From Myxococcota bacterium (GTDB lineage Bacteria; Myxococcota_A; UBA9160; UBA4427): a stretch of DNA of 64,000 bases. The translations under genes were made by a program, and so were the position numbers. Each line of letters starts with the position of its first letter. Positions within the stretch are counted from its first letter, which is position 1. Shown piece by piece: positions 1 through 64,000 of the stretch. Below the pieces are notes generated by a model, which worked only from the letters and a program-made list of their open reading frames with translations, was not told the origin of the DNA and searched no databases. The DNA is taken from positions 4,608,001 to 4,672,000 of the forward strand of contig OZ252299.1 of assembly GCA_965250285.1 (NCBI GenBank), written 5' to 3'.

Positions 1-1
1 C

Positions 2-256
2 TCGACCGCCAAGAAGAACGTGCTGCGCACGAACGGCGGCAAGCTGGTCTCGTACGAGCGCCAGCGCATGGGCGACTACCCTGGCGCCCTGCTGACCTTC
101 GAGCCGAAGGACGCCGACGGCGACTGGGAGATCATGGAGGTGCGGCTCGTGCTCGTCGGCTCGCGCCTCTACGTGCTGAAGGCGACCGACCCCGACAGTA
201 CCGGCGACCGCAGCGACGTGGACCGCTTCTTCGAGAGCTTCGAAGTCATCGAGTAG
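2..256 (+). CDS. Hypothetical protein, 5'-partial
   Basis: Frame is open from the window start; coding-like composition; ends ...DVDRFFESFEVIE; no family recognised. Confidence 0.6.
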   Translation, partial: STAKKNVLRTNGGKLVSYERQRMGDYPGALLTFEPKDADGDWEIMEVRLVLVGSRLYVLKATDPDSTGDRSDVDRFFESFEVIE

Positions 257-388
257 CGCCCCCCGCCGCGGTCCTCTCCGACGTCGCCCCGAGCGCCGCC
301 CGCTCGGGCGCTCCGCACCCAAACGCCCGATCCGCCGTCGCCTCGCCCCTCACTGGGCCGGGGCTCCTGAGGTAGCCTTGGCGCCGCC

Positions 389-1663
389 ATGATCGACCCC
401 CACACACTGGCCGAGCGCCGGTCGGACATCGAAGAGAGCTGTCGCAAGCGCGGCGTCGACGTCGACGTCGACGCGCTGATCCGTCTGCACGACGAAGTCA
501 CCGCCCTGGTGACCGCGCAGAACGAGACGAATCGGCTGCGCAACGAGCACCAGAAGGCCGGCAAGCGCAAGATGAGCGATGACGAGCGCCAGGCGCACGT
601 CGAGAAGGGGCGTGCCTTCAAGGACGACCTTTCCGCCATCGAGGAGAAGCTGCGCGGCGCGCAGACTCAGTTCGACGCCGCGCTCACCGGGATCCCCAAC
701 CACACGCACCCCGACGTGCCGGCGGGCGGCGAAGAAGACTTCGCCGTGCTGCAGGATGGCAAGCCGGCGAGCTTCGACTTCGAACCCCGCGACCACCTCG
801 CGCTCTGCGACCAGTGGGATCTGGTCGACTTCGAGAATGCGGCGCGCGTGGCCGGCCAGAAGTTCTACTACCTGAAGAACGAGGCAGCGCTGCTCGAGGT
901 GGCGCTGCAGCGCTTTGCCCTCGAGGTGCTGCTCGAAGAAGGCTTCACCCCCGTCGTGACGCCCGACCTGGCGCGACCCGAGGTGGTCCAGGGGCTCGGC
1001 TTCAATCCCCGCGGTGAAGAGACGCAGATCTACTCGGTCGCCGATCACGACCTGTGTCTCGTGGGTACGTCCGAGATCACGCTGGGTGGTCTCTACGCCG
1101 ATCACATCTTCGACGAGGCCGACCTGCCGCTGCGCCTCGCGGGCATCTCGCACTGCTTCCGCACCGAGGCCGGCGCGCATGGACGCGAGAGCCGGGGTCT
1201 GTACCGGGTGCACCAGTTCACGAAGACCGAGATGTTCGTGTTCTGCAAGCCCGAGCACAGCGACGAAGAGCACGCGAACCTGCGACGCATCGAAGAGCAC
1301 ATCTTCGACGCGCTCGAGATTCCGTATCGCGTGATCGACGTCGCCGCGGGCGACCTCGGATCGCCGGCCTACCGCAAGTTCGATCTCGAGGCCTGGATGC
1401 CCGGTCGGGGTGAAGGCGGTGACTGGGGCGAGATCACGAGCACGTCGAACTGCACCGACTACCAGGCGCGGCGACTCAAGATCCGGTTCCGACGCGAGGG
1501 CAGCAAGAAGAACGAGCTCGTCCATACGCTGAACGGCACCGCGATCTCGAACGCGCGCGCGATCCTCGCCCTGCTCGAGAACCATCAGCAGGCCGATGGC
1601 ACGGTGAACATCCCCGACGCGCTCCGCCCCTGGGTCGGACGCGACCGCATCGGGCCGCGCTGA
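389..1663 (+). CDS. serS: Seryl-tRNA synthetase
   Basis: N-terminal coiled arm; class II motifs GTSE, CFRTEAG, GLYRVHQFTK, EITSTSNCTDYQARRL, HTLNGTA. Confidence 0.98.
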   Translation: MIDPHTLAERRSDIEESCRKRGVDVDVDALIRLHDEVTALVTAQNETNRLRNEHQKAGKRKMSDDERQAHVEKGRAFKDDLSAIEEKLRGAQTQFDAALTGIPNHTHPDVPAGGEEDFAVLQDGKPASFDFEPRDHLALCDQWDLVDFENAARVAGQKFYYLKNEAALLEVALQRFALEVLLEEGFTPVVTPDLARPEVVQGLGFNPRGEETQIYSVADHDLCLVGTSEITLGGLYADHIFDEADLPLRLAGISHCFRTEAGAHGRESRGLYRVHQFTKTEMFVFCKPEHSDEEHANLRRIEEHIFDALEIPYRVIDVAAGDLGSPAYRKFDLEAWMPGRGEGGDWGEITSTSNCTDYQARRLKIRFRREGSKKNELVHTLNGTAISNARAILALLENHQQADGTVNIPDALRPWVGRDRIGPR

Positions 1664-1677
1664 GCGGGGCGGCGGCG

Positions 1678-3663
1678 ATGGCGAAGGCGGGCGGCTCCGG
1701 CTCCGACCAGGAAGGCGATGCCCGCGACCACGCGCCGCTCGTGGTCGGCACGGCCGGCCACATCGATCATGGCAAGACGTCGCTGATTCGCGCGCTCACC
1801 GGTCTCGACCTCGACCGCCTGCCCGAAGAGAAGGCGCGCGGCATCACGATCGATCTCGGCTTCGCGCCCCTCGATCTGCCCGGAGGGCGGCGCATCGGCG
1901 TGGTCGACGTGCCGGGGCACGAGGGACTCGTGCGCACCATGGTCTCGGGGGCGACGGGCATCGACGTCGTGCTGCTCGTCGTCGCCGCCGACGAAGGGGT
2001 CATGCCGCAGACGCGCGAGCACCTCGCGATCTGCGACCTGCTCGACCTGCGACACGGGCTGGTCGCGCTGACGCGGAGCGACCTCGTCGACGACGAAACC
2101 TGCGAGCTCGCCGAAGCCGAGATGCAGGATCTGCTCGCCGGGACGACCCTCGAAGCCGCGCCCATCCTCGCCGTCTCGGCCGTGACCGGCGACGGCATCG
2201 AGGCCCTGCGCGAGACCCTCGCCCGGGTCTGTGTCGAAGCGGCGCCCCGCACCCCACGACAAGGCCCTGCCCGACTGAACGTCGACCGCGCATTCACGAT
2301 GCGGGGCTTCGGCTCGGTGGTGACCGGCACGCTGGTCGGTTCGGATCTCACCGTCGGCGACGCGATCGAGCTGCTGCCCGAGGGCCACACCGCGCGCGTG
2401 CGCGGGCTTCAGCGACACGGCGACGCCGTCGATGCGGCCCACCCCGGTGCACGCTGCGCGGTCAATGTGCAGGGCGTCGAGCAAGACGCGCTGTCACGTG
2501 GGCAGGTCGTCGCGAAGCCCGGCACCGTCCCGACGACCGACGTCGCCGACGTCCACCTCCACTGGCTTGCGACCTCGCCCGAAGAAACGGGCGTCGTCGC
2601 CGTCGAGCTGCTCTGCGGCACGAGTGAACGACGCGCCCGCCTGGCGCCGATCGGCCCCGACGCGACGCTGCGGCCGGGCACCACCGGCTTCGCGCGGCTG
2701 CATGTCGACGGCCCGCCGATCGCCGTGTTGCCCGGCGAGCGATTCATCGTGCGCGGCTTCGCGCGACACGACCTGGCGGGCCACACCCTGGGCGGCGGCC
2801 GCTTCCTCGATATCGCCCCCCCGCGCCGCCGTCGCAGCGACCCCGTGCTCACACACGAGCTCGAAGCGCTCGACACCGGCGACGTCACCGAAGCCCTGGC
2901 GGTGCGCGTCGCGCGCGGCGGGCTCACGGGCGTCGACGAAGCAACGCTGCGCCTGCAGATGGGGATCGAGCGCGAGCCCCTGGCCGCGATCGTCCACGAG
3001 CTCGAGGCGAAGGACCGCATCGTGCGCACGGCCTCGTCGCGGCTCGTCCTGGCCGAAGCCATCACGCGACTCGCCGAGCGGCTGATCGAGGCGCTCGCGG
3101 CCTACCACGAGCGCGAGCCGCTGCGCCCGGGCATGTCGACCGCAGCGCTGCGCGCCACCCTCCCCGACAACGTCGCCCGCGATACGGCCGAGCTGACGCT
3201 CTCGCGCCTCGAGGCCGACGGGCGCATCGTCGCCGAAGGAGATCTCGTGCGGCAGCCCGCACATGCGCCAAGGCTCGACGACCGCGCACAGACGCTCGTC
3301 GGCCGCATCGCGAGCGAGAGCAGCGAAGCGGGCCTCGAGCCCCCCAGCCCGCGCGACCACTGCGCAGCACTCGGCATCGAGCTCACCGAGTACCGCGACC
3401 TGGTCGCGTATCTCGAACGCCAGGGCGCACTCGTGCGTGCGCCGGGCGATCTGTGGTTCGACGCCAGCTCCATCGATGCGCTGCGGGCGCGACTCGTCGC
3501 GCATCTCGAGGCCGAAGGCGAGATCGACACCCAGACCTACAAGAACCTGATCGGCACCACGCGCCGCACGGCCATGCCGCTGATGGAGCTCTTCGACGAG
3601 CTTCAGGTCACCCGCAGGCAGGGCGACGTGCGGGTGCTGCGCAGGGGCGCCGCGGGCAAGTAG
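1678..3663 (+). CDS. selB: Selenocysteine-specific elongation factor
   Basis: [39 protein letters not shown]-terminal winged-helix region ending TRRQGDVR. Confidence 0.96.
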
Positions 3664-3669
3664 AGCGGT

Positions 3670-5145
3670 TCAACGAACCAGCCCGCTCAAGACGTCGGCC
3701 AGGCCGGGCGCGGGTCGCCAACCCAGATACAGCACGACGGCCGTGCACAGACCGAGCACGATCACCTCGGCTGTCGAGAGGCCGGCCGTCCGGCCCGTCG
3801 GCTTCGGCCGCGCAAACATCGCGATGGGCACGGCGAGCAGATAGCGCCAGCTCACGCCGACGCCGACGAGCGCGACGATCACCGGCCACACCAGGCCTTC
3901 GGCCACCGCGGCCGAGAAGAGGTTGTACATCGCCCAGAACCCGCCCGTCCCCGGCAGCCCGGCGAGCGCGAGCAGAAAGAGCGCGAGCGCCGTGGCCGCC
4001 ACTGGGCGCACGCGCGCGAGCCCGGCGAAGTCGTCGACCGTCTCGACATCGCGACCCCCGTGCGCGAACGAGGCCGTCAGGCCATGGGCGCCGAGCACGA
4101 TGAAGGCGTAGACGAAGACGTAGAAGAGCACGGCCTCGAACGCCTCGGTCGACGAGCAGGCCAGCCCGAGCGCCAGATGTCCCGAGTGCGCGATCCCCGC
4201 GCACGCGAGCATGCGGCGCACCGAACGCGCAACGAGGGCCAGACCGTGCCCGACCACGATGCTCGCGACGGCCAGCACCTGAAAGAGCCCCGTCACCGGA
4301 GCCAGGCCTTCGGGGATCGCCTCATCGAGCAGTCGCAGCAGCACGATCACTGCGGTCGTCGGCATCGCGACCGCGAGATAGCCGGCGGTCACGTTCGGCG
4401 CGCCCTGGAAGACGTCGGAGACCCACTGGTGGAACGGAAAGAGCGCGAGCTTGAAGAGCAGCCCGCAGAGCAGCAGCCCGAGCCCGGCGAGGCCGAGCCA
4501 GTCGCTGCCATCGAGCCCAGCCCAGAGCGCGCCATAGCCAAGCTCGCCGGTCGCCCCGTAGAGCAGCGCCATGCCGAAGAGCATCAGACCGCTCGCGAAG
4601 CCACCGGTGAGGTGCAGCTTCAGACCGGCCTCGAGGCTCTCGGCGCGGCGCACGTCGTACGCGGCGAGCAGCGACAGGCAGATCGACGAGAGTTCGAGAC
4701 CGACGTAGAGAAACGCGAGATGGCCGGCCCCGATCGCGACGAACATGCCCGCAGAGGCGAGGAGGACGAGCGCGTGAAAGGGGCCCTGCTCGAGCCGCGC
4801 GGCCGATAGCATCGTGACCGAGAGCCACAGCGTCGCGAGCGCGGCCGAGGCGAGAATCAACGTACCGACGCTCGTCAGCCGATCGACGAGGAAGAGCCCT
4901 GTACGCACGTCGAAGGCCGGCTCGACCGCGCCGACGAGCGAGCTCCAGGCCGAGAGCATGACCGCGCCGAGGGCGACCGAGCTCGTGAGGGCGAGCAATG
5001 GACCGCGCCGTGAAGGCGCGCCTTCGACGCCGCCGCGTCGCCGCCGGACCGACGCCGCGCCGTCGATCAGCAGCGCGACCAGCGCACCGAGCGTCACGAA
5101 GAGCACGGGCGCAAAGACGTCCCAGCGCGGGATCATGTCGATCAC
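3670..5145 (-). CDS. nuoN: NuoN-like antiporter-type subunit (divergent)
   Basis: YVGLELSS, SLEAGLK, FKLALFPFHQWVSDVFQGAP, LAGLPGTGGF; last gene of the A-H-J-K-L-M-N run. Confidence 0.88.
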   Translation of the reverse strand: MIDMIPRWDVFAPVLFVTLGALVALLIDGAASVRRRRGGVEGAPSRRGPLLALTSSVALGAVMLSAWSSLVGAVEPAFDVRTGLFLVDRLTSVGTLILASAALATLWLSVTMLSAARLEQGPFHALVLLASAGMFVAIGAGHLAFLYVGLELSSICLSLLAAYDVRRAESLEAGLKLHLTGGFASGLMLFGMALLYGATGELGYGALWAGLDGSDWLGLAGLGLLLCGLLFKLALFPFHQWVSDVFQGAPNVTAGYLAVAMPTTAVIVLLRLLDEAIPEGLAPVTGLFQVLAVASIVVGHGLALVARSVRRMLACAGIAHSGHLALGLACSSTEAFEAVLFYVFVYAFIVLGAHGLTASFAHGGRDVETVDDFAGLARVRPVAATALALFLLALAGLPGTGGFWAMYNLFSAAVAEGLVWPVIVALVGVGVSWRYLLAVPIAMFARPKPTGRTAGLSTAEVIVLGLCTAVVLYLGWRPAPGLADVLSGLVR

Positions 5146-5185
5146 GGCCGCAGCGCCTCTGCTCGGTCCGCCTGAAGGGGCACGA

Positions 5186-6820
5186 TCAACGGGCCTCCGG
5201 CCGAACGTCGGCGCTTGCCTGTGCGTCGTCGAACTCGGCAGGGGCGCCGCGCAGCTCCATCACGTGAAGCACCTCGAGCACCGCGGGCTCGACACGTCGG
5301 AGCATCGGGTTCGGCATCACGCCGAGCACCACCAGCGAGACGATCAACGCGAGCACGCCGAATCGCTCGCCCCAACCGAGATCGATCAAGCCGCGGTTCT
5401 CCGGATTCTCGACCGGCCCGAGCGCGACCGCGCGGTAGCCGCGCAGGAGACATGCACCGGTGAGCAGCACCCCGAGTAGCGCGACGAGCGTGAGCACGGG
5501 CGAGACCGCGAACCCGCCTGCCAGCACGAGCAGCTCGCCCACGAAGCCGAGAGTCCCGGGGATCCCCGACATCGCGAAGAGGGCCGTCGCGAGCAGCAGC
5601 GAGAACACCGGCATCGGCTTCGCGAGGCCCCCGTACGCCGCGAGCACGGTCGAGCCTCGCCGCTCGACCAGCAGGTTCACCAGGGTGAGCAGCGCCGCGC
5701 TTGCGAGCGCCACGCTCCAGCCATGCACGAGCGCGCCGACGATGCCGTGCTCGCCGAGCGTGAAGACGCCGAGCGTGACGAGCCCGAGCGACGCGGTGTG
5801 CGCGTAGGCCTGTAGTGTGCGCAGGTCACTCTGCGCGCCGGCGACGAGCGCGCCGTAGGCCAGCCCGACGACCGAGAGCATGCTCACGAAGGGTGCGACG
5901 GCAGCGGCGCCCTCGGGCAGCAGCGGCAGGCCGACTCGTACCACGAGATAGATCCCCACGACCCCCTGCAGCACGTCGAGCAGCACGAGGCCGTCCGGCG
6001 GCGCCTGCGCGGCGGCGCGCGCCGACCACACGTGGAAGGGGAAGGCGCGCAGTCGCATCGCGATCGAAACGAGCAGCGCGACGAAGAGTGTCGACTGCGT
6101 CGCCCAGCCGGGTCCGGTCGTCGGCACGTCGACGTCGAGGAGACCGGGCGCTGCGTAGCCTGCTCCGCTCACGAGATCGAACACCCAGACGTGCAGCTGT
6201 TCATAGCCGAGGCGGTGTACGACGATCAAGACGAAGAGCATGCCCATGCTGCCGAGTGCGGCCGGGATCAACCACGCGTAGGCCGCCGCCACCGGTCGCT
6301 CGCCGCCCCAGCTCACGATCATGAAGCCGATGGGCAGGAGCATCAGCGTCCAGAACAAGTGCATCTGCATCACGTTCATCGAGAGCAGCGCACCCAGCAT
6401 CAGAGACTGCAAAGCGAGCACCCGCGCGACGGCGCCGGCCGTGAAACGCGAGGCATCACCGGGCGTCGACCAGCATGCGGTCGGCACGATGAAGAGCACC
6501 AGCAAAACGGGGAAGAGCGAGAGACCGTCGACCGCGAAGTAGAAATGGAAGCCGTACTGCGGCAGCCACTCCCAACGCTCGACGTGCTGTAGCCCGAGCA
6601 GCTCGGGATCGAAGCCTGACCACAACCCCGCCGCAGCGACCGCGAACTGCAGCGTCGTGAAGCCGATCCCGAAGCGTCGCCACACGCCCACGGGCGCGCG
6701 CTCGACACCGACGGCGCGGGCGACCAGCGCGTTCAGCGCCAGCACGAGCGCGGCCGCAACCAGCGGCGCGAGCACGAGCGCCGTCAGCCATCCGCCGAAC
6801 GTGTCGGCCCCGGCTCCCAT
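5186..6820 (-). CDS. nuoM: NuoM-like subunit (divergent)
   Basis: FAVDGLSL, FPFHVW, YGGLAKPMP, GIPGTLGFVGELLVL, LGVMPNP; polytopic. Confidence 0.87.
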   Translation of the reverse strand: MGAGADTFGGWLTALVLAPLVAAALVLALNALVARAVGVERAPVGVWRRFGIGFTTLQFAVAAAGLWSGFDPELLGLQHVERWEWLPQYGFHFYFAVDGLSLFPVLLVLFIVPTACWSTPGDASRFTAGAVARVLALQSLMLGALLSMNVMQMHLFWTLMLLPIGFMIVSWGGERPVAAAYAWLIPAALGSMGMLFVLIVVHRLGYEQLHVWVFDLVSGAGYAAPGLLDVDVPTTGPGWATQSTLFVALLVSIAMRLRAFPFHVWSARAAAQAPPDGLVLLDVLQGVVGIYLVVRVGLPLLPEGAAAVAPFVSMLSVVGLAYGALVAGAQSDLRTLQAYAHTASLGLVTLGVFTLGEHGIVGALVHGWSVALASAALLTLVNLLVERRGSTVLAAYGGLAKPMPVFSLLLATALFAMSGIPGTLGFVGELLVLAGGFAVSPVLTLVALLGVLLTGACLLRGYRAVALGPVENPENRGLIDLGWGERFGVLALIVSLVVLGVMPNPMLRRVEPAVLEVLHVMELRGAPAEFDDAQASADVRPEAR

Positions 6821-6821
6821 T

Positions 6822-8864
6822 TCAGAGCACTCCGCCGAGCGTCAGCCCGAGCACCACGAGCACCGCCCCCACCAACATCGATGCGAGCACACCCTGCGCA
6901 TAGCCGGCCTGGCCGTAGCGATCGAAGAGGCCGCCCACCCAGTCGGCCAGCTTCGCAGGGGCCGTCTCGAGCACGAACACGAGCAGGCGCTCTCCGATCG
7001 GCCCCCGCGCGAGCTGCCGCGCCACGGCCGAGCTCGGCACGATCACCAGCCAGCCGAAGACATTGTCGGGATCGAGCGCGTCGACGACGCGGCGCCCCGG
7101 CCCTCGAAACCGGTTGCGCAGATCGAGCACCGGCTCGGCCCGATTGCGAAACAACAGCCGGGCGCCGACCGCGCCGGCGGCCATCGCGAGCACCTGCAGG
7201 CCGATCCACGTCGACTGCCGACCCGGCTCACCGCGCGGCGGATGAACGTCGGGCAGCACGGGCTCGAAGAACACCGACAGACTGTTCATCTGCTCGATCT
7301 CGAGCGCGTCACCGAAGATCTGAGACACGCCGATCACACCGCCGAACGCGCACAGGACGGCGAGCGCGCCGAGGCTCCAGAGCGAGGGCGTGCGCGGCTC
7401 CCAGGCGAGGCGACGTCGCGCGGGGTCAAACGAGCTGCGCACGGGAAACACCAGGTAGTAGAGACGGATCGTCGTCAAGGCCGTGAAGAACACGGTCAGC
7501 AGCACGAGCACGCACAGCGTCAGATGCCCGGGCAGCTCGACCGCGCGGTCGGCGGCGTCGAGCACCTGCTCGATCGAGAAGAACGCGATCGTCGGCGGCA
7601 GCCCCGCCATGGTCAGCGCACCCACGAGCGTGAAGGCCTGGGGCCACACCATCGCGAGGCCCAGCGGCTGCAGCTTCGTGCGATCGTGCTGATGCCCGCG
7701 CGCCTTGCTCGCGGTCGCGATCCCGAGAAACAGAAGCGCCTTGGCACACGCATGCGCCGTGACGTGAAAGAGCGCAACGTCGTAGGCACCGAGCCCGACG
7801 GCGAGCGCCGCGATCGAGAGCTGGCTGCCCGTCGTCCACGTCAGGATCGCGCGGCCGTCGTCTTCGGCGAGCGAGGCGAGCACGAAGAGCAGCGCGCCCG
7901 CGGCCGCCACCCAGCAGAGCGCCGTCTCGAGCAACGGCACCGCCTCGAACAGAAAGCCGACCCGCACGAGCAGCAGAATGCCGGTGCACGGCATCGCGAC
8001 CGCCTGCATGAACGCCGACGCCGGCGAGGGCGCGACCGAGGCGGCGCGTAGACCGAACATGAAGGGCAGCACGAAGAGGCGGGACGCCGCGGCCAGCGCG
8101 AAGAGCAGCCCGGTGTAGACGGCCGGCGCGACTCCCGGTGCCTCCCCCTCGTGGGCAGGCGGCGGGACGGCGAGCAGCGTGTCGCGGGCGGCGCGGAGGC
8201 TCGACCAGGACAGGTCGGCGCCGCCGCCATCGACGAGCTGCCAGAAGACGCTCAGGAGCCCGGCGAGGAAGAGCGCGTCGCCGGTCCGTTGCCGCAGCGA
8301 CACCTTCTGGAGCGCCGCGCGCCGATCGGCTTCGCCGTACCAGAAGCCGACGAGCAGCCGACCGAAGAGGCCGCACGACACCCACGCGGCGAACGCCAGC
8401 ACCATGTCGTCGGCGAGCACGAAGAGCAGGACGGCCGCGAGCAACGCACACGCGTAGGCGCAGAAGCGCTGCAAGCCGCCGTCGTCGTGGTCATCGCGCG
8501 CCATGTGGATGCCCGCGTGGATCTGGATCGCGAGACCGACGTAGCTCGCGACGAGGCAGAGCAGAGCGGCGACCGGGTCGAATCGCAGGACGAACGCGAC
8601 ATCGAGCGCTTCGGCGCCGACGCCGAGCCCGAACCAGCTGCCGACGCGATCGACGATCGGCACCTCGATGCCGCCGCTCACGAGCCGTGCAAAGAAGAGG
8701 GTCGAGAGCAGCGCCGGCACGGCGAAACCCGCGGCCGCGACCCAGGCGATCGTGCGATCGGCGAGCTGACGTCGCAGCACCCCGCTGGCGATGCCAAGGG
8801 CGAGGGCGACGACGAGCGGCGCAGCGGGGATCCACACCAGATCAGCGGGGCCGGTCCAGCTCAT
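6822..8864 (-). CDS. nuoL: NuoL-like subunit (divergent)
   Basis: LLVGFWY, TGD, SQL, ALFHVTAHACAKALLFL, MAGLPP; long C-terminal extension. Confidence 0.87.
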   Translation of the reverse strand: MSWTGPADLVWIPAAPLVVALALGIASGVLRRQLADRTIAWVAAAGFAVPALLSTLFFARLVSGGIEVPIVDRVGSWFGLGVGAEALDVAFVLRFDPVAALLCLVASYVGLAIQIHAGIHMARDDHDDGGLQRFCAYACALLAAVLLFVLADDMVLAFAAWVSCGLFGRLLVGFWYGEADRRAALQKVSLRQRTGDALFLAGLLSVFWQLVDGGGADLSWSSLRAARDTLLAVPPPAHEGEAPGVAPAVYTGLLFALAAASRLFVLPFMFGLRAASVAPSPASAFMQAVAMPCTGILLLVRVGFLFEAVPLLETALCWVAAAGALLFVLASLAEDDGRAILTWTTGSQLSIAALAVGLGAYDVALFHVTAHACAKALLFLGIATASKARGHQHDRTKLQPLGLAMVWPQAFTLVGALTMAGLPPTIAFFSIEQVLDAADRAVELPGHLTLCVLVLLTVFFTALTTIRLYYLVFPVRSSFDPARRRLAWEPRTPSLWSLGALAVLCAFGGVIGVSQIFGDALEIEQMNSLSVFFEPVLPDVHPPRGEPGRQSTWIGLQVLAMAAGAVGARLLFRNRAEPVLDLRNRFRGPGRRVVDALDPDNVFGWLVIVPSSAVARQLARGPIGERLLVFVLETAPAKLADWVGGLFDRYGQAGYAQGVLASMLVGAVLVVLGLTLGGVL

Positions 8865-9247
8865 CCCGCCTGCTCCTGTGCAGGCGTCGCGCTGCCTTCT
8901 GCGCCCCGCCCGGCGTGACCGAGACGGTTCGCGTCATCGACGTCGGCGCTGCCGCGTCGGCGCACGACGGCCAGCGCGAGTCCCATGCCGACCAGGAGCT
9001 GCACCACGCCGACGACGAGCACGATGAAGGCAAAGGCCTGGCCTTCGAGCGTGGGTGGCGCGCCGGCGCCGAGCGCGCGACCCGCCCACATGCGATTGAA
9101 ACCGACGAACGCGAGTGCGCTCGCGAACGTCACCAGCTGCAGACCGAAGAGCACGACGACGGCGTGACGCCGGCGAATCGATCCGACCAGACCGAGCGCA
9201 AACAGCAGGATCGCGAGACCGAGGACGTGGTCGACACCGACCATCAA
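8861..9247 (-). CDS. nuoK: NuoK-like subunit (start TTG 9247 or ATG 9244)
   Basis: LFALGLVG..RR, GQAFAFIV, three hydrophobic helices; lies between nuoJ and nuoL. Confidence 0.85.
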   Translation of the reverse strand: MMVGVDHVLGLAILLFALGLVGSIRRRHAVVVLFGLQLVTFASALAFVGFNRMWAGRALGAGAPPTLEGQAFAFIVLVVGVVQLLVGMGLALAVVRRRGSADVDDANRLGHAGRGAEGSATPAQEQAG

Positions 9248-9753
9248 CGATCTCCCTCGTCGGCCAGCACGCGACTCGCGACGAGACCCACGAGCAGGAT
9301 CAGCGAGAGACCGACGAGCGGCGCCGCAAACTCGCGGTAGAGGGTCTCACCGAGGGCGAACACGCTCCCGAGCCCCGCGTCGACGGGGAGGTCGGGCCGC
9401 GGCGTGCTCTCGAGCGTGAGCAGCACGACGCCGGCGAGCGATGCAGCGGCGATGACGCCGAGGGCATTCAGGACGCGCCGACGCACCGAGCGCGCGGGCA
9501 GGGGCTCACTCTCGAGATCGACGAGCAACACGACGAAGAGCAGACCGACGCCGGCCGCCCCGATCACGAGGAGCAGCTGCGCGACGCCGAGGAAGGGCGC
9601 GGCGAGCAGCGTGAACAGACCCGCCAGCGCCAGCTGACAGAGCACCGCGCCCATGGCCGCCCCCACGGTCGTCCGCGCCGTCAGGATCAAGACGAGCGCG
9701 CCGACCACCGCGACGGCGGCGAGCCCCTGGAAGCCGATCGACGCCGCGCTCAC
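9244..9753 (-). CDS. nuoJ: NuoJ-like subunit
   Basis: GTG start overlapping the nuoH stop (GTGA); LAAPFLGVAQL..GA..V.LLFVVLL and LGETLY; C-terminal part of ORF 9244..10752. Confidence 0.82.
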   Translation of the reverse strand: MSAASIGFQGLAAVAVVGALVLILTARTTVGAAMGAVLCQLALAGLFTLLAAPFLGVAQLLLVIGAAGVGLLFVVLLVDLESEPLPARSVRRRVLNALGVIAAASLAGVVLLTLESTPRPDLPVDAGLGSVFALGETLYREFAAPLVGLSLILLVGLVASRVLADEGDR

Positions 9754-10715
9754 GAGAGCCCCGGACGCGCGACGAGCCACCAGCCGGTCAGAAAGACGTT
9801 CACGATCGAGAGCGGCACGAAGAGCCGAAAGCAGAGAAAGCTGACCCGCGCTTCGGGCAGCGGCGCCATGCGGCTCCCGACCCACCGGATGAAGCCGAAC
9901 ACGAGCAGCGTCTTGACCAGAAAAGAGGTCGCATGCAGCGCGGCACACAGCAGCGCGCCGACCGTGAGTCCATAGCTCTTCGTCAGCACGGGCTCGAGCG
10001 TCGATTCGGCGAGCCACGGAATCGACCATCCACCGAGACCCAGCGTGACGACGTAGCCGGCGAGCAGAAGCGTGTTCACGAAGTCGGCGACGACGGCGTT
10101 GCCCAGCCGCAGGCCGCTGCCCTCGGCGTGCAGCGAAGTGAGTGACTCGGCGCTCGCCGCTGCGAGGTCGAAGGGCGGCAGGCGCAGCGCACCGAGCCCG
10201 CAGATCAAGACGAGCCCCACCGCCAGCGGGTTCAGCAGCACGCCCCAGAGCGGCAGGCGCACTGTGATGCGACCCGCTTCGGGCCATGCGAAGCCGGCGG
10301 TCGAGACGATCTCGGCGGGCGTGGTCGTCGTGTCTTGTCGGGCGGCGATGTCGACGAGTTCGAGCGAGCCGTACACGAGGGCGAGCGGCAGGGTGGCCAG
10401 CGCGAGGGCCACACCGTACGAGAGCGTCTGCGCACCGGCGCCGAGGCAGGCTCGGCGCGCGGCTTCGTCGCGCACCGACCAGCCCATTGCGGCGAACCCG
10501 AGCGCCGACATACAGACGAGCGCGACGGGCACGAGGATCGACGCGTCGACGTCGGCGACGACGAGCGACACGGGCCGCTCGCCGACCAGATACGACGAAC
10601 CGAACGGGAGCACACCCAGGCTGGCGACGGCGACGACGACCGTCCAGGCCGGACCGAGCCGATCGAGCCAGGGGATCGTGCGTGCCGACGTCGGCTGCGT
10701 CGCATCGGCGCTCAC
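9750..10715 (-). CDS. nuoH: NuoH-like subunit lacking the usual N-terminal helix
   Basis: VLPFG, AQTLSY, GSLELVDI, PFDL, LGLGGW, FLVKT; GTG 10715 chosen as start (ORF open to 10784). Confidence 0.82.
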   Translation of the reverse strand: MSADATQPTSARTIPWLDRLGPAWTVVVAVASLGVLPFGSSYLVGERPVSLVVADVDASILVPVALVCMSALGFAAMGWSVRDEAARRACLGAGAQTLSYGVALALATLPLALVYGSLELVDIAARQDTTTTPAEIVSTAGFAWPEAGRITVRLPLWGVLLNPLAVGLVLICGLGALRLPPFDLAAASAESLTSLHAEGSGLRLGNAVVADFVNTLLLAGYVVTLGLGGWSIPWLAESTLEPVLTKSYGLTVGALLCAALHATSFLVKTLLVFGFIRWVGSRMAPLPEARVSFLCFRLFVPLSIVNVFLTGWWLVARPGLS

Positions 10716-10758
10716 GCCAACCCCCTCGGAGCGTGCGGTGAACCAACGGCATTCGCGT

Positions 10759-11094
10759 TCATGGGCCGTCGTCCTCGAGGCCACCTCGGGTGATCAGGTG
10801 TGCGAACCCGACGAGCAGCGGGGCCGTGATCAGCGCCGCGACCCCGAGCCCCGCCCGGCCGAGCGTCTCGACCCGCGCAGCCCAGGCCGCCAGCAGCAGA
10901 ACCAGGGCCCCGAAGGCGACGAACAGCGCGGCGTAGACCTGGAAACGCGCGAGCGCGCGCAGCGAGTCGACCGGCGCGTCGGGCGGATCGCGGCGTGGGC
11001 GCCGGGGCGCGACGCGCACGTGAAAGAGCACGAGCAGGCCAGCGATCAGGCCGCCGACGGCGGTCAGCGTGAGCAGCGCCGCGTAGTCGCCCAT
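10759..11094 (-). CDS. nuoA: NuoA-like subunit (divergent)
   Basis: 111 aa with three hydrophobic segments; RFQVYAALFVAF..LVLLLAAWA and C-terminal RGGLE match the NuoA pattern; first gene of the operon. Confidence 0.72.
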   Translation of the reverse strand: MGDYAALLTLTAVGGLIAGLLVLFHVRVAPRRPRRDPPDAPVDSLRALARFQVYAALFVAFGALVLLLAAWAARVETLGRAGLGVAALITAPLLVGFAHLITRGGLEDDGP

Positions 11095-11342
11095 GCGCCT
11101 CCCCGCGCCCGCACGGATCGGTCTGCGCACACGGGTCGGCAGACGCCGAGCGTGGGCAGCGTGCGTGCATTCGGGGGGTTCGAGGGGGGACGACGAGACA
11201 GGCCTCGTCGTCGAAAAACGTAGCCCGGCGAGCCCCGAAGCGTCAACGAGATTGGGCGGCTCCGCGGGCGGGCGGCGTGGCGGACGGGCTCGGTGCGACC
11301 CGTGCACGGTCATTCGAGGCGGGGTGTGGTATCTCGGCGGGG

Positions 11343-12356
11343 ATGAATGTGCCCATCACCGTCCTCGGCTCCGGCAGCTTCGGCACCTGCCTCGCGATCC
11401 TCTGCGCGCGCGAGAACCCGGTTCGATTGTGGTCGCGATCGCAGAAGGTCGTCGACGCGATCAACGAGACGCGTCGCAATCCGCAGTACCTGACTGAATT
11501 CGAGCTGCCCGAGTCGGTCGAGGCCACGGCCGATCTGGCCACGGCGCTCGAGGGCAGTGAGATGATCGTCATCGCCGTGCCGAGTCACGGGTTGCGTGAG
11601 GTGATGGCCAAGGCCGCCCCGTTCATCCCCGACGGCGCGATTCTCGTCTCGACCGTCAAGGGCATCGAGTACGAGACCGGGATGACGATGCATCAGGTGC
11701 TCGAGGACGTGGTGCCCGAGACGCACCATCGCAAGATCGTGGCGCTCTCGGGCCCCTCTTTCGCCCGCGAGATCGCGGAGCACCGCGCCACCGTCGTCAC
11801 CGTCGCCTGCGCCGACGAGGCCTTCGCCATCGCCGTGCAGGAGACGCTCTCCTGCCCCTGGTTTCGCTGTTACTCGAGCACCGACGTGATGGGCGTCGAG
11901 ATCGGCGGCGCCCTCAAGAACGTGATCGCGATCGCCGTGGGCATGAGCGACGGCATGGACGGTTCGCTCAACAGCCGCGCGGCGCTCATGACCCGGGGCC
12001 TGGCCGAGATCGCGCGCCTCGCCGAGCGGCTCGGCGGCGATCCGACGACGCTGCACGGACTCTCGGGCATGGGCGATCTCGTGCTGACGTGCACCGGCGA
12101 CCTCTCGCGCAATCGGCGGGTCGGCCTCGCGCTCGGCCGAGGTCAGCGCCTCGAGGAGATCATTCGCGACCTGGGCGAGGTGGCCGAGGGGGTGCGGACG
12201 ACCCAGGCGGCCTGCCGGCTCGCGGCGCGCGTCGGCGTCGAGCTGCCGATCTGCGAGATGGTGCGGCAGGTGATCGACGGCGAGATCACGCCGACCCGCG
12301 CGGGCACCGAGCTCATGAACCGCCAGCTCGGCAGCGAGCGAGGCGGCGGCCGCTAG
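11343..12356 (+). CDS. gpsA: NAD(P)H-dependent glycerol-3-phosphate dehydrogenase
   Basis: GSGSFGT, LSGPSFA, GVEIGGALKNVIAIA, GMGDLVLTC, SRNRRVG. Confidence 0.97.
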   Translation: MNVPITVLGSGSFGTCLAILCARENPVRLWSRSQKVVDAINETRRNPQYLTEFELPESVEATADLATALEGSEMIVIAVPSHGLREVMAKAAPFIPDGAILVSTVKGIEYETGMTMHQVLEDVVPETHHRKIVALSGPSFAREIAEHRATVVTVACADEAFAIAVQETLSCPWFRCYSSTDVMGVEIGGALKNVIAIAVGMSDGMDGSLNSRAALMTRGLAEIARLAERLGGDPTTLHGLSGMGDLVLTCTGDLSRNRRVGLALGRGQRLEEIIRDLGEVAEGVRTTQAACRLAARVGVELPICEMVRQVIDGEITPTRAGTELMNRQLGSERGGGR

Positions 12357-12470
12357 CGGCGTTCGAAGCGAGACAGCGTGCAGCGCGTCACTTTGCGACC
12401 GTGTTCGCCAATCGAAAACCGAGCCGGAAGCGCTGCCGCAAGTCCCCTCCAACGCTACGGTTTCGCGATC

Positions 12471-12764
12471 ATGAAATCGAATTTCAACGAGGGCGACGCG
12501 GGCGAGCGCGTCTTCTCGCTCGATCAGGCTCAGCCGGGCACCGAGGTGGTGGTCGAACGCATCGATCTCGACCATGCCCCGGTCGGCCGTCGTCTCGTCG
12601 ACCTGGGCCTGCTCCCCGAGACGCGCCTGAAGGTCGTGCGGCGCGCCCCGCTCGGCGACCCCACGGAGTTCGCCCTGCGCGGCTACCGGCTGTGTCTCCG
12701 CCGCAGCGACGCGGCCCAGATCTGGGTGCGCGAGAGCCCCGCCCCCTCACAGGACGACGCGTGA
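12471..12764 (+). CDS. feoA: Ferrous iron transport protein A
   Basis: RRLVDLGLLP, RAPLGDP, RGYRLCLRR. Confidence 0.93.
   Translation: MKSNFNEGDAGERVFSLDQAQPGTEVVVERIDLDHAPVGRRLVDLGLLPETRLKVVRRAPLGDPTEFALRGYRLCLRRSDAAQIWVRESPAPSQDDA
12472..12486. promoter_or_regulatory. Candidate Fur-like iron-regulator box
   Basis: AT-rich inverted repeat TGAAAT-CGA-ATTTCA at the start of feoAB in a very GC-rich background. Confidence 0.5.
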
Positions 12765-12816
12765 TCGACGCCCTGCTCGAAGCCCGCGCATGGCCCCTGG
12801 TGCAGAGGACGATCGC

Positions 12817-14697
12817 TTGAGCGACGCGACGCTCACTCTCGGACTGGTCGGCAGCCCGAACGCGGGCAAGACGACCCTCTTCAACGCGCTGACCGGTCTG
12901 CGCGCGAAGGTGGGGAACTACCCCGGCGTCACGGTCGAGCGGCGCGAGGGACGGGTTCAGCTCGGAGATCACGCTGCGCGTCTGATCGACCTGCCGGGCA
13001 CCTACTCGCTCGATCCGCTGAGCCCCGATGAAGCCGTGGTCAACGAGGTGCTCGACGGACGCATCGACGGCCTGGCGGCCCCCGAGGCCCTGGTCGTCGT
13101 CGCCGACGCGTGCTCGCTCGAGCGATCGCTGCTGCTGGTCGGGCAGGTGCTGCGGCGTGAGCAGCCGACGGTGCTGGTGCTGACGATGTACGACGAGCTC
13201 GCCGCGCGCGGGGGGGAGCTCGACCTTCCGCGCCTCGAAGACGCCCTCGGCGTGCCGGTGGTGCCCGTGGTCGGCCACAAGGGCGTCGGCCTCGAGCGGC
13301 TGCGCACCCTGCTCGGCGATCCGAGCGGATGGTCTCGCCCCGCCCTGCTGCCGCCCGAGACGACCGAAGAGCGGGCGGCGTGGGTCTCGTCGATCCTCGA
13401 CCACGTCGTGACCGACGCGCCGCGCGACCACGACCTGACCGAGCGCATCGACCGCGTCGTCCTGCACCCGGTGGCCGGCCCCCTGCTGTTCGTGGCCGTG
13501 ATGGTGACGTTCTTCCAGCTGATCTTCGCCTGGGCGAGCCCCGCGATGGACGCGATCGACGCAGGCGTCGGCGTGCTGGCGTCGGGGGCGCGCGGCGTGC
13601 TGCCACCGGGGCTCGTCGCCGACTTCGTCGCCGATGGCCTCATCGCGGGGGTCGGGTCGGTCGTGATCTTCGTCCCGCAGATCACGCTGCTCTTCGGGTT
13701 GCTCTACCTGCTCGAGGACGTGGGCTACATGGCACGCGCCGCCTTCGTCGTCGACCGCGCCATGGGTCGCATCGGCCTCGAGGGCCGCGCGTTCGTCGCG
13801 CTGCTCTCGTCGTACGCCTGCGCGGTGCCGGGCATCATGGCGACCCGCACGATCCCCTCGCCCCGAGACCGTCTGGTCACGATCCTCGTCGCCCCCTTGA
13901 TGACGTGCTCGGCGCGGCTGCCGGTATACGCGCTGCTGATCGGCGCATTCGTGCCCGAGCGCACGCTCGCGGGCTTCATCGGCCTGCAGGGCCTCGTGCT
14001 CTTCGCGCTCTATTTCGTCGCGCCGGTCTTCGCGATGATCGTTGCGGCCCTGCTCAAGCGGACGATCGCGCGCAGCGACGCGATGCCCTTCGTGATGGAG
14101 CTGCCCACGTATCGGGTGCCCACCTTCAAGCTCTGGGGCGCGCAGCTGTGGCGCAGTGTCTCGGCCTTCTTGAAGCGCGCAGGCACGATCATCCTGCTCG
14201 CCTCGATGGTGCTCTGGGTGCTGCTCACGTTCCCCCACGTCGAGCCGCCCGCCGGGCTGGACGAAGAGCAGGCCGCTTCATACGCCCTCGAGAACAGCTT
14301 CGCCGGACGGGTCGGACATGCCATCGAGCCCGCCATCGAACCGCTCGGCTTCGACTGGAAGATCGGCGTCGGACTCGTCGCCAGCCTCGCCGCACGCGAG
14401 GTCATCGTGGCGACGCTGGCGCAGATCTACGCCGCCACAGACGAAGACGCGTCGCTCCGCGGCGCGATCCGCAGGGACATCGATCCGCGCACGGGCGAGC
14501 GCGTCTTCGGCCCGGCCACCGTCGGGTCACTGCTCGTCTTCTTCGTGTTCGCGCTGCAGTGCGTCTCGACGATCGCGATCATCGCGCGCGAGACGAACTC
14601 GTGGCGCTGGCCCTTGTTCGCGTTCACGTATCTGCTCGTGCTCGCCTACGGGGCATCGTTCGTCACCTATCGCGTGGTCAGCGCGTTGACCGCGTGA
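12817..14697 (+). CDS. feoB: Ferrous iron transporter B
   Basis: GSPNAGKTTLFN, VGNYPGVTVE, DLPGTYSL, CAVPGIMATR, CSARLP; TTG start after GAGGA (alternative ATG 12790). Confidence 0.96.
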   Translation: MSDATLTLGLVGSPNAGKTTLFNALTGLRAKVGNYPGVTVERREGRVQLGDHAARLIDLPGTYSLDPLSPDEAVVNEVLDGRIDGLAAPEALVVVADACSLERSLLLVGQVLRREQPTVLVLTMYDELAARGGELDLPRLEDALGVPVVPVVGHKGVGLERLRTLLGDPSGWSRPALLPPETTEERAAWVSSILDHVVTDAPRDHDLTERIDRVVLHPVAGPLLFVAVMVTFFQLIFAWASPAMDAIDAGVGVLASGARGVLPPGLVADFVADGLIAGVGSVVIFVPQITLLFGLLYLLEDVGYMARAAFVVDRAMGRIGLEGRAFVALLSSYACAVPGIMATRTIPSPRDRLVTILVAPLMTCSARLPVYALLIGAFVPERTLAGFIGLQGLVLFALYFVAPVFAMIVAALLKRTIARSDAMPFVMELPTYRVPTFKLWGAQLWRSVSAFLKRAGTIILLASMVLWVLLTFPHVEPPAGLDEEQAASYALENSFAGRVGHAIEPAIEPLGFDWKIGVGLVASLAAREVIVATLAQIYAATDEDASLRGAIRRDIDPRTGERVFGPATVGSLLVFFVFALQCVSTIAIIARETNSWRWPLFAFTYLLVLAYGASFVTYRVVSALTA

Positions 14698-14750
14698 GCC
14701 ACTGCGTCGGGCGGCGGCGCGGCGCCTCGCGTCGGTGCCGGCCGCTCGGC

Positions 14751-14759
14751 TGCTAAGGT
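14751..14759 (+). promoter_or_regulatory. Extended -10 element of a probable leaderless gene
   Basis: TGCTAAGGT, then 6 nt, then the ATG at 14766; no Shine-Dalgarno sequence. Confidence 0.5.
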
Positions 14760-14765
14760 CTTGTC

Positions 14766-15689
14766 ATGCTTCGACGTCGCCGCTCATTCGTCCGTTTCGT
14801 GACGCTGCTCTGCGCCGGGCTCACGCTCGCGGTGCTCTTCGGCACCGGCTGCGCGACGCGGCCCCGAGACGACCGCATCATCAACCGCTACGGCCTCAAC
14901 GTCTACCTGCGGAGCGATCGCAAGCTCTTCGGCAAGCCGCTCGATCGTGGCTACGCGCAGCCTTCCGACATCCCGGTCGAGCGGCTGCGCGTGATCCTGG
15001 GCAGCCTCGAGATCGAGCGGCGCGAGCGGGCACGCACGGTGCTCGAGCCGGCAATCCCGGCCGAGATCCTCAACCCGGTCAGCGCGGGCGTCGCCGAGGC
15101 GTTTCGCGAGGCGACCCCGGCCGATCGCATCGTGGTGATGGCCGAGCGCAAGCAGATGCAGAAGAAGATCTTCGATCGCAAGTTTCTCACCACGTTCGTC
15201 ACGTGGATGGAGGGCGACGAGCTGATCGTCCATCTCTCGCGCGCCGACTGGCCGATCGACGAGAAGCGCAAGGGCGAGCTGCCCCGGCCGCACGCGAACA
15301 ATCCCCAGCAGAAGTTCAGGCTCGTGACGAACGAGTTCGTCCACGCGTCGGGCAAGACCGGCGTGGCCATCGACTGGAAGAGCGACGTGTTCGGTAGCTT
15401 TGCGAAGGCGTCCGAGCTGCGCGGCGCACCGGTCTCGGCCGCAGCGTCGGGCGGTGCGGCGGCGAGCGGTGCCGTCGCCGGCGCCGGCGAGAAGACGGTG
15501 CTGATGGAGGCCGAGCCCGAGAAGCCGCCCGCCTCTGCGCCGCTCACCAGCGCGCAGCTCGAGGGGCTCGACGCCGACGACCTGCGTTGGCTGGCCGATC
15601 TCGAAGAGTCGCGCGTCGCCGGTGAGATCACCGAGGAGCAGTATCAGCGCCGCCGCGACGCGATCCTCGAGGCCGCTTCGAGCGACTGA
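14766..15689 (+). CDS. Putative lipoprotein with C-terminal SHOCT-like domain
   Basis: Basic plus hydrophobic signal ending GTGC; C-terminal L..L...GEITEEQYQRRRDAIL. Confidence 0.75.
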   Translation: MLRRRRSFVRFVTLLCAGLTLAVLFGTGCATRPRDDRIINRYGLNVYLRSDRKLFGKPLDRGYAQPSDIPVERLRVILGSLEIERRERARTVLEPAIPAEILNPVSAGVAEAFREATPADRIVVMAERKQMQKKIFDRKFLTTFVTWMEGDELIVHLSRADWPIDEKRKGELPRPHANNPQQKFRLVTNEFVHASGKTGVAIDWKSDVFGSFAKASELRGAPVSAAASGGAAASGAVAGAGEKTVLMEAEPEKPPASAPLTSAQLEGLDADDLRWLADLEESRVAGEITEEQYQRRRDAILEAASSD

Positions 15690-16087
15690 GGCCGGCGCGA
15701 TTGCGCTCGCACGCGAACCGTTGGGGGCGAGCGGCGTCTCACTGTCGATGTTGCCGGGCGCTTGCCTGTGGCTGAAGCCCCAGAGGGCAGCGGGCTTGGC
15801 CGAGCGCATCGGAACGTCGGATGACGCGCGCGATCTCGATCGGTTCGAATCTCGATCCGACACCCGCATGGCCCCGTGAGTCACCTACCTGAACCCGCAA
15901 AGAAGCCGCCCCTTTCGCCCCGCCATCGGGCATCATCAGCGGCTCCCGTGACGCGCCCGGACCGTGACTCGATCGCGGAACGCCGGACGTGCATCGACCT
16001 GCCGACCCGGCGGGTCCAAGAGATCCGGCGGCCCTGTGCGCTTCGAACGCGCGCACCCGCCCCACCGAGTACGGAGTACCGCCCTGC

Positions 16088-19000
16088 ATGACCGCGTTCC
16101 AGGTCTTCCTTCTCTGTCTGGTCGCTTTCGTTGCTTCGCGATTCGCGCCCGATCCCTGGAAGGGTCGGCTGGTGAATGTCGCGAAGGCAGCGTTCACGAT
16201 CGCGGCCTTCTGGGCGCTGCTCGCCTACGAGCTCACGAACGCACAGGGCGAGAGGCAGACGGTCTGGTCGATGATCGTCGAGATCTACGAGAACATTCAG
16301 CCCGCGACGTTCTGGTTCTGGGTGCTCGTCGCGACCGGCGTGAAGCTCGTCGGCATCCTGTGCTCGATGTATCGCTGGCAGCTCGTGCTGCGCGGCCAGA
16401 ACATCGAGCTCCCGTTCCGCCACATCTTCGGTTCGTTCATGATCGGCCGTGCGCTCGGCACGTTCCTGCCGAGCACGGCCGGCCTCGACGGCTACACCCT
16501 CTACGACGCGGCGCGCTTCACCGGCCGCACCGTGGAGGTCTCGGCCGGCAAGTTCCTCGAGAAGATCTGCGGCTTCACGGGCGTCTTCCTCACGTTCCTC
16601 GTCACGCTGCCCTTCGGCATCGCGATCCTCGGTGACCTCGCCTGGATGGCGTACGTCTCGGCCGTGATCGCCATCGGGATCATCGGCGGCCTGATGATCG
16701 TGCTCTTCTACCCCGGCGCCGTGCAGTGGGTGCTGACGAACGTGCCGATCCCGGCGAAGGCCCGGCTCGAGGGCATCGTCACCCGCATCAGCGAGAGCGC
16801 CGGCGCCTACCGCGACAAGAAGGGCCTCGTCTTGATGATCTTCGCCATGAGCTTCATGGTGCACTTCACGACGGCGGCCATGTACTACTACACGGCGCTC
16901 GCGATCGGCGCCGAGGGCGCGAAGTTCTGGGAGATCACGTTCGGCTCGTCGATCCAGATCTTCGCCACCGTGATCAGCCCCTTCACGATCGCGGGTGAGG
17001 GCATTCGCGAGGCCGCCCAGGCCCTGCTGCTCCAGAACCAGATCGGCGCGGGCGCGGCCGTCATCTCGGCGGCGCTCGGCTTCTGGGCCGCCGAAGCGCC
17101 GACCATGCTCGGCTTCGTCTTCTGGTGGATCCGACCCGACGACTACAAGCCGGAGTATGCGCGGGTGAACGGCGTGCAGGTCGACTGGGACGAGGCGGCC
17201 AAGGCGTCGGTGGCGCTCGACCCTTCGCGCTCGAAGGAGGAGCTCGAGGCCGAGGTCGGCGCCGCGGCGCCGATGAGCGAGCGCTTGCTGCGCAGCGCGA
17301 GCGTCGGCTGCGGCTCGGGCGTGCTCGCGGGCATCGTGATCGGCCTCGCCGAGACGGCGGTGATCGCCCAGGGCGGCTTCGGCGACGACGCCCAGGTGCT
17401 CTGGTACGGACCGATGATGTACGCGGTCTTCCTCGGCGGCCTGGGCACACTCGGAGGTCTCGTGCTCGGCGTGCTGCCGATGGATCGAGACGAGATCCAG
17501 AGCTGGACGCCGACGCTCGGCTTCGCTGCGTGTCTCGTGCCGTTGGGCCTCTTCGTCACGCTCTTCCGGCTGCGGCGCGACGTCTACCTCGAGCAGATGC
17601 CCCCTGCGCCGGTTCTGGTCGGCGTGCTCGCCGGCTTCGCGCTGCTCACGTTCGTGATCCTCTACTTCGGCCAGCGCTTCTTCGGCTCACGCGTTGGCAT
17701 CATCGCGCGTGCGCCGATCGCGATCGGGCTGCTCGTGCTCGTGATGGGCACCGGGCTGGCGCTGGGCATCGGCTACGGGCCCGACCGAACGCCGCCCGCC
17801 GGCAGCATCGCGAGCGGGTTGGGCGATCGACCCAACATCATCTTGATCATGGTCGACACGCTGCGCGCCGACTATCTGCCCTGCTACGGCGACGAGCAGG
17901 TGTCGGCGCCGCACATCTGCAGCCTCGGCGAAGCAGACGGCGGCATCGTGCTCGACGGCTACAGCCACGCCTCGTGGACGAAGCCCGCGACGGCCAGCCT
18001 GCTGAGCTCGCTCGTGCCCACCACCCACAACGCGATGAGCAAGCCCTCGCGGCTCTCGGACGAAGTCGATTTGGTCTCGGAAGTGATGCAGGCGCAGGGC
18101 TATTCGACCGGCGGCATCGTATCGAACATCAACCTCGCCGAGAGCTTCGGTTTCGATCAGGGCTACAACGAGTACCACTATCTCGCTCCCAGCTACCTGC
18201 TCGGGGCGGACGAGTCGTCGTCGAAGCTCATCCTCTATCAGATCTTTCGGAGCGTCTATCTCGGCGTCTTGAAGAAGGGGATCACGTTCGACGGCTTCTA
18301 TCAGGATTCACGTGTCGTCAACGCCGTTGCCTTCGACTGGCTCGACCGATTCAAGGACGACCGGTTCTATCTCTTCCTCCACTACATGGACGTCCACGAC
18401 CCCTACTTCGAGCATCCCTACGATGGCCGTGGCTTCTCGCGCGTATCGAATCCGTGGCCGAGCCCCGAGCAGACCGAGGATCTCAAGCGGCTGTATCGCG
18501 GCGAGCTCGAGTACCTCGACGAGGGGGTGGGCGAGCTGATCGCGCACCTGAAGCAGCTGGGGATCTACGACGACACGATGATCATCCTCACGGCCGATCA
18601 CGGCGAGGAATTCTACGAGCACGATGGCTGGTGGCACGGTCTCACGCTCTTCGAAGAGCAGATCCACGTGCCGCTGCTGATCAAGCCCGCAAGGGGCCAG
18701 ATGACGCCGCCCTACACGCGCATGGCCCGGCACATCGACGTCGTGCCGACGATCATCGACGTGGCCGGCGCGGCGCAGCCCGAGCGCATGCAGGGCGTCT
18801 CGCTCTACGTGAGCGAGGCCGATCGCAGCTCGAAGGATCGTCAGCACTTCGCCGAAGAGGATCACGAGGGCAACGTGCTGTGGAGCCTCACGGACGAGAC
18901 GATGAACAAGGTGATCGTCGTCGAGAACGGCGGTGCTCACCGCGAGCTCCCCGATGCAGCCGTGTATGACCTCGACGACGACCCCGACGAGGCGCGCAAT

Positions 19001-19174
19001 CTCGCCGAAGACGACCCGCTGCGGCTCGACGAACTCAAGAGCTACGGCGATCTGCAGCGCCGCGCCGCCGAAGGGGAGGCGGTCGAGTCGGGCGGCGACG
19101 TCGAGATGACCCTCGACGAGTGCCTGCAGCTCATGAATCTCGGTTACGTCGAAGACTGCGACCATCTGAACTAG
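16088..19174 (+). CDS. Fusion of a lysylphosphatidylglycerol-synthase-TM (flippase-like) domain and a sulfatase/alkaline-phosphatase-superfamily domain
   Basis: N-terminal RWQLVL, FLPSTAGLDG, PFTIAGEGIRE; C-terminal PNIILIMVDTLRAD, ASWTKPATASLLS, HYMDVHDPY, TADHGEEF, LGY; GGAG upstream of the ATG. Confidence 0.85.
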   Translation: MTAFQVFLLCLVAFVASRFAPDPWKGRLVNVAKAAFTIAAFWALLAYELTNAQGERQTVWSMIVEIYENIQPATFWFWVLVATGVKLVGILCSMYRWQLVLRGQNIELPFRHIFGSFMIGRALGTFLPSTAGLDGYTLYDAARFTGRTVEVSAGKFLEKICGFTGVFLTFLVTLPFGIAILGDLAWMAYVSAVIAIGIIGGLMIVLFYPGAVQWVLTNVPIPAKARLEGIVTRISESAGAYRDKKGLVLMIFAMSFMVHFTTAAMYYYTALAIGAEGAKFWEITFGSSIQIFATVISPFTIAGEGIREAAQALLLQNQIGAGAAVISAALGFWAAEAPTMLGFVFWWIRPDDYKPEYARVNGVQVDWDEAAKASVALDPSRSKEELEAEVGAAAPMSERLLRSASVGCGSGVLAGIVIGLAETAVIAQGGFGDDAQVLWYGPMMYAVFLGGLGTLGGLVLGVLPMDRDEIQSWTPTLGFAACLVPLGLFVTLFRLRRDVYLEQMPPAPVLVGVLAGFALLTFVILYFGQRFFGSRVGIIARAPIAIGLLVLVMGTGLALGIGYGPDRTPPAGSIASGLGDRPNIILIMVDTLRADYLPCYGDEQVSAPHICSLGEADGGIVLDGYSHASWTKPATASLLSSLVPTTHNAMSKPSRLSDEVDLVSEVMQAQGYSTGGIVSNINLAESFGFDQGYNEYHYLAPSYLLGADESSSKLILYQIFRSVYLGVLKKGITFDGFYQDSRVVNAVAFDWLDRFKDDRFYLFLHYMDVHDPYFEHPYDGRGFSRVSNPWPSPEQTEDLKRLYRGELEYLDEGVGELIAHLKQLGIYDDTMIILTADHGEEFYEHDGWWHGLTLFEEQIHVPLLIKPARGQMTPPYTRMARHIDVVPTIIDVAGAAQPERMQGVSLYVSEADRSSKDRQHFAEEDHEGNVLWSLTDETMNKVIVVENGGAHRELPDAAVYDLDDDPDEARNLAEDDPLRLDELKSYGDLQRRAAEGEAVESGGDVEMTLDECLQLMNLGYVEDCDHLN

Positions 19175-19391
19175 GCAGGCCCCTCGTGTCGGCCGACCCG
19201 AAGCTCGAGGCCATGCGCCCGGGCGCATTCGACGCCGCGCGAGCCGGGTGGCGCGCCACGCGCGACGCGGTGGCCCACGCGTGCCGGAATGGGTAGATTC
19301 ATTTGTCCGTGCGAGGCGCCCGGTCTCGCCCATCAACCCAGCCAAGCACCGGCGCGCCGGTCGGCGCATCGCGCAGCAAGGACGACACGAC

Positions 19392-19952
19392 ATGGCCAAC
19401 GAAGAATTCGGACCGCTCGCCGCCCTCATCGGCACCTGGGAAGGCGATCAGGGCGTCAACGTCTCGTACGACTATGCCAAGAAGGGCGTCATCGAGCGCA
19501 CCTACAAAGAGAAGGCCGTCTTCAACATCGTCGGCGACGTCGACAACGGCACGCAGAAGCTCTGGGTCATCGACTACACGACGGCGGCCATCCCGGACGA
19601 CGATCCGAACGGCGACGTCTTCCACACCGAGCTCGGCTACTGGCTCTGGGATCCCCAGCGCGAAGAGGTCATGCGCTGCTTCATGGTGCCGCGCGGCTCG
19701 ACGATCCTCGCGGGCGGCAACTGCAAGCCCGACGCATCGAGCTTCGACATGCGCGCCAAGGCGGGTGATCTCGGCTTCGGCGTACTCTCGAACCCCTACC
19801 TGCTCGAGAACGCCAAGTGCATCGAGTACACGCTGTCGTGCTCGATCAACGACGGCGTCTGGAGCTACGAAGAAGACACGGTGCTCGAGCAGAAGGCGAC
19901 CGGCGAGGTCGTACACCACACCGACAAGAACACGCTGAAGAAGACGGGCTGA
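19392..19952 (+). CDS. Nitrobindin/FABP-like heme-binding beta-barrel protein
   Basis: GPLAALIGTWEG, FHTELGYWLW, PRG, HTDKNTL. Confidence 0.8.
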   Translation: MANEEFGPLAALIGTWEGDQGVNVSYDYAKKGVIERTYKEKAVFNIVGDVDNGTQKLWVIDYTTAAIPDDDPNGDVFHTELGYWLWDPQREEVMRCFMVPRGSTILAGGNCKPDASSFDMRAKAGDLGFGVLSNPYLLENAKCIEYTLSCSINDGVWSYEEDTVLEQKATGEVVHHTDKNTLKKTG

Positions 19953-19986
19953 GCCCCACGCTCGCACGGCATCGAGGCTGCACTCG

Positions 19987-20020
19987 AACGCCGCATCGGC
20001 CTCGGCCGGTGCGGCGTTTT
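19987..20020. terminator. Probable intrinsic terminator between convergent genes
   Basis: AACGCCGCATCGGCC / GGCCGGTGCGGCGTT inverted repeat (one G-U pair) ending in a short T run. Confidence 0.6.
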
Positions 20021-20044
20021 GCGTTCGGGGCCTCGGCCCGCGAA

Positions 20045-20911
20045 TCAATCCGCCGATTCGTCGGGCGGCTTCGCCGAGAAGTACTTCGTGTGGTCGACCG
20101 CCTGGGTCTCACCGGCGGTGCGTTCGATCGCCGACTGAATGCCCGAGTTGCGCCGCGTGCGACCGGCGGCGTACTTGAAGCCGGCCCCCGAGCTCGTCTC
20201 GTCGCACTGCAGGCACGGGCTGAGCGCGCCGTCCTCGGTGTTGTTGGTCGACTTGCTGAAGTTGCCGCGCAGCGTGTTGAAGAAGCCGTACTCCTTCATG
20301 CAGATGCGCTTGCACTTCTTGCGGGTATGCCGCGCATTCGCCGCCCAGGCCTCGGCGCACCAGGGTGTGAACCCGACCTTGTCGATGAAGCACTTGCGTG
20401 ACCGCGCGCCGATCAGCTTCATCGCGCACGCACGCGCGGGCGTGGTGAGATCGGGCGTGTCGAGATAGACCTTCAGATCTTTCAGCGTCGAGCAGGCGCC
20501 GCAGTGGTGATGATGCGTCACCACGTATCCGGCCTTGCGCGCCGCCTCGGCCGAATCGAACGTCGCGAGGACGTAGTCGCGCTCATCGGCGTCGACGAAC
20601 TTGAGCGCGCACACCGACTCGTCTTCGTCGTAGTCGGCGTACCACTCGAGCACGTCCCGCCGCGCCGAGCCTTCCCACACGAGCTCCTTCGCCGCGGGGT
20701 AGTAGGGGTCGAAGGTCTCGAAGCGCCGGCGCTTCTTGACCTGCACGTCTCGATCCGGATGATCGACCAGGTCCAGCTCGGCGAGGATCTCGCGCATGTT
20801 GAGCACGTGGGTGTCGGCGAGGTCGCCAGCCGAAGCGGGCGCGGCCAGCCACACCGACACCACCGCCAGCAGCAGTCTTCGCACGACGATCGACCAGGGC
20901 CCCCGGCTCAT
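20045..20911 (-). CDS. Secreted cysteine-rich hypothetical protein
   Basis: Signal peptide; HHHHCGACSTLKDL, C..CDE.SSGAGF..AAGRTRRNSGI; about ten Cys. Confidence 0.8.
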   Translation of the reverse strand: MSRGPWSIVVRRLLLAVVSVWLAAPASAGDLADTHVLNMREILAELDLVDHPDRDVQVKKRRRFETFDPYYPAAKELVWEGSARRDVLEWYADYDEDESVCALKFVDADERDYVLATFDSAEAARKAGYVVTHHHHCGACSTLKDLKVYLDTPDLTTPARACAMKLIGARSRKCFIDKVGFTPWCAEAWAANARHTRKKCKRICMKEYGFFNTLRGNFSKSTNNTEDGALSPCLQCDETSSGAGFKYAAGRTRRNSGIQSAIERTAGETQAVDHTKYFSAKPPDESAD

Positions 20912-21564
20912 GCGGGCCGCTCCGAGAGCGCTTCGACGGCCGAAGGCACCTCGCGGATGCCGCCCAGGACCGCCGCCGCCGGTGAGAAGTCGCCCCCGGC
21001 CGTCAGCGCATGGGGGATCGCGAGACAGTGCATGCCGGCCGCGACGGCCGCCTGCATCCCGCGCACCGAGTCTTCGACCACGACGCTGCGTTCGGGCGCC
21101 ACCCCGAGCCGCTCGGCCGCCTCGAGATAGGGGTCGGGGTGCGGCTTGTGGCGCGCGTACTCCCCACTCGCGAGCGCGAACTCGAAGTGATGCAGCAGAT
21201 CGCTATCGCGATGGGCCAGCTCGAAGTCATGTCGGTGCGCGCTCGTCACGATCGCCAGTGGGTAGCGCTCGCCGAGTGTCGCGACCGTCTCGTGCACCCC
21301 TTCGTAGACGTCGACGCCGGCCGCAACGCTCTTCTGATAGATCTCGTCGCGTCGTGCGCGCAACGACGCGATGTCGTCGTCGCCGAACCCGTGGTCGCGC
21401 AGCGCATCGAATACGCTCCGGCCCTGGCGCAGCGACAGATCGATGAACACCTCACGCGTCAGCTCGTGGCCGACCTCGGTGAAGATCTCGCGGTTGGCGT
21501 CGAAGTACAGGTGTTCGGTATCGACGAGGACGCCGTCGTTGTCGAAGAAGATCGCTTCGATCAT
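20908..21564 (-). CDS. HAD-family phosphatase
   Basis: [29 protein letters not shown]. Confidence 0.93.
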   Translation of the reverse strand: MIEAIFFDNDGVLVDTEHLYFDANREIFTEVGHELTREVFIDLSLRQGRSVFDALRDHGFGDDDIASLRARRDEIYQKSVAAGVDVYEGVHETVATLGERYPLAIVTSAHRHDFELAHRDSDLLHHFEFALASGEYARHKPHPDPYLEAAERLGVAPERSVVVEDSVRGMQAAVAAGMHCLAIPHALTAGGDFSPAAAVLGGIREVPSAVEALSERPA

Positions 21565-21571
21565 ACAGGGC

Positions 21572-21973
21572 TTATTCGTCGGTCTCGAGATCGATCGACG
21601 CCGAGTTGATGCAGTACCGGAGACCCGTCGGCGGCGGGCCATCGGGGAAAACGTGGCCGAGGTGCGCATCGCACTTCGCGCAGACCACCTCGGTGCGCAC
21701 CATGCCGTGGCTGCGATCGACGTGCTCGGTGACCGACTCGGCCTGCTTCGGGGCATAGAAGCTCGGCCAGCCGCTGCCCGAGTCGTACTTGGTCTCGGAC
21801 GAGAAGAGCGGCTCGCCGCAACACACGCACCGGTACGTGCCGGCGCGCTTCTCGTTCCAGTACTTGCCGGTGAACGCCGGCTCGGTTCCCGAGCAGCGCG
21901 TCACCTGGTACTGGGCGTCGTCCAGCTGGTCGCGCCACTCGGCGTCGCTCTTGGTGACCTTCTCGTCGGACAT
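21572..21973 (-). CDS. msrB: Peptide methionine-R-sulfoxide reductase
   Basis: [41 protein letters not shown]. Confidence 0.97.
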
Positions 21974-22019
21974 GGTCGATCTCCGTTTGGGGGGGGCGTG
22001 GTTTCGATGCCGGTCGGGC

Positions 22020-22673
22020 TCAGACGCTGCGGCCGAGAAGCGACGGGAGTTCGGGCAGCTCGAAGAATACTTCGGCTCCGGCGTCGTGCAGTTGTTCGGC
22101 CGCCACCTCGCGCGCGAAACCCAGCACGCGCATCCCCGCCGCCCGCCCCGCGCGCACGCCCGCAGGGCTGTCTTCGACGACCACACAGCCGGCCGCCTCG
22201 GCGCCCTGGGCCCGGGCGGCGTACTCGAAGACGTCCGGGTGCGGCTTGCCGCGATCGACGTGCTCGACGGCACTGTAGATGCGCCCCTCGAAGCGGTCCC
22301 AGAGCCCGGCGCCCCCCAGCGTGACGCGCATCTTGGCGGTCGAACCGCTCGACGCGACGCAGGTGCCGAGCCCCAATGCGTCGATGCCGGTCAGGGCCTC
22401 GTGCACGCCCGGCATCGCCAGATCGGCGGCGGCGAGCGCCGTGTGTTCGCGCCGGTCGAACTCGGCGTCGAAGTCGGCGGGCAGCGGGCGCCCGATTCGC
22501 TCTTCGATGATCTCGTAACACATCGGCATCGTGCGGCCGCGAAAGAGCGCGTTCGACTCTTCGAGGGTCAGATGCAGACCGACCTCGCCCATCAGCTCGA
22601 CGAGCACGCGATTCGCGGGTGCCTCGGTATCGACCAGCACCCCATCGCAATCGAGAATCACGAGCTGCGTCAC
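22020..22673 (-). CDS. HAD-family hydrolase
   Basis: [31 protein letters not shown]. Confidence 0.92.
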
Positions 22674-22688
22674 GTCGCGGGGTCGCCC

Positions 22689-24164
22689 TCAGCCGAAGAT
22701 CGGCGGTGTACGCGCCGAGAAGAGCGTCTCGCGTTCGAGCTGCGCGGCGACATCGAGCAGCGTCGCCTCGTCGCCACTCGCCGCCACGAGCTGCACCCCG
22801 ACCGGCAGGTCGGATGGCCCGCCGGCCTCGCCGGTCGTGAAGTGGCCGGGGACCGAGATCGCGGGCTGGCCCGACAGATTGAATGGCAGCGTGAACACGC
22901 CGAAGGGCGCGGCGCGCAGGAAGGGGCCCAGCGGGTTGTCGGGCATCTGCGCCATGTAGCCGATCTCGGGCGGCGGCTGGGCCTGGGTCGGTGTGAGGAG
23001 CAGGTCGAAGCCCTCCCGCCCGCCGTCGGCGCCGAAGAACTCGCTCACGCGTCGCCCGAACCCGTGGACGCCCTCGAGCGCTTCGAGCAGCTGCGTCGCG
23101 CCGAGGCCCTGGCCGCGCTCGGCCAGCGCCCACGTCATCGGCTCGACGCCCGCCGGGCCCACCGGCTGGCCGAGTCGTTCGCTCCAGCTCTGGAGCGCGC
23201 GCGCCACGTTGGCGCAGACGACGTCGACGTAGAGCCGCACGATGTCGGGCTCGTCGAGGGCCTTTGGATGCGCGAGCTCGACGACGTGGCCGAGCCCTTC
23301 GAGCCGCTCGGCCGTGCGCTCGACCGCCGCTACCAGATCGGCGTGCACCTCGATGTCGCGCGGTGCATGGCGCATGAGTCCGATGCGCAGACCTCGGCGA
23401 TTCGCGTCGACCGCTTCCGCGAACGGCGCCGCCGGCGGCGACGCCGCGTAGGGGTCGCCGGTCATCCGGCCGGCGATCACGTCGAGCAGCGTCGCCGAGT
23501 CGCGCACGGTGCGGCTCACCACGAATTCGCACGAGAAGCCGCTCCAACGTTCACCGAGGCCCGGCCCGAACGAGCTTCGCCCCCGGGTCGGCTTGAGCCC
23601 GACGAGTCCACACATGCTGGCGGGGCCGCGAATCGATCCACCGCCATCGCTCGCATGCGCGACGGGCACGAGGCCCGCGGCGACGGCCGCAGCCGCGCCT
23701 CCGCTGGAGCCCCCCGCGCTGTGCCCGAGGTTCCAGGGGTTGCGGGTGGCACCGAAGGCCTCGGGCTCGGTGGTGGGCAGCAGCGCGAGCTCGGGCGTAT
23801 TGGTGCGACCGAGCGAGACGAAGCCGGCCGAGCGGAGCTTGCGCGTCAGGTGGCTGTCGGCGCTCGCCGTGTACTCCGCGTCGCGCGCCGCGCGCAAGCC
23901 GGCGCAGAGCGGTCGCCCCGCCTCCTCGCCGCCGATGTCCTTCATGAGGATCGGCACACCGGCGAAGGGCGCATCCGCCACGCTTCGCGACACGTCGCGA
24001 CGCGCGTCGTCGAAGGCCGTGTGAATGACGGCGTGCAGCTCGGGATCGATCCGTTCGATGCGGCGGATCGCGGCCTCGACGAGCTCGGCGGCGCTCAGCT
24101 CGCCACGACGTACGAGCTCGGCCTGACCGACCGCGTCGAGGTAGGCGAGCGAGCGGTCATCCAT
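22689..24164 (-). CDS. Amidase-signature family enzyme
   Basis: [43 protein letters not shown]. Confidence 0.95.
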
Positions 24165-24600
24165 CGTTCGAGACCCGCTCGCGAATCGACACGCGCACGC
24201 CTGGCTCGTCGGCCCGCAGCTCGATCAGCTTCGGATTCTCGCTGTCCTCGCGAAACTGCAGGCAGACGCTGGTCAGGCCATCGCTCGTCGGCGACTCGGC
24301 GGCCTCGCCCGGCGCGTTCGGCCAGGCGCCGCACAGAGGGTTGCCGAGCACGCGCCACCAGGGCTCCTCTTCGGCGAGGTCCTCGAGACCGGCGGGCACG
24401 TCCTCTGCCGACTCGACGAAGGCCAGCTCGAGGCGCCCACCGGCGCCGTCGCTGCCGACCAGGATGCGGCCGACGTCGAAGGTGAGGACGTAGGCAATGC
24501 CGACGAGCGGATCGTCGGTGAAGCCGGTCGCCGCGCGGCGCTCGGCCCGAAGAATGCGTCCCCGCGCCTCGGCGGCGCGGTCGAAGAGCTCGATGCCCAC
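24157..24600 (-). CDS. Hypothetical protein
   Basis: GTG after a strong AAGGAGG; 3' end overlaps the amidase start; coding-like composition. Confidence 0.65.
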   Translation of the reverse strand: MGIELFDRAAEARGRILRAERRAATGFTDDPLVGIAYVLTFDVGRILVGSDGAGGRLELAFVESAEDVPAGLEDLAEEEPWWRVLGNPLCGAWPNAPGEAAESPTSDGLTSVCLQFREDSENPKLIELRADEPGVRVSIRERVSNDG

Positions 24601-24724
24601 GACGACATCCTCCTTGCACCCGGACGTGCAGAACCCGAACGAGATGGGACAGTCTACACTGCCGGGCGCGGCATGCGTCGCCGCGCCCGTCGCGCAAGCC
24701 CAGGCCCCTGGAGTGAAGCCCCCC

Positions 24725-25039
24725 ATGCCGATCATCGACGACGACGACACGCTGGTCACCCCCGACGGTCTGACCGTGCGCCGGCGCCGCCACGAGCGGT
24801 CGCTGTCGCCGCGCGACCTGGTCGAGGCCATCGCCGACGCTCAGGAGCGCGAGACCGGCCTGCGTGACACGATCAAGCCGAGCCTGCTCGCGGGCATCGA
24901 AGAGCGCCGCGAGCGCATCCCGTGGTCGACGCTTCGGCTCGTCGCTTCGGGACTCGACTGCGACCCGATCGATCTGCTCGGGCCCGAGCCCGACCCCGAC
25001 GCCAACCCCGAGATCGACACGCCCCGCGTGCTGGGGTGA
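24725..25039 (+). CDS. Small XRE/Cro-like helix-turn-helix protein
   Basis: VRRRRHERSLSPRDL ... IEE ... TLRLVASGLDCDPIDLL follows the XRE pattern with an insertion; GGAG upstream. Confidence 0.55.
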   Translation: MPIIDDDDTLVTPDGLTVRRRRHERSLSPRDLVEAIADAQERETGLRDTIKPSLLAGIEERRERIPWSTLRLVASGLDCDPIDLLGPEPDPDANPEIDTPRVLG

Positions 25040-25118
25040 GCCCCGGGCGTCCCGCACGCCGATCGACGCGCACGGCACCACACACGACCACCCATGACAC
25101 ACGAAGGGGAGCATCGAC

Positions 25119-25901
25119 TTGAGCGGCTTCATCACGATCGACGAGGCACGCACGCGGCCCGGCCTGCGACTCGTCCTCACCGCTGGCGTGCCCGGGCCCT
25201 GGGGCGAAGCGGCGAAGGGCATCTTCCACGCCAAGGGCGTGCCCTTCGCGCGGGTCGCGCAGATCGGCGCGCAGGCGAACGAAGCGCTCGTCGAATGGAC
25301 CGGGATCGACAACGCGCCCCAGGCGATCCTCGACGACGAACGGCCGCTGGCGGGCTGGGTCGAGATCTTGCTGCGCGCCGAGAAGCTCGCCCCCGAGCCC
25401 CGACTTGTCCCCGACGACCCGGCCGACCGCGCGCTGATGTTCGGCCTCGGTCATGAGCTGATGGGGCAAGGCGGCTTCTGCTGGACCCGCCGCCTGATGA
25501 TGGTGACGCCGCTGCTCCAGCTGCCCGAAGACAACCCGGTGCGGGCCTTCGGCGACAACCTCGCCGCCAAGTACGGCATCGGCGACCCCGCCGAAGCCGA
25601 AGCCGCGCCGGAGCGCATGGCCGGCATCCTGAAGATGCTGTCCGCTCGACTCGCCGAGCAGCGCGCACGGGGCAGCGACTATCTCGTCGGCGATGCGCTG
25701 TCGGCGGCCGACATCTACTGGGCAGCGGCCTGTGCGCTCGTGCAGCCGTTGCCGCCCGAGGTCTGCCCCATGAGCGACATGATGCGAGCTTCGTATTCCG
25801 CGCCGCATCCCGTGATCGACGCCGCGCTCGACCCGGCCCTGGTCGCGCACCGCGACCGCATCTACGAGCAGGTCATGGAGTACCCGGTCATTCTCGAGTG
25901 A
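25119..25901 (+). CDS. Glutathione S-transferase-like protein
   Basis: PGPWGEAAK, LVP.DP.DRA, YLVGDALSAADIYWA. Confidence 0.82.
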   Translation: MSGFITIDEARTRPGLRLVLTAGVPGPWGEAAKGIFHAKGVPFARVAQIGAQANEALVEWTGIDNAPQAILDDERPLAGWVEILLRAEKLAPEPRLVPDDPADRALMFGLGHELMGQGGFCWTRRLMMVTPLLQLPEDNPVRAFGDNLAAKYGIGDPAEAEAAPERMAGILKMLSARLAEQRARGSDYLVGDALSAADIYWAAACALVQPLPPEVCPMSDMMRASYSAPHPVIDAALDPALVAHRDRIYEQVMEYPVILE

Positions 25902-25907
25902 CGCGAG

Positions 25908-26633
25908 TCAGTCGAGCGACCAGCTGCCGCAGCGTGTCGGGTGCGCCAGCGCGTCGGCGAGCGCGTCGAGGTACGACGTGCGCGGCCACTCGGTCGCGCC
26001 GAAACGCTCGAGATGGTCGGTGTGCACCTGACTGTCGACGAAGTCGAAGCCCCATGCTTCGAGTCGCTGCACCAGATGGACGAACGCGACCTTCGAGGCG
26101 TCGGGTACCCGCGTGAACATCGATTCGCCAAAGAAGACGTGCCCGAGCGAGACCCCGTACGCGCCGCCCACCAGCTCGCCGTCCCGCCAGCTCTCGACGC
26201 TGTGCGCGAAGCCGAGCTGGTGAAGCGCGCAGTACGCCTCGAGCATCGCCGGGGTGATCCAGGTGCCCGACTGCCCCGGGCGCGCGCTGTCGCGGCAGCC
26301 GATCATCACGGCTTCGAACGCGGTGTCGTAGCGCACGTCGAAGCGCCCACTGCGGATCTTCTTGCCGAGGCTGCGCGAAACCCGAAGCTCATCGAGTCGC
26401 AGCACGAAGCGTGGGTCGGGCGAGAACCAGAGGATCGGATCCTCGTCGTACCACGGGAAGATGCCCTGACAGTACGCAGAGATCAGTCGCTCGGGTCGGA
26501 GATCGGCGCCGAACCCGAGCAGGCCATGCGCATCGGCGGCGCGCGGGTCGGGGAAGGGATAGGCGTCGACGAGAGGGCGGAGCGCATCGGCGGGGACCAG
26601 GCGAAGCGACCGCTCGGGCGGCGCGCCGCTCAT
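25908..26633 (-). CDS. aat: Leucyl/phenylalanyl-tRNA--protein transferase
   Basis: AYCQGIFPW, WFSPDPR, TWIT, AHSVE, LVGGAYGV, FFGESMF, DASKVA. Confidence 0.96.
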   Translation of the reverse strand: MSGAPPERSLRLVPADALRPLVDAYPFPDPRAADAHGLLGFGADLRPERLISAYCQGIFPWYDEDPILWFSPDPRFVLRLDELRVSRSLGKKIRSGRFDVRYDTAFEAVMIGCRDSARPGQSGTWITPAMLEAYCALHQLGFAHSVESWRDGELVGGAYGVSLGHVFFGESMFTRVPDASKVAFVHLVQRLEAWGFDFVDSQVHTDHLERFGATEWPRTSYLDALADALAHPTRCGSWSLD

Positions 26634-26682
26634 CGGAGGCCTCCGGGCCAGGGGCCCACCGGGATGCCGCGCGATCGCGGGT

Positions 26683-27279
26683 TCACGGGCTCGCAAAGCT
26701 CCGCGCATCGGCCGGCCAGGGCGTGGCCGAGTCGAGCGCAGGGATCACGTCGGCGACCTCGTCGACCACCGACCACATGTCGAGATGGCGCTCGCCCATG
26801 AAGCGCTCGCTCACGCTGCGCTCGAGCAGCTCGATGCATGGATCGAAGAAGCCCTTCTGGTTCAGGAAGACGAGCGGACCGAGGAACAGGCCGAGGCGCT
26901 TGGCCGTAATTACTTCGAAGACCTCTTCGAGCGTGCCGCAGCCCCCCGGCAGCGCGACGACCCCATCGGACGCCGCTGTCATGCGTCGCTTGCGCTCCTG
27001 CATGTCGACCACCGTCTCGAGGCGCGTGAGCCCCGAGTGCGCCCACTCGAGCTCCTCCATGAAATTCGGGAGGATCCCGATCACGTCGCCGCGCTCGGCG
27101 AGGGCTGCATCGGCGAGCGCGCCCATCGAGCCGAGCGCGCCGCCGCCGTAGACGAGCGTGCGGCCCGCTCGCGCGATCATGCGGCCGAGCTCGGCGGCCG
27201 CCTCGCGGTAGACCGGATCGGCCGCCGTGCTGGACGCACAGAAGACGAGGATGCTCTCGATGGGCCCTTGCTCGCGCAT
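26683..27279 (-). CDS. LOG-family nucleotide phosphoribohydrolase
   Basis: VFCAS, LVYGGG..GSMG, MQERK, LPGGCGTLEE. Confidence 0.93.
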   Translation of the reverse strand: MREQGPIESILVFCASSTAADPVYREAAAELGRMIARAGRTLVYGGGALGSMGALADAALAERGDVIGILPNFMEELEWAHSGLTRLETVVDMQERKRRMTAASDGVVALPGGCGTLEEVFEVITAKRLGLFLGPLVFLNQKGFFDPCIELLERSVSERFMGERHLDMWSVVDEVADVIPALDSATPWPADARSFASP

Positions 27280-27285
27280 CGGGCG

Positions 27286-27294
27286 AATCTAGCA
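27286..27294 (-). promoter_or_regulatory. Extended -10 element of a probable leaderless gene
   Basis: Minus-strand TGCTAGATT, then 6 nt, then the ATG at 27279. Confidence 0.5.
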
Positions 27295-27629
27295 GCACCG
27301 CGGGGGCGATCGGCGACCGGCGCGGCGGCCTGCTAACGTCGGCCGCCGACAGACAAGGGTGATTTCAGGCGCTTGCAGGCCCACGGGCCCCGTCCCGATC
27401 GGGACGGCCCCCGATTCGGGGATTCGGTGATGTCGTTCGCGACACCCGCCGAGACGGCTCGGAAGACGTGCTAAGTGCCCCCACAGCCAGATCGCTGCTC
27501 TGGCGCGGCCGAGACCGCGCGATGGCGAATCAGTGGCCGCGACCCCTCCCCTCTTTCATGTGAGGTGGGCGGATCGCGCAGGGAGTGCAGGCCGGGCAGC
27601 GCCCGACCCCTCCGAATCGAGAAGAAGAG

Positions 27630-28817
27630 ATGGAAGACGGCCCCCGCGAGCGTGGCGCCGCGACTCGATCCGTTCATGCGGGCGAGCTGCGGCAGCAGGA
27701 AGCCAACGCGATCACCACACCGATCTACCAGACGTCGACGTTCTGGTTCGAGACGAGTCAGGAGGTGATCGACTACCAGGAAGGCAAGACGAAGCGCGAA
27801 GAGTACGGGCGCTACGGCAACCCGACCTGGCGGGCCGTCGAGCGCAAGCTCTCCGAGCTCGAAGGCGGTGAAGAGAGCGTGCTCTTCGCCTCGGGCATGT
27901 GTGCGGCGACAACGACGTTCCTCGCCCTGCTGCCGCCGGACAGCCACCTGATCGTGACGAGCGACTGCTACCGACGCACGCGCCAGTTCATCAACGAGTA
28001 TCTCGTTCGGATGGGCGTCGAGTGCACCGTCATCGAGCCGTGCAACCTCGAAGCGTTCGAGGCCGCGATCCGACCCGAAACGCGGCTGTTCTTCACCGAG
28101 TCGCCGACCAACCCGTACCTGCGTGTCATCGAGATCGAGCGGTGCGCCGAGATCGCGCACGCGAAGGGCGTGAAGGTCATCATCGACTCGACGTTCGCGA
28201 CGCCGTCGAATCAGCGGGCGCTCGACTTCGGCGCAGATCTCGTCGTGCACAGCGCGACGAAGTACCTCGGCGGCCACAACGACCTGCTCGCCGGCACGGT
28301 CACGGGCGACGCCGAGACGGTCGAACCGATCCGCAAGGCGCTCGGCGTGCTCGGCGGCATCATCGACAGCCACTGCGCGTGGCTGCTGTTGCGCGGCATC
28401 AAGACGCTCGACGTGCGCATGGATCGCCACAACGCAAACGGCCTCGCCATGGCGCGGTTCCTCGAATCGCACCCGAAGGTGCGGCAGGTCTGGTACCCGG
28501 GGCTCGAGAGCCATCCCGACCATGCCGTCGCGAAGCGTGAGATGAAGGCCTTCGGCGGCGTCGTCACGTTCGAGATCGACACCGACCTCGACGGCGCGAT
28601 CCGCTTCATCGACGCCACGCGGGTGCCCTACCAGGCGCCGTCACTCGGCGGCGTCGAGACGCTGATCGAGCTGCCCGTGACGATGTCGTACTGGGACTAC
28701 GACCCGAAGGACCGAGCCGAGTGGGGCATCACCGATTCGCTGTGCCGACTCGCCTGCGGCATCGAGAACAGCGAAGACCTGATCGCGGACATGGAGCAGG
28801 CGCTCGAGAAGGTGTGA
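27630..28817 (+). CDS. metB: Cystathionine gamma-synthase family PLP enzyme
   Basis: PIYQTSTF, YGRYGNPT, FASGM, ESPTNP, HSATKYLGGHND, APSLGGVE. Confidence 0.85.
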   Translation: MEDGPRERGAATRSVHAGELRQQEANAITTPIYQTSTFWFETSQEVIDYQEGKTKREEYGRYGNPTWRAVERKLSELEGGEESVLFASGMCAATTTFLALLPPDSHLIVTSDCYRRTRQFINEYLVRMGVECTVIEPCNLEAFEAAIRPETRLFFTESPTNPYLRVIEIERCAEIAHAKGVKVIIDSTFATPSNQRALDFGADLVVHSATKYLGGHNDLLAGTVTGDAETVEPIRKALGVLGGIIDSHCAWLLLRGIKTLDVRMDRHNANGLAMARFLESHPKVRQVWYPGLESHPDHAVAKREMKAFGGVVTFEIDTDLDGAIRFIDATRVPYQAPSLGGVETLIELPVTMSYWDYDPKDRAEWGITDSLCRLACGIENSEDLIADMEQALEKV

Positions 28818-28958
28818 CCGACTTCGGTTGGGTCTCGACGAACACGCCGCGCCCGGCGGCGGCGCGCGGCCCCGCATCGCGACCTCGTCCGGTTTGCGTC
28901 GCGACGCGTCGTGAGCGGTCGGCGCCGATCGGTCGGCGCCGACCTATCGACGACCCGC

Positions 28959-29780
28959 ATGCGCTTCGCGCCCCCTCCTCGAATCGTTCGCGCTCTTCGC
29001 GCGCGACGTCGAGGTCAGGGAGCTCGAGATGCAGAGAGATCGATCGCGGTGCTCTTGCTGTGGGTGGCCATCGTCGGTGCGCCGCCCGTGCGCGCCGACG
29101 AACACATGGAAGCGTCAGGGCCCGAGCCCGCGGCTTCCAGCGAGCCGTCCTCCGCGACGACACCGAGCGCCGGCGATGCGATCCCCGAGAACGGCACGTC
29201 GACCGGCAGCCCGGATACGTCGGCAACCGAGGAGATTCCGCCCTCACCGACGAAAGCCGCCCCTGCACATCACGGCGTCTACGTGCAGCTCGGCGGCCTG
29301 ACGGGGTTCGACATCGAGGTCGGCGACACCCTCAGCGGTGTCGTCCCCGGCCTGGGGAACGTCGACGTGAAGCCAGGCACCGGCCTGAGCCTGCGAGTCG
29401 GTGGCCGATCGGAGTATTGGGGCATTGAAGCGCTCCTCGATGCGATCCCGAATTTTCGCATTCAGAGCGGGGGCGTCACGCGCGCCAAGTACGGTCAGGT
29501 CATTGCGGGCGGCAATCTGCGCCTCTTTCTTCCGGTTTCTCAGCGCATCCAACCGAGCGTGATCGCCGGCGGAGGCTACGGGTTCTTCGTCCTCAAGGGC
29601 GCAGACGGCACCCGCGTGGAGTCGTTCGGCGGGGGGACGGTTCGCGCCGGGGGTGGCGTCGACTTCTATTTCACCGAACGGGTCGCGCTCGCCCTCGACT
29701 CGACGTACGTCTGGACGCTGGGCGACATCGAGGGCAGCGACTACGTCACGTTCGGTTGGGGCCTCCGATACCACTTCTGA
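28959..29780 (+). CDS. Outer-membrane beta-barrel protein (start uncertain)
   Basis: Signal-like segment, low-complexity linker, amphipathic beta strands, GGGVDFYF, C-terminal YHF. Confidence 0.75.
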   Translation: MRFAPPPRIVRALRARRRGQGARDAERSIAVLLLWVAIVGAPPVRADEHMEASGPEPAASSEPSSATTPSAGDAIPENGTSTGSPDTSATEEIPPSPTKAAPAHHGVYVQLGGLTGFDIEVGDTLSGVVPGLGNVDVKPGTGLSLRVGGRSEYWGIEALLDAIPNFRIQSGGVTRAKYGQVIAGGNLRLFLPVSQRIQPSVIAGGGYGFFVLKGADGTRVESFGGGTVRAGGGVDFYFTERVALALDSTYVWTLGDIEGSDYVTFGWGLRYHF

Positions 29781-29999
29781 TCCCGTAAAGCGCGGTCCTC
29801 ACTGATCGCCCCGGGGGCCGTCTGATCTCGTACGGCCCCGCCTCACCGAACCTCGCGTTTGTCCAGATTCGTCGCTCGCAACGGGCGCTGGACGTCGGGC
29901 GACCTGCCTGCTTGACCGCGTCGACCGATCCCAATTACGGTCTCGAGGTGTCGGTCGGATGAGCGCAGCGCGCGCGCCGACCGATCAGAGGCTGGTGTC

Positions 30000-30701
30000 T
30001 TGCTGAGACCCATCGACCAAATCACGGGTGTTCTGCTCATGGCCATCGCGTTCGCGATGCCCGCGGGCGCCGGCGAGCCGACGAACTCCGTGCCGGCGCC
30101 GACACCCGCCGCCGCGGCTCGATCGACCGAGTCGGCGAGCCAAGCCGCTTCGTCCGGCGAGACGTCCGAGCAGGCACCGCGCTTCGGGATTCGTCCCTAC
30201 CTGCAGATCGGCGGCCTGACAGGCTTCGATCTCGATCTCGAAGAGCAGCTCAACGAAGACCTCTCGCCGAGCGCGGCGGGCTTCGAGGTCGACCCGGGCA
30301 CCGGCGTGACGCTTCGCCTGGGCGCCGCGAAGAGCATGTTCCGGGTCGAGGCCGTGCTCGACGCCATCCCGAGCTTTCGCTGGCGCTACCGGGGCGCCGA
30401 GGTCGGCAAGATCAGCCGGGTCGACATCGGCGGCAATCTGCGGCTCGACCTCCCGGTCAGCGAGCGCATCCGGCCGAACGTCATCGTCGGCGGCGGCTAC
30501 GGGATCTTGAAGTTCCGGCCCGAAGGGGGTCAGAACGTGCGATCGCTTCGAGGCGGCATCTGGCGCGGCGGCGGCGGGATCGACTTCTACTTCAGAGAGA
30601 ACGCCGCGCTCGCCCTCGAGTCGACGTTCGTCGTGACGACCGGCGAGATCCGCAACACCGACTACGTGACGCTCGGCTGGAGCTTGCTGGTCTTCTTCTG
30701 A
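30000..30701 (+). CDS. Outer-membrane beta-barrel protein, paralogue of the upstream gene
   Basis: YLQIGGLTGFD, LDAIP, GGNLRL, GGGIDFYF shared with the previous gene; terminal Phe. Confidence 0.78.
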   Translation: MLRPIDQITGVLLMAIAFAMPAGAGEPTNSVPAPTPAAAARSTESASQAASSGETSEQAPRFGIRPYLQIGGLTGFDLDLEEQLNEDLSPSAAGFEVDPGTGVTLRLGAAKSMFRVEAVLDAIPSFRWRYRGAEVGKISRVDIGGNLRLDLPVSERIRPNVIVGGGYGILKFRPEGGQNVRSLRGGIWRGGGGIDFYFRENAALALESTFVVTTGEIRNTDYVTLGWSLLVFF

Positions 30702-30731
30702 GCTCGGGCTGAGCCCGGGCGTGGGCCCGTG

Positions 30732-31262
30732 CTAGAGCAGCATCCCCTGGCTTTCGACGACAGCGGGGCGCTCCATCGCGAGCAGGCGCTGCTTGAGCTC
30801 GAGCCCGCCGGCGTAGCCCTGCAGCTGGCCGCTCGAGGCCACGACGCGATGACACGGGATGACCAGCGGGATCGGGTTCGCACCGTTCGCAGCCCCGACC
30901 GCCCGCACCGCGCTCGGCTGACCGATGGCGCGGGCGACGTCGGCGTACGACACCGTCTTGCCGTACGCCACGGCCCCGACGGCGTTGAGCACCTTCTTCT
31001 GGAAGTCGGTGCCGCGCAGGTCGAGGGGATGATCGAAGCTGCGGCGCTGGCCGTTCAAGAATTCATCGAGCTGCGCGCAGGCCTCTCGATTCGGCTCATA
31101 AGCGCTCTCGACGACGTCTTCGGGGGCGTGCCGTGCATGCCAGCCCTCGAAGCCGCGTCCGTTTGCGCGCGGCAGGCCAACATAGACGAGACCCCGCTCG
31201 CTCGAGACGACCCGCAACCGACCGATCGGCGTGTCGATCTTCGTGTCGTAGAGAATGCCCAT
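30732..31262 (-). CDS. ogt: Methylated-DNA--protein-cysteine methyltransferase
   Basis: GTDFQ, YGKTVSY, RAVGAA.GANP, IPCHRV, GYAGG. Confidence 0.95.
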   Translation of the reverse strand: MGILYDTKIDTPIGRLRVVSSERGLVYVGLPRANGRGFEGWHARHAPEDVVESAYEPNREACAQLDEFLNGQRRSFDHPLDLRGTDFQKKVLNAVGAVAYGKTVSYADVARAIGQPSAVRAVGAANGANPIPLVIPCHRVVASSGQLQGYAGGLELKQRLLAMERPAVVESQGMLL

Positions 31263-31465
31263 GCTTGCGACCCCCTGAGTGCGTTGCAGTGAACGCCCCC
31301 GATGATGCCCGCCTGCCTCCCCCCTGGCTGGCCGCATGCGGACACGGTGTTGCGGAACGTTCGGTCCCCCAGTCTACCCCGATGCGGGCAGCGCGTCGTC
31401 GCCGATCTCGATTCGGCCGCGCGGCGGACCTCGGCGCTCCCGCTCGGTCCGCGCGCTCGGCTTCG

Positions 31466-32947
<1,482 letters not shown>

Positions 32948-33036
32948 CCCCTGCAAAGCTAGCGTGTAGGGGAGAGTCGCGTCGCGGTCGCGCGGGTCAG
33001 CGGAGCTGCTCGACGAAGGCCTCGTCGCCGATTCGG

Positions 33037-33999
33037 TCAGCCCAACTTCGCCTCGACCGCATCCATGAACGTCGCCTCGAGCTTCACGCCGTCGAGGGCG
33101 TTCACCTCCTGCACGCCGGTTGGCGAAGTGACGTTGATCTCGGTCAAACGGCCGCCGATCACGTCGATCCCCACGAAGAACAGGCCATGGTCGCGCAGCA
33201 CCGGCCCAACGCGATCGATGATCGCGCGATCCTCGGGTGTGATCTCGGCCTTCGCCGCACGGCCTCCGACGTGCAGATTCGCTCGCACCTCGGCATCGGA
33301 AGGGACGCGCAGCACGGCGCCGATCGGTTCACCGTCGAGCAGCAGGATCCGCTTGTCGCCCTCGCGCACCTCGGGCAGATAGCGCTGCGCCATCGCCCAA
33401 CGCGTCCCGAAGGTCGTCGACTGCTCGAGGATCGACGAGAGGTTCCGGTCGTCGGCGTGCACGTGAAAGATGCCCTCGCCCCCCTTGCCATCGAGAGGCT
33501 TGATGATCATCTCGCCGCCGAGCTTGGCCATGAAATCACGCAGCACGGCGATCTCGCGCGTGACCGTGGTCTCGGCCATCAGGTCGGGGAAGTGCAGCGC
33601 GAAGAGCTTCTCGTTGAAGGCGAGAATGTGGCGCGGATCGTTCAGCACGAGCGTCTTGCGGCAGATGCCCAGAATCTGGGTCGACGTGACGTACACCCCC
33701 TCGACGGGCGGGTCCTTGCGCTGAAACGCGACGTCGATCTCGTCGTCGAGCACGACCGTCCGGGGGGTGCCTCGGTCGACATGGTTCCCGACCTCGGAGC
33801 GCAGGGTGACCGGCGTCACGCGCGCCGACGGCCGTCCGTCGATCACTTCGAGGTCTTCGGGCTCGCAGAACAGCACTTCGTGACCGCGCGCCTGGGCTTC
33901 GAGCATGAGGACGAGGGTCGTCGACCCCGAGACGTCCTCAGCTTCGATGGGGTCCATGACGAAGAGCATGCGGCGGGGGGCTGCGGCCAATGGGAACAT
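33037..33999 (-). CDS. gshB: Glutathione synthetase
   Basis: FVMDP, RKDPP, NEKL, KPLDGKGGEGIF, GDKRI, RANLHVGG, EINVTSPTG. Confidence 0.96.
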   Translation of the reverse strand: MFPLAAAPRRMLFVMDPIEAEDVSGSTTLVLMLEAQARGHEVLFCEPEDLEVIDGRPSARVTPVTLRSEVGNHVDRGTPRTVVLDDEIDVAFQRKDPPVEGVYVTSTQILGICRKTLVLNDPRHILAFNEKLFALHFPDLMAETTVTREIAVLRDFMAKLGGEMIIKPLDGKGGEGIFHVHADDRNLSSILEQSTTFGTRWAMAQRYLPEVREGDKRILLLDGEPIGAVLRVPSDAEVRANLHVGGRAAKAEITPEDRAIIDRVGPVLRDHGLFFVGIDVIGGRLTEINVTSPTGVQEVNALDGVKLEATFMDAVEAKLG

Positions 34000-34291
34000 C
34001 TCCGGTGCTGCCGGTTTCGGATCGGTTCGCACGCACCCGGATCGGGGGGATCCGGGCCGGCGGAGCCCCATTCGATGCCCCGCGGTGCGAGACGCTACAC
34101 CGGCCCGTGGGCGGCGGTCAGACCGTCGCGAACCGAGCCGGCCGGGTTCGAGCCACGCACCGGTCGACCGGGCGCGAAACCGGCGAGGCCGCCTCGAAGC
34201 GAGGCCACGAAGCTGCGATCCACCGCGCCCGAGCGGGGCAAATGTGCACCAGTCGGGCTAGCTTTCGGCCAATCTTGGAGAATTCGCCGCA

Positions 34292-37132
34292 ATGACCCGG
34301 TCCAGGGTGCTTCGAGCCCTGCTCGTCCTCGTTCTTCTGCTCGCTGTCGGCGCTGCCGGAGGCGCTTGGTGGTTCTACGACGCCTTCCTCCGAGATCTGC
34401 CCGACATGCGGCGCATCGAGGACTACCAGCCTGCGATGACGTCGGTCGTGCGCGACCGCGACGGTCGGCCGATCGGCGAGTTCTATGAAGAGCGCCGCCG
34501 GCTCGTGCCCATCGAAGAGATCCCGAAGCACGTGCAGCTCGCGTTCGTCGCCGCCGAGGACGGCTCGTTCTTCGAGCACGAGGGCCTCGACTACCGCGGC
34601 ATCCTGCGGGCCGCACTCGCCAACCTGCGCGCGGGCGGCGCCAAGAGCCAGGGCGCCTCGACGATCACCCAGCAGATGGTGAAGAGCCTGCTGCTCACGC
34701 CCGAGAAGACCTACCGCCGCAAGATCCGCGAGATGTTCCTCGCCCGCGACATCGAGAAGAGCTTCACGAAGGACGAGATCCTCTACCTCTATCTCAACCA
34801 GATCTACTTCGGTCAGGGCGCGTGGGGCATCGAGGAGGCCGCGCGCACCTATTTCGGCAAGCACGTCGGCGAGCTGACCGTGAGCGAAGCCGCGATGCTG
34901 GCGGGCCTGCCCCAGCGCCCGAGCGAGTACTCGCCCTATCGAAACCCCGAGTCGGCCGAACGCCGGCGGCGCTACGTGCTCGGCCGCATGTTCGAAGACG
35001 AGATCATCGACGAGGACATGTACGAGGCCGCGCTGCTCGAACGGCCCGAGCTCGCCAGCCCGCCCGAGCAGGAGCACTACGCGGCGGCGGCCCACTTCAC
35101 CGAGCTGGTGCGCCGATACCTCTACGATCGACTGGGCGGCGACGCGGTGCTCGAAGGCGGCCTCACGATCGAGACCACCATCGACCTCGATCTGCAGCTC
35201 GCCGCCGTCGACGCCGTTCGCAGCGGTCTCGAAGCGCACGACCATCGCCAGGGCTATCGCGGCGTGCAGCGCACGGCGAAGCGCGGCGAGATCGATGCGG
35301 CCGTCGCCGAGGCCGCCGAGGCGAACGCCGATCTCTACGTCAAGGTGACCGCGGTCGATGTCGGTCTCGAGCCGGCGCCCGACGCCGAGACGCTGGGGGT
35401 CGAAGACGAAGCCGAGGTCGTCGAAGCACCCGCGCACGTCGTCGATGCCGAGAGCGAGACCATCGAGGTCGCCGAAGTCGACGAAGCCGAGGCGGACACC
35501 GAGGTCGATGCGGGCGAGATGCCCCTCGTGGTGCCCGAGCCCGAGGCGATCGCCCTCGACGTTCCCTTCGACGAGCCGGTGCTCGGCGTCGTCGTCGAGG
35601 TCGACCGCAAGGCCGAGCTCGCGAAGGTGGCCCTCGGAGAGGGGCTGGTCGGCACCCTCGCGCTGGCCGACGTCGACTGGGCGAGAAAACCGAACCCGAA
35701 GCGACGCCCGATCAAGGTGTCGCGCATCGACTGGATCGTGAAGGTCGGCGACGTGGCCGAGTTCGTCCGGCTGCCCGACCTGACGCCCGAACAGATCGAG
35801 GACGACGACCGCTCCGAGCCCGAGATGCGGCCGATCTACGATCCCACGATCGAACCCGAGGTGCTGGCGCAGCTCGAATCCGAAGACGCCCTGCCCGAGC
35901 CCATTGCCGAGCTGCCCGTCGCGCGACTCGATCTGTATCAGGTGCCCAGCGTGCAGGGCTCGCTGCTCTCGATGGAGGTCGAGACCGGTGATGTGCTCGC
36001 GCTCGTCGGCGGCTACGACTACGCAGCGAGCGAGTTCAACCGCGCGGTCCAGGCCAAGCGTCAGCCCGGCTCGGCGTTCAAGCCTTTCATCTATGGCGCG
36101 GCCCTCGCGAAGGACTACACGCCGGTCTCCGAGGTCGTCGACCGACCGGTGGTCTACACCGATCCGGTGTCGGGCTTCGTCTGGGCGCCGCGCAACTACG
36201 GTCGCCGCTTCTACGGCCCGATGCCGCTGCGCAACGCGCTCAAGAAGTCGGTCAACAACGCGACGGTGCATCTCTTCAGAGAAGTGGGCGTCGACTACGT
36301 GATCGACTACGCACGTCGGCTCGGCATTCAGGCGCCGCTTTCGCGCGACCTGTCGCTCGCGCTCGGCTCGAGTGCAGTCACGCTGCTCGAGCTGACCACG
36401 GCCTACGCGGTCTTCCCGAACCACGGCCACCGGGTGCTGCCCCGCTTCATCACGAAGGTCACCGCCGCCGACGGCACGGTGCTGCTCGAAGACGTGCCGC
36501 TGGGGCCGCCCCCGCCGCCGGTACTGCGACCGCTCGAAGACGGGTTCGCTGCGGCCGAAGTCGACGTCGCGCCCGGCGCGAGCGCCGTGCGCACGACCGC
36601 GATCGAGGATCTCGACGTGTATCCCGACAGCGAGATCATGCCGACGAACGAGATCATCAGTGAGGCGCAGGCCTACCTCATGTGCGACCTGCTGCGGGCC
36701 GTGGTGCAGGAGGGAACGGGGCAGCGACTCAAGCGCCTCGGCCGACCGCTCGCCGGAAAGACGGGCACCACCAACGAGCAGGGCGACGCCTGGTTCATGG
36801 GCTTCTCACCCGAGATCGTGACCGGCGTCTGGGTCGGCCACGACGACAACACCGTGCTCGGCTGGGGGGAGACGGGCGCCGGAGCCGCGCTGCCGATCTG
36901 GGGCGACTTCATGAAGGTCGCGCTCAAGGGGCGGCCGATTCGCGACTTCGACGTGCCCGACGAGAACATCGTGTTCGAGCGCATCGACCGCGACACCGGC
37001 CTGGTCGCCGACTCGAGCACGATGAACGCCTACTTCCAGCCTTTCATTGCGGGCACGCAGCCCCAGAGCACGGTGAGCGACCGACGTACGGCGAGCGACG
37101 CCGAAGAGGCGCTCCGCGAAGACCTCTTCTGA
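34292..37132 (+). CDS. mrcA: Class A penicillin-binding protein 1A
   Basis: AAED..F..H.G, QGASTITQQ, RKIRE, YLNQIY; transpeptidase SAFK, SVN, KTGT. Confidence 0.95.
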   Translation: MTRSRVLRALLVLVLLLAVGAAGGAWWFYDAFLRDLPDMRRIEDYQPAMTSVVRDRDGRPIGEFYEERRRLVPIEEIPKHVQLAFVAAEDGSFFEHEGLDYRGILRAALANLRAGGAKSQGASTITQQMVKSLLLTPEKTYRRKIREMFLARDIEKSFTKDEILYLYLNQIYFGQGAWGIEEAARTYFGKHVGELTVSEAAMLAGLPQRPSEYSPYRNPESAERRRRYVLGRMFEDEIIDEDMYEAALLERPELASPPEQEHYAAAAHFTELVRRYLYDRLGGDAVLEGGLTIETTIDLDLQLAAVDAVRSGLEAHDHRQGYRGVQRTAKRGEIDAAVAEAAEANADLYVKVTAVDVGLEPAPDAETLGVEDEAEVVEAPAHVVDAESETIEVAEVDEAEADTEVDAGEMPLVVPEPEAIALDVPFDEPVLGVVVEVDRKAELAKVALGEGLVGTLALADVDWARKPNPKRRPIKVSRIDWIVKVGDVAEFVRLPDLTPEQIEDDDRSEPEMRPIYDPTIEPEVLAQLESEDALPEPIAELPVARLDLYQVPSVQGSLLSMEVETGDVLALVGGYDYAASEFNRAVQAKRQPGSAFKPFIYGAALAKDYTPVSEVVDRPVVYTDPVSGFVWAPRNYGRRFYGPMPLRNALKKSVNNATVHLFREVGVDYVIDYARRLGIQAPLSRDLSLALGSSAVTLLELTTAYAVFPNHGHRVLPRFITKVTAADGTVLLEDVPLGPPPPPVLRPLEDGFAAAEVDVAPGASAVRTTAIEDLDVYPDSEIMPTNEIISEAQAYLMCDLLRAVVQEGTGQRLKRLGRPLAGKTGTTNEQGDAWFMGFSPEIVTGVWVGHDDNTVLGWGETGAGAALPIWGDFMKVALKGRPIRDFDVPDENIVFERIDRDTGLVADSSTMNAYFQPFIAGTQPQSTVSDRRTASDAEEALREDLF

Positions 37133-37169
37133 ACGCGCACTCGATTCGAGTGCGTGGCTCGGCCACCGC

Positions 37170-37199
37170 TTGACAGCGACCCCGCGGCCGCGATAGCAA
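37170..37199 (+). promoter_or_regulatory. Sigma-70-type promoter of the histidine kinase gene
   Basis: TTGACA-N18-TAGCAA, 7 nt before the ATG at 37207. Confidence 0.45.
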
Positions 37200-37206
37200 C
37201 CCGGCC

Positions 37207-38607
37207 ATGGGGGAGAACGAGGTCGGTCCTGGGAGATGGCCGGCGCGGGGTTCGTCGCATCGACGCCCGCGCGACCAGTCTCCGCGCGCGCTCATTGACG
37301 CCGTGTTTCCGGCCGCCGGAGACGACGCGCACGCCCCCACCGAGCCGGGCAGCTGGCAGCGGCCCGAGGCCGAGGCGAAGTCGGCGCGGCCCGGCGCCGC
37401 CGAGACACGTCGGGTCGAACCGCCCCCGCGCCGCCCGGCGCCCGAGCCGCCGGCGACCGAGACCGACGACTTCCAGGCCATCTGCCAGCAGGCACTCCAT
37501 GCCGCCTGTGAATCGCTGGCGCTCGACGTCGGGCTCGTGCTGCAGCGTGATGCCGCCGGCGAGGCCGTTCAGCCCCTGGCGTCTTTCGCGCGCGCCGGCG
37601 TTCCCCGCACGCCCGAACGGGGTGAGCTCGCGCTGCTGTGGCGACAGCAACGCGCGATCGATCTCGGCGAGCCGACCCTGCCCGAGCTGGCGCGACTCTT
37701 CGCTCAGCGCACCGGCTTCAGCGCGGTGCGGGCGCTCTCGCGAACGCCTTCTTCGCCCGGCCTGCTGCTGCTCGTCGGCGGAGCCGACGATCGCCTCGGC
37801 CGAGTGCGGCCTCGCACGCTGGCGCGCCTCGACGCCCTCGCGAGCCAGCTCGAGGTGCCCCTCGAGCGCGACCGCACCGTCGCGCGCATCGGCGAGCTCG
37901 ACGATGCCGTCAAGCGGCTCGATCGACTGGCGCTGCTCGGCTCGCTCGTCGCCGAGGTGATCCACGAGGTGCGAAACCCCCTCGTGTCGATCAAGACCTT
38001 CCTCGAGCTGCTGCCCCAACGGCTCGACGATCCCGAGTTTCACGATTCGTTTCGCGGCCTGGTGCTCGACGAGGTGTTCCGGCTCGAGCGACTGCTCGAC
38101 GAGGTGCTCGCCCATGCGCGCCCAGGCCACCATGCGCCCCGCCCCGAAGACGCCGACATCGCCGACGCACTCCAGGGGCTCGAGCAGCTGCTCGCGCACC
38201 GCGCGCGCGAAGCCGGCGTGACGCTGATCGCCGAGCCGGTCGACACCGCCTTCGGCATCGCGGCGCTCTCACCCGACGCGCTTCGCCAGGTGCTGCTCAA
38301 CCTCTGCGTCAACGCCATCGAGGCGTGCGGCGAGAATGGCACGGTGCGCGTGAGCGCACGCCGCCGCGCGAACGGAGGCGGCGAAGATCACGTCGAGATC
38401 TGGGTCGAGGACGACGGGCCCGGCATCGACGCCCTCGACCGCGAGCTCGTGTTCGAGCCGTTCCACTCGAGCCGCAGTGATGCGCCCGGCGGGCTCGGGC
38501 TCGCCATCTCGCGGCGGCTCGCCGAGGAGGCAGGCGGCCGGCTCTTCGTCGCGCAGGCGACCGAGGGCGGCGCGCGCTTCGTGCTGCGGCTGCCGGCCGG
38601 GGGCTGA
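37207..38607 (+). CDS. Cytoplasmic sensor histidine kinase
   Basis: H-box HEVRNPL, N-box QVLLNLCVNAIEA, DDGPGI, FEPF, GLGL; no transmembrane segment seen. Confidence 0.9.
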   Translation: MGENEVGPGRWPARGSSHRRPRDQSPRALIDAVFPAAGDDAHAPTEPGSWQRPEAEAKSARPGAAETRRVEPPPRRPAPEPPATETDDFQAICQQALHAACESLALDVGLVLQRDAAGEAVQPLASFARAGVPRTPERGELALLWRQQRAIDLGEPTLPELARLFAQRTGFSAVRALSRTPSSPGLLLLVGGADDRLGRVRPRTLARLDALASQLEVPLERDRTVARIGELDDAVKRLDRLALLGSLVAEVIHEVRNPLVSIKTFLELLPQRLDDPEFHDSFRGLVLDEVFRLERLLDEVLAHARPGHHAPRPEDADIADALQGLEQLLAHRAREAGVTLIAEPVDTAFGIAALSPDALRQVLLNLCVNAIEACGENGTVRVSARRRANGGGEDHVEIWVEDDGPGIDALDRELVFEPFHSSRSDAPGGLGLAISRRLAEEAGGRLFVAQATEGGARFVLRLPAGG

Positions 38608-38627
38608 ATCCCTGGCCCACCGCACCG

Positions 38628-39281
38628 CTAGCGCCTGCGGTCCAGGAAAGCGTCGACCGCGCGGCGCAGCTCGGTCAGGTGCATCATGAAGAAGTGATCG
38701 GCGCCCTCGAGGATCTCGAGTGTGATGCCATCGCGCTCGGCCGCCCACTGCGCGAGCACGTCGACATCGACGAATCGGTCGCTGTCGCCCGTCACCATCA
38801 AGATCTCGCCATCGAAGCCCGCGACGAGCGACGCATCGATGAGGGCCGGCGGCGGTGCGACGAGCACGAGTCGCTTGAGCCCACGCGCGGTGCGGGTCGC
38901 GCGCAGCGCGGTCGCCGCGCCGAACGAGTAACCCATGGCCATGACCGGACCGTTCACGGTCTCGCGCAGGAACGCCAGCGACGCCGCGAAGTCGACGTCG
39001 GCATCGGCCTCGTCGCCGCTGGGCGTGCCCGCGCTGCCGCCGACGCCCCGCCAGTTGAAGCGAAGACTCGACAGGCCGGCGGCGTCGAGCGCAAAGGCCA
39101 GCTCGGTGACCACGGGCGATTCCATGCTGCCGCCCATTAGCGGGTGGGGCGCCGCCACGACGCCGCCCGCGCAGTCGGGCTGCTCGGTCGCCGGCACCAA
39201 CAGGCCCTCGAGTGCCGCGCCCGCGCCGAGCGCAGCGTCGGGGAGCGCGATGGTCGCGGGCTGTTCGAAGGCTCTGGGCAT
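38628..39281 (-). CDS. Alpha/beta hydrolase
   Basis: PHPLMGGSM, LRFNWRGVGGS, GYSFG, GDSD, GADHFF. Confidence 0.9.
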   Translation of the reverse strand: MPRAFEQPATIALPDAALGAGAALEGLLVPATEQPDCAGGVVAAPHPLMGGSMESPVVTELAFALDAAGLSSLRFNWRGVGGSAGTPSGDEADADVDFAASLAFLRETVNGPVMAMGYSFGAATALRATRTARGLKRLVLVAPPPALIDASLVAGFDGEILMVTGDSDRFVDVDVLAQWAAERDGITLEILEGADHFFMMHLTELRRAVDAFLDRRR

Positions 39282-39435
39282 CGACGAGGCTCCGGTATCG
39301 GACGCGTCGAGATCGCACCGCCGACTCGGTCGGGCTGCATGACGCGTCGAGGCCGGCCGAGCATAGGTCATGACGCGCGTCATCCCGTCGACCGCTGCGC
39401 GGGCGCCGCGCTACACCCTGCGCAGAGGAGAACCC

Positions 39436-39969
39436 ATGTCCGATGCCGAAGCGCCGCCCGTCCGCCGATCCGCGGCCTGGCTCAAGATCGTCACCGAAGA
39501 CGTCGTGCTGCCGAACGGTCAGCGCACCGCGCTCGATGTGATCCGGCACCCGGGCGCCTCGGCCGTCGTGCCCTTTCTCGCCGACGACGAGGTGCTCCTG
39601 ATCCAGCAATACCGGTATGCCGCGGGCGGCACGATCTGGGAGGTGCCGGCCGGCAAGCTCGACCCGGGCGAGTCGCCCGATGTCTGCGCGGCGCGCGAGC
39701 TCGAAGAAGAGACGGGCTACCGCGCGGGTGAGATCGTTCCGCTCGGCTCGATCCTCACGACGCCCGGGTTCACCGACGAACGCATCCACCTGTTCGAGGC
39801 GAATCGCCTCGAGCCCGCGACCCAGAAGCTCGACAGCGATGAGGTCATCGAGCTGGTGCCGATGCCGCTCAGCGCCGCGCTCGAACTGGTCTGGAGTGGG
39901 CAGATGGTCGACGGCAAGAGCATCGTCGCCCTGGTGAAGGCAGCGCGTCGCCGGGGCTTCCTCGCTTGA
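39436..39969 (+). CDS. NUDIX hydrolase (ADP-ribose pyrophosphatase-like)
   Basis: HPGAS, QYRY, EVPAGKLD.GE....AARELEEETG; AGGAG upstream. Confidence 0.93.
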   Translation: MSDAEAPPVRRSAAWLKIVTEDVVLPNGQRTALDVIRHPGASAVVPFLADDEVLLIQQYRYAAGGTIWEVPAGKLDPGESPDVCAARELEEETGYRAGEIVPLGSILTTPGFTDERIHLFEANRLEPATQKLDSDEVIELVPMPLSAALELVWSGQMVDGKSIVALVKAARRRGFLA

Positions 39970-40119
39970 CGCAGCGCGTGATCGCCGGCGAATCCCGGCG
40001 AAATCGGGTCCGCTCGGGGCCGGCCGAGCGTTCGAACGGCCCTGAGTGCTCTCAGCCCCACCTCACCTCTTGTCGAGATTTGCAGCCCTGCTGAAGTGCC
40101 CTGCAGCAGCACTGCGGCG

Positions 40120-40148
40120 TTGACTGAACCCCGCATGATTTCTAAGTT
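40120..40148 (+). promoter_or_regulatory. Sigma-70-type promoter
   Basis: TTGACT-N17-TAAGTT, about 220 nt upstream of the rhomboid start. Confidence 0.6.
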
Positions 40149-40368
40149 TTTCGGCGTTCGACGGGATCTCGCGCCCATCCCGCCGACCCGTTTGGGTAAC
40201 AGTCGGCAGCGCCGTGATCGACACGCGCGAATGTCGGCCCAAAAGCCATGCGTGATGCGCGACACCTCGTGGTCGCGCGACACGATCGATCGACCGATCA
40301 GTGCTTTGCACGCGCGTCGGCATCGAAGGCAGTCCCGACCCGGTCGGTTTTGAGGAGCACGCTCGAAC

Positions 40369-41142
40369 GTGTACGGACGCGGAAATCAGCTCGGCTTCGG
40401 GCCCCCCGTTACGCCCGACATCATCAAGACGTTGCTGATCGCAAACGGTCTCGTGTACATCGCCCAGTACGCGACGGGCGGGTATGGCGGACTCGTCGAG
40501 ACGCTGGGCGTCGTCGTGCCCTCGGCGGTCTGGCTCGATCTCCAGATCTGGCGGCCCTTCACGTACATGTGGCTGCACAGCACGGCGTCACCGCTGCACA
40601 TCATCTTCAACATGCTGATGCTGTGGATGTTCGGGTCGCCGCTCGCGCTGGTCTGGGGTGACCAGCGCTTCCTGCGCTTCTATCTCACGTGCGGCGTCGG
40701 CGCCGGCATCCTGATCGCCAGCGTGCCCTTCGTGCCCTACCTGCTCGGGCTCTCCGATTACATCATGAACGTGCCGACGCTCGGCGCGTCGGGCGCGGTC
40801 ATCGGCGTCATTGTCGCCTACAGCTTCACCTGGCCCGATCGAACGATCATGCTGCTGATTCCGCCGATGCCGATCCGCGCGATCTGGCTCGTGCCGCTGA
40901 TCCTCGTGATGGATTTCGTCGTCGGTCCGGGCAACGTCAGCCACGTCGGCCACATCGGCGGTGCGGTCATTGGCTGGGTCTACCTCGTCCGTGAAGGACG
41001 AACACCAGGCGCCCCCACATTCCAATCGCTCAAACACCGCTGGCGTAGATACCAGATGCGGCAACGCATTCGGGTGGCTCACGAAGAGGAGCAGCGCAAG
41101 CGTTGGGAGGACGAACGCCGGGGGCCGCCGCGCTTCCATTGA
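40369..41142 (+). CDS. Rhomboid intramembrane serine protease
   Basis: WRPFTYMWLH, HIIFNM, GASG, HVGHIGG; GAGGAG upstream. Confidence 0.93.
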   Translation: MYGRGNQLGFGPPVTPDIIKTLLIANGLVYIAQYATGGYGGLVETLGVVVPSAVWLDLQIWRPFTYMWLHSTASPLHIIFNMLMLWMFGSPLALVWGDQRFLRFYLTCGVGAGILIASVPFVPYLLGLSDYIMNVPTLGASGAVIGVIVAYSFTWPDRTIMLLIPPMPIRAIWLVPLILVMDFVVGPGNVSHVGHIGGAVIGWVYLVREGRTPGAPTFQSLKHRWRRYQMRQRIRVAHEEEQRKRWEDERRGPPRFH

Positions 41143-41230
41143 CGTCCCCCGGCGCGCGGCTCTGAGCCTGTGCGCGCTGAGGTCGTCTGGATCGAGGAGC
41201 GGGCACCCCCCCACCGGCTTCGAGAACACC

Positions 41231-42190
41231 ATGGACACCGAATCGAACAACGACGAGCGCCAGACGCGGACCGGCTTCGGCGGGTTCCTGCGCAGCCTAT
41301 TCGCCGGCATCCCGTGGAGCGAGAGCGCCCACACGGACGTCGAGATGACCCTCTTCGCGCCCTCGGGCCGCGAGATGCACGTCATGAATGCAAACGGCAA
41401 GATCCTGGTCGTCGGCGAGGACCGGACCGACATCGAGGTCTTCGCCCGCAAGCACGCCCGGGCCGAGTGCAGTGAAGCTGCCGGCGACCTGCTCGACTCG
41501 ATCGGGATCGAGCAGCAGGTCGTGAACGGCGTGCTCGAGCTCGAGGTCGTGATCCCGCGAAGCTGGAAGCGCCACGGCACGGCCGATCTCGTACTGCGCG
41601 TGCCACGTGACCTCGCCGTCCACGCCACGACCAGCAACGGCAAGATCTGCGCGAAGGGCCTGCGTTGCGTCTTTCACGCCCAGTCGAGCAACGGCTCGGT
41701 CAAGGTCGACGACATCGTCGGCGACGTCGACATCACCACCGCGAACGCCAAGGTCGTGTGCGGCTGCACGGTCGGGCGTCTGGTCGCGCGGTCGAGCAAC
41801 GGCAAGATCCAGGTCGGCGATCACCGCGGCGCCCTCGACGCCAGCACGTCGAACGGTCTGATCCACGCCCACCTGCACGAGCTCGCGAAGGAGGGCGTCC
41901 TGCTCGCGACCAGCAACGGTCGCATCGTGCTCGAGCTGCCCGTCGACCCCGACGCCGAGGTCGACGTGCGTGTCGACAACGGCGTGATCCGCAGCGACTT
42001 CGATCTCGGTCAGGGCGACTCCGAGGCCACCGGCGGCCGCGTTCGCGGCCGCATCGGGCGCGGCGGGGTGCCGATCCGGCTGCGAACGTCGAATGGCACG
42101 ATCTCACTGCGCGCCAGCGACGCGACGGTCGAGAACTCGCCGTGCGGGTGCGAGGAAGAAGAAGAGAAGCAGCAGGCGCGCTCGGCCTGA
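41231..42190 (+). CDS. DUF4097-like beta-strand repeat protein
   Basis: Repeated (T/S)SNG.I units. Confidence 0.8.
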   Translation: MDTESNNDERQTRTGFGGFLRSLFAGIPWSESAHTDVEMTLFAPSGREMHVMNANGKILVVGEDRTDIEVFARKHARAECSEAAGDLLDSIGIEQQVVNGVLELEVVIPRSWKRHGTADLVLRVPRDLAVHATTSNGKICAKGLRCVFHAQSSNGSVKVDDIVGDVDITTANAKVVCGCTVGRLVARSSNGKIQVGDHRGALDASTSNGLIHAHLHELAKEGVLLATSNGRIVLELPVDPDAEVDVRVDNGVIRSDFDLGQGDSEATGGRVRGRIGRGGVPIRLRTSNGTISLRASDATVENSPCGCEEEEEKQQARSA

Positions 42191-42272
42191 GCCGCACCGC
42201 TCGCGCGTCGCCGGCTCGCCCCGCGCGGGCTCCATCGCGCCCCGGCACGCGACGGCGCGGACACCCGCGATC

Positions 42273-44447
42273 TCACCACAAACCGCGCTGCCAGCCCCAG
42301 AACCGCAGGTTGCCGATCCACCGCCACCAGGCGGGCTCGCAGCGCTGCGCGATCGCCTGGCCGGCGGCGAGCCCCGACTGGGTCGCGGCCTCGACGTTGC
42401 CCGCATTGAACGCGGTCCGCGTCCAATCGCCGGCGACCGCCATGTTCTCGACCCCACACGCGCCCGGCTCGAGCCGAACCCTCGCGCTGCCCGGCATCGA
42501 CAGGACGTAGCGATCGGTCGGATCGATGTTGGCGCGCAGGGTCTGGGCGCGCAGGCGATCGGCGCCTTCGAGGCGCTGCTCGTCGTGCTCCGTCCAGGGC
42601 TGCACATGGAGCGCGTCCCAGTCGAAGCCCCCGTCGGCTGCCTCGAGCCGAGGCCACTGCACCGGCCCGAAGTGGTCGAGCCACTGCGTCACCTCGTCGC
42701 GCACCTGCTCGAGCGCAAGGCGAGGGACGTCGTGCTCCTTGCGATCGTACTCGAGCAGATTGCCCCTCAGTGGCCCACACAGGAAGTGGAGGCTGCGGGG
42801 CCCCGCCGAGCCCCAGTCCTCGGTCGCGAGGACACGACCCAGCTCGGTCGAGACGTAGAACGGGGCGCGCGTCTTGTCGCCCGCAGCTGGCCCCGCTGCC
42901 CACCCCAGGGCGTCGGCGGGCGCCTCCATCCAGAGCTGGACCGCCTGGGTCTGCACGGTCTTCAGTCGGTGCACCATCTCATACCAGGGTGAGGTCGACG
43001 CGCCTGCGAGGTCGGGGCAGATCTCTTCGAGCGCGCCGACCGAGATGCCCAAGATCACCTGATCGAAGTCGGTGCCGCGCTCGAGCGTGACGCGAGCGAC
43101 GTCCTTCCAGTCGGTCCAACGCGACTCGAGGTCGGCCCCTGATCGCTTCAGACTCTTTCCGCGCTTCAGCTGCGCGTAGTCGGGATGCGGTGGCCAGCTC
43201 TGCAGGCCGTCGCACTCGAAGATCGGGCGATAGGGCGTGCAGGCCTCCTTGACCTCGATCTGCTGGCCGAGGTGGATGGCCGTGACCTCGCTCCCTCGGA
43301 CCTCGATCTCGTCGACGCGGTGAAAGAACTCGAACTTCACGCCCGCGTCGCGCAGCGCCTTGTAGAGGGGCGCGACGACCACCTCGCCCATGCCGGCGTT
43401 CATCTCGTACCGAATGGCCCCGGCATAGCCGCCCGACGTCTGCAGCATGCCGTAGACGGCCACGCCCGCCGACAGCTGCCCGCGACCGAGCTCGTCGCCG
43501 TCGCGGCGGCCCGCCTCGTCGTCGTCGGTGGCGAAGCTGGCCTCGTAGAGCTCGCGCACGAGACCCGAATCGATCGCGAGGTCGAGCGCGCCGTGGCGAC
43601 GCAGCCAATCGCGAAAGTCGAGGGCGTCGATCGCCTCGGCACCCCGTTCGAAGACGCGGTCGGTGAGCAGGCCAAAGAGCACCGTCGCGCCGAGATCACT
43701 CATGATGAGCATGCGACGAATGGGCATGGGCTCGGGCGGATCCACCGGCTTCTCGAAGCGTGTCGCGTCGAATCGGTCACGGTAGGCGTCGAGGAGCCAG
43801 ACGAGCGCGCGGTGCTGCCCGGGGTCGTGTCGGCGCGGATCACGGCGCAACGAGCGGGCCAACAGGTGCGCGTGCTCCATCGGGCCGAGATCGGGCGACG
43901 GCACCCGGACGAGATGGCGCCGGATGTCCTCGGGGATGTCGTCGAGGGGATCGTCTTCGATCACGCCGGCGTCGACGAGCGGGGCTGTGAACTGCGCCAG
44001 CGCATCGAACCATTCGACCGCACACGTCCAGAGATTCGAAGCAGGCCGGCCCTTGCCCGGCACGCCCGACCGCAGCGGGTACTCGAGGATCCAGTCGGCC
44101 CACTCGCCGTCGACCTGCTCCATGCAGCGAAGCACCGTCTGGGGCGTGAATGCCTCTTCGACCGTGCCGAGCCTCGAGTGGCTCGACCAGTCGGCCCGCG
44201 CGTAGCAGTCGCGCAGCATGCGGAACGCGCTGTCGTAACAGCCGAGCCAGGTATGCGGGCCCCGAGCCTCGGTGCGGTGCGGCGGCCTTGGGTCGCGTCC
44301 GCTCGCGCACTTGCCGCCGAGACGCCAGCCCGGCTGGTAGACCGTCACGTCGTAGAGGGCCGAGAAGCCGGGGCGCTGCGTGAGCGCGAACGCGGCGGAG
44401 AGGGCGCCCATGCCGCCGCCCAGGATCGCAATTCTGTGTTTCGCCAT
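42273..44447 (-). CDS. FAD/NAD(P)-binding oxidoreductase
   Basis: IAILGGGMG, GWRLGGKCASGR, MNAGMGEVV, RANIDPTDRYV, AGDWTR. Confidence 0.85.
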   Translation of the reverse strand: MAKHRIAILGGGMGALSAAFALTQRPGFSALYDVTVYQPGWRLGGKCASGRDPRPPHRTEARGPHTWLGCYDSAFRMLRDCYARADWSSHSRLGTVEEAFTPQTVLRCMEQVDGEWADWILEYPLRSGVPGKGRPASNLWTCAVEWFDALAQFTAPLVDAGVIEDDPLDDIPEDIRRHLVRVPSPDLGPMEHAHLLARSLRRDPRRHDPGQHRALVWLLDAYRDRFDATRFEKPVDPPEPMPIRRMLIMSDLGATVLFGLLTDRVFERGAEAIDALDFRDWLRRHGALDLAIDSGLVRELYEASFATDDDEAGRRDGDELGRGQLSAGVAVYGMLQTSGGYAGAIRYEMNAGMGEVVVAPLYKALRDAGVKFEFFHRVDEIEVRGSEVTAIHLGQQIEVKEACTPYRPIFECDGLQSWPPHPDYAQLKRGKSLKRSGADLESRWTDWKDVARVTLERGTDFDQVILGISVGALEEICPDLAGASTSPWYEMVHRLKTVQTQAVQLWMEAPADALGWAAGPAAGDKTRAPFYVSTELGRVLATEDWGSAGPRSLHFLCGPLRGNLLEYDRKEHDVPRLALEQVRDEVTQWLDHFGPVQWPRLEAADGGFDWDALHVQPWTEHDEQRLEGADRLRAQTLRANIDPTDRYVLSMPGSARVRLEPGACGVENMAVAGDWTRTAFNAGNVEAATQSGLAAGQAIAQRCEPAWWRWIGNLRFWGWQRGLW

Positions 44448-44718
44448 TTCGTGACCTCGGACACAGATATCCTGCCAAACTCTTGGCTTCGGCGGGCCAC
44501 TTTGGCGACGGCCTGCCCCGGCGGGCCCCGACGCCGCGCGAGCGCCGTCTGCCTGGGCCAGCGGCTCCCGGGGCGGCTCTCACGTCGCGAGGCCCACTCA
44601 GATTGGATGCCAGCGTGATTCGAGATCATTCTCGCGCGGGATCGCGGGTGCGCGGGGCACCGCCCGTCCGAGCCGCCCAACACCCGAATCTGGACACGTC
44701 CGGGCCGACTGGCGGCGC

Positions 44719-45867
44719 TCAGCGCCCTACGCGGTGGGTGACTGTGACACCGCCGCGCTTCATCACGACCGAAGAGGGGGTGATCTGCTCGACGGTGTAG
44801 CCCTCGACCGTGTCGGCTTCGCGCACCTCGAGCGGCCCTTCGGCACCCGACACGGCGATGCGCGCCCAGCGCCGCGCCGGCGTGGGATGCCAGACCGTCT
44901 TCAGCACCTCGACCTCGAGCCGCTCTTCGGGCGCAGGCACCACGACCTCGGCCAGCTTCGGCGCCGACCCGGTCGCTTCAGCCGCCGGCGGCTAGACGGC
45001 GCCCGTGCCCTCGGCTGCCGCATCGGCGGCGGGCTCGACCGAGCTCGCGCGCGACGCGGCGGGCGCGGGGGGCGGCGAGGTCTCGACCGGCGCGGGCGCG
45101 GGGGGCGGCGAGGTCTCGACCGGCGCGGGCGCGGGCGCGCGCGAAGTCTCGACCGGCGCGGCCGGGAGCGCGACCACCGGCAGGTCGTCGATCTCGACGC
45201 CCCTCGGACCCTTGCTCGGCGGACCGGCGGCCACGGCGGACGGCGCAGCGCTCGGCGTATCTGCGGCGCGCGACTCGCCCTCACCGTCCTCGCTGCCGGC
45301 GACCGCGGCCGCTTCCCACGGATCGGGCGCGGCTGCACGTGCGGTCGGCGTCGCACCCGACCCGGTCGGCGTCGCACCCGACCCGGTCGGCGCAGCGCCC
45401 GAGCCGGTGGGCGCAGCGCCCGACTCCGTTCGCGCAGCGCCCGACCCGGCCTGCGCCGGGACCGAGACGGCGGCCACTTCGGCCGAAGCGCTCGGTGGCA
45501 TCGCCCCCCGACCGACGGGCTCGACGCCGAGCACGGGCTCGAAATCGAGCACCGGCTCGACGCCGAGCACCGGCTCGGGGCGCTGCGTCGGCCGCGCGAT
45601 CGGCTGCGGCCCGGTTGCGACGCCGGGCCCTTCGGCCACGGTCGACCCACCGTCGGTCGCCGTGTAGAGCCCGACGCCCAGGCCGATCGCGAACATCACC
45701 GCCACGCCTGCGACCACGAGCCAGACGGTCGATCCGCCTGAGAAGCCGGTCGCCGGTCGAATCATCGGCTCGGGCGCCGGAGCCAGCGGGTCGTGTGCGC
45801 GCTGGGCTGCGGCGTCGGTCTCCTTGTCGCGTTCGAGCTTCTTCAACGCTTCGAGGATCGTACTCAT
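44719..45867 (-). pseudogene. GspB/ExeB-like membrane protein interrupted by an in-frame TAG at 44992-44994
   Basis: MSTILEALKK N-terminus, TM helix, Pro/Ala-rich linker. The ORF 44719..44943 (VREADTVEG..VEQITPSSVV) lies in the same frame after the TAG. ATGA overlap with the exeA-like gene. Confidence 0.65.
45057..45575. repeat. Coding tandem repeats in the GspB-like linker
   Basis: 33-bp units (PAPVETSPPPA), 21-bp units (PTGSGAT/A, about 5 copies) and 18-bp units (PVLGVE). Confidence 0.8.
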
Positions 45868-47747
45868 CCGGCGCCCCCGGCGCGCAGATGGGGCCGTGCA
45901 CTGCGCCCCAGCGCATCGCCCATGCGCATGAGCGTGATCGGGCCGGTGATGCCGTCCTCGCGCAGACCATGCGCGCGCTGGAACCGCTCGACACCCACGC
46001 GTGTGGCGGCGTCGTATACGGCGGGCTCGTCGATCGGCGCGCGACTCGGCTCAGCGAGATAGCCGAGCTCGACCAGCGCCGTCTGCAGCCAACGCACCGG
46101 CAGGCCCTCCGAGCCCGATCGCAGCATCGGAGGCCCTTCGATGCGGATGCCCGGTGACCAGACCACGTGGGCCCGACCCGTGAAGCGCGCTTCGATCGCA
46201 TCGATCGAGACGCCGATGGGCCCGCGGTCGACGACGCCGCCGACGAACGCGACGGTCGGCCTCAGCTCGACCAGCGCCAGCCAACGCGCCTCGTCGTCGG
46301 CGTCGCGGATCTCGATGAGCGTCGGGTGATCGAGTCGCGCGAGTTCATCGAGACTCGCCGCCAGCACCGTGTGCACCGCGAGGCCTTCCTCGCGCAGCCG
46401 CGCGAGCGCCAGGGCCTCGGTCTCAGCGTCGATGCCATCCGCCGGGCGACCCCACAGCTGCAGGATCTCACTCACGGCCAGGGCGCGACTCGCGCTGGGT
46501 TCGACCGAGGCGAGCAGAAGGGACAGGAAGGGCGCGTCCTGCGCTTCGCCCCCGCCTCGCGGCGCGCTCGCGGCCGACGGAGGCGCTTCGGCGGGCTCGA
46601 GATCGATCGCGGCACGCGCGCGCGCCGAATCCGCCGTAGCGACGGCCGGCGTCACCTCGAAGACCTCGCCGAGCCTTTCGGCCGGCGGTTCGAGCGGAGC
46701 CGGCCTTCGGGCCGAAACCGAAGGCAGGGCCTCGTTCGCGCCGGTGGCGCGCGGTTCGATCACACCGCTCGAAACCGGCGGCGTCTCGCCCCCGAACGCA
46801 GACGGCGCATCGCCCGGCTCGCGGCCGAGCTCGAGCCAGAGTGCGCCGCCGAGCACCGCGGCGGCCACGACGGCGGCGACCGGCAGCCACCATCGCCAGG
46901 CGGGGCGTCGAGATCGGCGACGCTTGAACGACTCGTCCTGCAGATCGCGAATCTCGCGCGCCGCCTGCTTCACGAGGCCGGCGTCGATCTGCGCCACCTC
47001 GGCGCCGAAGCCCGCGAGCAGCGCGCGATCGCAGAGCACGTTCACGAGGCGCGGCACGCCTCCGGTGCGACGATGCACCTCGTCGAGGGCGGCATCGGAG
47101 AAGAGCGCGGCACGATCGGCGCCGGCGGCGACGCGCAGGCGGTGGCGCACGTACTGCGCGGTCTCGGCCGCCGTCATGGGGGACAGCTGCCAACGCACAC
47201 CGATGCGCTGACGCAGCTGGCGAAGCTCGTCGCTATCGAGCTTGTCGCCGAGCTCGGGCTGACCGAGCAAGATGATCTGGATCAGCTTCGAGGTCGTCGT
47301 CTCGAGATTCGACAGCAGGCGAATCTGCTCGAGCGTGCTCGTCGAGAGGTTCTGCGCCTCGTCGACGATCAACACGACGCGCTTCGACTCGCGGTTCTTG
47401 TCGAGCAAGAACTGATTGAGCTGCGACAGCAGCTCGCGACGCGAGCGTCCCGATGCGGGCAGCCCGAACTCTTCGTTCACGCTCTGCAGCATCTCGTCGG
47501 CACTGCCCGATGGATTGAACAGAAACGCCAGCTCGGTCTCGACGCCGAGTCGCTCGAGCAACGTGCGGCAGATCGTCGTCTTGCCCGTGCCGACCTCGCC
47601 GGCCACGACGATGAAGCCCTCGCCCTGCTCGAGGCCGTACAACAAATGGGCGAGCGCCTCCCGATGGCTCTCGGCCAGGAAGAGGAAGCGCGGATTGGGT
47701 GTGAGCGAGAACGGCTTCTCGCGAAGTCCGTAGAACGCGGTATACAT
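45864..47747 (-). CDS. GspA/ExeA-family AAA ATPase with C-terminal peptidoglycan-binding domain
   Basis: MYTAFYGLREKPFSLTPNP, GEVGTGKT, IVDEAQ, GQPEL, GVPRLVN.LCDRALL; TM helix; WLQ..L, FQRAHGL..DGI.GP.T. Confidence 0.9.
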   Translation of the reverse strand: MYTAFYGLREKPFSLTPNPRFLFLAESHREALAHLLYGLEQGEGFIVVAGEVGTGKTTICRTLLERLGVETELAFLFNPSGSADEMLQSVNEEFGLPASGRSRRELLSQLNQFLLDKNRESKRVVLIVDEAQNLSTSTLEQIRLLSNLETTTSKLIQIILLGQPELGDKLDSDELRQLRQRIGVRWQLSPMTAAETAQYVRHRLRVAAGADRAALFSDAALDEVHRRTGGVPRLVNVLCDRALLAGFGAEVAQIDAGLVKQAAREIRDLQDESFKRRRSRRPAWRWWLPVAAVVAAAVLGGALWLELGREPGDAPSAFGGETPPVSSGVIEPRATGANEALPSVSARRPAPLEPPAERLGEVFEVTPAVATADSARARAAIDLEPAEAPPSAASAPRGGGEAQDAPFLSLLLASVEPSASRALAVSEILQLWGRPADGIDAETEALALARLREEGLAVHTVLAASLDELARLDHPTLIEIRDADDEARWLALVELRPTVAFVGGVVDRGPIGVSIDAIEARFTGRAHVVWSPGIRIEGPPMLRSGSEGLPVRWLQTALVELGYLAEPSRAPIDEPAVYDAATRVGVERFQRAHGLREDGITGPITLMRMGDALGRSARPHLRAGGAG

Positions 47748-47779
47748 GGCGAATCCAACCGGGGCGCGAGTGTAACCCA

Positions 47780-48679
47780 TTGAATCCCCAGCAAGAAAAC
47801 GACTCGAAGGCCCACGAAGGAACCGCGATCGGCGTCGACGCCGGCGCGACCCTCGCCAAGCTGGCGGTGCGCCGCGGCGACGGTGACGTGCGCTACGAGA
47901 CACTCGGATCGGGCCATGTCGACGACGTCCTCGGCGCGATCGCGCGCGTCGAGCCCGACCGCATCGGGCTCACGGGCTGCGGGGCCCGCGCCATCGCGAC
48001 CCGCTGCGCCGAGCGCGGTGCGACCGGCGCCGGGCGGTTCCAGGAGTTCGACGCCTGGGGTGCCGGCGCCCGTGCGCAGCTCGGCGACGCATCGGCCGAC
48101 GGCTTCGACGAGGCCGAGCCCTATCTGCTGATCTCGCTCGGCACCGGCACCTCGGTGATGCGCGTGGCCGGCGGCGAAGTGATGCGCGTCGGCGGGACCG
48201 CCCTGGGCGGCGGCACCGTGCTCGGCCTCGGCACGGCGCTGACCGGCTGCGAGAGCTTCGCCGAGCTGTGCGATCTGGCCGGGCGCGGAGACGCCGCGCG
48301 GGTCGACCTGCGCGTGCGCGACATCTACGAAGAGGGCGAGATCCCGCTGCCGGGCGAGGTGACCGCCTCGGCGTTCGGCCAGCTCTCACGCTGGCTGGCC
48401 GAGGGTCGCGACGCAGCCGGCGCCCCGCGCCGCGAAGATCTCGCGGTCGGCGTCATGAGCCTCGTCGCCGAGAACGTCGGACTCGTCTGCGCCGGCATCA
48501 CGGCGATGACACAGACGCCGCGCTGGGTCTTCGGCGGCGGAACGCTCACCGACAATCCGGTGCTGCAGAAGATTCTCGTGCGCGTCGGCACGAACATGGG
48601 CATGGAGACGCGCCTGCTGCCCGATGGCGGCCACGCCGGTGCGCGGGGCGCCCTCGAGCTGCTCGACGCGTCGCGCTGA
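47780..48679 (+). CDS. Type II (fumble-family) pantothenate kinase
   Basis: GVDAGATLAK, EFDAW..G, LISLGTGTS, RVGGTALGGGT.LGL, VDL.V.DIY, ASAFG. Confidence 0.85.
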   Translation: MNPQQENDSKAHEGTAIGVDAGATLAKLAVRRGDGDVRYETLGSGHVDDVLGAIARVEPDRIGLTGCGARAIATRCAERGATGAGRFQEFDAWGAGARAQLGDASADGFDEAEPYLLISLGTGTSVMRVAGGEVMRVGGTALGGGTVLGLGTALTGCESFAELCDLAGRGDAARVDLRVRDIYEEGEIPLPGEVTASAFGQLSRWLAEGRDAAGAPRREDLAVGVMSLVAENVGLVCAGITAMTQTPRWVFGGGTLTDNPVLQKILVRVGTNMGMETRLLPDGGHAGARGALELLDASR

Positions 48680-48688
48680 GCGGTCGAC

Positions 48689-50140
48689 TCAGGCGTTCGG
48701 GTCGCGGAGCGCCGGCTCGGTGGGGCCGTCTTCTTCGCCCCGCGTCAGATTGCGCACCGCGCGCTGGGTGCGCGCGATGGCCGCGCGCTGCACACGCAGC
48801 TCTTCGGTCTGCGCCGCCACCTGTCGTTCGAGGCGCTCGCGCGCTTCGGACTGCTCGTCGAGGCGGCTCTCGAGGGCCGCGATGCGCTGCTCGAACTGCT
48901 GGATGAGCTTGGCCATTTCTTCCTCCGAGATCTCTTCTTCGTCGTCTTCGGTCGCGAAGACGGGGCCCGCGTCGGCGGGGGTCGGCACGGCGTCGGTCGC
49001 GAGGCCGTCCTCCTCCTGCACCAGCGCGAAGGGCTCTTCTTCGCCCTCCTCGCCCTGGGCGGTGATCGTGGTCTGCGCCAGGTCGGGCTCGACCTGGGCT
49101 TCGGACACCTCTTCAACGGCGCCCTCGGGCATCTCGTCGACGAGGGCGTCGAGGGTGAGCTGGGGCCCGCCGTCGCTCGTCGCCTCGGTCTCTTGCTCGG
49201 GCTCGGCGATCGGTTCGGCATCGGTCAGACCGGCGAAGGGGCTCGGCCCGTCGTCGTCGGCCAGCTCTTCTTCGTCGTCGGCAGCGCGCCCGCCGCGCAG
49301 CTTCAGGAACGCGAACGCGCCGATGCCCACGAGCGCAGCGACCCCCACGAAGCCGAGCAGCGTGCCCATCCCGCCGCCTTCTTCTTCGACGACGGGCGGT
49401 GTGGGCGTGGGCGTGCGCGAAGGCGTCGGGGCAGGCGTGGGCACGCTTCGAGGCGGATCGACGCGGTCGTTCTGGCCCATGGTCGCCATCGAGCCCTCGC
49501 TGGGCTCGGCGGTCGCCCCGTCGGGCGGCGGAAGCAACGGATCGTCGTCGGGCGGCGCCAGCAGGTCGTCGTCGAGACCGCCGACCTCTTCTTCTTCGAC
49601 GATGACGTCGGCTTCGACCTCGGGCTCCGGCTCCGGCTCGGGTGCCGGCGGCGGCGGGGCCGGCTCGGGCTCGGGCTTCGGCACGGGCTTGGGCTTCGGA
49701 GCGGGCTTGGGAGCGGGCTTGGGCTTCGGGGCCGGCGCGGCCGCGGTCGGGTCGATCACGTCGAGCACCACACGATACGGGTTCGACATGATGCGTTCTT
49801 TGACGACGAGACCCGAGCGCTTGAGCTCGATGCGGGCCACGGCCTGCCGGCCGTCGGGCTGCACGCGCACGAGGCCGAGGAGCGACTTGCGCGGCGCCTG
49901 GACCTTCCGCGGGATCGACGTGGCCTGCAGGATCACGACCAGCTCTTCGCCGCCGTTCGTCGGCGCCCCCTTCGAGAGCTGGTAGCCCGCGGCGGCGTCG
50001 AGCTCGAAGACGACGCGGGTGAACGTCGGGTGCTGTCCGACGCGCACGTCGATGATCTCGGCCGCAAGAGCGGCCGACGCGAGCGTGGTGAAGAGAAGGA
50101 CGAAGGCAGAAAACGCGACGGCACGTGCGCCAACCCGCAC
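48689..50140 (-). CDS. AMIN-domain single-pass membrane protein with Pro-rich linker, acidic region and coiled coil (start uncertain)
   Basis: Signal peptide; DVRVGQHPTFTRVVFEL ... NPYRVVLDV; PKP/PEP repeats; TM helix; E/D-rich tail; heptad-like C-terminus. Confidence 0.75.
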   Translation of the reverse strand: MRVGARAVAFSAFVLLFTTLASAALAAEIIDVRVGQHPTFTRVVFELDAAAGYQLSKGAPTNGGEELVVILQATSIPRKVQAPRKSLLGLVRVQPDGRQAVARIELKRSGLVVKERIMSNPYRVVLDVIDPTAAAPAPKPKPAPKPAPKPKPVPKPEPEPAPPPPAPEPEPEPEVEADVIVEEEEVGGLDDDLLAPPDDDPLLPPPDGATAEPSEGSMATMGQNDRVDPPRSVPTPAPTPSRTPTPTPPVVEEEGGGMGTLLGFVGVAALVGIGAFAFLKLRGGRAADDEEELADDDGPSPFAGLTDAEPIAEPEQETEATSDGGPQLTLDALVDEMPEGAVEEVSEAQVEPDLAQTTITAQGEEGEEEPFALVQEEDGLATDAVPTPADAGPVFATEDDEEEISEEEMAKLIQQFEQRIAALESRLDEQSEARERLERQVAAQTEELRVQRAAIARTQRAVRNLTRGEEDGPTEPALRDPNA

Positions 50141-50406
50141 CGCCTCGCGTCGCGAGACGGGACGCTGGCCCACGGCTTCGCCGCGGAGTCGCCCCCGGAA
50201 CACGCGCTTCAAGCCTGCGCCCCCCAGCACGGCAGAAATGCTGCATCCGTAGCTCGGTCGTCGGGCGAGGATCGGCAACTCGACCCCCAAACCCCCCGAA
50301 AGAGCTGAACCGTGTGGCAACCGTAACACGCTCCCCCCGAGGCGTCGATCGGTGAATGCCTGGGAATTCGCGATTCAGCGCTCGGAGCACCGCCGGCGGG
50401 ACCGGC

Positions 50407-51555
50407 TCAGGTGGCGAAGACGACCTCGAGCGTGTCGCCGCGCAGATCGGCTCGCTCGATGGCGCGCCCTTCCAACGAGGCGGGCAGACTCACGCGCCGC
50501 CGCGCGTCGCGGATGCGCACGTGCAGCTCGGGCCCGGCCAGCTTGACGTCGACGTCGCCCTTCTCGGCACCGACCAGCTCGATGCGCAGCACGAGCTTCT
50601 CCCCCACACGCACGACTTCGAACGGGCGACCCCGAGCGAGCAGCGCCGCCGGATCGCGCTCGCCAAACGTCGCCTCGCCGAGCCGCCGCAGCGCATCCAC
50701 ACCGATCGGCTCGCGCTCGCGCAGCGGCGCCTCGAAGAGCGGCACCGGGAACGACTCGCGGATCGCCGCGAGCTCGTGGCGCTCGCGCTCGGCCCAGCGC
50801 GCGAAGTAGCCGCTCGTGGCCTCGCTCGGCAGCACCCGATTGACGAGCACTCCATCGGTGGCGACGCCGTAGAGCGACAGATACGAGAACGAGCGTCGCG
50901 TCTCGTCGACGACGATGCGCGCCGGGTTCACGACGAGTCGGGCGCTGGTGCGGTCGTTGTCGAGCAGGATCTGGCGAACGTCGTCGACCTCGAGATACAG
51001 CCGCTCGAAGGCGTCGAAGAACGCCTCACCCGGAACGAGGCCTGCGCCGCCCACCTTCCTCAGCAGACGCGCGCCCTGGCGCTCGAGCACGAAGAACCGA
51101 TCCATGAAGACGCGCAGCGCATCGGGAAAGCGCAGCATGCGAAGCGTCGCGCCCGTCGGCGCACAGTCGACGACGCAGGTGTCGAACTCGCCCGTCGCCT
51201 CGACCTCGCGCACGGCGCGGAGTGACACGAGCTCTTCCATGCCGGGGAAGACGAGCAGCTCTTCGGCGACGACGTCGTCGGTCTCTTCGCGCATCAGCGC
51301 GCGAAGCCACTCCTGAATCTCGGACCAGGCGCGGTCGAGCTCGTCGAGCACGCCGACCTCCTGGGCGACGACGTTCTCGGCGATCTCGCGCGGGCGCGCA
51401 CCGACCGGCTCACCCAGGGCGTCGCCCAGGCTGTGCGCCGCGTCGGTCGACAGCACGAACACGCGATGCCCGTGCTCTGCCGCGGCCAGCGCCGTCGCGA
51501 GCGAGAGGCTCGTCTTGCCAACGCCGCCCTTGCCGGTGTGCAGCAGCACCCGCAT
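50407..51555 (-). CDS. ArsA/Get3-family ATPase with HSP20-like C-terminus
   Basis: TGKGGVGKT, STDAAHSLGD, PGMEE, DCAPTG.TLR.L.FP, VNR. Confidence 0.9.
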   Translation of the reverse strand: MRVLLHTGKGGVGKTSLSLATALAAAEHGHRVFVLSTDAAHSLGDALGEPVGARPREIAENVVAQEVGVLDELDRAWSEIQEWLRALMREETDDVVAEELLVFPGMEELVSLRAVREVEATGEFDTCVVDCAPTGATLRMLRFPDALRVFMDRFFVLERQGARLLRKVGGAGLVPGEAFFDAFERLYLEVDDVRQILLDNDRTSARLVVNPARIVVDETRRSFSYLSLYGVATDGVLVNRVLPSEATSGYFARWAERERHELAAIRESFPVPLFEAPLREREPIGVDALRRLGEATFGERDPAALLARGRPFEVVRVGEKLVLRIELVGAEKGDVDVKLAGPELHVRIRDARRRVSLPASLEGRAIERADLRGDTLEVVFAT

Positions 51556-52788
51556 CTACACCGCTCCGCCCGCGGGCCCGTGCCCGGCGCGCTCCGGTGG
51601 ACCGAGTTTCACGACGAGACGATCCGCCTTGCGGCGCGCACCGACGAGATCGCACGTGCGCATGCGGGGCGGCAGCCGAAGCGCGCGGCGCCGCGTGCCG
51701 ACCCGCAACAGCAGCTCGTCGTCGAGCTTCACGACATCGAGCCCTTGATCCGAAGCGCGCACGCCCGCGTCGGCCGAGCCCTCGCCGGCGAGCGGGATGG
51801 TCACGCGGTAGCCATCACCCGACCGGCCGTAGCGGATGCGCGCGCTGCGATCGGCCCCTTCGGCGGGATCGCCGCCGTCGAAGAGCGCCTCACCATGCGC
51901 CTCGAGCGCAGCGATCCCACTCACCTCGTCGGGTCGCAACGGCGCGACGCGCACCGGCAGCGGGGCGAACGCATCCTGCACCTCGCCGAGGCGCTCGGCC
52001 TCGAGCTCGGCCCGGGAAGCAAAGAAGGGCTCGTCGAGCGCGTCCTCGGGCAGCATCCGGTTCATGACGACAGTGTCGCAGGCGAGGTCGAAGAGACAGA
52101 GCTCGGTGTAGGCCCGACGCGCCTCGTCGATCACCATGCGCTCGGGCGTGACGACGAGCCGCACGCTCGTCGACCGATGGGTGAGTCGCGCGCGCAGCTT
52201 CTTGAGCGAATCGAAGACGAACGTCTCGACGTCGCCGAAGACACCGGCATCGGGCAGCGGAGCGGGCACGACGGTGCTCGCGAGGGGCGTCATCACGCGC
52301 GCGATCGCGCCCTGCAGCCGAAGCGCCACCCGCATGCTCGCACGCGCCACCTCGGGCAGGGTCGCGAGGCGCAGCGCGGCGTCGGTCGGTGCGCAGTCGA
52401 CGATCACGAGATCGTGATCGCCCGCCCGAGCGAGCTGCTCGACCGCGAAGAGCGTGGCCAGCTCTTCGGCCCCGGGCAACAGAGCAAGCTCTTCGGCCAC
52501 CACCTCCTCGATGCCCTGATAGCGGAACAGCGAGATCAGATAGTCGCGGATGTGCCCCCAGTGGCGCGCCATCTCGGCGCGCGCATCGACCTCGACGGCA
52601 TCGAGCCCGGGCGCCACCTCGATCGGCTCGGCCGCGAGCCGACGTTCGAGCACATCGCCGAGACTGTGGGCCGAGTCGGCGGAGAGCACGAGCGTGCGCG
52701 TACCGCGGCGAGCGGCCCAAGCGGCCGTGGCAGCGGCGGTCGTCGTCTTGCCCACGCCACCCTTGCCCGTATAGAGGAGCAGCCGCAT
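51556..52788 (-). CDS. ArsA/Get3-family ATPase with HSP20-like C-terminus (second paralogue)
   Basis: TGKGGVGKTT, SADSAHSLGD, PGAEE, DCAPTD, RLVVTPE.MV..E. Confidence 0.9.
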   Translation of the reverse strand: MRLLLYTGKGGVGKTTTAAATAAWAARRGTRTLVLSADSAHSLGDVLERRLAAEPIEVAPGLDAVEVDARAEMARHWGHIRDYLISLFRYQGIEEVVAEELALLPGAEELATLFAVEQLARAGDHDLVIVDCAPTDAALRLATLPEVARASMRVALRLQGAIARVMTPLASTVVPAPLPDAGVFGDVETFVFDSLKKLRARLTHRSTSVRLVVTPERMVIDEARRAYTELCLFDLACDTVVMNRMLPEDALDEPFFASRAELEAERLGEVQDAFAPLPVRVAPLRPDEVSGIAALEAHGEALFDGGDPAEGADRSARIRYGRSGDGYRVTIPLAGEGSADAGVRASDQGLDVVKLDDELLLRVGTRRRALRLPPRMRTCDLVGARRKADRLVVKLGPPERAGHGPAGGAV

Positions 52789-52794
52789 GCGGCG

Positions 52795-52803
52795 ACGATA
52801 TCA
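52795..52803 (-). promoter_or_regulatory. Extended -10 element of a probable leaderless gene
   Basis: Minus-strand TGATATCGT, then 6 nt, then the ATG at 52788. Confidence 0.5.
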
Positions 52804-52954
52804 CGCGACGCGCGGTGAACCCGTGCGCGACCGCACCTGAACGTCGTTCGGTCCGGCCGGACCGCGCACACACGTGCCCCCAGCCGCGGCGATCCGCGGG
52901 GCGAGGGACACCTGCTCTCGAGCGGCCGCGCTGCGCGACCGCGGGCCGAGCCGC

Positions 52955-53389
52955 TCAGGCCTGCGCGGCCGCGTCGAGCCGCGATGCGTGTACGAACGCG
53001 ACACGCCCTCGCGAAGACGGCGTGTGCGCGACGCGCGTACGCGTCGTCCATCGGTGTTCGCACCGCGGACATTCCGCGAGGTGGAGCACCCCGGCGGCTT
53101 CGACCTCGTCGACCCGCACCGAATCGCAGCGGCAGACCGGACACGACGTGGTGCGCCGCGTCGGCGGGCCGAGTCGGCGCTCGGCGCGCGTCGAGAAGCC
53201 ACCGCGCGAGGTGGGCTCCGGAGCCGCGGGTTGGGAGTGGGGGTGGGGGTGAGAAGGGGGGTGGGGGTGGGGGTGGGGGTGGGGGTGAGAATGGGGGTGG
53301 GAATGAGGGGCCAGGGCGAGCTGACTCGCCGGTCGGCCGGGCTGGCGCGTGGACTTCGTGATCGTCGACTGCTTGATCATGGACTGCAT
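52955..53389 (-). CDS. Small zinc-ribbon protein with His-Pro repeat
   Basis: CPVC...CPRCEHRW; (HP)n tract; GGAGG upstream of the ATG. Confidence 0.6.
   Translation of the reverse strand: MQSMIKQSTITKSTRQPGRPASQLALAPHSHPHSHPHPHPHPHPPSHPHPHSQPAAPEPTSRGGFSTRAERRLGPPTRRTTSCPVCRCDSVRVDEVEAAGVLHLAECPRCEHRWTTRTRVAHTPSSRGRVAFVHASRLDAAAQA
53228..53310 (+). repeat. (GGGGGT)n hexamer microsatellite
   Basis: About 12 perfect or degenerate copies; encodes His-Pro on the minus strand. Confidence 0.9.
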
Positions 53390-53449
53390 GGGGGATCGTC
53401 CTCCGTCCGTCGGGCTTCTTGCCCGACACGGGAATCATCCTCACGGGGC

Positions 53450-53466
53450 GTGACGTTTCAGGTCAC
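53450..53466. promoter_or_regulatory. Candidate operator
   Basis: GTGAC-N7-GTCAC between divergent genes. Confidence 0.35.
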
Positions 53467-53661
53467 AGAGCCGGAAGAAAACGAGAATTCCGGCCGATTT
53501 CGACGAGCGCCTCATCTGATCGGCCGTCAGAAAGTCGCACGATCGGATCGGCGCGATCGTATGATGAGAGATCACCTGGAGCCGGCTCACTGCGCGGCCT
53601 CGAGGCCGTCTCGAGCCCCCCTGCGCCGTGCACGGCCCGCCCGTCCGGAGAGCCCCCGTCG

Positions 53662-55212
53662 ATGCGCCCTGCTGATCGCACGATCTCGCTTTTTCGCTTC
53701 GCCCCTCGCGTCGTCGTCCACCTCTTCTCACTGCTCCTGCTCCTCGGCGGCGCCGTCGCGTGCAAGGACGACGCCGAGACGTGCACGCCCCCCGCCTCGA
53801 ACAGCGCAGCGACCGACACGCCCGCCCCCGCGCTCTCGCTGCCGCCGGCCGACACCGGCGTGCCCTTCTTCCAGGGCACCACGTTCGACCCGGCGAGCGT
53901 CGGCTACGCGCTCTCCGAGTTCGTCTTCGCCGGCGAAGCGCTCGCCGTTGCGAGCAGCGAGCCCCTGACCGAAGACGGCCGCTGGACGACCGGCTACACG
54001 AGCACGGCCGCGGGGTACGCCTCGCGCATGGTCGTGATGCGGCCGATCGACCCAGACGACTTCAGCGGCACCGTCTTCGTCGAGTGGATGAACGTGTCGG
54101 GCGGGCTCGATGCGGCCCCCGACTGGAGCACCGGTCACGTCGAGATGATTCGCCGTGGCCACGCCTGGGTCGGCGTCTCGGCCCAGCAGGTCGGCGTCGA
54201 CGGGGGCGGCGGGATCATCCCCGGCCTCGACCTCGGGCTCAAGACGGTGAACCCCGATCGCTATGGGGGATTGGTGCACCCGGGCGACACGTTCTCGTAC
54301 GACATCTTCAGTCAGGCCGGCATGGCCGTACGTGCGCCGGCCGACATCGACCCGCTCGGCGGCCTGAACCCGGTGCGCGTCGTCGCGACCGGTGAATCCC
54401 AGTCGGCGGCGCGGATGGTCACGTATGTGAACGGCGTCGATTCGCTCGCTCGGGTCTTCGACGCGTTCCTGATCCACAGCCGGCTCGGGGGCGCCGCGGC
54501 CCTGCGCAACGATGCGAGCCCCGACCCCACCGTCGACGCCCCGATCGGCACACAGGTTCGAAGCGACGCACGCGTGCCCGTGCTCGTCGTCCAGACCGAG
54601 ACCGACCTGATCGGTCTCGGCTCGATCAACACCCGACGCGACGATGGCGCGAACTACCGGCTCTGGGAGATCCCCGGCACCGGTCATGCCGACCTCTACA
54701 CCCTCGCGCTCGGCGCGATGGACGTGGGCGGCGACGTGAACACCGCGCGCGTCATCGAGAACGCCACACCGATCCCGGGCATCCTGCAATGCGACGAGCC
54801 GGTGAACAGCAACCCGGCGCACCACTTCGTCTACAAAGCGGCCGTGCGCGCGATGAACGACTGGGTCGAGTGCGGCGAGACGCCGCCCGCGGCGGCGCGC
54901 ATCGCGACGACGACCGAAGACGACTCGACCGTCTTCGAAGTCGATGCCGCGGGCAACGCGCTCGGCGGCATCCGCACGCCGTGGGTCGACGCCGCGACAG
55001 CACTTCACACGGGGGACGGCCAGGGCGGCCTGTGCTTCCTCTTCGGCACGAGCCATCTCTTCGACAACGCCGAGCTCGTCGCGCTGCACGGCGACGTGGC
55101 CACATATCGAGAACAGGCGCGCGCGTCGCTCGACGCGGCGATCGCGGGCGGCTTCATCCTCGAAGACGCCGCCCCGATCATCGAGGCGGCGATCGACGAG
55201 GTCACGTTCTAA
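53662..55212 (+). CDS. Lipoprotein with alpha/beta-hydrolase domain
   Basis: Lipobox AVAC; FSGTVFVEWMNVSGG.D, WVGVSAQ, GESQSA, TETD, GTGH, GNALGGIR.P. Confidence 0.82.
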   Translation: MRPADRTISLFRFAPRVVVHLFSLLLLLGGAVACKDDAETCTPPASNSAATDTPAPALSLPPADTGVPFFQGTTFDPASVGYALSEFVFAGEALAVASSEPLTEDGRWTTGYTSTAAGYASRMVVMRPIDPDDFSGTVFVEWMNVSGGLDAAPDWSTGHVEMIRRGHAWVGVSAQQVGVDGGGGIIPGLDLGLKTVNPDRYGGLVHPGDTFSYDIFSQAGMAVRAPADIDPLGGLNPVRVVATGESQSAARMVTYVNGVDSLARVFDAFLIHSRLGGAAALRNDASPDPTVDAPIGTQVRSDARVPVLVVQTETDLIGLGSINTRRDDGANYRLWEIPGTGHADLYTLALGAMDVGGDVNTARVIENATPIPGILQCDEPVNSNPAHHFVYKAAVRAMNDWVECGETPPAAARIATTTEDDSTVFEVDAAGNALGGIRTPWVDAATALHTGDGQGGLCFLFGTSHLFDNAELVALHGDVATYREQARASLDAAIAGGFILEDAAPIIEAAIDEVTF

Positions 55213-55294
55213 CTCGGCGCGCCGCGCACCGCGCGGTGCGCAGACCGCCGGCGAGAAGCGGACCGGCGGCGCCGTGACGACGTGCTCGCTCGAC

Positions 55295-56797
55295 TCAGTC
55301 GGCGCGCAGCTCGCGCTTCAAGATCTTGCCCGTCGGCCCCTTGGGCAGCTCGTCGATGATCTCGACGATGCGCGGATACTTGTACGCAGCGAGCTTCTCT
55401 TTCGCGAAGGCAATGATCTCGTCGGTCGTCACCGAGTGGCCGGCCCCGAGCGCTACCACCGCCTTGACCTCTTCACCATGGGAGTCGTGGGGAATGCCGA
55501 TCACCGCGGCTTCGACGATCGCTTCGTGCTCATAGAGCACCTCTTCGACCTCACGCGGATACACGTTGAAGCCGCCGCGCAGGATCATGTCCTTCTTGCG
55601 ATCGACGATCCAGTAGCAGCCGTCTTCGTCGCGGTAGCCGACGTCACCCGAATGGAACCATCCGTACTGCATGGCCTCCTTCGTCGCGTCGGGTCGGCCG
55701 AGATAGCCCTTCATGATGTTGTGCCCGCGAATGCAGATCTCACCGCGCTCACCGTCGGGCAGCACGTTGCCCGAGTCGTCCATGATGCACAGCTCGACGC
55801 CCCAGACGGGGTAGCCGATCGACCCCGCCTTTCGCGGCTTGTGCATAACGGCAAAGCTCGCGACCGGCGACGTCTCTGAGAGGCCGAACCCCTCGAGGAT
55901 GCTCACGCCGAACTTCGCCTCGAACGCGTTCATCACCTCGAGCGGCATCGGCGCGCCTCCGGTGAGGCAGGCCTCGAGGCACGACACGTCGTAGCTGTCG
56001 GCGTTCTCGTGGTGCAGCAAGGCGAAGTACATCGTGGGCACGCCTGCGAAGATCGTGATTCGATCGCGCTGAATCAGCTCGAAGGCCTCGGTCGGCTCGA
56101 ACCGCGGCAGCAACGTGATGGCGCCGCCGGCTGCGATCGTCGCATTCTGAATGCACGTCTGGCCGAACGAATGGAAGAGCGGCAGTGTCGCCAGCGCCCG
56201 GTAGTCGGCCCGGGCGATCGGCGGCATCAGCCCCGGCACGACCTTCGCGCAGTTCACGAAGAGGTTCGAGTGCGTGAGCTCGGCGCCCTTGGGCTTGCCC
56301 GTCGTCCCCGACGTGTAGAGAATGACTGCCGTGTCGTCGGGATTCGTCTGCTCCGGAAAGTCGATCGGATCGGTCGCCGCCATCGCAGCGACGGTGTCGG
56401 GGCCTTCGCCGCCGGCGAGCACGAACGGAACGCCCGCGGCATCGGCACCGCCGCGCCCAGGGGCTTCGAAGAGCGCATGGGCGATGAGCAGCTTCGCCTT
56501 CGAATCGTCGATGAAGTACTCGACCTCGGGCGCCGCGGCGAGCACGTTGATCGGCACCACCGCCGCACCCGCGTAGAGAATGCCGAAGTACGAGATCGTG
56601 AACTCGGGCACGTTGGGGATGAGCAGCGCCACCGTGTCGCCGGGCTGAATGCCGCGATCGCGCAGCGCAGCCGCGACGCCGCGAGCCGCGCGGTCGAGCT
56701 CGGCGTAGGTCATGGCGGCATCGCCGATTCGGATCACGATGTCGTCGGCGTAATCGGTGGCGCTCGCCTGCAGGATGGTGCCGAGGTTGAGGCTCAT
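55295..56797 (-). CDS. Long-chain acyl-CoA synthetase
   Basis: YTSGTTGKPKG, LPLFHSFG, GFGLSETSP, SGD, DRKKD, GPTGKILK; AGGAG upstream. Confidence 0.95.
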   Translation of the reverse strand: MSLNLGTILQASATDYADDIVIRIGDAAMTYAELDRAARGVAAALRDRGIQPGDTVALLIPNVPEFTISYFGILYAGAAVVPINVLAAAPEVEYFIDDSKAKLLIAHALFEAPGRGGADAAGVPFVLAGGEGPDTVAAMAATDPIDFPEQTNPDDTAVILYTSGTTGKPKGAELTHSNLFVNCAKVVPGLMPPIARADYRALATLPLFHSFGQTCIQNATIAAGGAITLLPRFEPTEAFELIQRDRITIFAGVPTMYFALLHHENADSYDVSCLEACLTGGAPMPLEVMNAFEAKFGVSILEGFGLSETSPVASFAVMHKPRKAGSIGYPVWGVELCIMDDSGNVLPDGERGEICIRGHNIMKGYLGRPDATKEAMQYGWFHSGDVGYRDEDGCYWIVDRKKDMILRGGFNVYPREVEEVLYEHEAIVEAAVIGIPHDSHGEEVKAVVALGAGHSVTTDEIIAFAKEKLAAYKYPRIVEIIDELPKGPTGKILKRELRAD

Positions 56798-56961
56798 GGG
56801 GCGCTCCTGGCTGGGGAGGGTTCGGGGCGGCGGCGCGCGCCAGGCGCGTCGCGCCGCTGTGACGGTCGACGGGGAACGATAGCCCGGATCGACCGGGCCC
56901 CGACGCTGCGGTCGGGTATGATCGGCCGCCCGCCGCGCCCCGCGCGGCCGACGAGGTGCCC

Positions 56962-57864
56962 ATGTCCGAAACCGGCCCGCCCGATCAACCCGCCTCGAAA
57001 CGCGCCCTGTGGCTGCTCGCCCTGGGTGCGGCGGCGGGTCTCGCCGCAGCGTCGTTCGGCTTGATGCAGCCCGGTGAACGAGCGGCACAAGCGCTCCCCG
57101 AGGAGGCGGTCGCGAGCGTCAACGGCGTGTTGATCCAGCGCATCGACTACGAGCGCCTGCTGGCCGGCCTCGCCGCAGACACCCGCAACCCGGTCGACGA
57201 CGACACGCGCCGCCACGTGCTCGACCGGATGATCGACGAAGAGCTGCTCGTGCAGCGCGCGGTCGACCTTGGGCTCGTCGAGGTCGATCGCCGCGTGCGC
57301 GCCGATCTCACGTCGAACCTGATCGAGTCGGTCGTCGCGAGCGCCGAAGACGTCGAGCCGACACGCGACGAGCTCGAGGCGTTCTACGCCGAGAACGCCG
57401 AGTTCTTCACGCAGCCCGGCCGGTGGCGCGTGCGCCAGGTGTACTTTCGGCTGAGCCCCGACACGGACGAAGAAGCGCTCGCCGAGCGCGTCATCGCCGC
57501 CGTCGCCGCGCTGCGCGCAAAGCGCGACATCCAGGACGTCCGGCAGAACTTCGGCGACCAGGAGGTCTCGCCGATCCCCGACACGCTGCTGCCGGCCACC
57601 AAGCTGCGCGAGTACGTCGGCCCGACGGTCACCGAGGCGGCCCTCGGGCTCGAGGTCGGCGAGATCAGCGATCCTGTGCGTTCGGGCACCGGCCTGCACA
57701 TCCTTCAGCTCGTCGATGCCCGCGAGACGGTGTCGCCCGCCTTCGACGCCATCGAGCCCCAGGTGCGCATCGAGTGGCTGAGGCGGCGGGGCGACATCGC
57801 CCTGCGCGCATACCTCGACGGACTGCGCGCCGACGGCGACGTCGTGGTGCGCGAACAGCTCTGA
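56962..57864 (+). CDS. SurA/PpiC-like peptidyl-prolyl isomerase or chaperone
   Basis: N-terminal anchor, VASVNG..I, LDRMIDEELLVQRA..LG, GEISDPVRSG.GLHI. Confidence 0.82.
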   Translation: MSETGPPDQPASKRALWLLALGAAAGLAAASFGLMQPGERAAQALPEEAVASVNGVLIQRIDYERLLAGLAADTRNPVDDDTRRHVLDRMIDEELLVQRAVDLGLVEVDRRVRADLTSNLIESVVASAEDVEPTRDELEAFYAENAEFFTQPGRWRVRQVYFRLSPDTDEEALAERVIAAVAALRAKRDIQDVRQNFGDQEVSPIPDTLLPATKLREYVGPTVTEAALGLEVGEISDPVRSGTGLHILQLVDARETVSPAFDAIEPQVRIEWLRRRGDIALRAYLDGLRADGDVVVREQL

Positions 57865-57911
57865 GCTGCGCCCAGGGCGACACCGTGCTGCACGAACAGC
57901 TCTGAGCTGCG
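57835..57911 (+). repeat. Imperfect tandem duplication of the PPIase 3' end
   Basis: 36-bp copies at 57835-57870 and 57876-57911, with an identical 19-bp core CGAACAGCTCTGAGCTGCG. Confidence 0.8.
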
Positions 57912-57931
57912 GTCGCTCGCCGAGCAGGCCG

Positions 57932-59152
57932 TCAGTCGCGCTGCAAGAGCAGACAGCCGCCGAGGGGGCCTCCGCCGGCGGCGGCGACGGCGATCTTCGG
58001 ATCCCCGTTGACCTGGCGATCGCCGCCCTCTCCCCAGAGCTGCGTCGCGGCTTCGTGCAAGAAGCCGTAGCCGTGCAGCCGGCCCGCCGAAAGCTGGCCA
58101 CCGTGGGTATTGAGCGGAAGCTCACCGTCGAGCGCGATGCGCGCTCCGCCGTCGATGTAGGGGCCGCTCTCGCCCTTGCCGCAGAAGCCCAGCGCCTCGA
58201 GCCAGCTCATCGTGATGAAGCTGAAGCCGTCGTAGAGCTGGGCGACGTCGACGTCGGCCGGCGTGAGGTCGGTCTTCTCCCACAGCATCGCGCCTGCGTC
58301 GCGCAGAGCCATCGTCGTCATGTCGTCGAACTGATCCCACGAGGGTCGGCCGCGGAGCGCAGTGCCGACGCTCGCGACATCGAGCGGGGTCTTGCGCGTG
58401 TCGCGCGCCGCATCGGCGGCGCTGACGATGATCGCGGTCGAACCATCCACGGGGGCGTCGCAGTCGTAGAGACAGAACGGCTCACTGATCATGCGCGCGC
58501 CGAGATAGTCGTCGAGCGTCATCGGGTCACGGTAGACCGCAGCCGGATTCAGGCCCGCGTTCTTGCGCGCGTTGAGCGCGATCCACGCCATCTGTTCCCG
58601 CGTCGTCCCGAACTCGTGGAAGTGGCGCTTCGCCATCATCGCGATCCACACCGCGGCGCTCGCAGCGCCGAAGGGCAGCGTCCACTGCATGAAGCCGCTG
58701 GCGCGAAAGCGGCCCCCGCCTCCCCCGCCGCTCATGCCGATGCCCGCACGGCGCCCACCGCCCTGAGCGGTCGATTCCCAGACGGTCCGAAAGCAGAGCA
58801 CGTGCTTCGCGAGCCCGGTCGCCACGGCCATGCATGCGTTGATGACGCTGCCGAGCTGCCCGGGCAGCTCCATGCCACCGCAGAACCAGTCGAGGTCGAG
58901 CCGCAGCATCTCCTGCACGTCGGTGATGCCTGCACCGGTGAAGCCGGGCGCGCCCGGCACGTTGCCACCGGGATACGTCGAGAGTCCGTCGATGTCGTCG
59001 CGCGTGAGACCGGCGTCGTCGATGGCCGCGAGGCATGCGTCGGCCGTGAGCGAGAGCGGATCCTCACCGAGTCGACGTCCAACCTTCGACTGGCCGACGC
59101 CTGTGATCGCCGCCTGGCCGGCAATGCGGTTGCGCAGATCGGCCGCGCTCAT
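57932..59152 (-). CDS. SCP2/SCP-x-type thiolase-family protein
   Basis: AITGVG, DIDG, NPAA, YDC...VDG, QLYDGFS, NTHGGQLSAGRLHG. Confidence 0.9.
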   Translation of the reverse strand: MSAADLRNRIAGQAAITGVGQSKVGRRLGEDPLSLTADACLAAIDDAGLTRDDIDGLSTYPGGNVPGAPGFTGAGITDVQEMLRLDLDWFCGGMELPGQLGSVINACMAVATGLAKHVLCFRTVWESTAQGGGRRAGIGMSGGGGGGRFRASGFMQWTLPFGAASAAVWIAMMAKRHFHEFGTTREQMAWIALNARKNAGLNPAAVYRDPMTLDDYLGARMISEPFCLYDCDAPVDGSTAIIVSAADAARDTRKTPLDVASVGTALRGRPSWDQFDDMTTMALRDAGAMLWEKTDLTPADVDVAQLYDGFSFITMSWLEALGFCGKGESGPYIDGGARIALDGELPLNTHGGQLSAGRLHGYGFLHEAATQLWGEGGDRQVNGDPKIAVAAAGGGPLGGCLLLQRD

Positions 59153-59598
59153 GCCTCGCCTCCCGGCGGCTCGCGCTTCCACGTCGAGCCTTCGATCGGC
59201 TCGAAGAGCGGGATGTAGACATCGTCCCACTGCTCGAAGCAGACGCGCACGGGCAGGCCGATCTCGACGTCGTCGGGCTCGATGCCCACGAGGTTCGTCG
59301 TGAGGCGGAGGCTCGGCTGCTCTTCGATCTCGACGATCGCGACGATGTACGGCGGATCGAAGCCCGGGATCCACGGCTGATGGTTGATCGTGTACGAGAA
59401 GACGCGACCCCGACCCGACACGGGTGGGGTCTCGAACTCACGCGAGAGGCACGTGGGGCAGACCGGCGACGGCGGGTGGATCAGCGTTCCGCACGCGATG
59501 CAGCGCTGAAAGCGAAGTTCGCCCTCGGCGCCGCCGCCCCAGAAGTGTTCGTTCTCGGGCGTGACGGCGGGCATCACACGGAAGCCGGGTCGGGACAT
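59149..59598 (-). CDS. DUF35 zinc-ribbon/OB-fold protein
   Basis: FW, QRCIACG...HPP..VCP.C, SGRGRVFSYT, IGLPV.V.F. Confidence 0.92.
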   Translation of the reverse strand: MSRPGFRVMPAVTPENEHFWGGGAEGELRFQRCIACGTLIHPPSPVCPTCLSREFETPPVSGRGRVFSYTINHQPWIPGFDPPYIVAIVEIEEQPSLRLTTNLVGIEPDDVEIGLPVRVCFEQWDDVYIPLFEPIEGSTWKREPPGGEA

Positions 59599-59630
59599 GG
59601 GGGACGTGCTCTCCTGGGGCGAGCCGAAAC

Positions 59631-60296
59631 TCAGCTGCGGGTCAGTGTGCGCTGCACGATGCGTGCGGTCGTTTCGACCAGGTCGTCGCGCGTGAGGCCA
59701 ACGCCCTCGAGCTCTCGATGGTATGCCGCGAGGCGTTCGAGGATCGCGCCCATGGCGGCCGCGGCGGCAAGCGGGTTGAGTGAGCCATCCCCCGTCGACG
59801 CTTCGCCGCCGCCGACCCGAGCGGCGATCGCGCGCAGCAGGGGCGTCATCGCCCGGCGACGGACCTCGAGAAAGGCCTGGTTGCCCTCGTCCGCGGCCAT
59901 GTTGCGAACGCGCAGCGCAGCGTGATGCGCATCCCAGTGATCGATGAAGGCACTCGCGAGCGCGCGAGCGCGCTCGAGCCCTGCTTCGCCTTCGAACGAG
60001 CCGTCGACGATCTCGATGATCGTCGTCATCTCGTTCGAGGCCTCGCGCGCGAGGCAGAGCACGATGTCCTCGACGTCCTTGAAGTATTGATAGAAGGTCG
60101 CGGGGGACGTACCGACCCGGCGGGCGATGTCGCTCACGCGCAGGTCGCGCAGGCTCTGCTCGTCGAGCAGCGCCTGGGTCGCTTCGAGCAGCTTCTGCCG
60201 CGTCGCCCGCGCGCGGGGGCCGAGCACGCGACCGCTCTGGTCGACGAAGTCACCGGGCGTGGCCTCGGCGCCGGCTCGTTCGGAGTCGTCGGACAT
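59631..60296 (-). CDS. TetR-family transcriptional regulator
   Basis: TRQKLLEA, V.DIARRVGTSPATFYQYFKD. Confidence 0.93.
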   Translation of the reverse strand: MSDDSERAGAEATPGDFVDQSGRVLGPRARATRQKLLEATQALLDEQSLRDLRVSDIARRVGTSPATFYQYFKDVEDIVLCLAREASNEMTTIIEIVDGSFEGEAGLERARALASAFIDHWDAHHAALRVRNMAADEGNQAFLEVRRRAMTPLLRAIAARVGGGEASTGDGSLNPLAAAAAMGAILERLAAYHRELEGVGLTRDDLVETTARIVQRTLTRS

Positions 60297-60332
60297 GGCG
60301 TTGGCCCCGTCTCTGCGTGCCCCAGATCGATT

Positions 60333-60347
60333 CTGACGCCCCGTCAG
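60333..60347. promoter_or_regulatory. Candidate TetR operator
   Basis: CTGACG-CCC-CGTCAG about 40 nt upstream of the tetR start. Confidence 0.5.
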
Positions 60348-60468
60348 GTCTTGATCCTATCGCAGATCGCCAGATCGCCAGAGCACGATTCGGACCGGGT
60401 GCGCCGGCCCGGGCGCAGCACCTCGGCGCGCCCCGAACCACCCGATCCGACTGCTAGTTTCCCGATCC

Positions 60469-61800
60469 ATGTGGGACGCCTTTCGGTCGTACTTCGCCCC
60501 TCCGATCGCCGCGGAGGAGGCCCAGAACCACGCCAAGCTCGCCTGGCTGGTGAGGCTGCGCTGGCTCGCGATCCTGGCGCAGGTCGCGTCGATGCCCCTC
60601 GCGCTCTACTTCGACGTGCTCGAGGCCCGGCTCTTGCCGGTGTTCGCCACGATCGTCGCCGCGCTCGCCGCGCTGAACCTGTTCACCTGGTTGCGCCTGC
60701 GCAGCGAGCGCGAAGTCAGCCAGCGCCAGGTGCTGATCCAGCTGATGGCCGACATCGCGGTCCTGACCGCGCTGCTCATCATCTCGGGGGGCGCGTGGAA
60801 CCCGCTCGTGCCGATTCTCTTCGTGCACTCGGTCCTGGGCGCCCTGCTGCTGCAGGGGCGAGCGAGTCTCTTCTTCGTCGTGTTGCTCGTGGGCTGCCTC
60901 GCGCTGATTCAGTTCTACTCGCAGTTCTACTCGATGCTGCCGCCCGGGCTCTCGGGCGGCGTTCTGCCCGCGGTGATCTTGTTCCCGGCGCAGTTCGTCG
61001 TCGCGCTCGTGTACTGGATTCTCACCGCGTGGCTCTCGCGAACCCTTACTCAGCTGCAGGAGAACGTCGCCGAGGCGCGTGAACGCAAGCAGCGTGTCGA
61101 TCGCCTGCGCGCGGTCGGCGCCCTCGCCGCCGGCCTCTCGCACGAGTTCGCGACGCCGCTCAATACCGCGCAGCTGAAGCTCGCGCGCTTGTCGCGCAAG
61201 CCGGGTCTCGAAGATGATCCCGACATCGCCACCGCCCGCGAAGAGCTCGAACGCTGCGGTGACGTCTTGCGCCGCATGGCCGGTGCCCAGCTGAAGCCCG
61301 ATCGTCTGAACCTCGAGATCATCGATGTCGCGGCCCTGGGCCGACAGGTGGTGCAGAGTCTCACGCGGGTACACGAGGGCACGCCGATCACGTTCCGCGC
61401 CGAAGGGCACGGCCCGCTGCCCGCGCTTTTGCCGCCCGTCGCGTTCTCGCAGGCTCTCATCAACCTCGTCGACAACGCCGTCGAGAGCGCCGGCGAGGAC
61501 AAGCCGGTCGAGATCCTCGCCACCCGAGCGGGAGACGAGGTCGAGATCAGCGTCCTCGATCGAGGCGAAGGCTGGCCGGATGTCGTCCGGACGCACCTCG
61601 GCGAACCCTTCGTCACCACGAAGCCCGACGGCGTCGGCCTCGGGCTCTACTACGTCCACAACCTCGCGGCGGCCATCGGCGCGAAACTGACCCTCGTCGA
61701 CCGGCCCGATGGCGGCGCGATCGCGCAGCTCTCGCTGCCGCTTCGCACGATGCCGGCCGCACATGAGCGTCTGGGACAGGCCCGCGCGGCGATCGCCTGA
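60469..61800 (+). CDS. regB: RegB/PrrB/ActS-like redox sensor kinase
   Basis: LVRLRWLAI, SGGAWNP, SHEFATPL, ERC..VL, GEPFVTTK, GLGL. Confidence 0.85.
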   Translation: MWDAFRSYFAPPIAAEEAQNHAKLAWLVRLRWLAILAQVASMPLALYFDVLEARLLPVFATIVAALAALNLFTWLRLRSEREVSQRQVLIQLMADIAVLTALLIISGGAWNPLVPILFVHSVLGALLLQGRASLFFVVLLVGCLALIQFYSQFYSMLPPGLSGGVLPAVILFPAQFVVALVYWILTAWLSRTLTQLQENVAEARERKQRVDRLRAVGALAAGLSHEFATPLNTAQLKLARLSRKPGLEDDPDIATAREELERCGDVLRRMAGAQLKPDRLNLEIIDVAALGRQVVQSLTRVHEGTPITFRAEGHGPLPALLPPVAFSQALINLVDNAVESAGEDKPVEILATRAGDEVEISVLDRGEGWPDVVRTHLGEPFVTTKPDGVGLGLYYVHNLAAAIGAKLTLVDRPDGGAIAQLSLPLRTMPAAHERLGQARAAIA

Positions 61801-61841
61801 TTCGACCGGCGCCGAACCTTGCAAGACGGGAGACCTCAGCC

Positions 61842-62420
61842 ATGAACGAAGATGCCGACCGAGCCGACGGCGGTGATCCCGGTGAGCTGCCCGAAGAAAC
61901 GCGCAGCCTGCTGATCGTCGACGACAACGAGCGCTTCGCCGACACGCTCGCGACCGAGTTTCGCGATCGCGGCTACGACGTGACGTGGCTCGACTCGCTC
62001 GCCGCGGTCCGCGACCACCGCACGCTCGGTTTCGACTTTGCCGTAGTCGACCTGCGCATTCGCCAGGACAGCGGCCTCGACGTGATCGCCGTGCTGAAGG
62101 AGCGCAGCCCCGAGACCATCATCGTCGTCTTGACGGGCTACGGCTCGATCGCCACCGCCGTACGCGCGACGAAGCTCGGCGCGACGTCGTATCTCACCAA
62201 GCCGGTCGACGTAGACCAGCTCGAACGCGCACTGATGCAAGAAGAAGAGGACGAAGAGCTGCCGATCCCGGATCAGTTCCAGAGCCTCTACCGGCACGAG
62301 CGTGAGTACATCGAGTTCGTGCTCGCCGAGTGCGAAGGCAACATCAGCCAGGCGGCGCGCCGGCTCGGGCTCCACCGGCAGAGCCTCCAGCGCAAGCTGC
62401 GCAAGTACACTCCCAACTAG
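61842..62420 (+). CDS. regA: RegA/PrrA/ActR-like response regulator
   Basis: VVDLR, LTGYGSIATAV.A.KLGA..YL.KP, NISQAARRLGLHRQSLQRKL.K. Confidence 0.9.
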   Translation: MNEDADRADGGDPGELPEETRSLLIVDDNERFADTLATEFRDRGYDVTWLDSLAAVRDHRTLGFDFAVVDLRIRQDSGLDVIAVLKERSPETIIVVLTGYGSIATAVRATKLGATSYLTKPVDVDQLERALMQEEEDEELPIPDQFQSLYRHEREYIEFVLAECEGNISQAARRLGLHRQSLQRKLRKYTPN

Positions 62421-62434
62421 GAAACACGTCGAAG

Positions 62435-63184
62435 ATGAAGCGATTCGAAGACAAGCGAGTGCTGGTCACGGGTGCAGCGTCGGGCATCGGACGCGCGAGC
62501 GCGCAGCGCATGGCCGCCGAGGGTGCACAGGTGGCCTGCGTCGATCTGCAGGCCGAAGGCTGCGAGGAGACCGTCAAGCTGATCGAGCACGACGGCGGAT
62601 CGGCCTTCGCGCTCGCCTGCGACGTGAGCGACGAATCGGCGGTCAACGGCATGGTGGGCGAGGCCACCCAGCGCCTGGGCGGCCTCGACTCGCTCTGCAA
62701 CATCGCCGGCATCCTGCACTTCAACCACACGCACGAGCTCGAGCTCGCGAAGTGGAACCAGATCCTGTCCGTGAACCTGACCGGGACCTTCCTCGTCACG
62801 AAGGCCGCGCTGCCCGCGCTGCTCGACGGCGGAGGCAATGTGGTGAACATGGCGTCGACCGCCGGCCTCGCCGGCCACCCTTGGACGGCCGCCTACTCGG
62901 CGAGCAAGGGCGGCGTGCTCGCGTTCACCTGGACCATCGCCGTCGAGTACGGCAAGCAGGGCGTGCGGGCGAACGCGGTGTGCCCGGGCGCAGTCGCGAC
63001 GCCGATGCACGAGGTGTTCTCGCTGCCCGAGGGTGGCGACATGAAGCTGATCGATCGCATCTCGCCGCTCGACAAGTTTCGCGGGCCCGACAAGGCCGCG
63101 AGCGTCGTTGCCTTTCTGGCGAGCGATGATGCCGAGCACATCAACGGCGAATCGATCCGCGTCGACGGCGGCACGCTGGCATAG
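62435..63184 (+). CDS. Short-chain dehydrogenase/reductase
   Basis: TGAASGIG, NIAG, YSASKGG, NAVCPG, VDGG. Confidence 0.95.
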   Translation: MKRFEDKRVLVTGAASGIGRASAQRMAAEGAQVACVDLQAEGCEETVKLIEHDGGSAFALACDVSDESAVNGMVGEATQRLGGLDSLCNIAGILHFNHTHELELAKWNQILSVNLTGTFLVTKAALPALLDGGGNVVNMASTAGLAGHPWTAAYSASKGGVLAFTWTIAVEYGKQGVRANAVCPGAVATPMHEVFSLPEGGDMKLIDRISPLDKFRGPDKAASVVAFLASDDAEHINGESIRVDGGTLA

Positions 63185-63198
63185 CGGGGCTTCCAGCG

Positions 63199-63810
63199 TC
63201 AGATCAAGACGAGATGATTCGGTAGCTCGTTCTTCTCGTGCGTCGCGGGCACGTGCTCGATCAGCAGCGCGCCGCACGCATCGATGCACTCGATGAAGCC
63301 CTCGACGGTTTCGCCGGCCTTCACCCGCGCGGTAAAGGCATCGACGATCTGCTGCCAGCGTTCGTGGCTCACGTGCTGGTCGATGCCGCGGTCGGCGATG
63401 ATCTCGACGTAGTGCTCGAATTCGCTCACAAAGATGAGCACGCCCGTTTCGCCGGCGGTGTGATGGAGCCCCTGCTCGAGGAACTGCCGGCGCGCCAGGC
63501 TCGAGGCACGCCACGTTCGCACCGAGCCCGGAATCACTCGGCGTAGGATCGGCGGCCACCTGTAGATCGCGAAGACGACGACGAACGCCACGGCCTGGGC
63601 GACGAGCAGCTCGACGGTGCCCAGCCAGAAGACGCTCCAGTGCAGGATCCACGGCACGGTGAGCGCGACGAGCGCCGCCCAAAGGGTCGGGATGTAGACA
63701 TAGTCGTCGGAACGCGCAGCGAGCACCGTCACCAGCTCGGCGTCGGTCTCGCGCTCGATCTCGTGGATGCGCTCGGCCATGCGCGTCGCACCCGCCTCGT
63801 CGATCAGCAT
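63199..63810 (-). CDS. TPM-domain membrane protein
   Basis: E.ETDAELV, SDDY, TGVLIFVS..EHYVEI.AD.GI, NELPN. Confidence 0.85.
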   Translation of the reverse strand: MLIDEAGATRMAERIHEIERETDAELVTVLAARSDDYVYIPTLWAALVALTVPWILHWSVFWLGTVELLVAQAVAFVVVFAIYRWPPILRRVIPGSVRTWRASSLARRQFLEQGLHHTAGETGVLIFVSEFEHYVEIIADRGIDQHVSHERWQQIVDAFTARVKAGETVEGFIECIDACGALLIEHVPATHEKNELPNHLVLI

Positions 63811-63812
63811 GC

Positions 63813-64000
63813 CTACCAGCCTCCCGAGGCGCCGCCGCCGCCGAAGCCGCCGCCGCCGCCGCCGAAGCCGCCGCCGCCGCCCCCGAAGCCGCCACCGAAC
63901 CCGCCGCCGCCGAAGCCCGATCGACCGCCTCCGATCATCGGGCCCATCATCATCCCACGCCGAAAGCCCGACCGGCGGTTCGAGCCGAACATCACGAAGA
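63813..64000 (-). CDS. Gly-rich C-terminus of a probable TPM/YgcG-like protein (5'-partial)
   Basis: Ends GGGGGFGGGGASGGW directly upstream of a TPM gene. Confidence 0.75.
   Translation of the reverse strand, partial: FVMFGSNRRSGFRRGMMMGPMIGGGRSGFGGGGFGGGFGGGGGGFGGGGGGFGGGGASGGW

Follow-up and report, generated by a model that had tools for sequence, protein, structure and literature searches.

The window, that is, the whole 64,000-nucleotide stretch of DNA that was analysed, belongs to the genome of a Myxococcota bacterium (G000 below; 6.25 Mb, complete on a single contig and 95% complete by markers). Its ORF map gave seven intact, translationally coupled ORFs on the minus strand at 3670-11094, lying in the order nuoA-H-J-K-L-M-N, and nuoB-G and nuoI were absent from the cluster. 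This layout, already recognised in a first-pass annotation, was borne out by the ORFs and by Pfam and NCBIfam. The genes and their surroundings are as follows.

389..3663, plus strand: serS and selB, convergent with nuoN and with 6 nt between the stops (Pfam, synteny)
3670..5145, minus strand: nuoN-like gene, 491 aa (Pfam, NCBIfam, alignments)
5186..6820, minus strand: nuoM-like gene, 544 aa (Pfam, NCBIfam, alignments)
6822..8864, minus strand: nuoL-like gene, 680 aa (Pfam, NCBIfam, AF2)
8861..9247, minus strand: nuoK-like gene, 128 aa (PF00420, PDB alignments)
9244..9753, minus strand: nuoJ-like gene, 169 aa, GTG start overlapping the nuoH stop in GTGA (PF00499)
9750..10715, minus strand: nuoH-like gene, 321 aa from the GTG at 10715, covering only positions 64-297 of the 298 of the PF00146 profile
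10759..11094, minus strand: nuoA-like gene, 111 aa, ATG start with a GGGGAGG motif upstream (PF00507)
11095..11276: divergent nuoA-gpsA intergenic region of 182 bp, the presumed promoter region of the operon (ORF map)
11277..14697, plus strand: gpsA, feoA and feoB, divergent from nuoA (Pfam for gpsA, synteny), used as dN/dS controls

All seven families were matched by Pfam in the order A-H-J-K-L-M-N, namely PF00507 for NuoA (E 2.5e-6), PF00146 for NuoH (7.4e-31), PF00499 for NuoJ (E 3.9e-17), PF00420 for NuoK, PF00361 together with PF00662 for NuoL, and PF00361 for NuoM and NuoN. The best NCBIfam names were those of NuoA, H, J, K, L, M and N, and the curated cut-off was reached by two of the seven best matches only (NuoM, TIGR01972; NuoK, NF004320). 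The H/J, J/K and K/L junctions are 4-nt overlaps, the others are short gaps, and Shine-Dalgarno-like motifs are present. The most likely starts of nuoH and nuoJ are the GTG codons at 10715 and 9753, respectively; an alternative GTG at 10784 keeps the nuoH ORF open and would give 344 aa. A consensus scan of the nuoA-gpsA intergenic region found no sigma-70-like site, and promoter, terminator and Rfam scans gave nothing informative.

The rest of the genome was searched for the missing modules. On the whole contig there was no match to PF00346, PF01058 or PF00329, that is, no NuoB, NuoC or NuoD, and no second NuoH, while tblastn with the NuoB, NuoD and NuoI proteins of E. coli and of relatives gave no specific match. 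As NuoB, NuoC, NuoD, NuoI and a second NuoH are thus missing genome-wide, the nuoA-H-J-K-L-M-N cluster is the sole complex I remnant of G000, and a canonical nuo operon elsewhere on the single contig was found neither by Pfam nor by tblastn. The first-pass annotation had called the cluster a paralogue and had offered an alternative arm, an assembly scaffold or a decoy as its role; the term does not hold for G000, and the three roles are inapplicable because there is no canonical complex I for them to accompany. In two relatives (G014 and G022) the studied cluster is indeed accompanied by another NuoD and NuoH that share one contig, but with canonical complex I wholly absent from G000 a paralogous second arm is virtually impossible here. 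The further prospect that this is the only arm in the genome and that it pumps normally was right in its first half; nothing points to normal pumping.

Three further candidates were rejected. The tblastn matches of NuoE/F/G type in G000 belong to a NuoE-F fusion and to the molybdopterin subunit of an NAD-type formate dehydrogenase, and not to an N module. The fourth PF00361 gene of G000 is DabB, beside DabA, and is not a complex I subunit. In G001, a relative of the same genus, the single PF01058 match is the small subunit of a [NiFe] hydrogenase adjoining its large subunit and not NuoB, and the contig that carries this hydrogenase has no nucleotide match in G000.

Every electron-carrying complex I gene has been lost in this bacterium, and the losses were clean. 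The flanks of nuoB and of nuoI-C-D, as found in G017, G023 and G008, map side by side in G000, with a 30-bp gap at the nuoICD site and no relic at E<=10 at either the nuoB or the nuoICD site; nuoA and nuoH are 43 nt apart, at the place where relatives have nuoEFG. In g7 and g19, two further genera, 5 of 5 genomes examined showed the same clean loss, in each case within a single contig.

The charged residues named below matter for proton pumping. Their fate was called twice, by HMMER alignments to solved chains and by MAFFT alignments with E. coli and canonical relatives; residue numbers of substitutions follow the E. coli subunits. Both approaches reproduced every substitution listed in the first-pass annotation. 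NuoA has a shortened TM1-2 loop and carries D79G and E81L. NuoH is without TM1 and the TM1-2 loop, having only about 15-38 residues ahead of its TM2 equivalent (the Pfam match begins at profile position 64), and carries E157G, E216A, R148G and R209L, with E220 and E228 of the TM5-6 loop remaining. The Tyr motif in TM3 of NuoJ, VYAGA, reads LVIGA, the Tyr position now being V. NuoK shows E36Q and E72Q (Q37 and Q83 in G000), has 10 residues inserted in a loop and ends in a C-terminal tail. The E-channel acids of NuoK, NuoA and NuoH have thus become Q/Q (E36/E72), G/L (D79/E81) and G (E157). Among the antiporter-like subunits, NuoL carries E144V, K229R, H254Q, K399I and D400E and keeps D178, NuoM carries E144T, K234R, K265V, H322S and H348V and keeps H241, and NuoN carries K247P and K395M and keeps H224, E154 and K158. 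The residues listed earlier as retained are indeed in place, namely E133 and K217 in NuoN, E407 in NuoM, and H334/H338/K342 in NuoL. Of the relay formed by TM5 Glu, TM7 Lys, TM8 Lys or His and TM12 Lys (Glu), four of four positions are replaced in NuoL, three of four in NuoM and two of four in NuoN.

This loss is selective for charge. Among columns that do not vary between E. coli and the canonical relatives, 44 of 99 charged ones are retained in G000, compared with 88 of 125 Gly/Pro ones, so that the loss of charged residues is not a matter of chance (Fisher p 1.2e-4). Nor is it confined to G000, as one or both Glu are missing from 37 of the 150 NuoK cluster representatives that are nearest in a library of 1.84 billion proteins. 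Structure predictions were obtained for two subunits. The AF2 model of NuoH (pLDDT 85.7) was matched by Foldseek to NdhA/NuoH/ND1 (TMq 0.66-0.77), and that of NuoL (pLDDT 76.8, pTM 0.83) was aligned over 672-693 columns with NuoL chains (TMq 0.73-0.78); long C-terminal helices and a last TM are predicted for NuoL, with a pLDDT of only 41-63 over its last ~110 residues. Both models agree with solved chains of their subunit along the full length. NuoH and NuoL are thus predicted to keep canonical folds, including the C-terminal lateral helix and final TM of NuoL.

By position, the G000 cluster is orthologous to the relatives' nuoA-EFG-H-JKLMN cluster, since the downstream serS-selB and upstream gpsA-feoAB flanks are the same in canonical and stripped relatives, and it has descended vertically (conserved flanks were seen by synteny in g1, g7, g19, g17, g13, g14 and g16). 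A charge-stripped arm is common to at least eight genera of the family, so that the operon and the same kind of substitutions are kept by relatives, as one check proposed in the first-pass annotation had asked. The replacing residues vary from genus to genus (NuoL E144, for example, gives Q/V/S/A/V/M/I/G), as expected where the constraint on charge has been lifted, and a search for polar residues that had become conserved in the stripped clade alone found none. Five of the stripped genera (g4, g8, g13, g14 and g17) retain a diverged Q module and three (g1, g7 and g19) are without it. In an iqtree2 LG+G4 fast search with AU test, the arms lacking NuoD were not monophyletic (AU p 1.25e-45, deltaL 343.7); the L+M+N tree places g7 beside g4 and g19 beside g17 (SH-aLRT 100 each), and both of these partners have NuoD. 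The Q module was therefore lost with the arm retained in at least two, probably three, separate events. In three searched relatives (G012, G015 and G033) the arm is absent too, and it is thus dispensable in some backgrounds. NuoJ of g7 and g19 was missed by BLAST, with a gene-sized gap present between nuoH and nuoK. A search for related loci returned only the G001 contig, and a look-up of NuoH in a protein atlas gave only NuoH-family clusters (score 0.90). NqrA was present in G000 and nearly throughout the family (66 of 68 genomes).

The seven genes are under purifying selection. Between G000 and G001 their dN/dS was 0.14-0.41 at dS 0.5-0.8, compared with 0.15-0.34 for the flanking housekeeping genes and 0.14-0.35 for a canonical complex I pair of the sister genus g6; these values were computed from pairwise alignments with a Nei-Gojobori script of our own, and the genomes are GC-rich and strongly biased in codon use. 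Stop codons were found neither in G000 nor in the copies of relatives examined, and the cluster shows none of the marks of a pseudogene (stops or frameshifts, dN/dS near 1). Of 562 columns invariant in canonical sequences, 278 were kept by both G000 and G001, 209 had changed to an identical residue in the two, and 62 differed between them. Random decay in the relatives, which had been raised as a possible outcome, is at odds with the open copies and with the dN/dS values. The earlier proposal that selection acts on the fold and not on the pumping residues fits these values, the canonical predicted folds and the preferential loss of charged over Gly/Pro positions.

Such figures have to be set against the possibility that the arm is a functionless relic, whose genes remain open only since they continue to be expressed and truncated or misfolded polytopic proteins are harmful, point mutations being purged until the operon is cleanly deleted. 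Its absence from G012, G015 and G033 would suit a relic, as would the lack of new conserved residues in the stripped clade, an evolutionary rate about twice the canonical one in the stripped lineages (29-45% vs 54-64% identity), and the finding that formerly invariant sites which have changed disagree between G000 and G001 about as often as the background does (23% vs 25%). However, the arm has survived each of the separate Q-module losses, and it has reached genus-level divergence (about 30-40% identity) with no stop in any copy examined. Its dN/dS is on a par with the values for a working complex I pair and for the neighbouring housekeeping genes, and these same genomes, which have cleanly deleted nuoEFG, nuoB and nuoICD, have nonetheless kept the arm. 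We therefore regard a relic as unlikely.

The residues that remain could alternatively serve a residual ion transporter, conducting or exchanging H+ or Na+ passively in a Mrp-like or channel-like manner and driven by the sodium or proton gradient that Na+-NQR builds. For this speak the TM5 Glu, TM7 Lys, His224, E154 and K158 of NuoN, the D178 and H334/H338/K342 of NuoL and the E407 of NuoM, together with the lack of Mrp in G000, where PF00361 matches are limited to the NuoL/M/N genes and DabB. A complete Glu-Lys-Lys(Glu) chain, however, is found in no subunit, and the acidic residues of NuoK, NuoJ, NuoA and NuoH that would connect them are gone. Moreover, g7 and g19 retain different residues and hence no common pathway, and G000 already possesses four CPA-type exchangers and one NhaA. 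Transport is for these reasons distinctly unlikely.

The arm could also be a docking base for a non-homologous soluble or membrane module, bound at the former place of the Q module or elsewhere. Sister genera still dock a diverged NuoB/I/C/D in which the Fe-S cysteines are kept and the quinone-ligand His and Tyr are lost; the complex of this clade had thus departed from canonical chemistry even before it lost its Q module. Against a new partner, the operons of g1, g7 and g19 have no additional gene inside them or next to them, their flanks being the same housekeeping genes, and the docking surface of g1 has decayed, with TM1 and the adjoining loop of NuoH and the loop of NuoA lost. A docking base is accordingly very unlikely.

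In G000, then, the N- and Q-module genes are absent and the proton-relay and E-channel residues are lost, and the leftover arm likely no longer pumps, to judge from its sequence. Probably it is kept for another membrane role. The reading that we prefer, and to which we give about an even chance, is that the arm, predicted to fold and likely to assemble as it did before, would be unable to act as a redox-driven proton pump and most likely persists as a membrane complex with a non-catalytic (structural or scaffolding) role. The seven subunits would still assemble, into a bare arm that would conduct no ions and whose retained role may be structural; this role is reached by elimination, since the analysis found neither a partner nor a conserved neighbour gene, nor any polar residue that had newly become conserved. 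Counted by homology, the bare arm would comprise roughly 50 transmembrane helices. As to its origin, Na+-NQR, present in almost all genomes of the family, may have made the redox function dispensable; the coupling residues would first have been replaced within one clade, and the redox modules would later have been deleted separately in several lineages, the arm being retained each time. More tentatively, this could be a catalytically dead 'pseudo-complex I' of one clade in the family, first stripped of quinone ligands, E channel and relay and then deprived of its redox modules at least twice independently, whose bare arm serves an additional, non-bioenergetic task that goes unnoticed in canonical complex I; this might be, for example, the organisation of respiratory supercomplexes or of membrane architecture.

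A full-text literature search found no account of a stand-alone or residue-stripped arm, and the passages of PMC12361115 that define a 'Nuo-Partial' class do not describe one. The membrane arm of complex I is usually regarded as a proton pump and nothing else, yet here a natural lineage has done away with electron input, quinone site and most residues of the relay while its seven subunits are conserved as strongly as those of a working enzyme. It thus offers a natural separation-of-function mutant, in which structural can be told from catalytic residues and in which one can ask what the architecture of the arm does beyond pumping. The family also forms a graded series, from the canonical complex through a stripped arm with Q module and a stripped arm alone to nothing, and the lineage lets one follow the dismantling of a large respiratory complex that Na+-NQR has rendered redundant.

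Among known systems, the P module of bacterial complex I (E. coli 3RKO and 7Z7S; T. thermophilus 4HE8) has the same seven families in the same order, and the predicted folds of NuoH and NuoL match it, including the C-terminal extension of NuoL. In contrast, G000 is without an N or Q module genome-wide and its NuoH is without TM1 and the following loop; the TM5 Glu, TM7 Lys and TM12 Lys of NuoL, the TM5 Glu and TM7 and TM8 Lys of NuoM, and the TM8 and TM12 Lys of NuoN are gone, and both NuoK Glu, the NuoA Asp/Glu and the NuoJ Tyr are replaced. Closer is the diverged complex I of the sister genera g4, g8, g13, g14 and g17, which shares the synteny and the L+M+N tree clade and in which NuoL E144 and K399, NuoN K247 and NuoH E157 are likewise replaced. 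Unlike G000, these genera still have nuoB...nuoI-C-D, with the cysteines of NuoB and NuoI intact and the NuoD counterparts of E. coli H224 and Y273 replaced, and in G013 the cluster further includes nuoF and nuoG. The Mrp antiporter resembles the arm as a stand-alone membrane complex of NuoL/M/N-like and NuoK-like subunits with no redox module. Mrp, however, has MrpB/E/F/G, is without NuoH and NuoA, and maintains an intact Lys/Glu relay in MrpA/MrpD, whereas the G000 arm has NuoH and NuoA and has lost the relay; its L, M and N proteins score far higher with Nuo than with Mrp NCBIfam models.

The first-pass annotation had described seven intact ORFs in the order nuoA-H-J-K-L-M-N, the membrane arm of complex I. 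This description was borne out by Pfam and NCBIfam, and no stop codon or frameshift was found in the seven-gene operon.

Membrane-arm genes, identified as ORFs with Pfam matches (window positions)
10759-11094, minus strand, nuoA
9750-10715, minus strand, nuoH (also open from 10784)
9244-9753, minus strand, nuoJ
8861-9247, minus strand, nuoK
6822-8864, minus strand, nuoL
5186-6820, minus strand, nuoM
3670-5145, minus strand, nuoN

All seven ORFs matched the expected Nuo family in Pfam and carried NuoA/H/J/K/L/M/N as their best NCBIfam names, the curated NCBIfam cut-off being reached by the best match only for NuoM (TIGR01972) and NuoK (NF004320). The genes overlap by 4 nt at the H/J, J/K and K/L junctions, nuoL and nuoM are adjacent, only 43 nt separate the end of nuoA from the likely start of nuoH, and Shine-Dalgarno-like motifs were seen at the starts of the operon genes. 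The convergent selB and nuoN have 6 nt between their stop codons (3663-3670), where a terminator hairpin cannot fit.

The operon had also been taken for a complex I paralogue, a claim that did not survive a search of the whole genome (G000, a single contig of 6.25 Mb on which the window spans C1:4608001-4672000). The only NuoH in G000 is the operon's own, PF00346 (NuoD), PF01058 (NuoB) and PF00329 (NuoC) had no match anywhere in the genome, and tblastn with E. coli NuoB/CD/I queries, or with NuoB/D/I from five to seven relatives, returned only generic ferredoxin-type matches. Thus no canonical nuo operon lies elsewhere in G000 by whole-genome Pfam and tblastn searches, and the window operon is its sole complex I remnant. 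The NuoE/F/G-like matches were rejected as a complex I N module (NuoE/F/G), as a NuoE-NuoF fusion (563 aa) is followed by a NuoG-like/molybdopterin formate-dehydrogenase subunit (1004 aa); this locus (L051, G000:C1:5253314-5258392), which also holds a MobA-like gene, is an NAD-type formate dehydrogenase, and selB is present in the same genome. Likewise, the sole additional PF00361 gene was rejected as a second arm subunit, being a DabB (580 aa) adjoining DabA (832 aa) in an inorganic-carbon uptake system with a NuoL-like subunit (L052, G000:C1:5070778-5075015). The NuoL-like part of this pair shares 39% identity with E. coli NuoL, to which the window NuoL is less close.

In G031, G005, G016 and G020, canonical relatives within the same family and order that keep the charged residues, the nuo genes are divided between two clusters, nuoA-E-F-G-H-J-K-L-M-N and, at a distant site, nuoB...nuoI-C-D. 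The window cluster has the flanks of the first, with serS-selB convergent with nuoN and gpsA-feoA-feoB divergent from nuoA, and is therefore its positional orthologue with nuoEFG removed; the clusters of genera g7, g19, g17, g13, g14 and g16 have these flanks too. The flanks of nuoB and of nuoICD in G017, G023 and G008 stand side by side in G000, with a 30-bp gap at the ICD site and no relic of nuoB or nuoICD at the syntenic sites at E<=10. The arm descended vertically and the redox modules were deleted in G000. Five g7 and g19 genomes were examined at the syntenic site of the Q module (NuoB/C/D/I); in all five this site is contiguous within a single contig and lacks nuoB and nuoICD, so these absences are real deletions and not binning gaps. 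BLAST gave no NuoJ match in g7 and g19 (L024, L025, L034-L037); nuoH and nuoK are separated there by about 0.5 kb, where nuoJ would be expected, and NuoJ may be too diverged for BLAST.

The coupling residues had been reported as neutralised throughout the arm, and every substitution named was recovered both by HMMER alignments to solved chains and by MAFFT alignments to E. coli (L006) and canonical relatives. The residues concerned are needed for proton translocation, and the alignments show them unchanged between E. coli and all the canonical relatives compared.

Charged and coupling residues of the G000 arm (E. coli numbering)
NuoK: E36Q and E72Q replaced
NuoA: D79G and E81L replaced
NuoJ: TM3 Tyr replaced by Val
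NuoL: E144V, K229R, H254Q, K399I and D400E replaced; D178, H334, H338 and K342 kept
NuoM: E144T, K234R and K265V replaced; E407 and H241 kept
NuoN: K247P and K395M replaced; E133, K217 and H224 kept

NuoH of G000 carries E157G, E216A and R148G. Both TM1 and the TM1-2 loop are missing from it, and Pfam matches it only from profile position 64 onwards. The coupling residues are thus largely replaced, with different replacements in different genera. With some of them kept, a residual passive ion pathway through the arm could be imagined, which we regard as quite improbable. When all of 1.84 billion cluster representatives were searched by HMMER with NuoK as the query, 542 matches were obtained at E<=0.001; in the 150 best of these, both Glu residues were present in 113 and one or both missing in 37 (15 QQ, 8 EQ, 4 QH, 3 QE and others), and the latter included 14 of the 20 best matches.

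Purifying selection on the arm equals that on its neighbours. Nei-Gojobori dN/dS values, calculated with our own script between G000 and the same-genus genome G001, were 0.16 for nuoA, 0.41 for nuoH, 0.35 for nuoJ, 0.18 for nuoK, 0.21 for nuoL, 0.28 for nuoM and 0.14 for nuoN (dS 0.53-0.83), and 0.15 for serS, 0.34 for selB, 0.26 for gpsA, 0.34 for feoA and 0.19 for feoB in the flanks, where wrong-frame controls gave values >1. The random decay that, according to the first-pass annotation, would have spoken against its reading is not what these intact genes display. A canonical same-genus pair (G020 and G006) gave 0.14-0.35 for correctly delimited nuo genes, a g17 pair 0.15-0.28, and g7 pairs 0.13-0.31 at saturated dS. 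Among 562 canonical-invariant columns, 278 are kept in both G000 and G001, 209 hold the same new residue in both, 62 differ and 13 are gaps; most of the change is therefore older than the divergence of these two species and has stayed conserved afterwards. Of the 125 invariant Gly/Pro columns 88 are kept in G000, as against 44 of the 99 invariant charged ones (p 1.2e-4). An arm that is a functionless relic, with nothing but the cost of misfolded products to shield it, has to be weighed beside these values and is in our judgement unlikely. The stripped clade, that is, the arms with these charged residues replaced, has no newly conserved polar residue. That the arm serves as the anchor of an unrecognised partner we think very unlikely.

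Predicted folds were close to known subunits. The NuoH-like model (17-sequence alignment, pLDDT 85.7, pTM 0.85) matched NdhA/NuoH/ND1 chains in Foldseek (TMq 0.66-0.77), and the NuoL-like model (16-sequence alignment, pLDDT 76.8, pTM 0.83) matched NuoL chains (TMq 0.73-0.78) across 672-693 columns, its C-terminal helices and last TM being present at low confidence.

The stripped state is older and more widespread than loss of the Q module. NuoD is kept in G004 (g4), G008 (g8), G013 (g13), G023 (g14) and G017 (g17), with Pfam E values of 1e-60 to 1e-75 as against ~1e-100 in canonical relatives, and the arms of these five also lack NuoL E144 and K399, NuoN K247 and NuoH E157, with one or both NuoK Glu missing in most. 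The four NuoB Cys and eight NuoI Cys are kept in G008 (L047), G023 (L046) and G017 (L044), while NuoD H224 and Y273 (E. coli), which we take to be quinone ligands, are respectively D/R/R and G/F/S. Judged from these residues, the Q-module complex of the three genomes looks like a complex I-like enzyme in which quinone reduction has perhaps been lost.

The stripped arms all fall into a single clade (SH-aLRT 98) of an L+M+N tree with E. coli as its root, with g7 sister to g4 and g19 sister to g17 (SH-aLRT 100 each) and a long g1 (G000 and G001) stem of 1.43. Identity among stripped lineages is 29-45%, in contrast to 54-64% among canonical genera, and with lineages evolving this fast a long-branch effect could account for the single origin of stripping; the two sister pairings show higher identities and are independent of that origin. 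Forcing the NuoD-less arms to be monophyletic was rejected (deltaL 343.7, AU p 1.25e-45; LG+G4, fast search), which, given the conserved synteny, implies at least two, probably three, separate losses of the Q module, each leaving the arm behind.

NuoD is present in 52 of the 68 family genomes and missing from 16, namely both g1, all six g7 and both g19 genomes, G012, G015 and four singles from otherwise NuoD-positive genera. A NuoM-like gene was found in all five further g7/g19 genomes searched. Neither NuoD nor NuoH was found in G012 and G015, or in G033 of the same order; G015 and G033 gave no NuoM-like gene and G012 only weak matches, and with complex I wholly lost the series would end in these three. 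PF01058 matched in one of five genomes tested (G001, G007, G041, G019, G052), and that match, in G001, was rejected as NuoB, being a [NiFe] hydrogenase small subunit. Its contig (L055, G001:C194) encodes a HypB-like protein, both hydrogenase subunits and a maturation protease, has no G000 nucleotide match, and represents accessory DNA or else contamination, which markers put at 4% in the G001 MAG. G014 and G022 hold, besides the split cluster, a second NuoD (E ~1e-110) with NuoH on one contig (L019, G014:C490; L020, G022:C62), probably a contiguous canonical nuo operon coexisting with the stripped one.

NqrA is present in 66 of the 68 family genomes, G000 among them, making NADH:quinone oxidoreduction independent of complex I throughout the family; G000 also encodes four CPA-type exchangers and one NhaA. 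On the joint reading to which we give about an even chance, the arm would assemble, would be unable to pump and would be retained for a non-catalytic role. Full-text searches of the openly accessible literature, the survey paper PMC12361115 included, found no published description of such an arm. As far as we have seen, two findings are new, namely the graded series inside a single family and the evidence that the Q module was lost repeatedly and independently once the arm had been stripped.
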